The notes beneath the pieces were generated by a model, which was given only the letters and a program-made list of their open reading frames with translations, was not told the origin of the DNA and did no database searches. The position numbers were made by a program, and so were the translations under genes. 64,000 nt of DNA. Source: Microthyrium microscopicum. Lineage: Eukaryota. The DNA is taken from the NCBI GenBank assembly GCA_010405405.1, contig MU004236.1, forward strand, positions 998,070 through 1,062,069, read 5' to 3'. Positions within the stretch are counted from its first letter, which is position 1. The number at the start of each line of letters is the position of its first letter. Positions 1 through 64,000 of this stretch are shown here, piece by piece.

Positions 1-3000
1 TTATTAGCTAGTTATTAAATATAGGTTAATTAGAATTATTTTTAGAAGTCTAATAGCTATCTTATTCTTATTATTAATTATCCTATACTCCCTAATTTTA
101 ATTAGGCTATTATTTAGTTTCTTATAAGTTAAATATACTACTACTAACGTCTATTTTAAGATAAGAGAGTAATATATCTAAAGATATATTAGTAGATTAG
201 TTATTAATTATAGTAAGCACTATAATATTAAATTTAATAGTTTTATTAATTATAATATCTTATACTTTAATAATATAGTTATTTAAAGGAATCTAGACCC
301 TAAAGATATTACTTCTAATATAACCTATTAGCTAGCCTTTAATTAAGCAAGATTAAAGCTTCTTAAGCTTTAGAATATTAGGATTATAAATATAGGCTTT
401 TAAGCTAATAATTTAGACTAATAAAAGATCTAGTACTTATTTAAATACTATCTTAAAGAATATTTTCTAGTTTAGCTACTTCTTTAGGATCTTATTAAGT
501 AGATAAACTACTAAATAAGTAAGTTTAAGCTATAATATATCTAGAAGGCTACTATATTATTTTAGTGCCCTTATAATAGATATTAGGATTTATCTTAATA
601 CTTCTATAGGACTATTTTATAAAGTAGTATAGAGTATAGATAGTTCTTTAATAATACTATTTAGCTAAATCTTATTATTCTACTTCTTACCTATTATAGC
701 TTTATAATCTTTATAGATTTAAAGGACCTTATATTTAATATTACTTACTTTATAACCTATATTCTTAATAATAGTAAGTATATAGTATAGGAATTAAATA
801 TAGTTCTCTTATATCTTCTAAGAAAGTATTTCTAGTAAATAGAACTTTATAATAGTATAGTAAGTATAAATAATCTAGTAATTATTATTATAGCCTTTCT
901 TAACCTAAATTAGATTAATATAAAGCTTCTTAAAAAGCTTTAAGCCTAAATCTATTAATTAATAAGAGATCTATTTCTTCTACTTTATTTTAATATAGAT
1001 TTTATAGAAATAGTTATTATCTTTAGTATCTTTAAAAGAGATAACGTTTAAAGTAATTTTTATGCCTTTAGTAGTATATTCTATATAAGATACTATAGCT
1101 TTACTAATATAACCTATCTATTAGTACTATTTAGATATAGAAGCTATAGAAATATAAAGAAGTAATAATATTATAAAAAAAGTATAGTAAGAATTATTTT
1201 TAAAGAGAAAGTAAATATTAGAGGAAATAATCTTAGCTAAAAGCTTTCCTATTTTAATATGCCTAATTTAGCCTATTTTATTATTTTAGTAATATCCTAT
1301 AACTTTTATTCTATAATAGGAAGCTAGATTCTTATAGAAGCTAAGTATATAAGTAATATTATAAAGAGTAACTATCTAGTATTCTTTAAGGCCTAAAATA
1401 GTAATATCTATATTACTATATTCTATAATCTATAAAGAGACCCTACTATAGATTAAAGAACTAAGAATACTTTTATATATCTTAAAGTAGAATCTATTAT
1501 TATAAATATATATATCTACTTTAAAATTTAAAATAAACCTTCTATTAGAAGATATCTTAACTATTATAAATATTATAACTCTTATAACTACTATTCTAAT
1601 ACTTATATATTTAATTAGTTTAGGTAATTAGTTATTATTACTACGCTCTTATTCTTACTCTTTTTAGAAAATATAATTAACTTTAGCTTTAAGCGTAAAA
1701 TTCTTAAGGCTCTTCTTAACTTTAGCTTTTACTTTAAGGTTAAGATACTATCTATTTAGATATTTATTAAGTTAAAGATAAAAGTAATTATTATAGAGTT
1801 CTATCTTATTATAAAAGTAAGGAAGAGTTATCTTTCTATTCTTTTAAGAACTTTATAATTTAGATATTAAAGAAAGTTAATAAGTATTTATAGTTAAGAA
1901 AGTCTTCTTAGGTTAAGATATCTTTTTTTAAGTCTTTCTATTAAGGATAGTAGTAAAAGTAATATTAAATTATAATACTAATATAGTTTTCTTACTATAA
2001 ATAGTCTAATACTTCTTAATATACTCTAAAAGAGTAAGTTATTTACTTTCTATATAATAATAAGTAAACTATATTTAGATACTAAGGTAAGAAGCTTAAG
2101 TAGCGTCTATAAAGATATCTATAAGCTATCTCTTAGAGATTTTATTTTTATTATAAAGAGAACTTTCTTTTTAAAAGAATATCTAGTAAATTAACTAAAG
2201 TTATAGTTCTTATTATTTATACTCCTTCCTTAAAATATTAAATTCTTTATTTAGTTTTAAGATTATACTAGTTTAGAAAGAATAAATACCTTTCTAAAAT
2301 ACTTAAAGTATATCTTAAGCTTTAAAGATATTAATAACGTAGTTCTAAAGACTTTTAGATACTATTTTATTTAGGAAGTTATTAATCTTAACTATAGCGT
2401 TTTTAGTATTTTAGTACTTTTAGTAGTCTAAATTATATATTTATAATAAAATATTATATTCTTAAATAGAAATTAACTCTACTATTTAAGTAAGTTAATC
2501 TTTACTATTCTTTATAGATATTTAAGAAATAGTAAGTTCTACTAAGTATATTTTAAATAAGTATACTAATTCTTTTAGAGAAGAACTAGTTTCTTCTAAA
2601 TTAATATAATTCTATATATTTAAAGTATATATCTACTACTTTATAAAGTTAATCTAAGTATATTAGTTATTACTATTCTTTAATATAATTATTATAAAGA
2701 GATCTTTAATAATTACTATTTTAAATAATCTTTCTATAAAGTCTATATAGTATACTTAGGAATAATACTTAGCTTTCTATAAAGACTAATATCTCTAATA
2801 CTACTTTAATTAAAAGATAGAAATACTACTACTATATTAAGTTACTATAGCTTATTTCTTTAGCTTAATACGCTATTTTAGAGATATCTTTAATTTAAAG
2901 AAACTATCTTAGTATATAAAAGAAAAAGAAAAAGAGGTAAAGAAGAAAAGAAAAAAAATATTTTATATTTTTAGGAATTAAAGAATTACTTATTTAGGCA

Positions 3001-4821
3001 ATTTATATTAAGTCTATTTAAAGAAAGTATATATAAGCTTATAATAAATACTTTTAGTAAGTTATTACTCTATTTAAGAAATACTACTTTAGTATCTTTA
3101 TACTTCTATTTAGGAAATACTACCTTAGTATAGAGAAAAAAAAAGAAAAAGAGGAAGATAAGTAAAAAAAGAAAGATATTTATATTCTTTAAGTCTTTAA
3201 GATTTTCTTTTTAAGTAGTTTAGGCCTAGCGTTATATCTCTCTATTTAAGAATAGAATATAAAATAATTAGATACTTATATATTTTTACTAAATACTTCT
3301 TCTACTTTACTTAAGAATAGAATATAGAATAATTAAATATTTATATATCTTTACTAAATATACTTTCTAATTATAATGTATTAAGCTTAAACTAAAGTAC
3401 TAAGGTTAAGTTAATAATAATAGAATTATTAATAATATTTTATAAAAATTTAGGATATACTTAAAAGTAGTATAAGTTTTAGTACTATTATAGTTAAAAT
3501 AATAAAGAAGTTAAGTTCTTAAAGTTAAAGAATAATAGTAGTAATTTATATAATACTAATAGTAAGTTTTTCTAAGAGACCTACTTAGTAGCTTAAGTTT
3601 ATAAGAAAGAAAGTAATAAGTATAGTAATATAGTTATTATTAAGGAGTTAAAAGGTATTATTTAGTACTATTAATACTAAAGCTATTAGTATACTAAGGT
3701 AGTAAAGAAGTTAAGTCTTTAAAGGTAAGAACTACTAATAATTAAGTTTTTAAAGTTAAGAAAGTAATAATAATAAAAGAACTATTAAAAACTAAAGGAC
3801 TAAATAGTAACTAAAAGTAGTAAGAAGTATTACTTATACTTTACTTTTATAAATATTAAGATTATTAGTATATTTTAGTATTATTAATATTAAAGCTATT
3901 AATATACTAAGAGTTTAAAAAAGTAATAGCTTTTAAGGACTATTAAAGATAAGAAGATACTAAGATCTTAATAGTAAAAGTTATATAAATACTAAATATA
4001 GTAAAAAAAGTACTAATAAAGGCATAAAGCTTAAAGTATATAATAAAAAAAAGAAGAAGAAGAAAAAGAGAAAAAAAAATAGAAAGATATTTATACTCTT
4101 AAGGTTTATAAGATTACCTTTTTAGATAATTTCTTAATTTAATCTACTAATTCCTTACTCTTTTTTACTATTAAATAACATAGTAAAGTTCTTTTATTAC
4201 TTCTTAATAATTTAAATAGATATTATAAATAATAAAGTAATAAAAAGAAGTATAAGTTACTATAAAAGAGAATAAGTAAAGTAAAATACTTTTTAATTCT
4301 ACTTTAAAAAAGTAGTAGCTCTAAATAGTAGTTTTAGCTTTAGTAATAATTATAACTTTAAAAGTAATGTTATAAGTTAATTTATAACCTAAACGTTAGG
4401 TTTTAATATTAAAACTAATATATAGTAATAGCTAGAATTTAGGAGATTATAATAATATAGTTTATAAAAAATTTATGTATAGAATAATAAAATAATAAAG
4501 ATATATTAGAATACTAAGCTTATAACTAATAAAATATAGTCTATATAGCTTAAGGAATATAGAATTAGTAAAGAGAATATTAAAGAATCTAATTAACTAA
4601 CTACTATAATAACTATAGTATTTATACCTTATTAAAGATATAAAACGTATCTTCTTAGAGCCTAGAATTTAGGCTATAATAGAGGTAAAAGTAATATATA
4701 AAAAGGAGTAGAAAAAGTAAAAAGATATAATAGCTAATAGAGGCTAAATTTTAGTATTTTCGCTTCCTAATCCTAGATTAGGACTAGCGCGGATCTAGGG
4801 TTTGGAACGAACCTTCTGTCA
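1..4821 (-). mobile_element. Ty1/Copia LTR retrotransposon, RIP-inactivated, 5' portion (truncated by window start)
   Basis: Extremely AT-rich and TpA-rich with no ORFs. It is the reverse complement of 20510-25364, differing mostly by C/T and G/A transitions. Ends at ...accttctgtca (4821), the reverse complement of the LTR start TGACAGAAGG. Confidence 0.95.
4527..4821 (-). repeat. 5' LTR (295 bp) of Copia copy 1
   Basis: Reverse complement of the LTRs at 20510-20804 and 27562-27856. The PBS-like gttataagc follows on the minus strand (4526 downward). Confidence 0.93.
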
Positions 4822-4855
4822 AGTCTTTAGTAGGTCTTTAGCAAAAGAGGGCCAA

Positions 4856-5190
4856 AAATCTAGGAAGACAAATAACATAATTACTCTACTATAAGAAGCC
4901 GTAAATAAGTATTTCAAAAGCTAAAAGATATTTTCCATAGACCCCATAAATTCTCCTTCTCTTGGAATTTTATTATCTTAAGAAACCGTTGAGTAACGAG
5001 TATTTAAAGAAGGTCACTTTTGGCTAAAGTGACCTTTTTGATTTGCTTACTGCTTAACGGTTTCTTAAGATAATAAAATTCTGAGAGAAGGAGGATCTAT
5101 GGGGTCCATAGAAGATATCTTTTGGTTTTTAAAACACTTATTTACGGCTTCTTATGGTAGAGTAATTATGTTATTTGTCTTCCCGGATTT
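4856..5190. repeat. Long fold-back palindrome (~165-bp arms, ~5-nt loop at ~5023); MITE/foldback-like
   Basis: aaatctaggaagacaaataacataattactcta...aaggtcacttt-tggct-aaagtgacctt...tagagtaattatgttatttgtcttcccggattt. Arm mismatches are mostly transitions. Confidence 0.9.
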
Positions 5191-5518
5191 GGTTGCTATA
5201 CACTTGAAATTGTGATTTCGCAATATTTTTTTGTGCCAAGACTCCTGCAGGCGTCTCAAAGAACTCGATAACGAGAATATCGTATGACTGAGTTTGTACT
5301 TCCTTGTTGCTTGCTTCCTGATGATCTTGGCTTTTTCATTCCCCTTCAAACAACAAACTCCTCGACTCATTGATACGCCCGATCAAAGGGCAATTGTTTT
5401 TAGATTACAAGCTACCTCCCGTGCATCCCTCTGATACTTACGAAACCACTATTTAATTCCCCCGCCCACCTCGCATGCCTCCCCACTTCGCCCTGCCATC
5501 GATTTCCAACGTGCCAGC

Positions 5519-7296
5519 ATGCGGCAAACTCAGATATTCGGCGGCTCGTCCCATCCCGTGCTCGTAGAATCCATATGCGACTGGCTTGGCCAGAAGCCTG
5601 GCGAGGTAGATCTTGGAAAGTTCAGCAATGGCGAGACAAGCGTCCAAATTCGTATGTGCGCCTTCTTCTCAAGCTAGTGCGGGAGGGAAGACTGGTTCGG
5701 GCTGAACATAATGCTGATTGCTGCAGGGGCCTCGATTCGAAATCAAGATGTATTCATTGTTCAAAGTGGCAGCACCAAGATGAACGACAGTGTCATAGAA
5801 TTGCTCATCATGTGCTCAGCTTGCAAAGGAGGGTCAGCCAAATCAATCACAGCCGTCATGCCATATTTCCCATATAACCGACAGTCTAAGAAAAAGTCGC
5901 ATCGAGGGGCGATCACGGCTCGAATGATTGCAAACCTGCTTGCTATTGCCGGCGTTGACCATGTCATTACGCTAGATCTACACGCCAACCAAATGCAGGG
6001 ATTTTTCAAATGCCCGGTCGACAATCTCGTTGCAGAACCTTTGCTCGCGCGCTGGATCAGACACAATATTAAGGGTTGGGAAAATGGCGTGGTTGTGAGC
6101 AAAAATCCGGGTGGCACTAAACGCGTCACATCTCTAGCAGACGCGCTAAAGCTGAATTTTGGCATCGTTACAACCGACAGGAGGCAAATGAACCAACCAC
6201 ATCAATCGATGGACTTCTCTCTTGAGACCGATACACCATACTACTTCGATGATGAGTATGAGGCAGACGTTGACAACGAAGTCGAACAGGAGGATACAAA
6301 GACAGCTGATGCAACTCAATCCGAGAAATTGGGTCAGCAACCAGAAGGCGTGGGCAGTGAGCCGACTACTCCATCTCGTCCTTCGGTCAATCGAAAACGG
6401 ACTATCTCCAATTCTGCGAGACGAAGAAATCAGGGTACAGGGTCTGGAATCCCCTCGAGCCCTCTGTCGAGATCAGCTCTACCTGGAAATTCACCGGAAG
6501 ATTCTCCATCATTGGATGCCTTGGTCAAGTCTCAAACTGAGCCAGCAATTCCTCCCAGTCTAGAACAGGATTTGACTGAGGAATTCACGGATGAGGTCAG
6601 TAACCCCTGCTCGCGAGACATCACTACTGACACCTTTTCTAGCGAGCCCGAGATGTTACCGTCGGGCGATTAAGACATGGTCATATTGTACCTGAGGACT
6701 ACCCATCACCAGCATTCTCAGCCGTCTCAGGGTCAAATCATGGTCTTGGCAGACAGCGTGGCCCACAATCCGAAAATGGAGATACAGATCGGTATGACCC
6801 TATGACTGCTTCCTTCATGTCTACGGTATCAAGTATTCGACATGATCTTGCTGCGGACAATGCTCTTGGTGGTTCCGTAGATGCAGCAGCTTCATCAGAA
6901 GAGGAAGAAGAAGATCTTCGAAATCCAGACTTGGAGACGACGGTGACTTTGGTTGGCAACGTCCGCGATCGGCCTGTTTTCATTGTAGACGACATCATTG
7001 ACAAAGCCGGCAGCTGGATCGCAGCTGCAGAAACCGTCGTCAAGCGTGGTGGAGCCACCAAGGTCTATTGTGTGGCTACCCATGGTCTCTTTGGCGAAGA
7101 CTGCCTTCAGGAAATTGAAGAAAGTGAATGCATTGACTTGGTGATAGTCACAAACAGCTTTCCCATTGAGGCGCAAGTCAAAGCGCGCATGAAGAAATTG
7201 GTTCAATTGGATATCGCACCACTACTTAGTGAAGCGATCCGAAGAAACCATTATGGAGAGAACCTCAGTCAGCTTTATATGCATCTGCCTGATTAG
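5519..7296 (+). CDS. PRS1: Ribose-phosphate pyrophosphokinase (PRPP synthetase), Prs1-type with long non-homologous insertion; 3 exons (5519-5651, 5727-6595, 6643-7296)
   Basis: MRQTQIFGGSSHP..KFSNGETSVQI, PYFPYNRQSKKKSHRGAITARMIANLL, DLHANQMQGFF, VVSKNPGGTKRV, LVGNV..FIVDDIID, ATHGLF, LSEAIRR. GT-AG introns 5652-5726 and 6596-6642 restore the frame. Confidence 0.93.
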
Positions 7297-9297
7297 AGCA
7301 TTTGGTGAGAACAAGGATTGGGATTGTCGCACTGACTATTATTTCGGGTTTCGAGGAGTTGCCATTAAGCATAGCATAGCATGGAGTTATCACAAAGAGA
7401 GGGTTTACTGGATCATGAAATGCACTACGTCAGATTTACCTTTCTGTCTGATTAGTTTTATGTCTCTTGATTCCAGGATCTAGTTTCGATACCCGGTGTC
7501 TTCGCACTATCAACGTGCAGATTCTTATTCGTAAGGATTTGCCTGCTGCTCTCCTTACTTCATAGGGGATGCACTGTACGTATCTCGTTCTGAGATATTG
7601 CGTTGGAAGATCAAACCTCGAGGACAGAAGGCATGTCTACCAATACCACTTAAGGTGTGGAAGTTGTGCAAGAGAACGTCTCGAACAAATTTGTTCATTG
7701 TGCATAATCGCTGTTATTTCCATATTTGACCGGTGCCTTTTGAGTGTTGCCGGTTTGAAGGCCCATAGTATTTGCAATGTCCAGCTTGATACGTTCTGAA
7801 ACCCGTCCACTAGGAACTGAAGCGGCCATAATTTGCCAATTATGCGGTGTGAGTTGAAGAAATGTTTTCCTTGGGCTATGTACCGTAGCGGAAACCAGCT
7901 TCTTTGTACCCACCTTTTCTATCGCTACATGCACGAAATTCTGACCCTTCTTGCCTTATGTGTACCGTAGATTCCAATTGGGTGTGCTGGATGCGTCTTC
8001 CTTACATCCGCTATTAGGCCTGCAGGACAGTTGCAGAATCGGCCGACCTTCCGCGAAACCGTCGTGGTTAACGGGTTGTCTTTGCATTCAGATAAAGCAG
8101 TCTAAACTAGCTTTGCATCGCCCTCGCAGTAATGCAGACGCGTTTCTTGAAGATGGAGCGCGCATCTGATTATTCTACGCTATTTGCACCATGCGATAGA
8201 CGAGCCAATGGATACCCGGTGTTTTTTGGTCGGGGATTTAACTTTACTACTTTTGATCGACGCTATCGGTAGGGATATTTTACAAGGTCTGAAATTTTAA
8301 TCGGTTGACAGGTCGACGTCGTACATCTTCACGCTCTGTTCTGGTGACACCCGAGACAGACGGAAGGACTGACATGGAACAGTTGATAGGTTTTGGTAAA
8401 AGTTTGCATCACATCCTTGCTTCGACAGGCGATTTTTCTAGATGTCCAAGTTTCCATATGGGTCGGATTGGTAACACAAGGCAGATCTGAGAATTTTGTT
8501 GTAGGACAGGTAATCATTGATTCGAATAGTAGAAAACATTTCAGATTCTCGACACGTCAAATGGCACATCAGACTTCAAATGCAAAGGTCATATCTTCTA
8601 TTCAGACAATCCCGTACGCTATCTTGAAAGTATAGGAAAGGAATAAATACAAATATACCACACCACAAAGAGTGACCAACGCCAAACAACCCATTGGATA
8701 TCGTGTTCTTGCGAACTGGAGCAAAGTCTATGAAGCCCACTGAAAGAGCTGAGCAGATTTATCCTCCTTCCCGAAAACGCCATGATCTCGCCAAAGACTC
8801 GAACAGACCCAGGAACTTTTTGTGCAGAGGTTGGGGCCAAATGTATACACAACGCCGCTAAAATGATGTTGCAGTAAAGAAAAGGGACTTCAATTGTCGA
8901 ATGTAGATATGTGCAGAATGGACAGGTTTTTCTCGGTTGCTTTGGTCAAGTAGAAAGGGATACAACAGCCTGAAATATGTTGTTGGGGCGCAAAGAATTC
9001 CAAAAGGGGCAGCGCCATGGTCGGGGGTCCTGTCAACCTTGAAAGTTGAGATGTCGTTGACTGGAAGAGGCATGTCGAGCCAATCAAGGTCCCGTCAAGG
9101 TTACACGACTGCCTAGATGGTCGAATAATTGTTGTCTTCAAATAGTCGATAATCCACAAGGTCTTGATGGAGGTGTAGCGATCACCAAGTCATGATTACC
9201 AGCGGTGTGTTGGTCTTGGTCTGCTGTTGAATTGCGAAGTCATGGCCTCTCTGCATGATGGATCTCGCTGCTTTATTTGAAAAATTGATCGTCGTAT

Positions 9298-9468
9298 CTA
9301 GTTCTTTTGAGAACATGGTCGGCAAGCCTTGATTTTGCAGTGCTCGCACTCGAAGATGTACCAGAAAGCACCTGCATGACAGAAGTTGCAGTGCCAGAGA
9401 AGGAGAGCGGTTTCCGACTTGAGCATAACGAATGAATGGTCGCATGTACTAGCTCCAGGAACGGCCAT
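9298..9468 (-). CDS. Small Cys/His-rich putative zinc-binding protein (56 aa)
   Basis: ATG at 9468 in good context (ACCATGG). MAVPGASTCDHSFVMLKSETALLLWHCNFCHAGAFWYIFECEHCKIKACRPCSQKN has three CxxC pairs. TATA-like TTAAATATAT lies ~230 bp upstream. Confidence 0.6.
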   Translation of the reverse strand: MAVPGASTCDHSFVMLKSETALLLWHCNFCHAGAFWYIFECEHCKIKACRPCSQKN

Positions 9469-12400
9469 GGTGACAGACTGCTGTTGGATGTAGATTTGGC
9501 GCGGAAACTTGGCGATTAACTGGTAGGTAGAAGATGGGAATGACTGAATGTTGCAAAATGCAAGCACTGTGATAAGGGATCCAACTGGCAGTTGCGGGCC
9601 AGAAGTGGGTTTTGTAGGCCGGTGAGAATGGGATGGGCGAAGGAAGGGGCTTGAGATGAGGTCGAGTAAAACTGCCGTCACCAAACGAATGACCGATTGG
9701 ATATATTTAAGAAATCTTTTAGAAGCGTTGGAAAAGCCTAAATAGCCACTAGTAAAGTTGCCGGCCAATGTGCTTTCGCCGCTTCGACGGGACAACAGCC
9801 TTTGGTTTTATACAGCTCTGAAGCACGCATGGGCTCACCGACAATGTCTACCAAAAGAAGACACTCTACTACTTTTTTGATGTTGTTGTCTGCGCCAATG
9901 TCCCAAAAATCCAAAGCCATCTTGCCTTGCTAGACATTGCGACCACGAGCTCCCGACGGTTGACCTGGCCGATGAGCTGTTGATCCGTCCAAAAGAGATG
10001 CAAGGCACAGCTGTGTCCTACGCCCCAGCTACCTCTTGTGTTTATGGATTAGGAATGGCTCTGAATGGAGACCACTTCAATGGCCTTCCGGCCCGATGCG
10101 GACTGCCTGGACTGTGGCCCCAAAACATGGCTGAAGGCACGGATTCCTTCTCGATCTAATTTGGCTACTGAAAGGTACCTTGAGCTGTCAGATGCGTCAA
10201 TGAGATACTCGATTCATCCTCTCCAGCACCTATGCATTCACTCATGATTCTTTAGCATCACTTGAGCAAGCTGAACCCTGTGCACTTTTGAGAAAGCGGA
10301 ATTCGGATGATAAGAGCGGTCATACAAAGCCGTGTTCTTCCTCTAGAGCCGTACAGTTGAGTGCTGGCCATGATGCAGTGCAAGCTTGTCTCAGTTGCTA
10401 CATTACTTTGCGATTGAACTAGCATCTCAATTTCTCAACGTCTTTTGGGTCGGCACCTTTCGCTTTTCAGCCTTGTTGTATTAATTGCTTCTGCGCCTTC
10501 TAAGCAGGCAAGGCAGGCAGTAGGAGACACTAGCCGATGAGAGAAGCAATTCTTGAATCTGCAGATGGGGCTAGTTATGGCTGCTGCTCCATCTGACTTT
10601 CTTTGGCAAATCTGGGTCAAAAACGTCCAAAAACGCGCTGGGAGGCCACCGCCACAAGACCAATCGGAAGATCTCTTTGAGATGCGACGGGCTCTCGTTT
10701 CCAAGACCATGGTTGGCGATTGTGCGCTAAGCCGGGAACCCAAGTAATCGAGAAAAACCTCCTGATCCTGGTAATCATTCCAAGCCAAGTCCACCGTCTA
10801 TTCTATCCTGTCCAAAGGGAGCAGAGGACGCTCAATTCAGCCAGATTTTCGATTCTTTCCCCCATTTCATTGGCCCGAAGACTGCCTGTTTTGAGAAATA
10901 TGCCGCCATCTTTTGCTTCCAGAAGCACGCTTGCCAGGCTTCCGGCCCAACGATTCTCTAGGGACTCTGGAAGCTCCTTGTCACCAATGACGCTTCAAAT
11001 GGAAAAGTAACCTTAGAACTATCGAAACAGGCACAAGAACCGTGTAAATTATCAATCTGGCCCACTCACCCACTGATGAACAAAATGTTCTGATTACGAC
11101 GGGGAATATTTGCTTCGTTCCGCCGATGTCAGATTGGCTGTGAAGCAGATTGAAGGTGAGACTCGTATCTTACTCTTGCCGAACCACGCCGAACGAGATA
11201 TCAAATTCCCCGTAAGGCTTGCTCTCTTGAAAACTGTTGCTTTGTGGCGAAGCTTAGTGGCGTCACGGAGTATCGCCGCTCATATTCCTTCTATGATTTC
11301 ATAGATTCCAGTCATGAACCGTCATTGATAAAGACTTTTGTACCATGCAATGGCTTCCATCACTGCGTTTACCACGATGATTGCTACATCATACCGAAAG
11401 CTGACAGAAGAGGCTGAAGGTCTTATTGTAGAATTGATTATTATTATCACTCTCAACAGTACAGGACATTTTGGCGAAGCCATGGAAAGGTTGTGTCAAC
11501 CACAAAACGGTTTTGTGTAAGCTAAGGACAGGGGAAGGGTGTCGCCGATCCCAAACCAGGTCTTCGTGCGGACGCCACGACCAATTTAATGGTAAATGGC
11601 AGATTGACGTATCACATTTCGAAAAACGAATGGCATCAATTTCGACTTGCTGTTGAGGCCGCGATTTGTTATTTTCGGCTCAAATTATTGACAGATTCGT
11701 GTTATAAATTTACGGAGAGTGAGAAAGAGAAGCTACCTGCCCCTACCGACTCTCCTATATTTATATGGTCTAGGAAGCCATGTTTCTCAACCCTGGAGGT
11801 TCCTGATCTAAACTTGCGCTTAGGCTGAAGACCCGGTCGGATGAGGCTTTGTTGTTCCCCTGATGACAGTCTCAGAATTGACAATCATAAATTTACTGAA
11901 AGGCCAGATATTGATGCTCACGCCTATCATTTGAAAGAGAACCTTTTCAGCTGTTTTGACCTAATAAACATCCTGTCGCCGAGGTCTCATTGTTGGAGTG
12001 ACGTTAATACTAAGTGCTAGACCAAACGTTCACAGTACTTTAGCGAATGGCGCTTGATTTGACCTGCAGAGCGATTTGGTCACCTGTCGAGGTGGCCTAA
12101 ATCCTGCTAATGATCGCCGAAGTCAAATGCGTCTTCTCTCTTTGCGAAACACCATCCTTCTCGTTTTTGCAATCGTCCTCTTTGGAAGGTAGACCGAAGA
12201 GCCAGGCTGAACCAATGGATTTGCGACATCTACGAAAAGTGCTCAAATGGTAAAAAGAGCTAGGATCACAGACCAGTTGGAAGGCAATTGAATGGCGATG
12301 TCAAGACGCAAGACCTGCAGAAAAAACAGAAATGGGACATTCTTGCGATGGAGGGTACTCTAGAGTAGAGCTCATAGCTCACGTTCCCTCATCTGTTCTC

Positions 12401-14261
12401 TTCCCTCTCTCCTCTTCTCTATCTCAACAGGAAGCTTGCTCTACAATTTTACGTATGGTGGGCGGGACAGTCGCCTTTCATGCACGCCGCTCCATCAGGC
12501 AAAGTTATCTCGTGGAACAACGGCCATCCCGATCCTTGGAGGCGCGCGTTTACCAAACGGCTCTCTGATTACATCGCATGCGGTTGGAAATAGTGTGGCT
12601 AGTGGTTGCCATCCAGTTAACCCAAATTGACGACTTGCAGGCTGGAAAATCAGTATTACTGGCCTTAAAACTGATAGAAAAGACCTTTGACCTGCACTAC
12701 AATCCTTTTTTTGGCGGTAAACAGTCAATGACAGTAGCTATCTCTGCCTGGGACAAATTGCTCAGTCTATCTTGAGCATCGTGCAGATGGTTGCATCCAC
12801 AAGCCCCTTTTATCATTCCTTCAGCAACTTGGGAGTGGTATGATTATTTACACGCTTTCCACGAGTCGAGCATAGCTAATCTAAGAAGCCAATCTGTATG
12901 GTAAGCTGCGGGCCATTCAGTAGGCGAAATGACCGAGTCTTCCAAGTGCTGTCTGCTGACACCAAAGCGAAAAATGTTAATTCTACATGATCAATCGGCT
13001 CGTTCTACACTGCATCGTAGTCGAACTTTGGTCATAGCCACGATTATCTAGGACATTCTGAAAGTCTACGTTTCCTCCAATTAAAAAACTTCAGGCATAG
13101 CAAGTGTGCCTATGAGCACATCTTTTGCTAGCAGTATTCTTAAGGGCGTTGCATATCCCACGCTCAAGAAACAGCCCAGAGGATTGAGCGAGTCACTGAG
13201 AATCGTGTTATTATTACCAATGCTCATAAGTACCCGATTCGCTAATGAGTTGCATATTCAGCCAAGCATCCAGCAAGCGCTTCATTGTTTCCTTTCTTTT
13301 TTCTTGACCCGATAAGGCTGAAACCATGATTGGGTCTGCCAAAGCATCGCCGACTTGAAAGGCAGATCCTTCCCATTAGCTGCAGTATCTGAATTATTGA
13401 TTTGCAGGTGATACCTTCGGTATCCATAGACTCCAAGTCTCAGCCTTTTCGTCTATTCTGGTCAAAGCTGGTACCCGACAAAGTCAATGAAATGACAATT
13501 GCACAACGTATGCGAGATGGCTGGTAACGTGTCACCAATTCGATCTTCGTACTCTTGTCAACTTCGCTAATTTGACTGAAAGTGCTTCTGTTCCTGACTG
13601 GTCCTATTCGGGTAATATCCGCCGAAGGAAAACTCGTGTTGATCGAGAGTGCAATAACTCTCAACTTGTAGGTGACGCAAGACGACATCTGCCTGATGAC
13701 CTCTTATAAGTATATCATCTAAGTTAGGTATGCTTAGTTCACAATACCCTACCGAAGGAGATATGTAAAGAAATCAACACCTCGGAGATTCTGTAAACCG
13801 ACATGGCCCGTTCTGACAAGATAGTATCGTACTCCAGATCTCACAGTGGTTGTCTCGTTCTCTACTGAAGCAACTGTAAAAGATAGGTACAGAGTCCACT
13901 AAAGCAGTGTTCGAGAACCAGCGAGATCTAAGTAGACCGGTAGTTACCGTACAATAGGTCGACAAAATAGATGGCACGTTCCCATCGAGTGCGAGATCTA
14001 CCTTCGTACCGCAAAGAAGAGCCTACTCTATGATTACCATCGTATTCAATATTCTACAGCCTTTTCTGTGGGCTCTGCGGCAAGTAAAGCGGCCGATAAC
14101 AGAACGTACCGCACAGGAGCCAACGAATCTGAAGGGGTAAACCACTTTTTGTAGGTATGAAGAAATGTGTTTATTACGTTACTAGGTTACTAGGAATTTG
14201 TAGGTCAGGTTAAGTAGGTAGGTACTAGGAAAGTGTTCGAAGCTTCTCCCTCACTCAAGTC

Positions 14262-17164
14262 TCACGCTGTAGATGTGCCATTGATAGTTGACATACCCTG
14301 TACCAGGGCTCCTTCGGTGACAAGAAGACCGGCAATTGAAGCAGATGTCAAAGTCGAGATAATGCCGGTTAGAAGTGCACTGACTGCGAGCCGTGAAACG
14401 TCGCCGCTGCGTCCAGGTGCAATCTGGGACAGCACTCCAATCTGGGTTCCAAGGCTGCCCAGGTTGCCAAACCCGCAGAGAGAGTACGTTGCGATGATCC
14501 TGGATCGTGGACTGAGTGATGCGTACAGAGGATTCTGCTGCAGTTGTGTGTATGCCACGAACTCGTTCTCTACGACTTTGATGCCAATCAACCTTGCGAC
14601 CTTCAACAGATCCCCATTCTGGCGAGGCACTCCCAGCAAGAAGGCTAGGGGATAGAAGAGGTAGCCCAGAATGAGTTCCAGAGTCAAGTCGTAATCTCCA
14701 GAAAGGTTTATATAATGGCCGAACCAGGTCAGTAGGCCATCGATTAGTCCGACCAAAGCGATGATGCAGAGTAAAGTGGCAAGAATCATGCCAGCGATCT
14801 TCAAACCGAGCCAAGCGCCTAAAGATTGTTAGCAAATATTACGATAAAGGAGCCAAAAACCCAGTAAATTAGCAGATTTCTCTTCCCGAAGTGACAACCG
14901 ATGAAATGCCATGGGCACCATCGAGTACGATGGGCGCGATCGAATGCAATGGGGCTCATCAGATATGAGAAGAATATCTCGTCAGAGCCAAAATGCTCTT
15001 GAAATCGCACGATTTCGAGATTTCTTGAATCTCTTATCGCACCTTGTGGGAACCATCGAGTGCGATGGGAGTCATAGAATGCGATGGGGCTCATTGAATG
15101 TGATATGAATATCTCGCCAGAGCCAAAAATCTCGTGAAATCGCATGATTTCAAGATTTCTTAGATTCCTGATCGCAGCTTGTGGGAACCGTCGAGTGCGA
15201 TGGGAGCCATAGAATGCGATGAGGCTCATCAGATGGGAGATGAATATCTTGTCAGAGCCAAAAATCTCGTGAAATCGCGAAATTTCGAGATTTTCTGGAT
15301 TTCTGATCGCATCTTGTGGCAACCATCGAGTGCGATGGGAGCCAATGAATGCGATGGGAGCCATCAAGTGTTTTGGGGATTTGGGTTTGGATAAGAAAAT
15401 GGGTGCTTACCGTTGGCAAAAGCGTGCAAACCGTTGCTGGCTTTGTCGTCATCTTTCGGTACAGTGACGTTTCCAGCTGTCAACGTCTCTTCCGTCTCTG
15501 GATATCGCAGTTTTGAAACTGCGAGCGAGGCTGGAATTGACATTACGCTATTTTTGTCAGTGTTTAACAGGTGCGATGCTGGCCATCAAAGCTGCTCTCG
15601 ACACTTACCAGCTCGAAATCAGGACCTGGCCACTGACACCTAGATTGATATATGCCACGAGTACGCTTCCGGCAATTGTCGCGAATCCCGAGGCCATAAT
15701 TTGGTGGATTTCAGCTTTAGTGAGATGTTGAACAAACGGCTTGATCAGCATTGCTGATTCTCCTTGACCGATGAATGGAGATGCTGCGGCTACCACGGCT
15801 TCTGCGCCTGAGACTCGCATACTCCAGAAGAAGAAAACCGCAAATTTGCCGATAAACCATTGGAGTATTCCCCTATTGGCTGAGATTAGACACATCTCTC
15901 AGGTGAGTAAAATAAATGGCATGCTCCCATCGACTTCGATGGCTACCACCACACTTTCTAAATAGAAGATGCTGTGGCTCCCATGCACTTGTTTAAGCAT
16001 ACGATGGGAGCCAACGCCATCGATAATAAAGCGTAGTCGATGGCAGCCATCGAAGCTGATGGCAGTGGGAGTGTTTAGACATACCAGTAGTAAAACAGTT
16101 GAACCAATGCCACGAAGAACACTATGGCAGGCAAAACTGATGACAAAAACCAATGGAGATCCGGGACTTTGTCGCTGGTAAGGAAAACTACACCTTTGTT
16201 TGCAAATCCAAGCAATGAACGGCATAATTCCGAGATAAAATTGAAAATGTCGAATCCAGCTTTAGTGCGAAGTACGAATAAGGCAACCAAAAACTGGACC
16301 AACATTCCCATGATTACTGTATGCCATCGGATTGCTTTCCGATTCCGGGAGGTTGCTGTTAGCCCTGCCAAAAACACTGCCAAACCGAAGAGGCTGACTG
16401 CCCGATTTGCACGGGTGTTGTCGAGTGCTTCCGGACTCGCCATAGCGCCGACTACGATCACGATAATCGTGATTAGAGCAGCGATGGGTAGTCTTGCTTT
16501 TTCAGGAAGGAGGTCTCGAATTCGCACGGCGCTTTGCTTCCAGATCCAGCGCAGGACGCGCATCAATGGCGTAACGGGAACATAGAAGGTGAGGATGCGA
16601 AGGCAAACGCATAACCAGAGTAGAAGTGGGACCCGCCAATTCAGGTCGTGTCTGTGTAACACTAAGCCAGTGATCCACCACCTATATATTCAATATTAGC
16701 AAGAAACTCTCGAAAATGGCAATAGTTGGAATCAGCAAAATAAACGACATGTTCCCATCAACGCCGATGGCTGATAGCAGACCTTCTCGATAGTAGATGT
16801 TATGTCTCCCATCGTATCTGAACAGCCGTAAAGAATTGAATGCCTCCATCGAGGAAGCTCTCGTAACGGATGGAAATCATTCAAAGTTGATGGCAAACAT
16901 CGTTGTTGATGGGAGCGGGCCAGTTTTTGAGGATTGAACATACCCGGTAAATAACAAGACAATGACAACGTGAAGCAATATCTTTGGCCACTTGCTGCGG
17001 AATTTCTGGTGCTCAATCACTGGTTCCTCATTGCTGCTATGAGACGGGGGTGCTTCGACGGTGTGTAATTGTTGAACTTTCTCATTGACTTGCGAAGGCT
17101 GGGTTGGGTTGGACAGGACATTGGCGTTTCTTCGTGAGGACTCTGCTTCGGCCAAGGGCTCCAT
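14262..17164 (-). CDS. Concentrative nucleoside transporter (CNT/SLC28 family); 5 exons (17164-16944, 16681-16085, 15872-15609, 15547-15411, 14818-14262)
   Basis: [105 protein letters not shown]. Four GT-AG introns join in frame. Confidence 0.93.
14912..15370. repeat. Intronic tandem array, 135-bp unit x ~3.3, inside CNT intron 4 (14819-15410)
   Basis: Units start at 14912, 15047, 15182 and 15317 (tggg(c/a)accatcgagtgcgatggg...). Each contains CCATCG-N4-CGATGG and GAAATCG..CGATTTC palindromes. Confidence 0.92.
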
Positions 17165-18407
17165 AGTGATGTGTTGCGTCCAGAACTTGAATGATGTGCG
17201 TGAAGTGCGAGTATGAATGATAAGTCGGAAGCGTGAGGTTGGATGATGTATCTGATGCGTGAGGTATACAGCTTTCGAGAATCGCGGACTTGAAGTTGTA
17301 TTGGTGTCACCTTGCACAGAGAGGCGAATTTTCGCAGGAGCAGCTGGCCTTTTCTAGTGAGTTGGCAAGGGAGCCAGCTACGTAGGTACTTAGGCAAGAG
17401 TGTGCGGAAGGTATTATTGAGTAGAACCGTGGTTGAACTCCATTTCGTGGTTAGTGGTTACCACGACGCCTAGGTCCCAAAGTGGGCAACACAGTGTGTT
17501 TTGACATCCAACCACTTCGCTGGCTGGGCATCGCCTTCTGTGAAGTTAGAATCGTTGCCTGCCCATCACACTTGATAAAATGAAGCCAGTTTAACGACGT
17601 CGATGGGTAGGAGCATACTCGATAACCAAGCATAGTATGTGGCAGCCGGCGAGGTCGATGGGAGCATGGCCGGTTTCTGTTATTGAGCTGCCTTTGACAA
17701 TTGGACACTGAGTATAGTTGAATTCGACAGCTGATCGTTTTCAATTGACGTGAAAGTTAAATATATCGTCTAAGTTTGTTCTTTTCATTTGGAAAGATGT
17801 TCTCTCCAGTGTCTGGAGGATCAAACCGTCCACGATGAAGTACCTTGGGTGGGTACACATCGACCGCATGAATAGTTGTTTTGAAGTTTCGACGTACAAA
17901 GGGTGATACTATCGTCTGCTTTTGAGACGAGTAGTCAAGTAACCTATCTGACATGTATCGTGTGGTCGATCGGCTCCAAAGCTTTCGATATCTGGTGTTC
18001 GTTTTGGCTCTACACCCGTGCCGGTTGAAGAACGACTTGAAAATTCGAGTGTCCTTGTTCTTTGAACCGATACTTCTTCAGCAAGCTGTAGCACCATGCG
18101 AGCATATGGTCTCCAGACCACTCCCTTGGATATTGTAGAGTTCACCAGGGATATGATCACAGTTACCGACCATAATAGCCGTGACCATTTCGAACAGTTA
18201 CCAGCGAGGAGGTTTATTATATACAGCTCTCTAATTGGGTGGCAGTCGGCTTAGTCTAACCCTATTAAATAGCATTGTTCTTGAAAATGAGCGAAACCGG
18301 CTAAACCGATACATTAGCCGGGCGACCTATATTACCCTTGTAGGTGAAGTTATGGTACAATGTGGGAGTGTTGAAACTGCTTAAACCATTACAACACAAT
18401 AGTTCCG

Positions 18408-19876
18408 ATGGCAGAAGTTATTCATCCAGGCTGGAATATCGACAATAGTGCGGCTGTTGTAAGCGATGATCCCGAGAAAATATACAAAGAGTGGGATTAC
18501 ATGCGCTCGCAATGTCCTGTTGCTCACGTCAATCGTCATGATGGCTACTGGATATTGACCAAGTAGGTTCACTATATCGAGATATTGAAAAGTTGACTGA
18601 TTTTTGCAGACATGAAGATATCAAGAACTGCGCTCTGGATTCCGATACTTTCATTTCTTCAGTGTGTGCCATCGTACCTTCAGACCCGCGAGGAATCCGT
18701 CGTCCACCCCTGAAATTCGATGGCAAAGATCATACTCCTTACCGAACTGCGTTGGATCGGACACTGAAAGCTTCGAGATTGAAGCGACTAGAGCCAGTGC
18801 TTCAAAAACATTGCGACGATGAATTGCAACCACTTCTCGACAGAGGTGAAGGCGACATTTGCCAGGAGTTTGCATCGAATTTCTGCGGATGGGTTGAAAG
18901 TGTCTGGTTGAATTTGGATCCTAAGAACGGAAAGATGTTGGCAGATAGTGTGAACCCCTTCGTACAGTCTTGGAGAACTGGTGATTGGGACGGAGTAAAA
19001 CGTGGATCCGAGGCATTCTATGTCATTGCAAGAGATGTTATTGCAGATCGTCAAAAAGCATTGCGCGACCCAGAGGAAGATCCAGCATCAAGTCTGATAT
19101 TAGAAAGAGACTCTGAAGGCAAGCCTCTAGACGAGTTCCATCTTGTGTAAGCAACAATATTTGGCTCCATGTCTGTGGGAATGACAGCTGACAATCACAG
19201 GGGATGTATTCGGCAAAGCCTGATCGTTTCCATGGTGGCTCCCCCAATCTTGATCTCCGCCATGACGAATCATTTGTCTAAGGACAAAGAGTTACAGAAC
19301 CAGCTGCGCAACAATCCAGAACTGCAAAATGCCGCGATCGAAGAGTTTGTGCGGCTGTATACCCCATACAGGGGATTTGCTCGCACGGCTACTCATGATG
19401 TTGAGATTTCGGGACAGGCAATCCCACAAGACGAGCCCATGACCATGACTTACGCGGCAGGTAATCGAGACCCCTCGGTTTTCTCTGAGCCAGACAAGTT
19501 TATCCTTAATCGCCCAAATATAACAGCTCACCTGGGCTTTGGAAAAGGCCGACATCGGTGTGCCGGCATGCCGTTGGCGCGGATGATCCTGAAAGTGTTT
19601 TTGAGAACGATATTGGAGAAAACTACGGATTGGGATGTGAACAGTAATGCCTTGCATTACGCTCGCCTACCCGAAATGTGAGTCAATGGTGTAATGTTAT
19701 CGTCCCTTGATCATTGATGATTGCTTGAATGACTTTCCATCCAAATTGGGGGAATTCGTGTCTCAAGCGTTCAGCAAATGTTGACAAATATTACAATTGC
19801 TCTGATGATCTTACACTGACATATTACCAGCGGTATAATCGGTTGCCCAACCAAATTTCACACCAAGATGGCCTGA
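18408..19876 (+). CDS. Cytochrome P450, soluble bacterial-like (~404 aa); 4 exons (18408-18562, 18610-19146, 19201-19677, 19831-19876)
   Basis: MRSQCPVAH..GYWILTK/HEDI, DGKDHTPYR, ExxR (EEFVR), AAGNRDPSVFSEPDKF, heme motif HLGFGKGRHRCAG. No N-terminal membrane anchor. Exon sum is 1215 nt, in frame. Confidence 0.9.
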
Positions 19877-20509
19877 GGTGACGTGGAAAGAGGCGTCCTA
19901 GATGTGGTCCTAATGACATTTGATGAGCGTCCGAGTTGAGCTTATATCGAAGCAAGGATTAGACATGCTGTTATGGTCTTTGCAGAATCGGGAATGGCCT
20001 AATAAAAAACTAGTTGGGAAACCGTTTTTATGATCCATGTTAGTCAGTGTAAATGTGTTCATCGTCAAAGATCTCCATCCATAATCAAAGGGCTCCTTTC
20101 TCAAGCTTCGGGTCACTGTCATCCGGAGCAGCACCCGTTGAAGGTTTTGAACTTGAGCGCCTGCCTCAAGTGGTCATCATGTACTTCTGTATTGCGTGCT
20201 CCAGCTTACGGCACCTCTGAGATGTACGCCCTGATTGTAGTATGATAGGTAATGAAAGCTGTGCATTGAAGACCACTGTGCCCTTTACTCGGCAGTATTT
20301 TGCGGTCCTCATCGTAGAATGAATGTTGATGTATACAAGGTTGGATAAGTACGGTAGTCTGTTGAGAATAGAAAAATTGAGGAGAAGTTACCAAGAATTG
20401 TTTCTAACACAACCGCTAAAAGCGGGAGTGGCTTGGATGTTTCAAAGGTATCCTGGTTCCGTCTAACCACGTGGGACTAGCGGCTTATGTATGATAGGGC
20501 GTCCCTAGT

Positions 20510-20804
20510 TGACAGAAGGTTCGTTCTAAACCCTAGATCCGCGCTAGTCCTAATCTAGGATTAGGAAATGGAAATACCAAAATTTGGCCTTTATTAGCTA
20601 TTATATCTTTTTGCCTTTTCTACCCCTTTTTATATATTACTTTTGCCTCTATTATAGCCTAAATTCTAGGCTTTAAGAAGATATATTTTATATCTTTAAT
20701 AGAGTATAAATACTATAGTTATTATAGTAGTTAGTTAATTAGATTCTTTAATATTCTCTTTACTAATTCTATATTCCTTAAGCTATATAGATTATATTCT
20801 ATTA
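20510..20804 (+). repeat. 5' LTR of Copia copy 2
   Basis: Direct repeat of 27562-27856. Followed by PBS-like gttataagcc. Confidence 0.93.
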
Positions 20805-23800
20805 GTTATAAGCCTAGTATTTTAATATATCTTTATTATTTTATTATTTTATATGTAAATCTCTTATAAACTATATTATTATAATTTCCTAAATTCTAAC
20901 TATTACTATATACTAATTTTAGTATTAAAACTTACTTATTAAGTTATAAATTAATTTATAATATTACTTCTAAACTTATAATTATTACTAAAGCTAGAAT
21001 TATTTTCTAGAGCTACTACTCCTTTAAGTTAAAGTTAAAAAATACTTTACTTTATCTATTTCTCTTTATAGTAACTTATACTTCTTTTTATTACTTTACT
21101 ATTTATAATACCTATTTAAATTATTAAAAAGTAATAAAAGAACCTTATTACGTTATTTAATAATAAGAAAGAGTAAAGAATTAGTAAATTAAATTAAAAA
21201 ATTATCTAAAGAGGCAATTCTATAAACCTTAAGAATATAAATATTCTTCTATCCTCTTCTCTTTTTCTCTTTTTCTTCTCTTTTTTATTATATACTTTAA
21301 GCTTTATATCTTTATTAGTACTTTTCTTACTATATTTAGTATTTATATAACCTTTACTATTAAGCTCTTAGTATATTCTTATCTTTAATAGTCTTTAAAA
21401 GCTATTACTTCCTTAAATTCTTAATACGTTAATAGCTTTAATATTAATAGTACTAAAATATACTAATAGCCTTAGTATTTATAGAAGTAAAGTATAAGTA
21501 ATACTTCTTACTACTTTTAATTACTATTTAGTCTTTTAGTCTTTAATAGTTCTTTTACTACTATTACTTCCTTAACTTTAAAGACTTAACTACTAATAGT
21601 CCTTATCTTTAAAGACTTAACCTCTTTACTACCTTAGTATATTAATAGCCTTAGTATTAATAGTATAAGAATATGCTAATAGCCTTAGTATTAGTAGTAC
21701 TAAATAATGCCTTCTAACTCCTTAATAATAACTATATTATTATACTTACTACTTTCTTTCTTATAAACCTAAGCTATTAAGTAAGTCTCTTAGAAAAACT
21801 TACTATTAGTATTATATAAATTACTACTATTATTCCTTAACTTTAAAGACTTAACTTTTTTACTATCTTAGCTATAGTAGTACTAAAACCTATGCTACTT
21901 TTAAGTATATTCTAAATTTCTATAAAATATTATTAGTAATCTTACTATTACTAACTTAATCTTAGTACTTTAGTCTAAGCTTAATATATTATAACTAAAA
22001 GATATATTTAGTAAAAATATATAAGTATTTAATTATTCTATATTCTATTCCTAAGTAAAGTAGAAGAAGTATTTAGTAAAAATATATAAGTATCTAATTA
22101 TTTTATATTTTATTCTTAAGTAAAGAGATATAATGTTAGGCTTAAACTACTTAAAGAGAAAATCTTAGAGGCCTAAAGAGTATAAATATCTTTCTTTCCT
22201 TACTTATTCTTCTTCTTTTTTTCTTCTTTTTTTATATTAAGGTAGTATCTCTTAAATAGAAGTATAGAGATACTAAGGTAGTATCTCTTAAATAAAGTAA
22301 TAACTTACTAAAAGTACCTATTATAAGCTTATATATACTCTCTCTAAATAGACTTAACGTAAATTACTTAAATAAGTAATTCCTTAATCCTTAGGAGTAT
22401 AAAATACTTTTTTCCTTTTCTTTTTTACTTCTCTTTCTTTTTTTTCTATATATTAAGATAGTTTCTCTAAATTAAAAGAATCTCTAAAATAGCCTACTAA
22501 GCTAAAAGAATAAGCTATAGTAACTTAATATAGTAGTAATATTCTTACTTCTTAATTAGAGTAATATTAGAAATATTAGTTTTTATAAAAAGCTAAGTAT
22601 TATTCCTAAATATACTATATAAATTCTATAGAAAAATTACTTAAAATAGTAACTATTAAAAATCTTTCTATAATAGTTATATTAAAGAATAATAATAATT
22701 AGTATACTTAGATTAACTCTATAAAATAGTAGGTATATGCTCTAAATATATAAGATTATATTAATTTAAAAGGAACTAGTTTTTCTTTAAAAAAATTAGT
22801 ATGCCTATCTAAAATATGCTTAGTAGAACCTACTATTTCTTAAATATTTATAAAGAATAGTAAAGATTAGCTTACTTAAATAATAAAGTTAATTCCTACT
22901 TAAGAATATAATATTTTATTATAAATATATAATTTAAACTACTAAAAGTATTAAAATACTAAAAATGCTATAGTTAAGATTAATAACTTCCTAAATAAAA
23001 TAGTATCTAAAAGCCTTTAGAACTATATTACTAATATCTTTAAGGCTTAAGATATACTTTAGGTACTTTAAAAAGATATTTATTCTTTTTAAATTAGTAT
23101 AATCTTAAAGCTAGATAAAGAATTTAATACTTTAAGAAAGAGGCATAAATAGTAAGAACTATAACTCTAGTTAACTTACTAAATATTTCTTTAAAGAGAA
23201 AGTTCCCTTTATAATAAGGATAAAATCTTTAAGAAATAGCTTATAAATATCTTTATAAATACTACTTAAGCTCTCTACCTTAGTACCTAAATATAGTTTA
23301 CTTATTATTATATAAAAAATAAATAACTTACTCTTTTAGAGTATATTAAGAAGTATTAGACTATCTATAATAAAAAAACTATACTAGTATTATAATCTAG
23401 TATTACTTTTACTACTATTCTTAATAAAAAGACTTAAAAAGAGATATCTTAACCTAAGAAAACTTCTTTAAATATAAATACTTATTAACCTTTCTTAATA
23501 TCTAAATTATAAAGTTCTTAAAAGAATAAAAAGATAGTTCCTCTTTACCTTTATAGTAAGATAAAATACTATAATAATTATTTTTATCTTTAACTTAATA
23601 AACGTCTAAATAAATAGTATCCTAATCTTAAAGTAAAAGTAAAAATTAAGAAAAGCCTTAAGAATTCTTAGCTTAAAGCAAAAGTTAATTATATTCTTAA
23701 AATAAGTTAAGATTAAGAGTATAGTAATAATAACTAACTACCTAAATTAATTAAATATATAGGTATTAGAATAGTAGTTATAAGAGTTATAATATCTATA

Positions 23801-26800
23801 GTAGTTAAGATATCTCCTAATAGAAGGTTTATTCTTAATTCTAAAGTAGATATATATATTTATAATAATAGATCTTACTTTAAGATATATAAGAGTATTC
23901 CTAGTTCTTTAATCTATAGTAGAGTCTCCTTATAAGTTATAAGATATAGTAATATAAATATTACTATTTTAAGCTCTAAAAAATACTAAATAATTACTTT
24001 TTATAATATTACTTATATATCTAGCTTTTATAAGAATCTAGCTTTCTATTATAAGATAAAAGCTATAGAATATTACTAGAATAATAAAATAGGCTAGATT
24101 AGGCATATTAAAACTAAAAAGCTTCTAGCTAAGATTATTCCTTCTAACGTTTACTTTCTCTTTAAAAATAATCCTTACTATACCTTTCCTATAATATTAT
24201 TACTTCCTTATACTTCTATAGCTTCTATATCTAAATAGTACTAATAGATAGGTTATATTAATAAAGCTATAATATTTTATATAGAATATGCTACTAAAGG
24301 CGTAAAAATTACTCTAAATATTACTCTTTCTAAAGATGCTAAAGATAATAACTACTTTTATAAAATCTATATTAAAATAAAATAAAAGAAATAAATCTCT
24401 TATTAACTAATAAATTTAGGCTTAAAGCCTTTTAAGAAGCTTTATATTAATCTAATTTAGATTAAGAAAGGCTATAATAATAATTACTAGATTATTTATG
24501 CTTACTATATTATTATAAAGTTTTATCTACTAAAAATACTTTCTTAAAAAATATAAGAGAACTATATTTAATTCTTATGCTACGTACTTACTATTATTAA
24601 GAATATAGGTTATAAAGTAGGTAATATTAAATATAAGGTCCTTTAAATCTATAAAAATTATAAAGCTATAATAAGTAAGAAGTAGGATAATAAGATCTAA
24701 CTAAATAATATTATTAAAGAACTATCTATACTCTATACTACTTTATAAAATAGTTTTATAGAAGTATTAAAATAAATCCTAATGTTTATTATAAGGGCAC
24801 TAAAATAATATAGTAGCCTTCTAGATACGTTATAGCCTAAACTTGCTTACTTAGTAGTATATTTACTTAATAGAATCCTAAAGAAGTAGCTAAACTAGAG
24901 AATACCCTTTAAGATAGTATTTAAATAAGTACTAGATCTCTTATTAGTCTAAATTATTAGCTTAAAAGCTTATGTTTATAATCCTAATATTCTAAAGCTT
25001 AAAAAGCTTTAATCTTGCTTAATTAAAGGCTAGCTAATAAGTTATACTAAAAGCAATATCTTTAAAGTCTAAATTCCTTTAAATAACTATATTATTAAAG
25101 CATAAGATATTATAATTAATAAAACTATTAAATTTAACGCTACTACGCTTACTATAATTAATAACTAATCTACTAACGTACCTCTAAATATATTGCTCTC
25201 TTGTCTTAAAATAAATATTAGTAGTAGTATATTTAACTTATAAGAAGCTAAATAATAGCCTAATTAAAATTAGGAGGCATAAAATAATTAATAGTAAGAA
25301 TAAGATAGCTATTAGACTTCTAAAAATAATTCTAATTAACTTATATTTAATAACTAGCTAATAATACCTAATCCTATATTATTACTACTATCTTAGCCTT
25401 TTTTATAATATCTAATACCCTCTATAAGTTTATTACCTACTTAAGATTATACTAAATTAAAAGAGGATACTCTAAAAGATTCTACTCTTATAATTCTACT
25501 AGTATTGCTACTAGCTACCTTAATAGCTTACCTAAAATAGTAATATATTACTAAGTATAAATAAGAGATCTAAGCTTCCTAAAATGTTTCTATATGCGCT
25601 ATAAGAAGTAGTTATATTCTATAATCCTTAAAGACTACTAATCTAGCACTCTATAAACTTTACCTCCTTATCTTATTATATTATATGTTCTCTATAACTT
25701 TAGTTTAATGCTACTATAAAAGAAATATATTAAAATTACTAAAAATATAGTCTAAAATAATAAAATACCCTAATTAAGACTAGTATCTTTTAGCTACTAG
25801 AATTAAGATTAAAATACTTTAGAAATAAGATATATTTAAAGAGGTCTATACCCCTTAAACTAATAAGCCTATTCTATCCTTAAAGTAGATATTCTTAGAG
25901 AAGTATAATTTAAATAACTTCCTTCTTAAATATAAGACTAGAATTTATATAAAAGGAGATTTATAGTACTAAAATCTAGAACTAAAAATTTATACTACTA
26001 CTAAAGCTTATTATATATTATATATAATTCTTGTATTAATAACTACGTTTAATCTAGATCTTTACTAATTTAATATTATAAATACCTTCCTAAATACTAT
26101 TCTAAATAAAATAGTTTTAATTTAATACTCTAAAAGCTTTAATATTTCTAGAAAAGTCTTACTACTTTACTACGCCTTTTATAAACTACTAAGATCTTTA
26201 TTACTATAGTATTAAGATATAAGAGCTACCCTCTATATAATAAAGTTTAAGCCTATTCTAAAAGACTTCTATTTTTTTAAATATATTTAGTATTTTATTT
26301 TCTTCTTTTATTATATTAATAACTTTCTCCTTTTCTTACTAAAAGTATATTAAGTAAAAGTAGATAAAATAAAATATAAACTTAGTATGTACTATGCTAT
26401 AAGGGATTTAAGTACCCTAAAAAGCTTTCTTAATATTTAAATACTTTAAGATTAAGCTAATTAAAAGCTCTAGATCTTATAAAACTAGTATATTAATAAA
26501 ATTAGCATTAAATTCTAGCTTAATATTATAAAGAAGACTAAATATATTATTTCTATCTTAAATCTTATTAAACTTATTCTAAATAAAGAATAAATATCTA
26601 AAGATTAGATCTATGCTTTCTAAATATATTATAGCTTTATAATTTATCTTATAATAATATATAAGCTAAATATCTATTATGTAGCCTCTTATTTAAGCTA
26701 TTTTAACTAGAATCTTTCTAAGCTTTATTATTATAAGATTAAAAAAACTATTCTATATCTTTAAGTAATAAAATACCTTACGCTTAAGTATTATAAAACT

Positions 26801-27561
26801 ACTAAAGTATTTACTACTAATAAAGAAGTATTTCTTATAGCCTATAATGCTATATTTATAAATAATTAAGAGACTTAAAGATTAACCTAAAGCTTTTTAT
26901 TTAACCTATTTAAAGGACCTATTAGCTAATAATCTTTATACTAAAAGATAATCTTAATATTTATAATAAAAGTAGAACTTCTATTCTTCTTAAATGCCTT
27001 AAAAGAGTTAATCTTAATCTAATGCCTCTTTTTATAGCTTAAGTTTAATCCTAATATTAAAATACTAATATTAAATAATAATACTTAAATAGTAGGTATT
27101 ATAATAAAGTAGGCTTAGCTTTTATCTTTTAAATTAAAGTATGTTAATATATATTAGTTCTAGCTTTATTAAGAAGTTATAAAGGGCTATATCTTTATTA
27201 AATAGGTTCCTATAAGTAAGATACTAATAGATAGTTTAATAAAAGCTCTTTCTTTATAAGAATATAAGAAGTTTAAGAAGATACTAAATTTAGTAAATAT
27301 AAAGTACTTAATACTAGTTTAAGAAGATTTTTTTTAGAACGCTATAAATACTTTTATTACTACTATAAATTACTAAATCTCTTATATTTTTATATAAGCT
27401 AGATCTTTTATATTAGGGCTATTTAATAGTATTCTTTATTTCCTATTTTAACTAGTTTTAATATTTTAGTAGCTTAGTCTTAGAAAACCTAAAAATTAAT
27501 ATTTCTTTATACTTAATACTAAATATATCTTAAGATCTATAAGTTAAAAACTTAAGGAATA

Positions 27562-27856
27562 TAATAAAAGGTTTATTCTAAACCTTAGATCTATACTAGT
27601 CCTAATTTAGGATTAGGAAGTAAAAATACTAAAATTTAGCCTCTATTAGCTATTATATCTTTTTGCCTTTTCTACCTCTTTTTATATATTACTTTTACCT
27701 CTATTATAGCCTAAATTCTAGGCTCTAAGAAGATACGTTTTACGTCTTTAATGAGGTATAAATACTATAGTTATTATAGTAGTTAGTTAATTAGATTCTT
27801 TAATGTTCCCTTTACTAATTCTGCATTCCCTGAGCTATACGGACCGTATTCCGTCA
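27562..27856 (+). repeat. 3' LTR of Copia copy 2
   Basis: Direct repeat of 20510-20804, preceded by a degenerate purine tract (aaggaata). Ends CCGTCA followed by the TSD. Confidence 0.93.
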
Positions 27857-28401
27857 CTAGTCGTCCCTCTCCGGAACTTCAATCGCCGACGTCTTTCCTT
27901 CTCTACACTTCCTCCTTTTCTTGTTTAAATCGTAGCGATTCACGATGAGCGACTTAAGGGACATAAATTCACTATGTTCGGCGCGTCTAGCTCAAACTCT
28001 AGGATCGTGCATCCGTATGCTTGAAAGTGGATTCAGTTTCGAGGTCCATCTTATATCAAGCCATTGTCATGACAATCTTCGATGGCAGAAAACCAGCATT
28101 CTCGGAGAGTCGGAGCTAGTTTGTCTTGAGTAATCCGGAAAGCTCAAGTTCCTCTGGGTGGATTTGTGGCATTGCTGGGCAGCAAAATCACCAAGTCGGG
28201 ATGTATTACCCTCCTTTGATAAAAATACGACAGTGGTGCAGCACAGCCTGGCTTGCGAACCCCTGCTGCAAACTGCGAGCTCAAGGCTGAGTCCTGACAC
28301 TAGAGCCGAGCCTGGTGGTAAGCATGAGCAGTTGGTATTCTAAAAGCATACTTTCAGTAATCCGTGATCCGGATATTATTGATGACCAGAATCGAATATT
28401 G

Positions 28402-28410
28402 TATATAAAA
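28402..28410 (+). promoter_or_regulatory. Probable TATA box of the LsdA-like gene
   Basis: TATATAAAA ~150 bp upstream of the ATG at 28553. Confidence 0.4.
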
Positions 28411-28552
28411 TCGCCAAGATGTGATCTTTATGTGGTATATCCATTCCATCTCAACCTCATCTGTCAACAGTCCGCCATTTCCTTAGTACTATTTCTTATA
28501 TTTCTTATTTGATATTCCCTATTTCACACTATCGATAATTTCTGGTTTAGTC

Positions 28553-29863
28553 ATGCATTCCATTTTTTCCATCGCCCTTGTTGGTGCCAGCCTCTTTACT
28601 GGTTCTCTTGCAGCGCCTACTTTCAAAGCCAATAGTACTTCAACTGGTACTGGTTCTTACAACCTTACTCCATCAGGTACATCCTCTAGTCCTCCATCAG
28701 GAACATCTTTGAGCGCAGATGGCTTTCCTTCGCCAAATCCAGACCAGCTTAAGAAGATCGAATTGCTTGCTCACGGCACACTATCAAATGCGCCACCTCC
28801 ACCACCTGGAACCATCAGCGCTGAAGGTATATACCCATAACTTTCCCAAGATAATTTGGCTCAGTACTAATGAGAGTCAGGACTTATTAACCTTCGCTTT
28901 ATCGAATTCAATGAAAACTTTGAGGTTGCTTTCTTCACAAGCCTTCTCTCCAATGTGACCAACGGCATCTCTGGCTTTCAAATCAGTGACGAGAAGGAGC
29001 GCTCTCTCGTTATTGAGGCCTTGACTGCTGTTGTGGCTGTAAGTTTATATTTCCCAACTTGACTTCTTCGATTGAACCTAACACCTTTGCAGCAAGAAGA
29101 ACTCCACGCCCTCAATGCTGCCGGCGCACTGAAAAGCCAGAACCAGGACACAATCCTTCCTTGCAAATACCAATTCCCAACGACCAATTTCGTTGATGCT
29201 ATTACACTCGCAGCCACATTCACCGATGTTGTCCTGGGAACACTCCAGGATGTGAACCAGATTTTCGCCCAGAACAACGATACTGGTGTCCTCCGTGGCC
29301 TCGCTTCTATCATTGGTCAGGAAGGAGAACAAGACGCTTTCTACCGTCTGCTTCAAAACAAGAATCTCATCCCTAGTGCGCTTCCATTTCTCACCACTTC
29401 AACCCGTGACTTTGCTTTCAGCGCTCTCCAGGCCTTTGTCGTTCCCGGCTCATGCCCCAACGAGAACTTGATCTCCAAGGACCTCACCATCTTCGGCGTT
29501 CTCACCTTGGATACCAAGAATGTTCTTCCTAAAGATCAAAACCTGGCTTTCGAATTCGACTTCAAGTCCCTTCTCAACAGCAACCTCAAGTTTACCTCTG
29601 GCACCAAATATGACAGCAGCTATGACTGGAGCAAGGCTTCCCTCGTTTATATCAACCAACAGAACTTGCCTATCGTCGAGAAGCTCCAGAACGTCAAGCT
29701 CTCCGGTACTGTTGTCTCTTTTGAAGCCTTCTTCCCATTCAGTGCCAACGAGCTCAACGGACTTACTCTTGCTGCTGTTACCACCAGCGCTGGTCCATTT
29801 GCCAGCGCGCAAGCCGTTGCTGACGCCAGCATTTTTGCCCCTGCTTTGATCGAGGTTAACTGA
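28553..29863 (+). CDS. Secreted ferritin-like-domain protein, late sexual development (LsdA-like) family; 3 exons (28553-28826, 28881-29038, 29093-29863)
   Basis: Signal peptide MHSIFSIALVGASLFTGSLAAP. DGFPSP, FNENFEVAFF, AQEELHA, PCKYQFP, FTDVVLGTLQD, SIIGQEGEQ..YR, PFLTTS motifs. GT-AG introns restore the frame. Confidence 0.8.
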
Positions 29864-30074
29864 TGTCGATATCTGAGAAATGATCGGGCGTTTTAGGTTC
29901 TGGCTAGCATTGCCTCGGCGTTTTTGCTTTTAATCTTTTAAAATTTAATGTTTCAATGTTTTAATACACACAGTCGCTTATCCAGCCTTGATATTTAATC
30001 CCTCATTTGTAGTATAGACCTAACAAAAACACTTTGATTATACAAGATTATGTGATTATAAAGGTTGGGCTCGA

Positions 30075-32555
30075 CTAGCGCTTGTTGACACCGTGATTAG
30101 TCTGTTTTTCTGTCGGCGTGGTAGTATCCATCTCTTCAAACATTTCCCCTTCTGACATTGTAGGCTTTCGCCTGCCCTTCCCAGTGACATCGGCAAAAAT
30201 GGCGCTGAAAGTCCTAGCCATTGTATGCCGTCCCTCAAAGAGAGGGTACAGCCCAACGCAAAAGGCAGAACAGAACATCCAAAGAATTCCAATTGATACC
30301 CAGCCAGTGAAAAACTTCTTGGAAAAAACGTAACCGGACCCATACATCGGCATCGGCCAAAGCACCAGTAATGCCAGAGTGAGGAAAACGGTCAGCCAGC
30401 GGGCTGTTTTGGCTGCTTTGAGAAGCAGTGCCTGTTCAGCCTCATCTTCGGCGGCGCTTTCTTCCTGGCTTCCGGGCACCATCTCTAGATCGAAGTGGGC
30501 GGCAAGAGCAAGGTCGTGATCGTCGCCTTTTTTGATCTCCTTCATAGACTCCCAGTTGTAGTTGTCGGCTCCAAAGGCAAATGTAAGAACGGGAATGAAA
30601 ATAAGGGGTGATAGTAGAGCCACCACATTTCCTGCAAGCATGGGATCATTTGCGCCAGTGGTCTCAACTGTCAATGCTCCACTCTTTTTCTTTGCTGTAA
30701 TGAGCCAAGCCAGAAGCGAGACACATAAGCCTAAGGGAGGTGTGAGGGTGGCGGCCCACCAGTTTTGCTTGGTCCATAGGAGTGTGAGAGCAGCAGGAAG
30801 AACGGCAGATGAGATGATTACACCCATCAGCAGGTACAGATAACCCATGGAAATGCCCACGTAGTATAGACCTGTAGAGAAGCCAGCCATTACTATCGCG
30901 TAGACGACAACGGCGCAGTGACTTGTATAGATTAGTGTTCTACCACTGGCTGTTGGCTTGATATAGGTTTGATAAATGTCGTAGGTGAAAAGAGTTGAAA
31001 CCGCAATCAGCTCAGATGAAGAAGCTGACGTTACTGCCATGAAGACGAGGATCAAAGCTGCAGCGGCTCCACCTGATCCTAAAAGGGCCACTGCTGCAGC
31101 TGGAAGTACGAGACCAGCAGAAACGTCTGATGGATCCACTAAAGACTGTCAGCATCCCTTTCTTTCCTCGATTGACGCGTCTTTTCGGAACTCGATATAT
31201 GTAAAGCAAACCTGCCTTATCCTGCCAGTAAGAAGTGAACTCGAACGTTGAACATCATTCTTGGGGCTCCAGTCCGGTTTGGCGGACGTTTTCAACAGAA
31301 GCGAGGAGTAGTACTTACGTCTGTCCGGATATGTAGGGAACACAGGGTTTCCCTCCAGGGCGAGGGCAGCAAGGCCCATTGTAGTCGCTGCAAGGAACGG
31401 AATGGCAAACCACTACGATACAGGTCAGTATGCTTATGAATACCGGAATCTTAAGCTTTACTGACCGATAAACCACCAGCTACATAGCCAGGTAGAGCAT
31501 GGACAGGGTGAGCGGCGATGGCCTTGTTGTAGTATCCATTGTCACAAAAGACTGTTCCGAAATTGCCCACAATGTTCTGGTCGAATTAGTATAGATGTCC
31601 GGACACCATTACCTGAGGGTTAACGTACGATCACAAAAAATATAGCTCCTTCCTTAGAGCGCATGGTAAGATATGAACCTTCGGCATTGCCAGCGACCGG
31701 ACTAGTGTCTCATCAGCAAAGTACTCCTTAATTCTTGCTTCAACTTACTGTTTTTCAGCTGCTTCAACCAAAAGATCGTAGACTTTGCTAGGCGAACCAA
31801 GATGTACACTAGTGGCATAGGCAGTGAAAGCAAACGTTAAGAGAACAACCAGAATCACAACCTGAGCACAAGTTTAGTACTTCTCCCGCACGGACGTTAA
31901 AAAACTTACTGTATGTACGTAATCGGTGAGAAAAGTCGCCTTGATTCCTCCAAACATTGTATAGACTACAACGCCTACTGGAAGGAGAAAGCAAGCGGCG
32001 GCCGTTGGCACTCCCGTCAAGGCGTGGACCACGGCTGAACCGCCTGTGAGCAACATTGCAGTGACCAATATATTCGTCATCAAACCAAACACGATATATA
32101 CACAATGTGTCACTGCGCCATATCGTGCGCGAATGACCTCGAGAAATGTGTGAGCATTTGGAGCCCGTCTTTTCAGTTCAATAGCTAGGGTTGCGAAAAG
32201 AATGATCTGAACCGTTGCTCCCGACGCACTTTGAAAATTAGCATCATCCAAGAAGTTCGAAAACATCCTTAACTTACTACCAAAAAGGACCAGATATGCC
32301 ATAATTGTAAGCCACAGAGCTTGACTGAAGTAGCGTCGCGGCCCAGGTCCAAGACGATACCACTGCTGCGGAGACGAGACCAGACTTTACTGTACGACCA
32401 GCAGTGGAGAACATCTCACTCGTCTGAAGCTCATAGTTGTATCTTTTAAGAACAAACGTAGTCAAGATCATGCCAAACGCGAACAGGAACCCGACGCCAA
32501 TGATAACGCCGTAGCCTGTTGCTGTACTCAGCGGAGGGGTGATGTGCGCTCCCAT
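30075..32555 (-). CDS. DUR3: Urea active transporter (sodium:solute symporter family), multi-exon
   Basis: [106 protein letters not shown]. Confidence 0.92.
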
Positions 32556-33957
32556 TCTTGCTCAGCTACTAGGTAGAACTAGAGCCCACAGGTCAAAGGA
32601 GGTAGTAGAGAGTCATAGGCGATATAAAGTTATGCGCAAAAGCAAGGCGAGTCGTTACAACGATTGCTCTTAAAGGCCTGCAGATATCCTGGTCAGATTG
32701 GGCCCAAGCTCCACTGTATGTACAAAGCGTGGCGTTTGGGAGGGAGAACGCTTGCTGGGAACCAATGGCACGGGTTCTGGGGTATTAGGGACCAGGCTGT
32801 GGGTTGTTCGACATAGTGGCACTACACTTAGTGGATTTTGCCCTCAACGTTCATATGCCTAAGCGAGGAATCATTGGGAGATGTCGACACATTGAGGAGC
32901 TCGCAAGCTCGTGTAAAACTCTTGATCAGAAAAGGTGTTGTGGAGTTCGAGGTCTTTGGTAGGTGAAGCATTGAGGTTGTGAAATGCGAGGTTCGCCCAG
33001 GCCAAACAATGGAGAGCTTCTTGTAGAATTGAGCAGAATTATTTCGTGACGAGGTACGGACTACCGTAGGCCAAGGCACTTATACAAAGGCGTACTTAGC
33101 TCGACGTTGATACCATTGATTTGGCCTCTGGAGTTTAGAGAGCCTTCTGCATCATTAGACCTGTGCTTCGCAGTCTGCATCATTAGTGTGCATACATCAT
33201 ACACCCTTCATAAGTAGGTTTAAAGACTTCAATGATGCCTTTATTTGAGGCCAAACGCTGTTTCGACCGCGTTGAAAGATGTTTTCGATCTCAAAAGCTA
33301 TCCCATCAATTGCTCGCTGTTGAGAAGAGGTTAGGTAAATACATGTGGTAAAGAGATAAGGTTTTGGAGCTAAACCTCTTTGAGAACAACCTCGCGTGGC
33401 GGATCTCTTCCCGGCGCTAGTCGCAGACTTGACGTGGGGGCACAGGGCAATCTCTCCTTTTGACTTCTAGAAGGCCATACAGCAATACCAACTACGACAA
33501 CCTTTACCATCATCACAGTTAGGAGCTCCAATTACGCTTCATTTTCTCAGTCGCAAAACGTTGCCGTTGGCACTAATTGCGTCCTGTGTCTCACATAGGC
33601 AGGTCACGAGTCCGAGCATCGATTTGGGAAAAGCGGTCGAATCGAACAAAATGGGCCTCTATAGACCATGGAATATATACTTGTAAATGTAAAGAAGAAC
33701 AATGCGAAAAGAACGAAGGTATCTTCACGTTTGGAAAGATTTGGACAAATGGTATATAGGTACCTCAGTACCTAAGTACCTACCTAGGTACCTACCTAGG
33801 TAGCTAAGCTTTTCTCTTGGTTTTAGGCCACATTTTGTATGTGATGGACTCATTTTCATGGTTGCATTTGTTCCACCGCGAGATGGTATCGCTGCCAACG
33901 ACATTAATGAGTTGCTTTGAACTGCTTTGCCTCCCTTCTCTTACTCAATACGGATCA

Positions 33958-35799
33958 TCATAACCACGAAGATTTACGTTTAGGACGCGCTGGTGGAGCT
34001 GATTGCGAATGTTGTGGCAACCGACATAATTTACTGACGATGTTAACAGCTGCCCAACCCATCCTAGTCTTTCTTGCGCTTACTCTGGCAGAAAGCCTGG
34101 CTTTGGTTGACCGCGTCTTTATCAATAAGCCATGTGCCTGAGCGCTTCGAAGCGAAGTGTGATGCCTTCTCAGTGCATCTGGTCGTCTTACGAAATCTGT
34201 GCTCGAATTAGTCTCTCGACTCCTCAGTGTACGTGGCTCTGAACTGGTAGTGGTAGCAGTGCCTGGTCGGTTAGAGGTGGTTGCTGCCTCTTCCAGGCCT
34301 GACTCTACAGTCAATCGGATATGGGGATCCATGATTGGAGTGGGAAGTAAACTTACAGGACTAGAGATAGAGGAAATTGCAACGGGGCGACTGAAGCCAG
34401 AGGGACTGGAAGCAGCGGGACTGGAGGCAGCGGGACTGGAGGCAATGGGACTCGAGACGGGGTGATTCGAGACTGGGCTATGGGGGCTCTCTTCAAATGA
34501 AAGCGCAGGCGTTGCAGGGCTACTAGCAGTGGTATCAGAAAATCGGGACACTCCCCATCCCGCGCGTGTGCCGCTGACTGGCTGAATGGGAGAATCCTGA
34601 CGCACAGAACTCGCAACTGTGATATCGGTCCAAGTTCTTGGGGCCTCTGAGCTCAAGTTTGTAGGAGCTGATGGGTATGTTGAGGATAACGGGGGTGAAT
34701 GAAGAACAACGGGTTCTGCTTGTGGCAATGTAGCGGGAATTTCTACAGTGTCCGCTGTGCCCGGCCTGGAGGAGTTAGCCACTTGAAGCACATACGCTAC
34801 GTCTCCTTGAGCAGTCAGTGGAGAAGGGATTGCCGAAAACCTGCTGAAATCGGATAGCATACTGAAGCGGTTGATATGCTCGATCTTGGAGAAACGGTTA
34901 GCATCTACGCTTCCATTACTGACTGTACTTGGGCATCTCTCGTCCACGATCAATGCCAAGGGGATCTGATCGCCATTTTCAGGAACTTCTAGGACTGGAT
35001 TCAAGTTGTCAGAAGCACCCTCACGTAGGTTTCTACGCGGACGTGGGTTTGGTATCAAGGATGGAAGAGCGTATTCTCCAGGGCGTAATGGTCTACTAGG
35101 AGGGACTTGTATAATCTCATAGCTTGGTGCAGCCTGAAACGTGAGCCGCTCATAGCTTTGTCCGGCCTCAAAGCTCAGTCTGGCTTCATACCTTAATCTC
35201 GCCTCGGGGTTCGTTATGATCTCTACAGTTTTCTTGATCTCCCCAAAGCCTTTTGCACATTTGGCTTTTAGTCTATCCTTTGAGGTAGGTTTTGGTTCCT
35301 TCCCATGCTTTACAGGCTTTTTATCAGACTTAAGCCTACGTGCTACGGACGATATGATACGACCAAAAAACTTGGTCTTTGGCTTATGTTCATTCATAGG
35401 CTCGGAACGAATCTTCTCCTGCTTTGTGCTTACGATCTGAGCTTTACTGGACCGTATACGTCTGGGGACTACTCGGTCTACAGGATTTTGCTTTGTTGGA
35501 AGTTGGGGAAGTTCTTTGTTGACATTCGCTAGAAGTCTCTCAAATGTCTCATGTGAGTTTGGAAGGGCTGGGAGCGCTTTCTTATGATAATATGGCTCGG
35601 CCATTAGCTCGGGGTAGCGTGTTCGAAGAGTACTAGGGGACAGAAGTTCTCCTAGAACAGAAAAAGGACGATCCACGGCTTGCACGCCTGGTGCTCGAAA
35701 AGCAGGACGTCGTCTACGAGTATTCCTGTTCCCGGTTCTTGGATATGTCTCTATCGAGGACGAACCTGATAGATTGGAATAAGAATGACTGGGCATCAT
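33958..35799 (-). CDS. Hypothetical Ser/Pro/Arg-rich, largely disordered protein (~613 aa from first ATG)
   Basis: Uninterrupted ~1.9-kb ORF with no recognisable domain. First ATG at 35799 (the ORF track starts at an upstream TTG). Confidence 0.7.
   Translation of the reverse strand: MMPSHSYSNLSGSSSIETYPRTGNRNTRRRRPAFRAPGVQAVDRPFSVLGELLSPSTLRTRYPELMAEPYYHKKALPALPNSHETFERLLANVNKELPQLPTKQNPVDRVVPRRIRSSKAQIVSTKQEKIRSEPMNEHKPKTKFFGRIISSVARRLKSDKKPVKHGKEPKPTSKDRLKAKCAKGFGEIKKTVEIITNPEARLRYEARLSFEAGQSYERLTFQAAPSYEIIQVPPSRPLRPGEYALPSLIPNPRPRRNLREGASDNLNPVLEVPENGDQIPLALIVDERCPSTVSNGSVDANRFSKIEHINRFSMLSDFSRFSAIPSPLTAQGDVAYVLQVANSSRPGTADTVEIPATLPQAEPVVLHSPPLSSTYPSAPTNLSSEAPRTWTDITVASSVRQDSPIQPVSGTRAGWGVSRFSDTTASSPATPALSFEESPHSPVSNHPVSSPIASSPAASSPAASSPSGFSRPVAISSISSPVSLLPTPIMDPHIRLTVESGLEEAATTSNRPGTATTTSSEPRTLRSRETNSSTDFVRRPDALRRHHTSLRSAQAHGLLIKTRSTKARLSARVSARKTRMGWAAVNIVSKLCRLPQHSQSAPPARPKRKSSWL
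34402..34461. repeat. Coding minisatellite, 15-bp unit x ~4 (SSPAA repeats)
   Basis: gggactggaagcagc gggactggaggcagc gggactggaggcaat gggactcgagacggg. Confidence 0.7.
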
Positions 35800-36260
35800 A
35801 GGCTCAAGATGCCTTGAAATATACTCTGGATTCCTCGTTCTGGCAAGAGGAAGGTGAGATACTATGTTATAAATGGAAATAATGAGATACCAGATCTCAA
35901 CATTTGTTGCTAGATACCTTGCTATCAACAAAGGCTTGGTAGGTTCTTATATTAGATATGAGCGGAGAAGCTTTTGATAAGGACTACTCGAGAATCAAAG
36001 AACAAAGCCCATCTAGAGATAAAAGCATGATAGAGAAGGACAAAGAATCAACAATGGGATAAAGGCATTATTCGCTTATATCGTTTTGTATCATTATCCT
36101 CGAATGCAAGAAAATACAAACGACACGTCAGACTCTGTAAATGTTTTAAAAATTCGCGGATTGAATTCATCTACGCGTATGATAATAAATTTAATGATAA
36201 CAAGAAGGCTAGTCAGCAGCCTGGTATCTCATGTAAACGCCCTTGGTCCAAGTAAATGCT

Positions 36261-38253
36261 CTACCACGAGAAACTCTCCTCTTCAAAGTCGATGTTGACC
36301 TTGCCCATCCAGCTGCGACAGGCACGTCGAATATCATCAGAGACTGCACCACCGCCGCAAACAGATACTCCGATCGCGCCAATAGCTTGAGCCACCTCTT
36401 GGTCGACTATTGCTTGCCAATTTGGCTTTCCGGGAAACATCTGCACGCTCGACGATGGCGAATAAATCTCCTTAGTATTCTTCGGCCTCGTTACAAACAG
36501 CATGATCTTGAGCACTTCGCGACGTCCGGGAAGGCTGAGTATGGTAGTCATCCATTCGCGGATCCATTCGAGATGTTCGGGAGATTGAATCACCCAGACG
36601 AGGACGACTTTGCGTGCGGCGCAGGTACCCTGGCTGTAGCCACGGACAAGGTCGCGAACATGAGGTACTTGATGCGTGATGCCGATACCTGCTGCGAATA
36701 GAAGAACTGTACCATAAGAGTGCAGCTTTTGCTCGTTATAAGGTCCTTCTGCATAGGCCTTGGTTGTAAACACTCCTCCTGGAGCCGCCACGGCCTTGTG
36801 CCATAATTTCTCTGTGAATCCGGTTCTCCGGCGAATTACAAAATAGATGTTGTCATGTCTACGTTCGATGATATCCAGCTTGGTGGATGGAAGAGAGTCT
36901 TTATCTGACATCGTGTCTTCTTCATCTTCGTCGCTCCAAGCCACCGAAAAGGGATGAGACTGCCACCATCCGACTCGTGGCAGGTAGATGTAAGCGTGTT
37001 GGCCTGGTGAGAAGGTCCATGGTCTGGCAAGTCTCATTTTGATTCTGACTGCATCACCAGGCAGAGCGGTAATTTCGGCCGTGGTGCCTCCATTCCCGGT
37101 ATTGTGGTAGATGATTCGTATCATACGAAAACCTCGCTATTGGTTGTTAGTTCCACCAAAATGATAATTCATGTCAGTCATGCTTACCTCAATACACCAA
37201 ATAGCAATAATGCCCTTCAAAAGCATTCTCTGTCTCACATACCCGTCCATGTGCATCCAAGTGCCGGCGAGAACAGTGACGGCGAGAAGAATGTGGATAG
37301 TAAGGAAAGTTTCGTAGAACGCATGGCGTACTGGTGATGCTGCTAGAATAAAGATCAAGGTCGCAGCGCTCGCAGCCTATGATTTTGTAAGTCAGAATTG
37401 GTCTAATGTGTGAAGGTGCAATTCAACTTACGACTAAACCAGATTGGTTGAAAGTACTAGTTCTGATAGCCTTGCCGAAAGCTGGGAATCCGCCTGCATC
37501 ATGCTTTTTGATAATATAGATGATGGCATGTGTTACCATCTCACCGACTGTGATGCGGCCTAGCCAGCGGTGAATCAGATTATATGTATCAAACGTTATA
37601 CCAGTCCAGTAGATGAGAGGATTGTTTCGACCAGCAAGAAGGAACAGTGGTAGCATGTTCAAGATAGCCAGAAGTCCGGTTCTCTTCATCAAATACACCT
37701 GAACCTTGGCTCGTGGTGCAGAGTAATCGATATGGAACGTCGTCAGAAGAACAGTCATTCCGATGTAGAGAACCAGAAAAAGCAGCTGCGCTCTGCTAGG
37801 AAGTGTTCCCATATCTATCGCTCTTGAAAGCCTAAACTCCCGATGGTGTCGAGTCCGGAATAATGGCGCGTCGATGAGGTGTTTTTTCAGAGAGCCGTAG
37901 AGCCAAGGGGGCTCATTGAAATATCTTTGCGTTTCGTTGTTTAAACATGCAGCAGTGCGGATATATCTGTTTATTTGCACACAGAGTACGTAAATGGCGA
38001 GGCACACAACCATCGCTACCCATGTGTACACAATAGCTCGCACCAACCGCCAGTTTTCAAGTGTGTTTGCTGGTACGACAACAGCTTTCTTAGGTGCTTT
38101 GCTCGTCTTTGCAGAACCTGCCGCCGACTTTGTGGAGTTGCCAGCGGCAATCGTCGAATTGCCGGCTCTGGTGGCATTCTGTGCCTCCACTAAGGTTTGT
38201 TGAAGTAGCAGTAGAGTCGAGAGCAGCCAAGCTGCAGATCGGGGGAGCCCCAT
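36261..38253 (-). CDS. Ferric/cupric reductase transmembrane component (FRE family); 3 exons
   Basis: Signal peptide. RTGLLAILNMLPLFLLAGRNNPLI, FDTYNLIHRWLGR, FYETFLTIH, PGQHAYIY..WQSHPFS, EGPY, LLFAAGIGIT, VCG, FEEESFSW. Confidence 0.92.
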
Positions 38254-41200
38254 AATAAGAAACGGTCCAAGAATGGCTTTGGGGAGCTGGTGGATATGCA
38301 GGAATTACTTCTCACGAACCTGTGAAGTAGCGGCGCTCGCGCCTTCTGTTGTTTCGTGGTTCAGCCGATATTGTGCGTTTGAAAATCTCCGGTCGACCAA
38401 TTACCCGTTTGGAATCTTGTCCGGTGAATCGATAGCTCAACTTTGCTCGGATCTGAAGCTGTCGAAGGGATCTTTTTCAAGATGAAGGCTATCTTTTTTT
38501 GGCGAGATACTCGAAGTGATGAAGGAGCGGTGAGGTTCGAGATGGACCAGGACACAAAATATGCCTGTTCCCGCGAAAAGTAATGATTGAATGAACTGCA
38601 GAAACGGAGATACGCTGTTAGCCGTGGAAACGCATGAAATGAAAAATCAAGATGTCGAATAGCTTGTGCGACCACAGTAAATTGGAACAAATCAAGGGCG
38701 ATTTCGAGCGGCGTGGATGAGTCTAGGCGGACGCTGACAGTGGCAGCTGAGTTGTCTTTTTCAGGCAGATTTGATCTAGCCTACGGGATTCAACGGATTT
38801 TGAAGATCCTGAACAATGGGAGGTCGGACGCGCTTGCCGCTAAGAGGTTGTTGAATGTTGAGGAGCACACCATGCTGGGAGCGAGGCTGAAGTGGAATGT
38901 AGAAACAGGAAATCCAGACTTACCGAATTGACCCAATTCAACAGGCGGTAATAGTATTAGTGAACGTCCGTATGGGAGTGACTGCAATGGAGATGTCAAA
39001 GTTTCCCTCTCAGATATATTGCATATGGAGAGGATAGCCTAACTTGCTGGATTCGCACTAGACTTTTCCGTAGTTGGTAATTAATGATAGTGTAGACCTG
39101 AGCGGCCTATTGCTGGATAAGCTTCTGTAGGTAAGGAGCGATGGAAAGATTATAACAGAGTGGTCTTGAGTCGTCGTATATTTATTATCATGTCCTTAAC
39201 AGAGAAGACTGTGCGTAGTATATTGTACATTCGGCAGATCATCCAGGGGTCAGATCCACCCAGTATGGGAGCGTATAAATCCAGGTCAATCAAACATAGT
39301 CTCGCATCTCGGATTTCAGATCCATAGCCCCACGCTGTTGGAATTTGCATAGGGAGAAGCTAATTTCTGGGCCTTGATATTGGGGGTGAGCACGTTAGAG
39401 TCGTTAGACCGGGGCGCTTTGTGGTAGTGATGGGCCATGGCCTGACAGCTTGTGCCTCACTTGGCCAGATCCTCTACAATAAAAAGGGTCCATAATTGTA
39501 CGAGTGGCAAGAATCCTCAAGCATTTGGTTAATGAACACAAAATCCTTTCGTTCTCTTCGCCGCTTCTTTACGAAGGATTGGATGAGGTCGTTTAGCGCG
39601 AGATGGAAGGCGACGAGGCCAGAGCAGGATTACGACACAACAGACAAGAGTCAACCCTGGCAATTGCAAACGCAAAACTGCAAGGGCAGAGATCTGTGCA
39701 TTATTGTGTGCCAAAGTTTACCATAGGATGACGAGTAAAGAGGACGAGAGAGGTTGGGGGATGAGTCGAGGGCTCCCTTGCAGAGGCGGAGGGTCTGTAT
39801 ACCGTTCTGAAACAAGACTTGCGAATCTGCAGTTCCGTGTTGAGTGGATCTGTTTGGAAGCGCCACCCGTTGACCCCACCGCATTTTCCATTATTGTCCA
39901 ACTACATGTTCCAACTGCTGTTCCATGCAGGTTCTACGATACAGAAAACACTCCACCAAGAAACATGGCGATGTGAGCATTACGCAGTGTTGTTGCAGCT
40001 CAAGATGAGGTAGATCCAAAGAGACCTCAGACACTGCATTCCCCAATGGAATGTACGACCATGCCGCATCATTGCCCACACCCCCGAGGAAACTCGCTTA
40101 TCAGGGTATATTAAATTCTTATTGCGAGAGCACAAGCCCAGGGCGTGAATTATCAGCCATCACCATTGCCGCAATCCCATTTTTGCTGTACGTGGTGCTT
40201 TTAAAGTTGCCACTGAAACATTTTCGACGTTTTGATCTACTACTTCGATCACAGGTGAGCCAATTACTGGCCGGTAAGACCCTGGCAGCCGTTTGCTTGT
40301 CACGATTTTTGGTCCATGGTAGCTCAAGAACACCTTGATCGTCGTTTGGACTTTCACAAGCAGTCTATGTTTTGATGCATACCTATGCAGATAGCTACGA
40401 TGCCCAATGGTAGCCAACCTGGGTAAACATATCGAATGATTACCTTCATTTCAAGTCACATATGACAAGTAGAAAAGAGCTTCTGACTGGTAAGAAGTAT
40501 TTGTATAACCATGACGGCACAAAGGAGCAGGAAATAATCAGGGACGGCCGTAGAGCCCGCAACCCTGGTATTTTAGCGAGTTGATTTTATATTGATTTGC
40601 TCCAGGGCCTGCGTTCCTGGAGAGTACCAGTAATATAGCGTGCAATATATTGACTGACTATACGGAATGGTGGAGACGTCACAGTAAAGCGGTACCAGAC
40701 CGGGGAGAACTGCCCCAGCTACACGTGTGAAGCATGAAGACTGTTTAGATCCCATCGTCAATCTCTTTGGTTGGTAGCATCAAAATGTATTGCGGGAGAA
40801 GTGGCGGATGAAGCAACTGTAGACGAACCCTTTCGTCTTTGGGAGAATGATAAATTTGCGCCACACTGCCCTACCTTATATAGAGCAAAAGTTCTCATTT
40901 TATACCGTTGATTCACGATGCAATCAGAACTCAGTTCATGATAGTAGAGTACTACATTCGCATTGACTAGCTCAAATCTTGTTGTTCACAACTGCGTAAC
41001 CTGACTCTGAGCATATTCCGTTTCGAGCCTGCTCACATATCGTACGAAACGATCTAGACACATGCTTTACGGCCTTTGTGCCATAATTCTCTGTACGACC
41101 ATCCTCATACGTTGAATAAAATCATATTCTCCTATCACAAGCTGAATGTACAGATGTATGATTGGTTCACCACAACTAAAATATCCCAAATACGCAGGTC

Positions 41201-43301
41201 ATGAGGTTTTGCCCTTACAAAGGTATTAAGGTTCGTAAGGTCAAATATATTATGATGCTGGCCATCGTACTCACCATTACAGTACCCCACAAAGAAAGGC
41301 GCAAGGGCTTCTTTATCCCTTTCCTTCACCATAGTAGCAGGGGATCAGAACATATAACCAAAAATACGTCCGACTCTCTTGCGGAGAGCTATACCACTTT
41401 TGCCTCGAAATAGGACAATAAAAAGGACTAAAATGCATAAAGATTCTTGGCTCGATTATCTAGTCATGCCCTCACCTTGAGCGCACACACAACTTGATAG
41501 TTCTATCCCGATTTACTGTCTAGAATTTGAATGGCCTCACCGATTCAGCCACTCTCACAATTACATGGATGATCTTCAACCACCTTACCACTTTACCACG
41601 CTACCAAGATATTAAAGGCCTAATCCTGGTGGCGAAAGCGAGCGTTCTAACCCCATGGCACCTACAAGGCTACAAGGTCTCCCAATTGGGACTTTTTCGA
41701 CAACTTGCTGCCAGCTTCCAGGCCATGGATCCGCACACTCGCCACTTAAAGACGGATCCTCACCTCCATATTACTTGTCAAAGCGTTAAGGTAGACTTGT
41801 TTTCGCAGGATGACATGAAAAAGCCTAAAACGTAGCAAAAACCTACAGCCATCGATCGCATCAGCCTAGCTCTCAAACTTTTGGAATTATAATTACATGA
41901 TAGCAAGAGTAGCCCCTTTTTGAACTGGTTATTTGAGGTAGGTACTCACGCATGTATTCTCATCTTACTTTGCGCGGATTCCGTGCTTTGGAAACCCGCT
42001 CATTATCAAGTGTTCCTGTGCAACGAAAGACCGGGATGGCCTACTCAAGTTCGACGGTACATGAAGTCCCCTCGTCAGACCTTTTACGAGGAGATTCCAG
42101 TTCTAAGGTGTCACGACTGTCTAATGATTGAAATTGCTTTCTTTTTCATTACATGCGGCCAAAAATAAGGCTTCTTACCTTAGGTAGGTAGATTGTTAAT
42201 TCTAAAGCGGCGCAGGAAATTGGTAAGTTGTTCTTTCACTAAGGAGTATCCTGATATCACTTCTTACCTTCCTTCTGTGGGAATATCATATATGGTCGCG
42301 AAGGGGGTTGGTTTTTTGAGTATATGGGAGGCGCAGCCAAACTTCCTTGATGTATCCGAGCACGAATGGAATCCCACTAATTAATCTTCGATATACTGAT
42401 ATCCGCAGATCCCTTTGAATTGGCTCTTAGTGTACAATTTTCTACTGCGGAGTGAAATTCTGCAGCGGCAGGAATTCGTCGTATACACTCCACGCAGCCA
42501 TATTGATAACAGTGTCATCGGCAGGTTACACGCTGGCCCAGTTGGACGCCCAGAATGATATGAGTGTCTGAAGTACTTCATGGTTCGGACGACAGGACAT
42601 ATCGCAACAGAGAGATGGCACAAGCAACTGGCTCGGGTGCTTCCTAATTATGATGGGGGATTACAAGCCAAAGGCTATCTACAGTTGATTCTTCGAAGTG
42701 ATCGTCCTGACTCAAAGGTTCCTTCTCTTTTTACCGTGAAAGATATGATGTCGAAGGTCCCTACATACCACACAAATTTAAAATTTGACTGAAAAATAGA
42801 TAAAAAAGTTCCTTTCACCTTATGTTTCGTTGATCTTATCATGCATTGTACCCAATAACCGATTTGATGAGGCGTTCGCTGGTAGTTCGTTCATACAAGG
42901 TTCTCTCAACAGCTCAAAGACTTGGTGGTGAGGTTGAGCCGTTTCCGGCAACTATGGTTCCTCAATGGCTTTGTTTCGTGAACACCGGCATTCATTGGAT
43001 CAAAACCGACCACGATGCGTTACCGGCAGCAGTATTTGACCTTCCAACCAATTAAACATTTACATTGAAATGCGAGTTGTGCATGCTTGGCTCCAAATGT
43101 AAGTTTGAGACAGCTGCACCAACGATCTTCACCAAACATCTGTACGGCATGACACAGGCGAACTGGCTGCCGGTCCGAATACGGAATTCTCTAGCCGATT
43201 TGGGGCCAGCTATAACACTTCTTCTGACTACTACACAATAATAGCGTGACTATTTGATATCCTGATTGTGACGTCGCTCACAGTATTTACTTCGCCAAAT
43301 T

Positions 43302-45051
43302 ATGACAGACCAGAACGCTGCTACACGAGATTACGACTACTTTTCCAGTGAGGACGACGACACGGAGCCTCCAGATGAGGAGGGAAAGCTTCTAAATAAA
43401 AGCTTGGAGGCCGATGGCGGAAAGAAATTCGTGAGTATATCAAAGTCAAATGTTGACCGCTTATTGACATGAAAGTAGACGCAGATAAAGAAGTCAAGCA
43501 GGTATTCTATACCTAAGATTCCCAAGTCAAGATCGGTTGTAGCTAACAGAAAGCAAAGAAGGAAGCCCAGTAACAGACCATGTAAGCTTGTGATTGAAAC
43601 TAATTGGACTTGTTATACTGACCATTGATCGCAGTTCGGAAATGGCACAGAACTGGCCGCACGAGTCGGAAAAAGAGTTCTGACAATGGACTCGCCTTTT
43701 CAATTCGCCATGTATTTTCTCGATCATGGCTCAATGTGCTACTCATATTTGTACCATTTGGCATTGCAGCCCATATGTCGGGCGTCAAGAACCGAACCAT
43801 CACCTTTGCACTGAATGCAATTGCCATCATTCCATTGACCGGGCTTTTGACATATGCTACTGAAAATGTGGCGCAGTATGTGGGTGTTGGATTGGGCTCT
43901 CTGCTCAATATCACCTTCGGTAATCTGGTTGAGCTGGTGATCTTGTAAGTCTCTGCCAATATCAGAATGAAACTACGATACTAACTTGCGGCAGGGTGTA
44001 AGTCGAACTAGTTCAAATCCCATCGCAAAACTAATCATCTTATAGCTTCATGTTGAGAGAAGGACATCTCAGAATTGTCCTAGCCTCCTTAATTGGATCT
44101 ATATTCGTCAATCTACTTTTCATTCTCGGTCTAGCAATCATGTCCGCCGGCGTAAGAGGCGCGGAGCAAGTCTACAACCAGAAAACAACCCAAACACTCA
44201 TAGTGTTCATGACAACAGGAATGCTAAGCCTGTTGATTCCTGTAAGTCAAATGTTCGAACGGATGTCTGTATCATACTGACCTAATTAGACATCACTACA
44301 CGCATGTGTCAAATCAGCCAAACTCGCTGATGCTGTCACTCTCAAATTTAGTCGTGGCCTCTCTATCACTCTCTTAATCGTATACATTATGTTCCTGAAC
44401 TTCCAAATCCGCGCCTCCGATCCGGCAGCTGAAGAGCTACCTTACACCAATGTCCCTGGCACCTCCGACGAAGAGACGGCCATTGACATCGAAATGAACC
44501 GCATATCAGCAACTCGCATCAAACCAGCACCACCATCCGCTAAAGCTGCCAACAAGCCTGAACACCAAATCAGCAAAACCCTCTCCTTGGTCGTCCTCCT
44601 CATCTCTGCTGGCATGGTGTCGTTCTGTGCAGAATTCATGGTCGATTCTATTGAGCATGTTATCGCGGACGCCCCACTCACTGAAGCTTTCCTTGGACTC
44701 ATTATACTCCCGCTCCTTGGAAACGTCGCGGAACTTGCTACAGCCGTGACCGTTGCTGTCAAGCAGAAGATGGATCTCGCTATCAACGTGACAGTTGGCT
44801 CAGCTATACAAATCTCCCTCTTTATGGCACCAACTGTTGTCCTCCTCGGCTGGGCCACAGGCCGTGACCTGTCGCTCTACTTCGACATGTTTCAAACCGT
44901 CACGCTGCTGGCGACCATGCTGATCGTGAACATCATGCTATTCACAGGTCGATGCAATTACCTAATAGGCGTGTTACTGTGCGCATGTTATGTTATGATT
45001 GGAACAGGCGCGTTTTTCTTACCAAATCAGCACGGATGGAAAGTTGTTTAG
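43302..45051 (+). CDS. Ca2+/H+ antiporter (CaCA/CAX, Vcx1-like), multi-exon
   Basis: WLNVLLIFVPFG, AIIPL..ATE..GSLLNITFGNLVELVI, ASLIGSIFVNLL, FLGLIILPLLGNVAE, KMDLAI..GSAIQISLF. The start is inferred at ATG 43302 (MTDQNAA...). Confidence 0.88.
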
Positions 45052-45104
45052 AAACATTTGCATTAGCGGCATTAGATCATAGTAACGTATTTCTTAATCA
45101 AACA

Positions 45105-45711
45105 TCATGGATACCACTGTTCCCAGTCCACGACTTTTGCTCCCTTATCACTGAGCTCTTGCTCAACTTCTCGCTCGATATCGGTAGCAGTTTTGGTTTT
45201 GCCGTTGTATGTTGAATGCGCGCCTTTCAGAATCGTTACCGCGAAGCCTGCATCTAATACGTTCTTGGATGTGCTTAGTACACAGCATTCGCTTTGAATG
45301 CCACATATTACGATGCATTTGATTCCTTGGTCTCGCAGTGTCTTTGCGAGGCTGGGATTGGATTCGAACGCGCCTCTATTTTACATTAATTGATTGCAGC
45401 ACCTATAAATGGAGAGCTCACTCTGTGTTTTTGGCAATGAGCATCTCATCTGCTTGAGGTTGGAAAACCAGCTCCCATGGTTCCGTGTCCTTGACCAGAG
45501 GGCCACTCTCAGGTTTCTCCTCGTGCTGAACAAAAGCAATCAGCCAGTCAGGCTTATGGCCATCGGCAACAGCTTGAGCATTGGCGGCGCGAGCATTGTC
45601 CAAGATCTTTGAAGCCGCATCACAGACACGTTGGGCATCTGGTATTCGAGTTTCCGGAATGGCGGCCAGATCCTTTTGAATGTCGATAACGAAGAGTGCA
45701 CAGGAAGGCAT
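45105..45711 (-). CDS. Isochorismatase/cysteine hydrolase family protein; 2 exons
   Basis: ALFVIDIQ, FVQHEE, IAKNT / AFESNPSL..L...GI..IVICGIQSECCV..T, AHSTY. The Asp-Lys-Cys triad is present. Intron ~45376-45421. Confidence 0.85.
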
Positions 45712-46418
45712 ATTGAATCCAGTGGGGTGTCTGTAGATTTCAGAAGTATGTCAGTATCAGTGCTATAGCTTAGAAACATCGCGATGGAAGGTGAGGGGCC
45801 AGCTCGCCAAGCAGGCTCCAGACACGAAAGCGGAGCGCTGTCACGAGAATTGGCATGGGTGGTCGAGATGTTGTAGGGGTCACAAAATGGTCACATAGAA
45901 AGCAGGAATGATTCAATCTTCATGCATTGCACTAGAGATCCCGCGCCAAGCCCATATTCGTATATCTTACGCATTCCCACATGACTGTCAAACTTTTCCT
46001 GCCTATGTGCCCATGGTTCAACCAGAACCGTGGTGAGCCATCCCCCATAAAATCAAAAAGAGCAAAGACACAGCCTTTGCTGGACGCCATGGTATGCCTG
46101 TTTGCCGATCGTATTCATAATGCCGTTAAAAATGCTGTTGCCGATCCCATGAATGCCGGTTTCCAATTCCTAATAATAACAAAACACAAAACTGACGCCG
46201 TGGGTTTAAAGTATTGTACAAAGAGGGTGTTGTGAGTTTCCAAGAGTATGAGTTGAGACTGATTAGCCAAGTATTCAGTAACAACTGTCGAGAGAGAGTA
46301 GCGTTGCGGACTATTGCTATTGATTGAGCGTACTGAACATATCGAGTAACGCTACATTAGCGTTGAATGACACATAGTATGTGAGAAGACAGCCGTCAAA
46401 ACTGTAAGCGGAGGGTCG

Positions 46419-48663
46419 CTAGTCTCTCTTCTTTGGCTGAGAGAGGAAAGCCAATCGTGAAGCTGAGATTCCGCCAACAGTACGTTTTGGTGTTTTTGAT
46501 GCACCGGGACGAGACTTTGGCACAAACTTCTTAACTTGCCGAGCAATGGTGGTGCTAACAATGCGAGCACGTTTGGCGGGACGCTCATCATTTGGAACTG
46601 AAGCATTTTCCTTATTTTGCTCTGGACCGTCAGAAGACATGCCGACATCATCGATGTTGCGCTTGCGTTTGTTGGGAGTGGGCGAGACCTCCTCGGTGGG
46701 TGGCACAGCGCGAATTGTACTAGTAAGAGGAGAAGCGAATTTGATAGGACTACCGGCGCGGAATGTAAAGTCGCCAGTAGTGGTGGGGATAGCCATGGTG
46801 CCACGTCGAAGAGGTTGACGAGGCTCTGATGCTGGAATGATGGGATAAATGACCTCAGGCTCCTCGGATTGAGCCTTGGCTTCATCACGACTCGCCTTTA
46901 TGAGGGCGCTTGCTGAAAATACAACATGTTTCTGTACTGGCACAGTTGCCGGTGCATCTCGAGTAAGATGTAGTAGTTTCGGTGGTGTAGCAAGATGTGT
47001 ACCAGCAGCGATTTTTCCAGGGTCGTTGGAATACAGACGCTGAGGTGTTCGAAGAATCGATTTGATCTTCGAAAATGTCGAGTTCGGCATTGGAGACTGT
47101 AGTGCTGGAGGAGGTGGAGCTGGATCTGAATCTAGCTTCTGAGGCTTTGCGTGTTCAGGAGCTTTGACATGTGTAGGCTTGGAGCTGGGAATTTGAGGCG
47201 TATGAGGAGTTTGAGGCGGTGGCATGATTCTAACGGATTTAGAAGAAACCAAAGATTGTGTCGATGGGGATTTCATCAGCCCAAATCTACCCTGGACGTG
47301 TGAGGGAGGAGGCGGCACAACTTTGACTTCTTGAGTTGGAACTCGATGTGAAGGTCGAGGGGCGGTCGAGACAGTCGCAGTGCCATTGCGTGTCAGATTG
47401 CGAGCCGGAGTAGCAACCCAGGATGATGTTGACTTCATACGAGGTAGAGATGAAGGAATTCTCGATCCATGGAGGTTGGCCGCGCTCTTGGAACGAGCCA
47501 GCGAAGATTTAGTTGGCGTAAGGAGATTAGAGCGAAGCATTCCCACTGGTCCAGCAGGCTTTGCTTTGATGTGGACTTCACTCTTGTCGATTGGTCGACG
47601 CGAGCCAGCGTCATCGCCCATAGTCTTCTTCAAGCGCTTTGCGAAGTTTCCAGACGCACGACGCTCATCAGTATTAGGTGACGATGATTGGCTTGTAAAC
47701 GGACTATTGAGATCGACCTTTGAGCGAGTTCGCTTCAGAGGGCTTAGTCGAAGATTCTGCGGATTATTCTGTTTTCGAGAATCTCCTGGAGAGAACATAG
47801 CCTTCTCGAGTGCGGTCTGCTTAGGACCAGCCTGCTTGACACGCCATGCAGATGCATGGTCAGCGATAGAAGCCATCTTCTGAAACGAGCTGCTATGCGC
47901 ATCACTGAAGCGACCTTTTGGCTTTGCGATCTTGCGGCCGAGGGCACTAGGATAGAGACCAGAATTTTGGGCCTGTTGCTGTTGTTCAGCCTCAGCAGCC
48001 AGCTGAGCACGAATACGTGATGCTTCTACGCGAGTCTTTTCCATAACTTTCTTGGCTTCTTCGCTAAGTCCAAGAGATGATTCGCGATTGAAGGTAAATG
48101 CAAACTCGGGAGCTTTATCCGATCCCTTAGATGCGGAAACACTACCCGAAACCTTGACTGGTGTAGGAGAACCGGGGTTCAGGTTGTGGATGTTATGGCC
48201 GATTTTGCTTGGCTCAGTTCGAGGTTGCTTATTGAAGAATCCGAGCCAACGCGCTTCGTCATATGGAGTGATGGATGAGCGCTTGTGGCGCTGTGGGTGC
48301 ATCTCGCTTGATTCTGGCTTCATAGGCGAGCTCTGTTGAGGGGTGCGCTGATCAAAGTCGCCTTGATTCATTTTGGAGATGACATCAACGCCGTGATCAA
48401 CTGGAGCGACAAGAGAAGTCGAAGAGGTTGTAGCATGTGCGTTGTAGAATGAGATCGCGGAGGTGGCAGGAATTTGCAGAGGTGTTTTCTTCAATCTTGC
48501 GTATACATTGGCAGATGGTGAAGCTGGAACACTAGAGGCACCGGTAGACTTGGTCTCAGATGCCTATAAACATTGTTAGACGACCCCACATGATGCGCAT
48601 GAACAAGATATATACCTTGGGTGTGTTCTTGTTGGACTTGGATTGACGGCGCGTAAAAACCAT
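46419..48663 (-). CDS. Conserved fungal basic Ser/Pro/Lys-rich protein with NuSAP-like helix; probable microtubule-associated protein; 2 exons (48663-48616, 48563-46419)
   Basis: Long ORF plus a short first exon MVFTRRQSKSNKNTPK. Motifs RKIAKPKGRFSDAHSSSFQKMASIADH, KSILRTP and C-terminal ISASRLAFLSQPKKR. Confidence 0.75.
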
Positions 48664-48911
48664 CTTGACGGTCTCCGAGGGAGACGGAGACGCAGACCGC
48701 AAGCGCGAGAGCGAGAGCAAAGACAGAATCCAGACTGAAGGGTGTAGATTCTGTAGAATGAGGGGAACGGTAGTGGAGAGGAATGATGTGGGTGAGTTTA
48801 ATTTAGAACTGCTGGAGAGCTAGAAGAGGAGCCAATGGGAAGAAGAAGTGAAGGGTCAACGGTTTGTCGAGGGAGTTGAAGAGGCTCAAAATAATGGTGG
48901 GGACGGCAAAG

Positions 48912-48920
48912 GTAAACAAA
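48912..48920. promoter_or_regulatory. Forkhead-type binding site in the divergent promoter
   Basis: GTAAACAAA matches the Fkh consensus. It lies between the divergent ATGs at 48663 and 49203. Confidence 0.35.
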
Positions 48921-49202
48921 CACAAAGCCTAGAAGAGCTTAGCTTGCCTGCCGCAGTGGGGAAGCACGTGGCAGGGATCATTCGGCAAGAGTCACTTCGA
49001 AAAGTCGGGCCGATAACGAGCTAAAACCGGCAAGCAGGGATGACGCGCTTCTGCCGCCTGGCCTTGCACCTTCCATCTTTAGCTTCGAGGCAATACGAAA
49101 AACGATCTGGCATTATCTTGGTGATAGAGTCTTGGTCTCCAACTTCTTGACCATCTCTCCTCTTCTCCATTTCCGCCTTCTTCGCTTCTTCACCCTGCCA
49201 TC

Positions 49203-52200
49203 ATGGCGCCATTAGTTAGTGATGCGCAGATAAAGGGTGCTTCTTTGCATACGCCCCTGCCCTCTGCGCTGCATACCTATCTTTGGCCCTTCTTAATACT
49301 CTGGCCTGCCTTCTTCTCCTTCTATCTATCCGAAGAACGATACGATACCCATATTGGTGGACAAGAATGGACCTTTGTCTTCTCTGGCACTATATTCACA
49401 GCCCAGGCCTTATTATGGCTAATGACAAAATGGAGCGTGAACATGCGCACCCTTTTTACCGCGACCTCCGCTAAAGATGTCCGAACTGCTACTCTCATCA
49501 AAGTCGATCCAATCGCCAACGCCGGCAAGTCGGAATTCTGCACCTTGCGCCGTGAGATCATCGATGGAAAGCCAGCTACTTCCTTCCTCTTTCAAAAGCG
49601 CCGGTTCTTGTACGATCAAGCCAAAGGCAGCTTTATTCCCCTGACATTTATTTTGGACGCCGAACCAAAACCACAACTCAAGGTTTTCCAAATTTCAAAA
49701 GGACTTACATCTTCCAGCGAGATCAAGCGACTGGAACAATACTATGGAGACAATACATTCGATATTCCTGTTCCCAGCTTCACCGAGCTCTTCCAGGAGC
49801 ATGCCGTTGCCCCTTTTTTCGTTTTTCAGATCTTCTGTGTTGGACTGTGGATGCTGGACGAATACTGGTACTACTCCTTGTTCACATTGTTTATGTTGGT
49901 CATGTTCGAAAGCACAGTGGTTTGGCAGCGACAACGAACTTTGAAGGAGTTTCGAGGTATGAGCATTAAGCCATATGATATCTGGGTATACCGACAGAAC
50001 TCGTGGATGGAAACACAGAGTGACAAGCTTCTACCTGGCGATCTCGTGTCTATTGGTAGAACTAAAGAGGATGGCGGCGTTGCTTGCGATATGCTCCTTG
50101 TGGAAGGTACTGCAATCGTCAACGAAGCTATGCTTTCTGGAGAAAGTACGCCAATCCTGAAGGATTCTGTTCAACTTCGACCTGGTGATGCTCGCATTGA
50201 ATCCGAAGGTCTAGACAAGAATTCGTTTCTTTATGGAGGCACCAAGGTGCTTCAGGTTACCCATGGAGTTACTGCTGAAGATGCCCCTGATGCTATCCCC
50301 GTGTCTTTGTCTGGCGTACCACCAGCACCAGATAAGGGCGCAATGGCCATTGTCGTCAAGACAGGCTTCGAAACAAGCCAAGGTAGCCTTGTTCGAACAA
50401 TGATCTTTGCTACCGAGCACGTCTCAGCAAATAACTTCGAGGCTCTTCTGTTCATTCTCTTCCTTTTGATCTTTGCAATTGCAGCCTCATGGTATGTCTG
50501 GAAAGAAGGCGTCGCCAGAGACCGGAAGCGATCCAAGCTACTGTTGGACTGCGTTCTCATCATCACGAGCGTTGTACCTCCGGAACTACCAATGGAACTC
50601 AGTCTTGCGGTCAACACCAGTCTTGCGGCCCTTTCACGATTTGCCATCTTTTGCACCGAGCCTTTCAGGATTCCATTCGCGGGGCGTGTTGATATTGCAT
50701 GCTTTGACAAGACCGGGACTTTGACTGGAGAAAATCTAGTTGTCGACGGTGTTGCTGGACTTGATCTTGGAAAACAGGGCGTGAAGACCGAAGTTGATGG
50801 CGCGCAGACACATCTTTACCCTCTAACCCAGACAGGATCCCTCACTACATTGGTGCTCGCTACAGCCCATGCACTTGTCAAGCTCGACGATGGCGAGATT
50901 GTCGGTGAACCTATGGAACGCGCGACACTTACCTCACTGGGGTGGCAGCTTGGAAGCAACGACATTCTTACCAATAAATCGGGCACCACCTCTGACGTTC
51001 AAATGGTGCAGATTAAACGACGATTCCAGTTCTCTTCTTCACTCAAACGTCAAAGCTCCGTCGCATCTGTCATATCAAATAATCCAAAGACGAACAAGAA
51101 GACCAAATCAACGTTTGTTGCCGTCAAAGGAGCACCAGAGACCATTCGAAACATGCTAATTGATGCACCACCCAAGTACGAAGAAACTTTCAAGCACTTT
51201 ACAAGAAATGGTGGCCGTGTGCTGGCACTATCGTACAAATTCCTCTCCGAGGAGAATGAGCTGGGACAAGGAAAAATCAATGATCTGAAGCGTGAAGATG
51301 TCGAAAAAGATCTTCACTTTGCTGGTTTCCTTGTCCTACAAACGCCACTCAAAGATGACGCCTGCAAAGCTGTTCGCATGCTTAACGAAAGCAGTCATCG
51401 GGTTGTCATGATTACTGGTGACAATCCTCTCACTGCCGTTCATGTGGCTAGACAAGTCGAAATTGTTGATCGCGAGGTTCTTATACTCGATGCACCGGAA
51501 GACGACGACTCCGGTGAGAATCTCGTCTGGCGAAGCATTGATGATAAGATCAAAATCTCTGTCAATCTGGATGAGCCACTTGACATGGGTATACTGCAAT
51601 CAACAGATATATGTGTTACTGGTTACGCGCTGCAAAAGTTCAAGAATAAGCCGGACTGGCATAACATCCTACGCTACACCTGGGTCTACGCTCGTGTATC
51701 ACCTCGCCAAAAGGAAGAAATCCTGGTCGGCATGAAGGATGCAGGATATACCACTCTAATGTGTGGTGATGGAACAAACGACGTTGGTGCTTTGAAGCAC
51801 GCCGATGTTGGTGTTGCTCTCTTGAATGGATCTCAACAAGATTTGGACAAGATTGCAGAATTCTCCCGCAACTCGAAGATGAAGGACATCTACGAAAAAC
51901 AAGTTTCACTCATGACAAGATTCAACCAGCCCACGCCTCCAGTCCCACCTATGATTGCTCACTTGTACCCTCCTGGACCATCCAATCCTCACTACGAGAA
52001 AGCGATGGAGCAACAGGCTGCGATACGTGCTGGAAAGGCTGGTGGAGACGTGAAGCCTCAAGAAAACGGCATCACCACTATCACCACCCCAGGCGCGCAA
52101 GCTCTCATCGATGAAAAGGGCGCTCCCAAGAACACTCCTCAACAACAAGCAGTCGTCGATATGGCCAGTAAATTTACTCAATCCATGATGGATGCGGAGA

Positions 52201-53087
52201 TAGACGATGGTGAACCACCCACCATCAAGCTCGGAGACGCATCTGTAGCAGCGCCATTCACCAGCAAGCTCTCTAATGTCATGGCCATTCCCAACATTGT
52301 CCGTCAAGGACGCTGCACCCTTGTCGCTACCATCCAAATGTACAAAATCCTCGCCCTCAACTGTCTCATTAGCGCATACAGTCTTAGCGTACTGTATCTC
52401 GATGGCATTAAATTCGGCGACGGCCAAGTAACTATTAGCGGCATGATGATGAGCGTCTGCTTCCTGTCCATTTCTCGGGCTAAGCCCGTTGAAGCACTCT
52501 CCAAAGAGCGCCCGCAAAACAACATCTTCAATCCCTACATCATCGGCTCTATCCTCGGCCAATTCGCCATCCATATCGTCACACTCATCTATCTATCCCG
52601 CTATGTCCAGCGCCAAGAGGCCAAACCCGACAACCCGGATCTCGAAGGCGAATTCCAGCCATCGCTCCTCAACAGCGCCATCTACCTCCTCCAACTCATC
52701 CAGCAAGTCTCCACCTTCGCCATCAACTATCAAGGACGCCCATTCCGCGAGAGTATCCGTGAGAACAAGGGCATGTGGTGGGGTCTACTTATTCCTGGTG
52801 CCGTCGCATTTAGCGCGTCCACTGAGTTTGTGCCTGAGATCAATGAGCGTCTCAAACTTGTGCCGTTTACGGCCGAGTTCAAGACTACGCTGACGGTGCT
52901 CATGCTCGTCGACTTTGTCGGATGCTGGGTGGTTGAGCAGATCTTCAAGCTTTCGTTCAGTGATTATCGACCAAAGGATATTGCGGTGCGTCGTAAGGAT
53001 CAGTTGGAGCGCGAGGAGAAGCGTAAGGCCGAGGAGCGGGAGGCTGAGGAGAGACGGATTGAGGAGGAGCAGGGTAAGGTTGGTTGA
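49203..53087 (+). CDS. SPF1: P5A-type ATPase (ER transmembrane helix dislocase), single exon, 1294 aa
   Basis: APFFVFQIFCVGLW, LSGES, VPPELPMEL, CFDKTGTLT, KGAPE, MITGD, CGDGTNDVGALK, GDASVAAPFTSK. Confidence 0.97.
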   Translation: MAPLVSDAQIKGASLHTPLPSALHTYLWPFLILWPAFFSFYLSEERYDTHIGGQEWTFVFSGTIFTAQALLWLMTKWSVNMRTLFTATSAKDVRTATLIKVDPIANAGKSEFCTLRREIIDGKPATSFLFQKRRFLYDQAKGSFIPLTFILDAEPKPQLKVFQISKGLTSSSEIKRLEQYYGDNTFDIPVPSFTELFQEHAVAPFFVFQIFCVGLWMLDEYWYYSLFTLFMLVMFESTVVWQRQRTLKEFRGMSIKPYDIWVYRQNSWMETQSDKLLPGDLVSIGRTKEDGGVACDMLLVEGTAIVNEAMLSGESTPILKDSVQLRPGDARIESEGLDKNSFLYGGTKVLQVTHGVTAEDAPDAIPVSLSGVPPAPDKGAMAIVVKTGFETSQGSLVRTMIFATEHVSANNFEALLFILFLLIFAIAASWYVWKEGVARDRKRSKLLLDCVLIITSVVPPELPMELSLAVNTSLAALSRFAIFCTEPFRIPFAGRVDIACFDKTGTLTGENLVVDGVAGLDLGKQGVKTEVDGAQTHLYPLTQTGSLTTLVLATAHALVKLDDGEIVGEPMERATLTSLGWQLGSNDILTNKSGTTSDVQMVQIKRRFQFSSSLKRQSSVASVISNNPKTNKKTKSTFVAVKGAPETIRNMLIDAPPKYEETFKHFTRNGGRVLALSYKFLSEENELGQGKINDLKREDVEKDLHFAGFLVLQTPLKDDACKAVRMLNESSHRVVMITGDNPLTAVHVARQVEIVDREVLILDAPEDDDSGENLVWRSIDDKIKISVNLDEPLDMGILQSTDICVTGYALQKFKNKPDWHNILRYTWVYARVSPRQKEEILVGMKDAGYTTLMCGDGTNDVGALKHADVGVALLNGSQQDLDKIAEFSRNSKMKDIYEKQVSLMTRFNQPTPPVPPMIAHLYPPGPSNPHYEKAMEQQAAIRAGKAGGDVKPQENGITTITTPGAQALIDEKGAPKNTPQQQAVVDMASKFTQSMMDAEIDDGEPPTIKLGDASVAAPFTSKLSNVMAIPNIVRQGRCTLVATIQMYKILALNCLISAYSLSVLYLDGIKFGDGQVTISGMMMSVCFLSISRAKPVEALSKERPQNNIFNPYIIGSILGQFAIHIVTLIYLSRYVQRQEAKPDNPDLEGEFQPSLLNSAIYLLQLIQQVSTFAINYQGRPFRESIRENKGMWWGLLIPGAVAFSASTEFVPEINERLKLVPFTAEFKTTLTVLMLVDFVGCWVVEQIFKLSFSDYRPKDIAVRRKDQLEREEKRKAEEREAEERRIEEEQGKVG

Positions 53088-53189
53088 TTGGTGAAGATTT
53101 TCTGTTGTTTGTACTTTTTAATTAATTAGAGATGCTAGACTGTAGCAATAGTATGATTTTTCGATAGTATTTGTGATGGTAGATTGTCA

Positions 53190-55507
53190 CTACTCGACCC
53201 AAAAGTCCTCTTGTTTCCATGCATCTATGATGTCGGCTAATTCCGAGTGCCCAAATTCTCTTGCTACTTCGGCAGGTGTTCCTTCAATACCACGACCTTC
53301 GTTCACTCCTGAAAGAACTCTGTATCCAGTTGCTCTGTATTTTGTACTTGCACCCATCTCCAGCAGCCATGTAACATACTCCGTGAGGCCATCAGCAGCA
53401 GCTAGATGGATGGCTTGTACCTTATCAATTTCATGATTTATATTGGCACCTTTTCCCAACAGATAGGCTGACATGATGATTTGCTTCTGTTGCCGATCTG
53501 AATCCTTCTTGTTGCCGAAATACTCGGCAACGTTGAATATTGCCTTGGAGACCTCGTTTTCCAGTCTGTCATTGTTGACCCGCTGAACATGCTCTACCAA
53601 TAGTCTCAGCTTGAGTAGTGAAATGGCCGCCGCAGCATACACAACCGGGCTATCGTCAGTATCATCCAATGATGTCGCATCTGCGCCATTGTCCAGGAGT
53701 AACTTGACAATTGCAGGTTTGGCATAACCAGCTGCGGTATGAAGTGGTGTACGACCCAAGTCGCCTTTGTGGTGGATGTTTGCGCCTCTCTTCATCAACA
53801 TCTCAAACATCTCAATCGAGCAGTCATATCTTGACGCTCTATGGAGGATGCTCTCGCCCAAACTGTTTAAAGCGTTGATGCTTGCACCATGATCAAGCAG
53901 CAAGGTAGCCATTTGGATTGAGTGATTTGCTACGGCCTGAAACAGTGCAGTCGCACCACTGGCATCTGCAGAATCTATAAGCGCGCCCTTCGCTAGTAAA
54001 AGTTCCACTAGTTTCTCTTGCTTCATGTTGGCTGCTAGCCTCAACGGCTTCCATTGGACATTATTCATGGATTGTATGGTCATGTCAACGTTGGGATCCG
54101 CATTGTCTTCGAGTAGGCTCCTAAGTATGACATATTAGCGATTGGTGATAGAATCGAGGATTTGGAACATAACAGTCAAGATGAGCCGTCGTGCAATTCT
54201 CCGTTTCCCCTATCTCTCAAAATAACAAACACCACGAACTCTTTGTGAACAAATTTCCTACAGAAATAACGTACCAGAGTAGCATTGAATCTCTATCTTT
54301 GATAGCCTTTTTCATTTCTTCTGGACGAGATATGAGAATTGGTTTCGTCTTTGATCGATGTTGCGAATGGATATTGAGCTGTAACACGTTGTGTGTAATC
54401 CTAGTATTCTGGTTGTTTGGGCTCGTGTTCGAGTTGATTATGGACAATGCCTCCCTATCTTTAGTCAGAAATCCAATATCGCAGCTGAAAGCATTAAGCT
54501 TCATGAGCACACCAATTGATATACAGCCCTTGCTAGTGTAGAACGCCTCGAAGACAAGAAATCGAAAGGCGACGATAAAACTCGTCCAAAGAAAGGAGGA
54601 TCCTTACACCCACATGTTATGTGGTAGGGATTATCGTACTCTAAGATGAAGATCCGCCAATTTTCTGGCTTCTCTGGCTCGAGCATAGACGTAAACTAGT
54701 AAGTACTTACATCTGCAGGCTATTCATGACCATAGTGACCAGCTCTCGCTGAGCTCTCAGGTCCTGAAGAAGTATCGTCAGGTCCTCATGGCCGTAAACG
54801 AATTTTGCACTACCACTGATGAGCACATGGAGAATCCAAGCCCAGTCATGAGCCGATTTTGTGTTTCTGCTTCTATGTGGAAATAATCGATATACTCACC
54901 CTTGTTTAATAGATCCTGCTTTCGTTTCATCGAATTTCGCGAGTGTTTTTGCCAGCTTTTTCATGACATCGCTTATTCCATATACAGCGTCGTCAAAGTC
55001 CCGTACGAGTTCATCACCTAAAAGCGTTAGTGTTGAATTATCAAAAGTTGTTACGGCGCCCCGGTAGCGTTATCTGCTTTTCGTAGTGCACTTCTGGTAT
55101 CCGAAGCGCAGAGTGATGCTTAACGTACTGCTTGGTAGTGGACCATATTCTGGTTTTCGTTGCACTGGGCTTTATTACCTTGTCCAGATGTAAATGCTGC
55201 TGGATTACGCTTCAGAACGTCTTGTGTTCTGGCGAGAGACTTGGCAGTGACCTCCAGCTCTCGAGCTATAGATAATAGTGTCGAATTGGCCGAAGTGTAT
55301 TTCTTAGAGAGATCTCTGATTTCGGCATAGGCCTGCATATCGTTTGTCAGTTTGTATTATCAGGAAACAGAAATTGTGAGTAACAACGGAGGCATGATAA
55401 AGGCACGATAGTTGAAGTGTCCATAACTAGATTCTTTGGTCGTTACATACCCAGAAGCACGTCTTTATTGCAGCCGTTGCTGCTGTAGCAATGGAAACGG
55501 GATCCAT
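53190..55507 (-). CDS. Ankyrin-repeat protein with N-terminal helical (SesA/HeLo-like 'fungal N-terminal') domain, multi-exon
   Basis: Exon 1 MDPVSIATAATAAIKTCFW. Helical exons AYAEIRDLSKKY.., DELVRDFDDAV.., KFVYGHEDLTILLQDLRAQR..LQ. Last exon has ankyrin repeats (GATALFQAV, GESILHRA, GRTPLHTAA, AIHLAA, TPAEVA). Internal exon boundaries are partly uncertain. Confidence 0.72.
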
Positions 55508-56499
55508 TTATACTCGAGCACTGATCCGTGCTTGTTTCTCAGCCTGATAAGTGATTTCTCGGTCACTAGGTCGCTTTGCCTTTGAAGTATTGCAACAAAT
55601 CACTTCCCTTGTGCTTTCGTTAGTATATTGCAAGTAATGTATACGGAGTGAGTAGGTTTTCAGGAAGGTTCGGGCAAGAATCCGGGATCTCTAGTACCGT
55701 GGCTGTGCCGTCGAGGCCGTCTGCATGCAGGAGAATGGACGCGTTGAACGTGACTGGCTGGAAGAGAGCTGGCCACCATTGGCAGATAGACGCCTAGGAC
55801 CAATTCCGATTACGAGGTCTACATAAACCCTAAGTTTGACCTCTCTCACGAAAGCGGAAAAAACGTGCTTCGGATCAGTGAGTAGAGCAAAATTGAACGT
55901 GCGGTTTTCAGTAGAAGAAATCGACATGGAGAATCTTGAATGCCGCACGCAGTATTGTGTTCCAGTAATCGATTGCTCCAATTTGGGGCTATGCTTTCAA
56001 GCACGGGGATTTCAGTACATATATCACTCGCCTATGGCATCTAAACCCCAAGTTCAAGAGCTGTTTATTCGAAATCATATTGGCAACGCGCTCTCCACTC
56101 TTGATAGTCAAGAGTGCCAAAGCCTGGTTGTCCCGCGACATCCAGAGCTTGCACCGATGCTACTATGCAAGCCAGGTAGCAAAACCATCTGACACTAGCC
56201 AGGTTGTGACTTTATTCCCCGGATCGTATCTATGAATTGTAGCGCGAAGGTGATGAAGTGTAGTTGAACGCGCCCAGAATATGGAAGGTACTCATCACGC
56301 GGTTAGAAGCTTGGGTCATCATCAACTGGGATTCATGCGCGCGGCTAAACGCCCCTCTCAGATTCCTAATGTGAACTGGTACCATCGCCTACTCGTCTCA
56401 TGTCAAGAAAGCCGCCTCTTAGCAGTCTCCTTCCTGCTTCATATTTCATACCATCCGTCTCTCGTTCTCTCACCCACCGTTCCCCCATGAGACGTTGCC

Positions 56500-58623
56500 A
56501 TGAGCGGGCGTGTCCTAGGCAGAGGCCGCGTTCTTGGTAACCCGCGGAACGCCGCTGTCCAACCTGTAACCTCCTCGATATCAGGTCCCTCGAATATACC
56601 TCCTAGTTCCGACTCCTCTACTTCTCTCACAAGTTCGCTATCTGGATCTACCGCCCAAGATGCAACCGCTAGCAACTCCCGCTCGACTGTAGGCACATCT
56701 TCACAAGATCTCGCTTCCCATGTATCCCTCGGCGTACCTGATAACGCTGCCGCCGCAAATGCCTCGAGCCGAATAATATGTCCTATCTGCAGCGAGCAGA
56801 TGGTCACACTGCTACAGCTGAACAGACATCTTGACGACGCACATCAGAATTTGGAGGAAGTTCAACAAGATGAAGTCAAGAACTGGTTTCAGGCTCAGGT
56901 GGACAAGGCAAAGAAACTCCCCGCCCTAGCAGTGCTGGAAAAGAAATTCAAAGCACTGGACGTGTTTGAATCGAATTCGTCTGCAACGCCTCCACCGGCT
57001 AGCTCGTCCAACACCGTAATGCGATCGAGCGCAAACGGATCAGCGGTCAGGAACGTTGGGAGCGGGCACTCAACCCCAGAGCCTTCTGCGCCGAAACCAC
57101 CACCAGAAAGAGAAGTTACGAAAAGACATTGGCAACGTCCGTCGTACGGTGATATGTGCTCTGATCCTCCTTGTGGGAAGAGGCTAGGTGGCAACAATGG
57201 GTCTGTGAATTGTGCAAACTGCGGGAAGCTATTTTGCGAGGACCATACAATGTACCAGATGAAACTTAGCGAAGACGCGCAACACGATCCAGTACGAGGC
57301 ATATGGTCTCGAGTCTGTGAGACGTGCTATAAATCCAGGGACGGGTATAATGATAATAAAGGTATACAAAACTTTGGAATCTTAGAACCGTGGCTGACAT
57401 ACTTCTTAGGATTTGAGCGCAATCATACAGATTTATTTGCTAGCATACGCAGAAAAAATGTCGACAAAGTGCATTTGGAGACCAGCCGTTTGGAAAAGAG
57501 GTTGACTAAACTCACTCAATTATTGGCCAATCCTCCAGCATCGGAATCGGAAGGAAAGGGATTGCTCTGGAGCTTTAGTGGAGGAGCCAAAACCCAGCAA
57601 AGAAATCTCGAGCAGTCGATAATAGCTTGGGAAGACGATGCAACAGTTCCGAATTGTCCTTTCTGTCAACAGGAGTTCTCAAACTACACCTTTCGGCGAC
57701 ACCATTGTCGATTATGTGGAAGGGTAGTTTGTGGTGATGTCCAAACACTGTGCTCTACTCTTATGCCCTTGAATGTGGCAGCTGAGAAGGGACAGATACC
57801 TGTTGGGTTAGATGTTCGGATGTGCAAAGATTGCAAGCATACACTTTTCAGCAAAGCAGACTTTGATCTTGAGGTACATAATAAGCCTCCAGATCAGAGA
57901 TCTTATGAGAACCTAGTTCAGTTTGAAAGGGGGATTCGATTGCTTCTGCCGAAATTTCAGAAGCTTTTGCTTGCTCTCCAGTAAGTAAATAGACATACTT
58001 CAAAGCTGAACAATACTGATTACGCCTACAGGGATCCTGAACAGCCACCCTCAGCAATTCAGATTGCAGACGCGACCAAGGTTCGAAAAAGATTGACAGA
58101 CTCCTTCATTCAATACGAAACTGCTGCCCGTCGCATTCGTGATTTCCCAACATCATCCCCTACCCAAGCGCGGCTACAAAAAGCAGTATATCAACAAGCC
58201 TCCAACTTCCTCCATCTGAACATGCTTCCACTAAAAGCTCTACCTAAAATCCTAAAACATGCTTCACCACATGGTGCCTCAAAGGCCCGTCTCAACAATG
58301 CTCCCGGCAATGCCCTGGCCTCAATAAAATACAACGACCGGCTGGCTGCAGAGACCAGCAGTAACCCTAGTAGCAGCAGTGCCATCGAAAGCCTAGAAGC
58401 TGAAGAGAGGGAGCTTCGCGAGCGACTTATTATTCTTGAGGAACAAAAATTTATCGTTACCGAGATGTTGAATGATGCTCGCAAGAAAAGGAAATTCGAA
58501 GAAATGGCTGCTCTGAGCTCAAATGTTGACGATTTGAGCAGAGAAATTGACAACTTAAGAGCAAGAGTTGTCAAGGTAGAAGGAGACTTTGAGGGTCTCT
58601 ATACTGAGATGAACGGTGGCTGA
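56500..58623 (+). CDS. PEP7: Vacuolar segregation protein Pep7/Vac1 (Rabenosyn-5 homologue): C2H2 finger + two FYVE-type fingers + C-terminal coiled coil
   Basis: CPIC..LNRHLDDAH, HWQ..C..C..NC..CGKLFC, WEDD..CPFCQQEF..RRHHCRLCGRVVC. Introns ~57362-57409 and ~57981-58031. Confidence 0.9.
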
Positions 58624-58916
58624 ACGGTCATAAGATTCCAGTAGTTCTATCTTCTCTCCAAATTCCATCTACATAGGATGGGCTCTTGGCAACTGCTGCC
58701 CACATCCGAACCCCTATATGACAGACGTTGGAGCATCTACCAAGACGAAGAGCCACGAATTGGTTCCACGCTCAATTGTAAATACTAGGTAGCATTGGAC
58801 GCCACTCTCCTATTATGACGCTACGAGACAATGATAAACCATTATAATATCAAATATCCTCCCTTGAATCAAACACATATTTATACAAGCGCGCTTTGCC
58901 ACGAGGTCTTTCCCAA

Positions 58917-59922
58917 TCAACGATATCCAGGCACACTGTTCCATCCCGTCTCAAATCCATACCGTCCATCACCCGTCCACTCTCCAAAGCTGCATCCTTG
59001 TCGCGCTGTCCAGTCAACTTCCATCGGCTCATCTACCATGAATGTCCAGCTTCCCATGCTCGCGCTCCCACTATCGGTATACCACTCACTCGCACCAGAT
59101 CCGTCGGAACATCCGCTGCTCTCCTGTCCACGTGCGGGAGCCAAAAACGCAGCTTCATCGCCGACGCTGAGAGGCAGGAGACCGGCGACGTGCATGTCTA
59201 GTAGGTTGCCTACATCTGCGTCGGGTAGATAGCTTGCTGGTGCACTGCGTGGCGGCGTTACGAAGGTGTCTGGTGCCGATATCATGAAGAGATCGCTGGC
59301 AGGTGTGGCCGGCCCATCAATGTCTGTGAAGCTTGATGCTCGCGATGGTGGAGTAGCAATCGCTGGTGCTATAGGCGGCGTATGGATTGGGGCGCCGCTA
59401 GTGGGCCATCTGTTCGGCAGAATGGGGATAGGGGCCGGCTTGTGTTTGGGCAGTGGTGCGTTGATGGGGAGAGGAGACGGCCAGTGATGAGAGCGTGGTG
59501 GAGAGCGGCTCAACTGGCTGATGGGAACGGGTTTATGTCGGTTGGGCTTGGGTGCTCGGGGCGATGGTGTACTTTTGGCGGCGGGAGAGGATGTTCGGCT
59601 TGCGACTGATATTGTTGGCTTGCCGGGAGAGCGCGTCAATTTGCTGACTGATGATGGCAGAGAGTTGTGAGTCAGCCGCCGAGGAGAGCGGTGCTCACAA
59701 TGAAGGTTTTTGGTCTGGCATCTTGAACAGACAGGATGCTGGTTTGGTGTTAGTGTGGAATGGGCGATGAGGTTACAGTGCAGTTACCTGACGGTCACAT
59801 TTTGTCTTCGCTTTGGCACATGAGACACAGGCAATTTCCTGTCTGGCTTTCTTTGTCTCTCTGATTGGATGTGGAGCAGGGAATTGAGGCAGGAATGATC
59901 TAGAAGGCTGCATTGAAGCCAT
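58917..59922 (-). CDS. Short Zn(II)2Cys6 transcription factor (318 aa); 2 exons (59922-59788, 59738-58917)
   Basis: Splicing a 49-nt GT-AG intron (with CTAAC branch site) gives ACVSCAKAKTKCDRQ/HPVCSRCQTKNLHC, in frame with the Pro/Ser-rich ORF 58917-59639. Confidence 0.85.
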
Positions 59923-62786
59923 GATGATGGATAAGATTTGTAAAAGATGTCACTGCTACTAGTTTGTTGGATTCCCTATTCTCGAGATCAGTGGCGAACT
60001 TCACCAAGTTATAATCATATCATACCTCTAGACACCCTCAATCCGTGCGGATCCAATACAAAGTCCGAGTTGAATGCAATATATCGACCGAAAGGGGACG
60101 GCCGAGCAGATAATGCAATATCAAATTCCTGTACCATACAGAATCAAGCCAAATATTGGAAGATCATTGACCTCAATAGCCATTCGATTACGACTTTGTT
60201 AGAAAGAAGAGCCTATAGGAGCAGCGATTTATAGAAGAATTCCGTAAACGTGAAAATGGAAACCCATAACGGCAGCGCAATGGGCTGTCCATCAACTTTT
60301 GTATGCTTTTCGTTCCCAAAGCAATCACAAGGCAGCCAGCATAGACGAGAGCCCCCCCAAAATCCTCCCCCTGAACTATGCTCACCACGAATAGACAGAC
60401 AAGAATACAAGGCACACCGACACAATACGCAACGATCAGCTCGATCCGGGCGAGTGCCCAAATCAATCCCACCATCCACTCATCTGGGAGAACCAACCCA
60501 ACATTCGCCAACTGCCCACAGCATATTCTTTCGCCCGCGCCCCACCCCATTCCATGCCTTTGCCTGAACTACGCAACAACAATACCCACACCCCAAAAAC
60601 AGATTTGTGCTATAAGCAGGGGTGGATTTCACCAGTACCGGGTACGCGCAGCAGCTAGTGATTGCTCTGCCTGTCATCTATGACTTTCATGGAGCCTGGG
60701 TATGCCATTTTGCTGGGCGAAAAAAGGAGTGCACTGGCGGGTTGTTCTGGGGCCGAGCGCACAAATGCTACTCGATAGACGATCTGTTTCTCAATTTTTG
60801 CGTGAACGAGGCACCGACACGCGTGCGTGCGGTGTGCACAGGGCGAATGAAGAGGTGAGCCGGCGGTGCGTTGCCTGGAGCGCGACACAGAACCACTGCG
60901 CAGGACAAGGACCCAAAGTTCAGGCGGTGCGCACACGTGCCGGCTGTGGGGTGGGTAGGGATGCTGTTTAGCAAAAGAGAGAATTTAAGCGTTGGTGGTC
61001 TAATGCAGGAATGCGAAGCGTGTTGGGTGGTTGGTTCGAAGTGGAGGGAGAGAAAGGAGGGACTTGGTAATGTTGCCTTTGTGCTGCCATAGTCTTACGA
61101 GAGATTTGGGGCTTCAATGTCTTGGGGAGGCGGCGGCGATGAGTAGGTGTGTCACGTTGTTGCTTGAACTACTGTTGTGGTTACGGTCGGCCGGTGTCTC
61201 CGAAAAGGGGTGGGTGCCTGGGTGATGGGATAATTATGGGTGTTGGAGAGATGGTACAGACGGCTGCGCGCATGGCGGTGGTTGAAAAGAGACGAGAACT
61301 GATGGAGGCTAGGGTCCTTCACGAGGCTTGGATTCGTCACTGAAGACTATATTTAAGATTGAGAGTGGGTTGAGGCAGCTGGGCTGGATGAAGTATTGCC
61401 AGTCAAAGTCGATATGTTCGTTGCACAGGCCCATGATGGCGAAGATCTAGCAATTAGGTCGGAATTGCCTCTCTGTAGCTGCATTGAATCTCCACGTTGA
61501 ACTTGGTCTAAGCTGACGAACTGTCGTTGAACGTTGTGTGGCTTCTACATCCTTTGTTCTTTGCATGACAGGCTATGGCAGCCGTTCATGTGTACCTCTC
61601 TTGTAAGGCTCAAGCAGGACTTGAAGTGTGGAGGACAGTCCCAGAACTAAGAGTACGCTTAATGGTAAGGCAGACACAAAGTAAGACTCTTCGAGTATGT
61701 CGGGAGATATAATTTGAAATAGCTCAATGCTAATTGACCGACTTTTGCGGCGATATTACCCAAAATAGAAGGGTTCACAAGCACAATGTCTCGATATCGA
61801 TCCAAGTTCTAATCCTGTTACTTGGCTCTTGGGTGATCTTACAGGTCGTACGATGCTCGTACAGTGAATACTGATTCGTCTGGCTTGATTTCCAAGGGAA
61901 GGGATTGGAATAATCAAGTCAAACCAACACTGCAGTACTGCTCACCAACCTTCGGTGATATTGCCCATTTAGTCCTATGATCCTCAAAATCATATTCTCT
62001 AGACTCCTGTACTCTACCTGAAAACACCAAAAAATCAATGGAAGCGAGCCGTCCCGATGGAGTCTAAGGCTGTGACAGTGATGTGCATTTCATAGGCAGA
62101 CCATTAGACCCTATAGGACCTAACAAAGTAGCGCCGGTGACCAACATCAATACCTGCAAACCATTATCACATAAATAGCAGTGTTGTACAAGTTAGACGG
62201 TCAGCTTTTACGCTAAGTTTGTCGCACAGCATCTACAGAATACGGCTGACCCCATCAGCACCAGTCTACATTATTAGGTTCTATATTCCGATTCAGCAAG
62301 TTCCCGATATGCACAAGGTAAGTAACTCGCATTCGCATCTCAAGCCCACCCTTGATACATTATATGTGTTATGTTAGTCATATGCTGCGGTGAGTTTAAA
62401 AGATCGAGGTAAGCTCAGGTGGCTCGGCTTCAGCCGCAAGGGAATACAGCAGCTTAGTGCATAAACCAATGTCTGGTCACAGGGGCGGGTGATATCATAT
62501 TCTAAAATTAAGAGAACAGTATCGATTAGTTTGATTAACGAGTGAAGCGGACATGACTTCAACTTTCTGGAAACTAAGTCCTGGTCTAAATGTACAATCA
62601 AGCGATGTAGCCATAATACATTTGCAATCCAAGCTCCAAGAAAGTAAGAGAAGTTTTCGATAGACCATATACCTCTTTTTCTAATCTGCATCCATGACAT
62701 ATGCTACATGTGTGCCAGTACTACTGACTGGTAAAACCTAGAGCATCTGAAACAGATATAGGTAGTAAAAGTATGACAGCTAAAAC

Positions 62787-64000
62787 TTAACGACGTTGTG
62801 GGTTTTGAGGTTGATAAGCGTACGGTGACGTCCTTGAATTTGCGTCTCGCATCTCCGGAGCACCATTATTATCTGCACTGCGCGAATAATTCTGCCGTGC
62901 CAGAGGAGATCTACCCGCTGCCGAGCGGTGAGCTGAGGTAGACAATCGATCTCTTGGACCTGGACCGGTGGGTGAAGTGGGACTAGTAGGCATTGCTCTT
63001 TGATCATACCCATCTGGACCAAGGACAGGCGAGCTTGGCACTGTCTGAGTTGGTGAGATTTCACCGTCCTTTAATTCCTCAGCGTCATGCATAAAGGCTG
63101 TCCCTTGGTCAGTCTCAAAGTATGCACCGCCAGCAGGTCGTTGTTCGTCCTGGTGTTGATGGTAAAGACGAGCGTCCTCAGGCGACATGAAAGACTCGAT
63201 CCGCCGTGGCATGTAAACGGATTGGTTGGTCGTTGTGCCAGAAGCCACGGAATCGTATGAAGTGCGTGGATGGAGTGGAACAGAAGAAACAGCGTGATTG
63301 CGGTTCATGGTGTCTGGTAGAGTCATTCCAGAATCATTGGAATGTTGATACCAGCCACCTGGTAGTCGATCGGCGGCGGCGAAGCGACCGTCAATATTAT
63401 CGCCAGGTTGGAGCGGAACATGCGTGGTCTGGCTGTTGCCCTTTCCAGTCACCGTAGAAGGCTTGAATGTTTCCGGAACCACATTGAGATCATCTCCTTC
63501 CGCCTCTGCTTGTTCGATTGCTTGCTGTGCTGTCGTTCCATCTTCGGCTTTGCCAGCATCGGCCCGTGGACCTCCCCATGTCCTCTGCCCAGCAGTAAAT
63601 ATACCATAGACCATATAAACCCAGTTGAAAAAGGGATTGACAATGAACATGACAGGATACAGTGTGAGCTTCCAGCGGCCAAGCTTGGCACCAAAGTATA
63701 TCATCAGAAGCCAATTGAGACCGAGGGATACTCCTATGAAGCCCACGGGAAGGTTCTTGACCTTCTGAGAAGTGGTCATAATGGACACAACCATGATGAG
63801 GAAAAGTAATGCGGTCGTTCTAATGGTGTTTTGCATAAATCGGATGACGCAAAGAATTGGGTACCTTTTCCAGAGTCGAACATCAGTAAGCATACAGACT
63901 TCGTTTGTGATGAAGCCCAGGAACCATCTTCGTCGCTGCTTCAACAAACTTCGATACGACCGTACTGCTTCAGTCTTGCAAAAGGCGCCTGTATTCATCT
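62787..64000 (-). CDS. chsD: Chitin synthase, ChsD-type (class VI/VII), 3' part (5' end outside window)
   Basis: A.CKTE...SLLKQRRRWFLGFITNE, transmembrane segments, then TAGQRTWGGPRADA. Confidence 0.85.
   Translation of the reverse strand, partial: MNTGAFCKTEAVRSYRSLLKQRRRWFLGFITNEVCMLTDVRLWKRYPILCVIRFMQNTIRTTALLFLIMVVSIMTTSQKVKNLPVGFIGVSLGLNWLLMIYFGAKLGRWKLTLYPVMFIVNPFFNWVYMVYGIFTAGQRTWGGPRADAGKAEDGTTAQQAIEQAEAEGDDLNVVPETFKPSTVTGKGNSQTTHVPLQPGDNIDGRFAAADRLPGGWYQHSNDSGMTLPDTMNRNHAVSSVPLHPRTSYDSVASGTTTNQSVYMPRRIESFMSPEDARLYHQHQDEQRPAGGAYFETDQGTAFMHDAEELKDGEISPTQTVPSSPVLGPDGYDQRAMPTSPTSPTGPGPRDRLSTSAHRSAAGRSPLARQNYSRSADNNGAPEMRDANSRTSPYAYQPQNPQRR

What the first reader, a model, noticed from the sequence alone, without database searches (positions are those of the whole stretch)
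13964..17670. A palindromic micro-element (CCATCG-N4-CGATGG) colonises the promoter, three introns and 3' flank of one CNT gene
Seen: a ~30-35-bp motif AAATA(A/G)A(T/C)G(G/A)CA(T/C)G(C/T)TCCCATC(G/A)A.... occurs downstream of the gene (13964-13993), in intron 2 (15909-15944) and in intron 1 (16737-16772). A shorter inverted copy lies in the promoter (17651-17670; 18/20 match to the intron-2 copy). The same CCATC...GATGG core recurs several more times in introns 1 and 2 and builds the intron-4 array. Exactly these three introns are enlarged (262, 212, 592 nt), versus 61 nt for motif-free intron 3 and mostly ~50-75 nt for introns elsewhere in the window. In introns 1 and 2 the motif sits just upstream of the branch point. 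I did not notice the motif elsewhere in the window, and it avoids exons. Inference: either an undescribed tiny mobile or locally propagating element (REP-like or introner-associated) tolerated only in non-coding parts, or a multi-site cis-regulatory system (dimeric protein site or pre-mRNA hairpins controlling splicing of a nucleoside transporter).
Basis: partly seen in the sequence, partly recalled or inferred. Interest (0 to 1): 0.8.

Follow-up and report, generated by a model that had tools for sequence, protein, structure and literature searches.

The report
Hairpin repeat family filling new fungal introns
The small palindrome is real, but it is one piece of a larger hairpin-forming repeat scattered through this fungus's genome, which fills three introns of a nucleoside-transporter gene and probably created two of them.

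Summary
CCATCG-N4-CGATGG (up to 2 mismatches) occurs 16 times in the window against 1.18 expected. Thirteen of these lie in introns 1, 2 and 4 and the 5' region of one CNT gene, and none in its exons.

The protein is identical over exon 2 (198 aa) to a Microthyrium microscopicum (Dothideomycetes) entry of the same 591 aa. An RNA contig splices out all four predicted introns.

The palindrome is a sub-motif of a foldback element of about 150-190 bp. Intron 2 is a 143-nt imperfect palindrome (-82 kcal/mol, z -7.0). Introns 1 and 2 match at 60 of 79 bases.

The family is dispersed: 42-45 other contigs of the same organism carry 46-74-nt matches.

In 80 of 80 orthologous loci there is no intron at the positions of introns 2, 3 and 4. 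Intron 1 sits at a conserved position, where relatives have 49-194 nt against 262 here.

Best reading (0.55): a degenerate introner-like foldback repeat that created introns 2 and 4 and enlarged intron 1. Main rival: a MITE-like repeat that landed in introns already present. A gene-specific regulatory system is not supported.

Two published introner surveys list this species with zero. Verdict: new member of a known kind, moderate interest.

The parts
14262..17164 (-). CNT (H+/nucleoside cotransporter) gene: ATG at 17164, stop at 14262-14264, 5 exons, 591 aa.
   Evidence: Splice model. Exon 2 (198 aa) is 100% identical to P0001, which is also 591 aa. Pfam PF01773, PF07670 and PF07662. An RNA contig joins all exons.
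16682..16943 (-). Intron 1, 262 nt, phase 2 in codon 74. It stands at an ancestral position and is enlarged by a foldback copy: an inverted arm at 16889-16925 and a 3' module at 16731-16777.
   Evidence: Spliced. Same position and phase in orthologues: 10 read-through introns, plus an AG acceptor in 41 of 41 loci whose match starts at residue 70-76. Orthologue length 49-194 nt, median 77. nhmmer hits. Fold -71.3 kcal/mol, z -2.83.
15873..16084 (-). Intron 2, 212 nt, phase 2 in codon 273. It is lineage-specific. Intron nt 19-161 form a 143-nt imperfect palindrome, followed by the GAGCATGCCATTTATTTT tail. The foldback covers roughly 15906-16066.
   Evidence: Spliced. No intron here in 80 of 80 orthologous loci. 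Fold -82.2 kcal/mol, z -7.0, 0 of 200 shuffles as stable. Against its own reverse complement: score 54 versus 16.9 +/- 2.3. 60 of 79 identical to intron 1.
15548..15608 (-). Intron 3, 61 nt, phase 2 in codon 361. It is lineage-specific and ordinary in size, with only a weak match to the family (TTGATGGCCAGCATCG).
   Evidence: Spliced. No intron here in 80 of 80 loci. Match to intron 2: score 22 against 14.2 +/- 2.0, 0 of 300 shuffles. Match to intron 4: 3 of 300 shuffles. Fold z -1.57.
14819..15410 (-). Intron 4, 592 nt, phase 1 in codon 407. It is lineage-specific. Family arms lie at both ends, and the core is expanded into a tandem array.
   Evidence: Spliced. No intron here in 80 of 80 loci. 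Fold -175.7 kcal/mol, z -4.27. Against its own reverse complement: score 34 versus 21.9 +/- 2.7, 0 of 300 shuffles. 3' module at 14892-14941.
14912..15366 (.). 135-bp tandem repeat, 3.4 copies, inside intron 4. Each unit carries two palindromes 19 bp apart.
   Evidence: Tandem Repeats Finder: 83% matches, score 619. Palindrome positions. At least one other genomic contig shares 15024-15070 with 5 differences (table 8).
13956..14005 (-). Module copy in the 3' flank, in the same orientation as the intron copies. By eye it runs colinear with intron 1 to about 14050.
   Evidence: nhmmer E 1.8e-10, though this copy was in the training set. 31 of 39 identical to intron 2. It lies beyond the 3' end of the gene's RNA contig (14152) but inside a low-depth RNA contig covering 13800-14086.
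17587..17689 (+). Two module copies in the 5' intergenic region (17587-17631 and 17640-17689), inverted relative to the intron copies. Read on the gene's strand they are colinear with the left arm of intron 2.
   Evidence: nhmmer E 2.3e-4 and 8.5e-9, both in the training set. 26 of 30 identical to the intron 2 module, and 34 of 46 to the intron 2 left arm. The region is covered by the RNA contig.

Best explanation
The CCATCG-N4-CGATGG palindrome is a sub-motif of a short, non-coding, hairpin-forming (foldback) repeat of about 150-190 bp. Tens of copies are dispersed through the genome of this Dothideomycete fungus.

In the CNT gene the family behaves as an introner-like element.
- Copies make up most of introns 2 and 4. 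Both are new introns of this lineage, and I infer that family members created them by seamless insertion into formerly continuous exons.
- One copy was added to the old intron 1 and enlarged it about four-fold.
- Partial copies sit in both flanks.
- Intron 3 may be a decayed member.
- The 135-bp array in intron 4 is a later local tandem expansion.

The elements need no function for the gene. They persist only where splicing or a non-coding position makes them harmless.

Shown here: the clustering, the foldback structure, the homology between introns 1 and 2, the dispersed copies, the splicing, and the presence or absence of each intron position in orthologues.

Inferred: that the element caused the gain of introns 2 and 4, and how it moves. 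The absence of target-site duplications favours the seamless route proposed for fungal introner-like elements, which is reverse-splicing-like or otherwise TSD-free.

Odds: about 0.85 that this is a dispersed repeat family rather than a gene-specific system, and about 0.55 for the full statement including intron creation.
For: Clustering and structure
- 16 palindromes against 1.18 expected, 13 of them in this gene's non-coding parts.
- Intron 2 folds as one long hairpin: -82.2 kcal/mol, z -7.0. It matches its own reverse complement over nt 19-161.
- Intron 4 z -4.27 and intron 1 z -2.83.
- Introns 1 and 2: 60 of 79 identical, score 63 against 17.3 +/- 2.3, 0 of 300 shuffles.

Dispersed family
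- Laid at 80% likeness, two DNA runs of the source organism gave 50 and 46 contigs. Of these, 45 and 42 lay only partly on the stretch.
- The partial contigs include long contigs at single-copy depth that match 15909-15984, 15323-15374 and 15024-15070.
- Eleven to 12 contigs share a sharp common end at 15909.

Splicing
- One RNA contig joins out all four introns exactly.

Intron gain
- The positions of introns 2, 3 and 4 are spanned without a gap in 80 of 80 orthologous loci.
- 54 of those 80 loci show introns elsewhere in the gene, so they are genomic DNA.

Intron 1
- It stands at a conserved position, where orthologues have 49-194 nt (median 77, n = 35) against 262 nt here.

Other points
- No direct repeat longer than G|G spans the junctions of introns 2, 3 and 4 (read).
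- Long, strongly folding introns at gain positions, and several per gene, are described for fungal introner-like elements (PMC3609843 parts 1-2; PMC4457414 abstract and introduction). They are also described for the symmetrical introns of Hypoxylaceae (PMC8469720 sections 14 and 17).
- An unusual number of new introns and an unusual density of the repeat coincide in the same gene, which argues for a causal link (inference).
Against: - The stretches that carry the branch point and 3' splice site are not similar between introns 1, 2 and 4: 805, 470 and 85 of 1000 shuffles reach the observed scores. The whole intron is therefore not shown to be the repeated unit.
- Intron 1 shows that the element can enter an intron that already exists. 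Introns 2 and 4 could likewise have existed first.
- Copies lie outside introns: in the 3' flank, in the 5' region, and in the RNA run. There, 27 of 29 laid contigs are other loci carrying the element, and two copies sit inside long contigs of depth 138 and 345. Many copies are therefore not spliced out.
- Copies are only 76-89% alike over 46-79 nt, not near-identical.
- Two published genome-wide introner surveys list this species with zero introners.
- The closest orthologous loci are only 71-77% identical in protein, so the time of the intron gains is unknown.
- I could not see whether the other copies are introns of other genes, because no genome was held.
Confidence: 0.55

Rival explanations
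1. A MITE-like or foldback DNA repeat landed secondarily in non-coding DNA. Introns 2, 3 and 4 were gained earlier by some other route as ordinary short introns. The repeat then inserted into three of the four introns and into both flanks, as it does in UTRs elsewhere.
For: - Intron 1 is an old intron that now holds a copy.
- Copies lie in the flanks and in unspliced RNA contigs of other loci.
- There are long inverted arms.
- The branch-point and 3' splice-site tails are not homologous.
- Intron 3 is a new intron without a clear copy.
- The literature separates 'repetitive elements that inserted within regular introns' from introner-like elements (PMC3609843 part 1).
- Published surveys list zero introners for the species.
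Against: - I found no target-site duplication around the foldback in introns 1 or 2, nor at the intron junctions (read).
- Without the foldback, intron 2 would be only about 43 nt (7-nt leader plus 36-nt tail). That is below the smallest orthologue intron 1 that I measured (49 nt).
- It requires three unrelated intron gains plus five or six separate insertions in one 3.7-kb gene, for a family seen at only tens of loci.
Confidence: 0.27
2. Spread within the gene. The old intron 1 acquired the repeat and was then copied into new positions of the same transcript or gene, as in same-gene intron duplication. That would give introns 2 and 4, and perhaps 3.
For: - It explains why the copies cluster in one gene.
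- Introns 1 and 2 are homologous over 79 nt.
- The asymmetric tail points the same way in all three introns.
- Same-gene duplications are a described class (PMC3609843 part 2).
Against: - Intron 2 is at least as close to copies on other contigs (6 differences in 46, 10 in 59, 13 in 74) as it is to intron 1 (19 in 79).
- Leaders and tails are not similar.
- It does not explain the flank copies.
Confidence: 0.1
3. A cis-regulatory or RNA-structure system of the transporter gene. The palindromes would be binding sites for a dimeric protein, or pre-mRNA hairpins that control splicing or expression.
For: - Stems are better conserved than the 4-nt loops across copies. The loops read AGTG, AATG, ACTT, AAGC, ACGC, TTGT and AGGT.
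- Sites lie in the 5' region, the introns and the 3' flank of a single gene.
Against: - Similarity between copies runs over 46-79 nt, including non-palindromic parts.
- Tens of other loci carry it.
- None of the 13 palindromes shows a compensatory double change, and imperfect ones are simply broken.
- The motif is absent from 80 orthologous loci: 0 exact matches in 291,964 nt.
- Rfam gave only one match, below its gathering score and outside the motif copies.
- The introns are removed cleanly in the RNA contig, and the one bin that lies wholly inside intron 1 has no RNA cover.
Confidence: 0.05

Closest known systems
Fungal introner-like elements (ILEs) of Dothideomycetes (van der Burgt 2012, recalled via citations; Collemare 2013, PMC3609843; Collemare 2015, PMC4457414)
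   Same: - Same fungal class.
- Canonical spliceosomal introns.
- Much longer than regular introns.
- Strongly stable predicted folds.
- Located at positions that are intron-free in relatives.
- Inserted seamlessly, without target-site duplication.
- Several can occur in one gene.
- Expected to decay towards ordinary introns, and intron 3 may be such a remnant.
   Different: - The copies here are only about 76-89% alike, not near-identical.
- The shared part stops short of the branch point and 3' splice site.
- Copies also lie outside introns and persist in RNA contigs.
- One copy sits in an old intron.
- One copy carries a 135-bp tandem expansion.
- Published surveys list zero introners for this species.
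Internally symmetrical sister (stw)introns of Hypoxylaceae (Fekete 2021, PMC8469720)
   Same: - Long terminal inverted repeats that make the intron a hairpin.
- No target-site duplication.
- Seamless integration at new positions.
- Tens of copies rather than hundreds.
- Some genes have two copies.
- Symmetry decays in older copies.
- No Rfam match.
   Different: - A different fungal class (Sordariomycetes).
- I saw no nested (stwintron) donor here.
- The core palindrome is different: theirs is WTTCTAGAAA.
- Sequence relatedness was not tested, because I held none of their sequences.
- Their copies are reported within coding regions, whereas here some are in flanks.
MITE-type introners: DNA-transposon-derived introns (Huff 2016 as cited; Gozashti 2022, PMC9860276; review PMC11282704)
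   Same: - Short and non-autonomous.
- Inverted terminal arms.
- Found both inside and outside genes.
- Able to become introns.
   Different: - No target-site duplication at the junctions or around the foldback.
- No splice site supplied by a duplicated target.
- Gozashti 2022 reports that ascomycete introner families have neither TIRs nor TSDs. A TIR-bearing ascomycete family would therefore be atypical.
Bacterial REP / palindromic extragenic repeats
   Same: Short palindromic units, confined to non-coding sequence and often clustered.
   Different: This is a eukaryotic nuclear genome. The unit is part of a larger foldback, and it lies in spliceosomal introns. There is no relationship.

Membership tests
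Fungal introner-like elements (ILEs) | Canonical spliceosomal intron that is actually spliced | tested here: met
   GT..AG borders and an open 591-aa frame. One RNA contig joins out all four introns (tables 5 and 8).
Fungal introner-like elements (ILEs) | Sits at an intron-gain position that is absent in orthologues | tested here: met
   Introns 2 and 4 (and 3): the position is spanned without a gap in 80 of 80 orthologous loci. Not met for intron 1, whose position and phase are conserved: 10 read-through introns, an AG acceptor in 41 of 41 loci, and exon 1 found in 35 loci.
Fungal introner-like elements (ILEs) | Many near-identical copies that are introns of unrelated genes | tested here: inconclusive
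   42-45 other contigs match 46-74 nt at 80-90%. Whether those copies are introns could not be seen, because no genome was held. At least two copies lie inside long high-depth RNA contigs, so they are not spliced out. Two surveys list zero introners for the species.
Fungal introner-like elements (ILEs) | About twice as long as regular introns | tested here: met
   212, 262 and 592 nt, against 61 nt for intron 3. Orthologue introns have a median of 54 nt (n = 60). Orthologue intron 1 has a median of 77 nt (n = 35).
Fungal introner-like elements (ILEs) | Unusually stable predicted secondary structure | tested here: met
   z -7.0 for intron 2, -4.27 for intron 4, -2.83 for intron 1 and -1.57 for intron 3.
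Fungal introner-like elements (ILEs) | The whole intron, splice signals included, is the repeated unit | tested here: not met
   Homology covers the foldback and its tail module. The segments that carry the branch point and 3' splice site are no more alike than shuffles: 805, 470 and 85 of 1000. With copies this diverged, the test is weak.
MITE / DNA-transposon-type introners | Terminal inverted repeats | tested here: met
   Intron 2 nt 19-161 pair with their own reverse complement (score 54 against 16.9 +/- 2.3). Intron 1 has an inverted arm at 16889-16925. Intron 4 against its own reverse complement: 0 of 300 shuffles reach the score.
MITE / DNA-transposon-type introners | Target-site duplication flanking the insertion | tested here: not met
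   By eye, on the sequences: only G|G is shared across the junctions of introns 2 and 4, and no direct repeat flanks the foldback in introns 1 or 2. Old copies could have lost theirs.
MITE / DNA-transposon-type introners | An autonomous partner element with matching ends | not testable with these tools
   No genome was held for this window.
Hypoxylaceae symmetrical sister (stw)introns | Sequence relatedness to that family, and a nested donor-split structure | not tested
   I held none of their sequences. Only the described features were compared (PMC8469720 sections 14 and 17). I noticed no nested donor.
Concentrative nucleoside transporter (CNT) family (the host gene) | Pfam Nucleos_tra2_N, Gate and Nucleos_tra2_C domains | tested here: met
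   PF01773 at 8.1e-24, PF07670 at 6.2e-12 and PF07662 at 1.3e-75, all on P0001.

The most novel reading that the evidence does not exclude
A previously unrecognised foldback element in Microthyriales, with inverted terminal arms but no target-site duplication, does two things. It colonises existing non-coding DNA, and it creates new spliceosomal introns seamlessly.

It also re-inserts preferentially near itself, which would explain five or six copies in one 3.7-kb gene. In intron 2 its ends may supply splice signals in either orientation: the left end reads GTATGT, and the right end reads TACTCAC, the complement of GTGAGTA.

Such an element would link the DNA-type MITE introners of algae with the TSD-less introner-like elements of ascomycetes. 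It would also show that current introner surveys miss low-copy, diverged families.
Probability: 0.2. Interest if true: 0.7.

Novelty: new member of a known kind. Interest (0 to 1): 0.45.

Why it matters
How new spliceosomal introns arise is a long-standing question, and fungal introner-like elements are one of the few observable sources.

This gene shows three stages side by side:
- an old intron enlarged by a hairpin repeat;
- two new introns built almost wholly of the same repeat;
- one new intron of ordinary size.

The repeat also exists outside introns. That bears on whether such elements move as DNA or through splicing.

The family comes from an order (Microthyriales) in which, as far as my searches show, no introner has been reported. 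Two large surveys score this species as zero, which suggests that diverged, low-copy families go uncounted.

If the rival reading holds (secondary insertion), the finding is ordinary: a small repeat tolerated in introns.

Tried and rejected
- Whole genome: none is held for this window. A genome-wide count, intron enrichment and strand bias could therefore not be computed. Read laying on contigs served as a partial substitute.
- Earlier findings of the scan: nothing by place, sequence or words.
- The look-up of sequencing runs listed no RNA holder on record. Run X5 was only a guessed RNA run, but it proved to hold a spliced contig.
- Pfam on exon references failed, because one reference was out of frame. 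I ran Pfam on P0001 instead.
- Rfam at E up to 1 over 13700-17900 gave one sub-threshold snoRNA match at 17209-17257. It is unrelated to the motif.
- Motif in relatives: 0 exact palindromes in 80 orthologous loci, and a best profile hit of E 0.63 in 291,964 nt.
- Homology of the intron tails (branch point and 3' splice site): not significant.
- Intron 3 as a decayed family member: only weak support. It matches intron 2 (0 of 300 shuffles), intron 4 (3 of 300) and intron 1 (65 of 300).
- Purely local minisatellite growth is rejected as the whole story, because other contigs carry the sequence. It does explain the 135-bp array.
- The idea that both foldback ends double as a 5' splice site and a branch point fits intron 2 only. 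It does not fit introns 1 or 4 (read), so I keep it as speculation.
- Literature: two searches on introner-like elements, one on introners in fungi and one on the species name. None turned up a paper describing introners or this repeat in Microthyrium.
- Not done: gene models and intron lengths for the window's other genes.

Full report
**What is there**

The region holds one gene on the minus strand, with its ATG at 17164 and its stop at 14262-14264. It has five exons and introns of 262, 212, 61 and 592 nt, and it encodes 591 aa. Exon 2 (198 aa) is 100% identical to a protein of the same length, P0001. Its source names it a hypothetical protein or H+/nucleoside cotransporter of Microthyrium microscopicum. 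P0001 carries the three Pfam domains of concentrative nucleoside transporters. So the window is from that Dothideomycete fungus or a near-identical strain.

One contig of run X5 joins the exons exactly at all four predicted introns (tables 5 and 8). X5 was only guessed to be an RNA run, but the spliced contig bears that out. The bin that lies wholly inside intron 1 has no cover in X5, so X5 is not noticeably contaminated with DNA.

**The observation**

The palindrome CCATCG-N4-CGATGG, with up to 2 mismatches, occurs 16 times against 1.18 expected (largest shuffle 4). Thirteen of the 16 lie in introns 1, 2 and 4 and in the 5' region, and none lies in coding sequence. CGATGGG has 10 of its 11 window occurrences in this region.

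So is the intron 4 array: period 135, 3.4 copies, 14912-15366. A profile of the module finds nothing else in the 64 kb below E 0.4.

**The real unit is larger**

- Introns 1 and 2 align without gaps at 60 of 79 bases. The score is 63 against 17.3 +/- 2.3 in shuffles, and 0 of 300 shuffles reach it. Weaker similarity continues towards the 5' end.
- Intron 2 folds into a single long hairpin of -82.2 kcal/mol, z -7.0. Its nt 19-161 match their own reverse complement.
- Intron 1 has an inverted arm at 16889-16925 facing the module at 16731-16777.
- Intron 4 has family arms at both ends and also matches its own reverse complement (0 of 300 shuffles).
- After the right arm comes a conserved, non-palindromic tail, GAGCATGCCATTTATTTT. 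It points the same way in all three introns and in the 3' flank copy.
- The two 5' copies are inverted. On the gene's strand they are colinear with the left arm of intron 2, at 34 of 46 bases.

The 16-bp palindrome is therefore one stem-loop within a foldback element of about 150-190 bp.

**It is a dispersed family**

No genome is held for this window. I therefore laid contigs of four runs on 13800-17800 at 80% likeness.

- The two DNA runs of the source organism gave 50 and 46 contigs. Of these, 45 and 42 lay only partly on the stretch.
- The listed partial contigs are long (3.9-53 kb) and at single-copy depth. They match 15909-15984, 15323-15374 and 15024-15070 with 5-13 differences in 46-74 nt.
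- Eleven to 12 contigs end their match at 15909, which marks one end of the shared element.
- Some other loci carry two motif copies 16 or 39-40 nt apart (table 5c).
- In the RNA run, 27 of 29 laid contigs are other loci carrying the element. Two copies lie inside contigs of 3.8 and 6.5 kb at depth 138 and 345. Many copies are therefore transcribed and not spliced out.

**Which introns are old**

I fetched 80 orthologous CNT loci from metagenome contigs and compared them with P0001 by tblastn.

- The positions of intron 2 (codon 273), intron 3 (codon 361) and intron 4 (codon 407) are spanned without any gap in 80 of 80 loci.
- Of these loci, 54 show introns elsewhere in the gene, mostly near codons 489-521. 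Their median length is 54 nt (n = 60). These loci are therefore genomic DNA.
- Intron 1 is different. Ten loci have a short read-through intron exactly at codon 74.
- In 41 of 41 loci whose match starts at residue 70-76, an AG acceptor stands in the matching phase.
- In 35 loci I could place exon 1, which gives intron lengths of 49-194 nt (median 77). The closest relatives have 49-59 nt.
- In 26 loci the position is spanned without a gap, so there is no intron there or the contig is cDNA.

So intron 1 is ancestral and enlarged, while introns 2, 3 and 4 are specific to this lineage. The closest loci are only 71-77% identical, so the gains cannot be dated.

**How it most likely works**

The published description of fungal introner-like elements fits on several counts (PMC3609843 parts 1-2; PMC4457414 abstract and introduction):
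- canonical introns;
- about twice the normal length;
- unusually stable folds;
- located at gain positions;
- several per gene;
- decay towards ordinary introns.

The symmetrical introns of Hypoxylaceae add long terminal inverted repeats, seamless insertion without target-site duplication, and tens of copies rather than hundreds (PMC8469720 sections 14 and 17).

Here I see no direct repeat beyond G|G across the junctions of introns 2 and 4 (read). I therefore infer that family members created introns 2 and 4, that a copy entered the old intron 1, and that the 135-bp array grew later by local duplication.

**What speaks against this**

- The tails that hold the branch point and 3' splice site are not alike.
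- Intron 1 proves that insertion into an existing intron happens.
- Copies exist outside introns.
- Copies are diverged, not near-identical.
- Two genome-wide surveys list the species with zero introners (supplements of PMC12130899 and PMC9860276; of the main texts I saw only passages).

The main rival is a MITE-like repeat that landed in introns gained by another route. It remains at about 0.27.

Two points count against that rival. Without the foldback, intron 2 would shrink to about 43 nt. And it would be a coincidence for three new introns and five or six repeat copies to fall in one gene, for a family seen at tens of loci.

Copying within the gene is less likely (0.1). Intron 2 is at least as close to copies on other contigs as it is to intron 1.

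**The regulatory reading**

Stems are better kept than loops. However:
- no palindrome shows a compensatory change;
- similarity between loci extends well beyond a binding site;
- the motif is absent from all 80 orthologous loci;
- Rfam gave only one match, below its gathering score and unrelated to the motif.

I give this reading 0.05.

**Still unexplained**

I cannot explain why so many copies sit in and around this one gene.

**Verdict**

This is a new family of a known kind, of moderate interest. The decisive test is a genome-wide map of the family on the public assembly, which I could not run.

Noticed in passing
window 14819-15406, minus strand: One reading frame is free of stops through almost all of intron 4 (195 codons). 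It is not the frame of exon 4, and the intron is spliced out. The 135-bp period equals 45 codons, so the open frame is probably a by-product of the tandem repeat.
   Followed up: partly
window 18542-19681, plus strand: Two adjoining open frames carry an FGKGRHRCAG stretch that looks like the haem-binding motif of cytochrome P450s (motif recalled, not tested). The gene is divergent from the CNT gene, and the same RNA contig runs from the CNT gene about 1.9 kb past 17800. The 'promoter' copies therefore lie in transcribed sequence between two divergent genes.
   Followed up: no
L001-L080 (orthologous CNT loci): Many orthologues have a short intron near codon 489/490 or 521/522. Others have one near 216, 249, 348 or 499. 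The Microthyrium gene has none of these. Intron positions in this gene family turn over a good deal among fungi.
   Followed up: partly
L020, L043, L059, L061 (intron at codon 74): In these four loci the conserved first intron is 160-194 nt, against 49-93 nt in most others. I did not look at whether other repeats enlarged it there too.
   Followed up: no
window 14378-17113, run X6: A run of another study and organism label holds short, identical, low-depth contigs of this gene, including part of the intron 4 array (14843-15235, no differences). It also holds a much deeper, diverged CNT contig with 21 differences in 122 nt. The same fungus seems to be a minor member of that sample.
   Followed up: no
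window 15055-15360, DNA runs X1 and X3: Other genomic contigs join 15070 to 15317, or place two motif copies 16 or 39-40 nt apart (tables 5 and 5c). Other loci therefore carry single-unit or differently spaced versions of what is a 3.4-copy array here.
   Followed up: no
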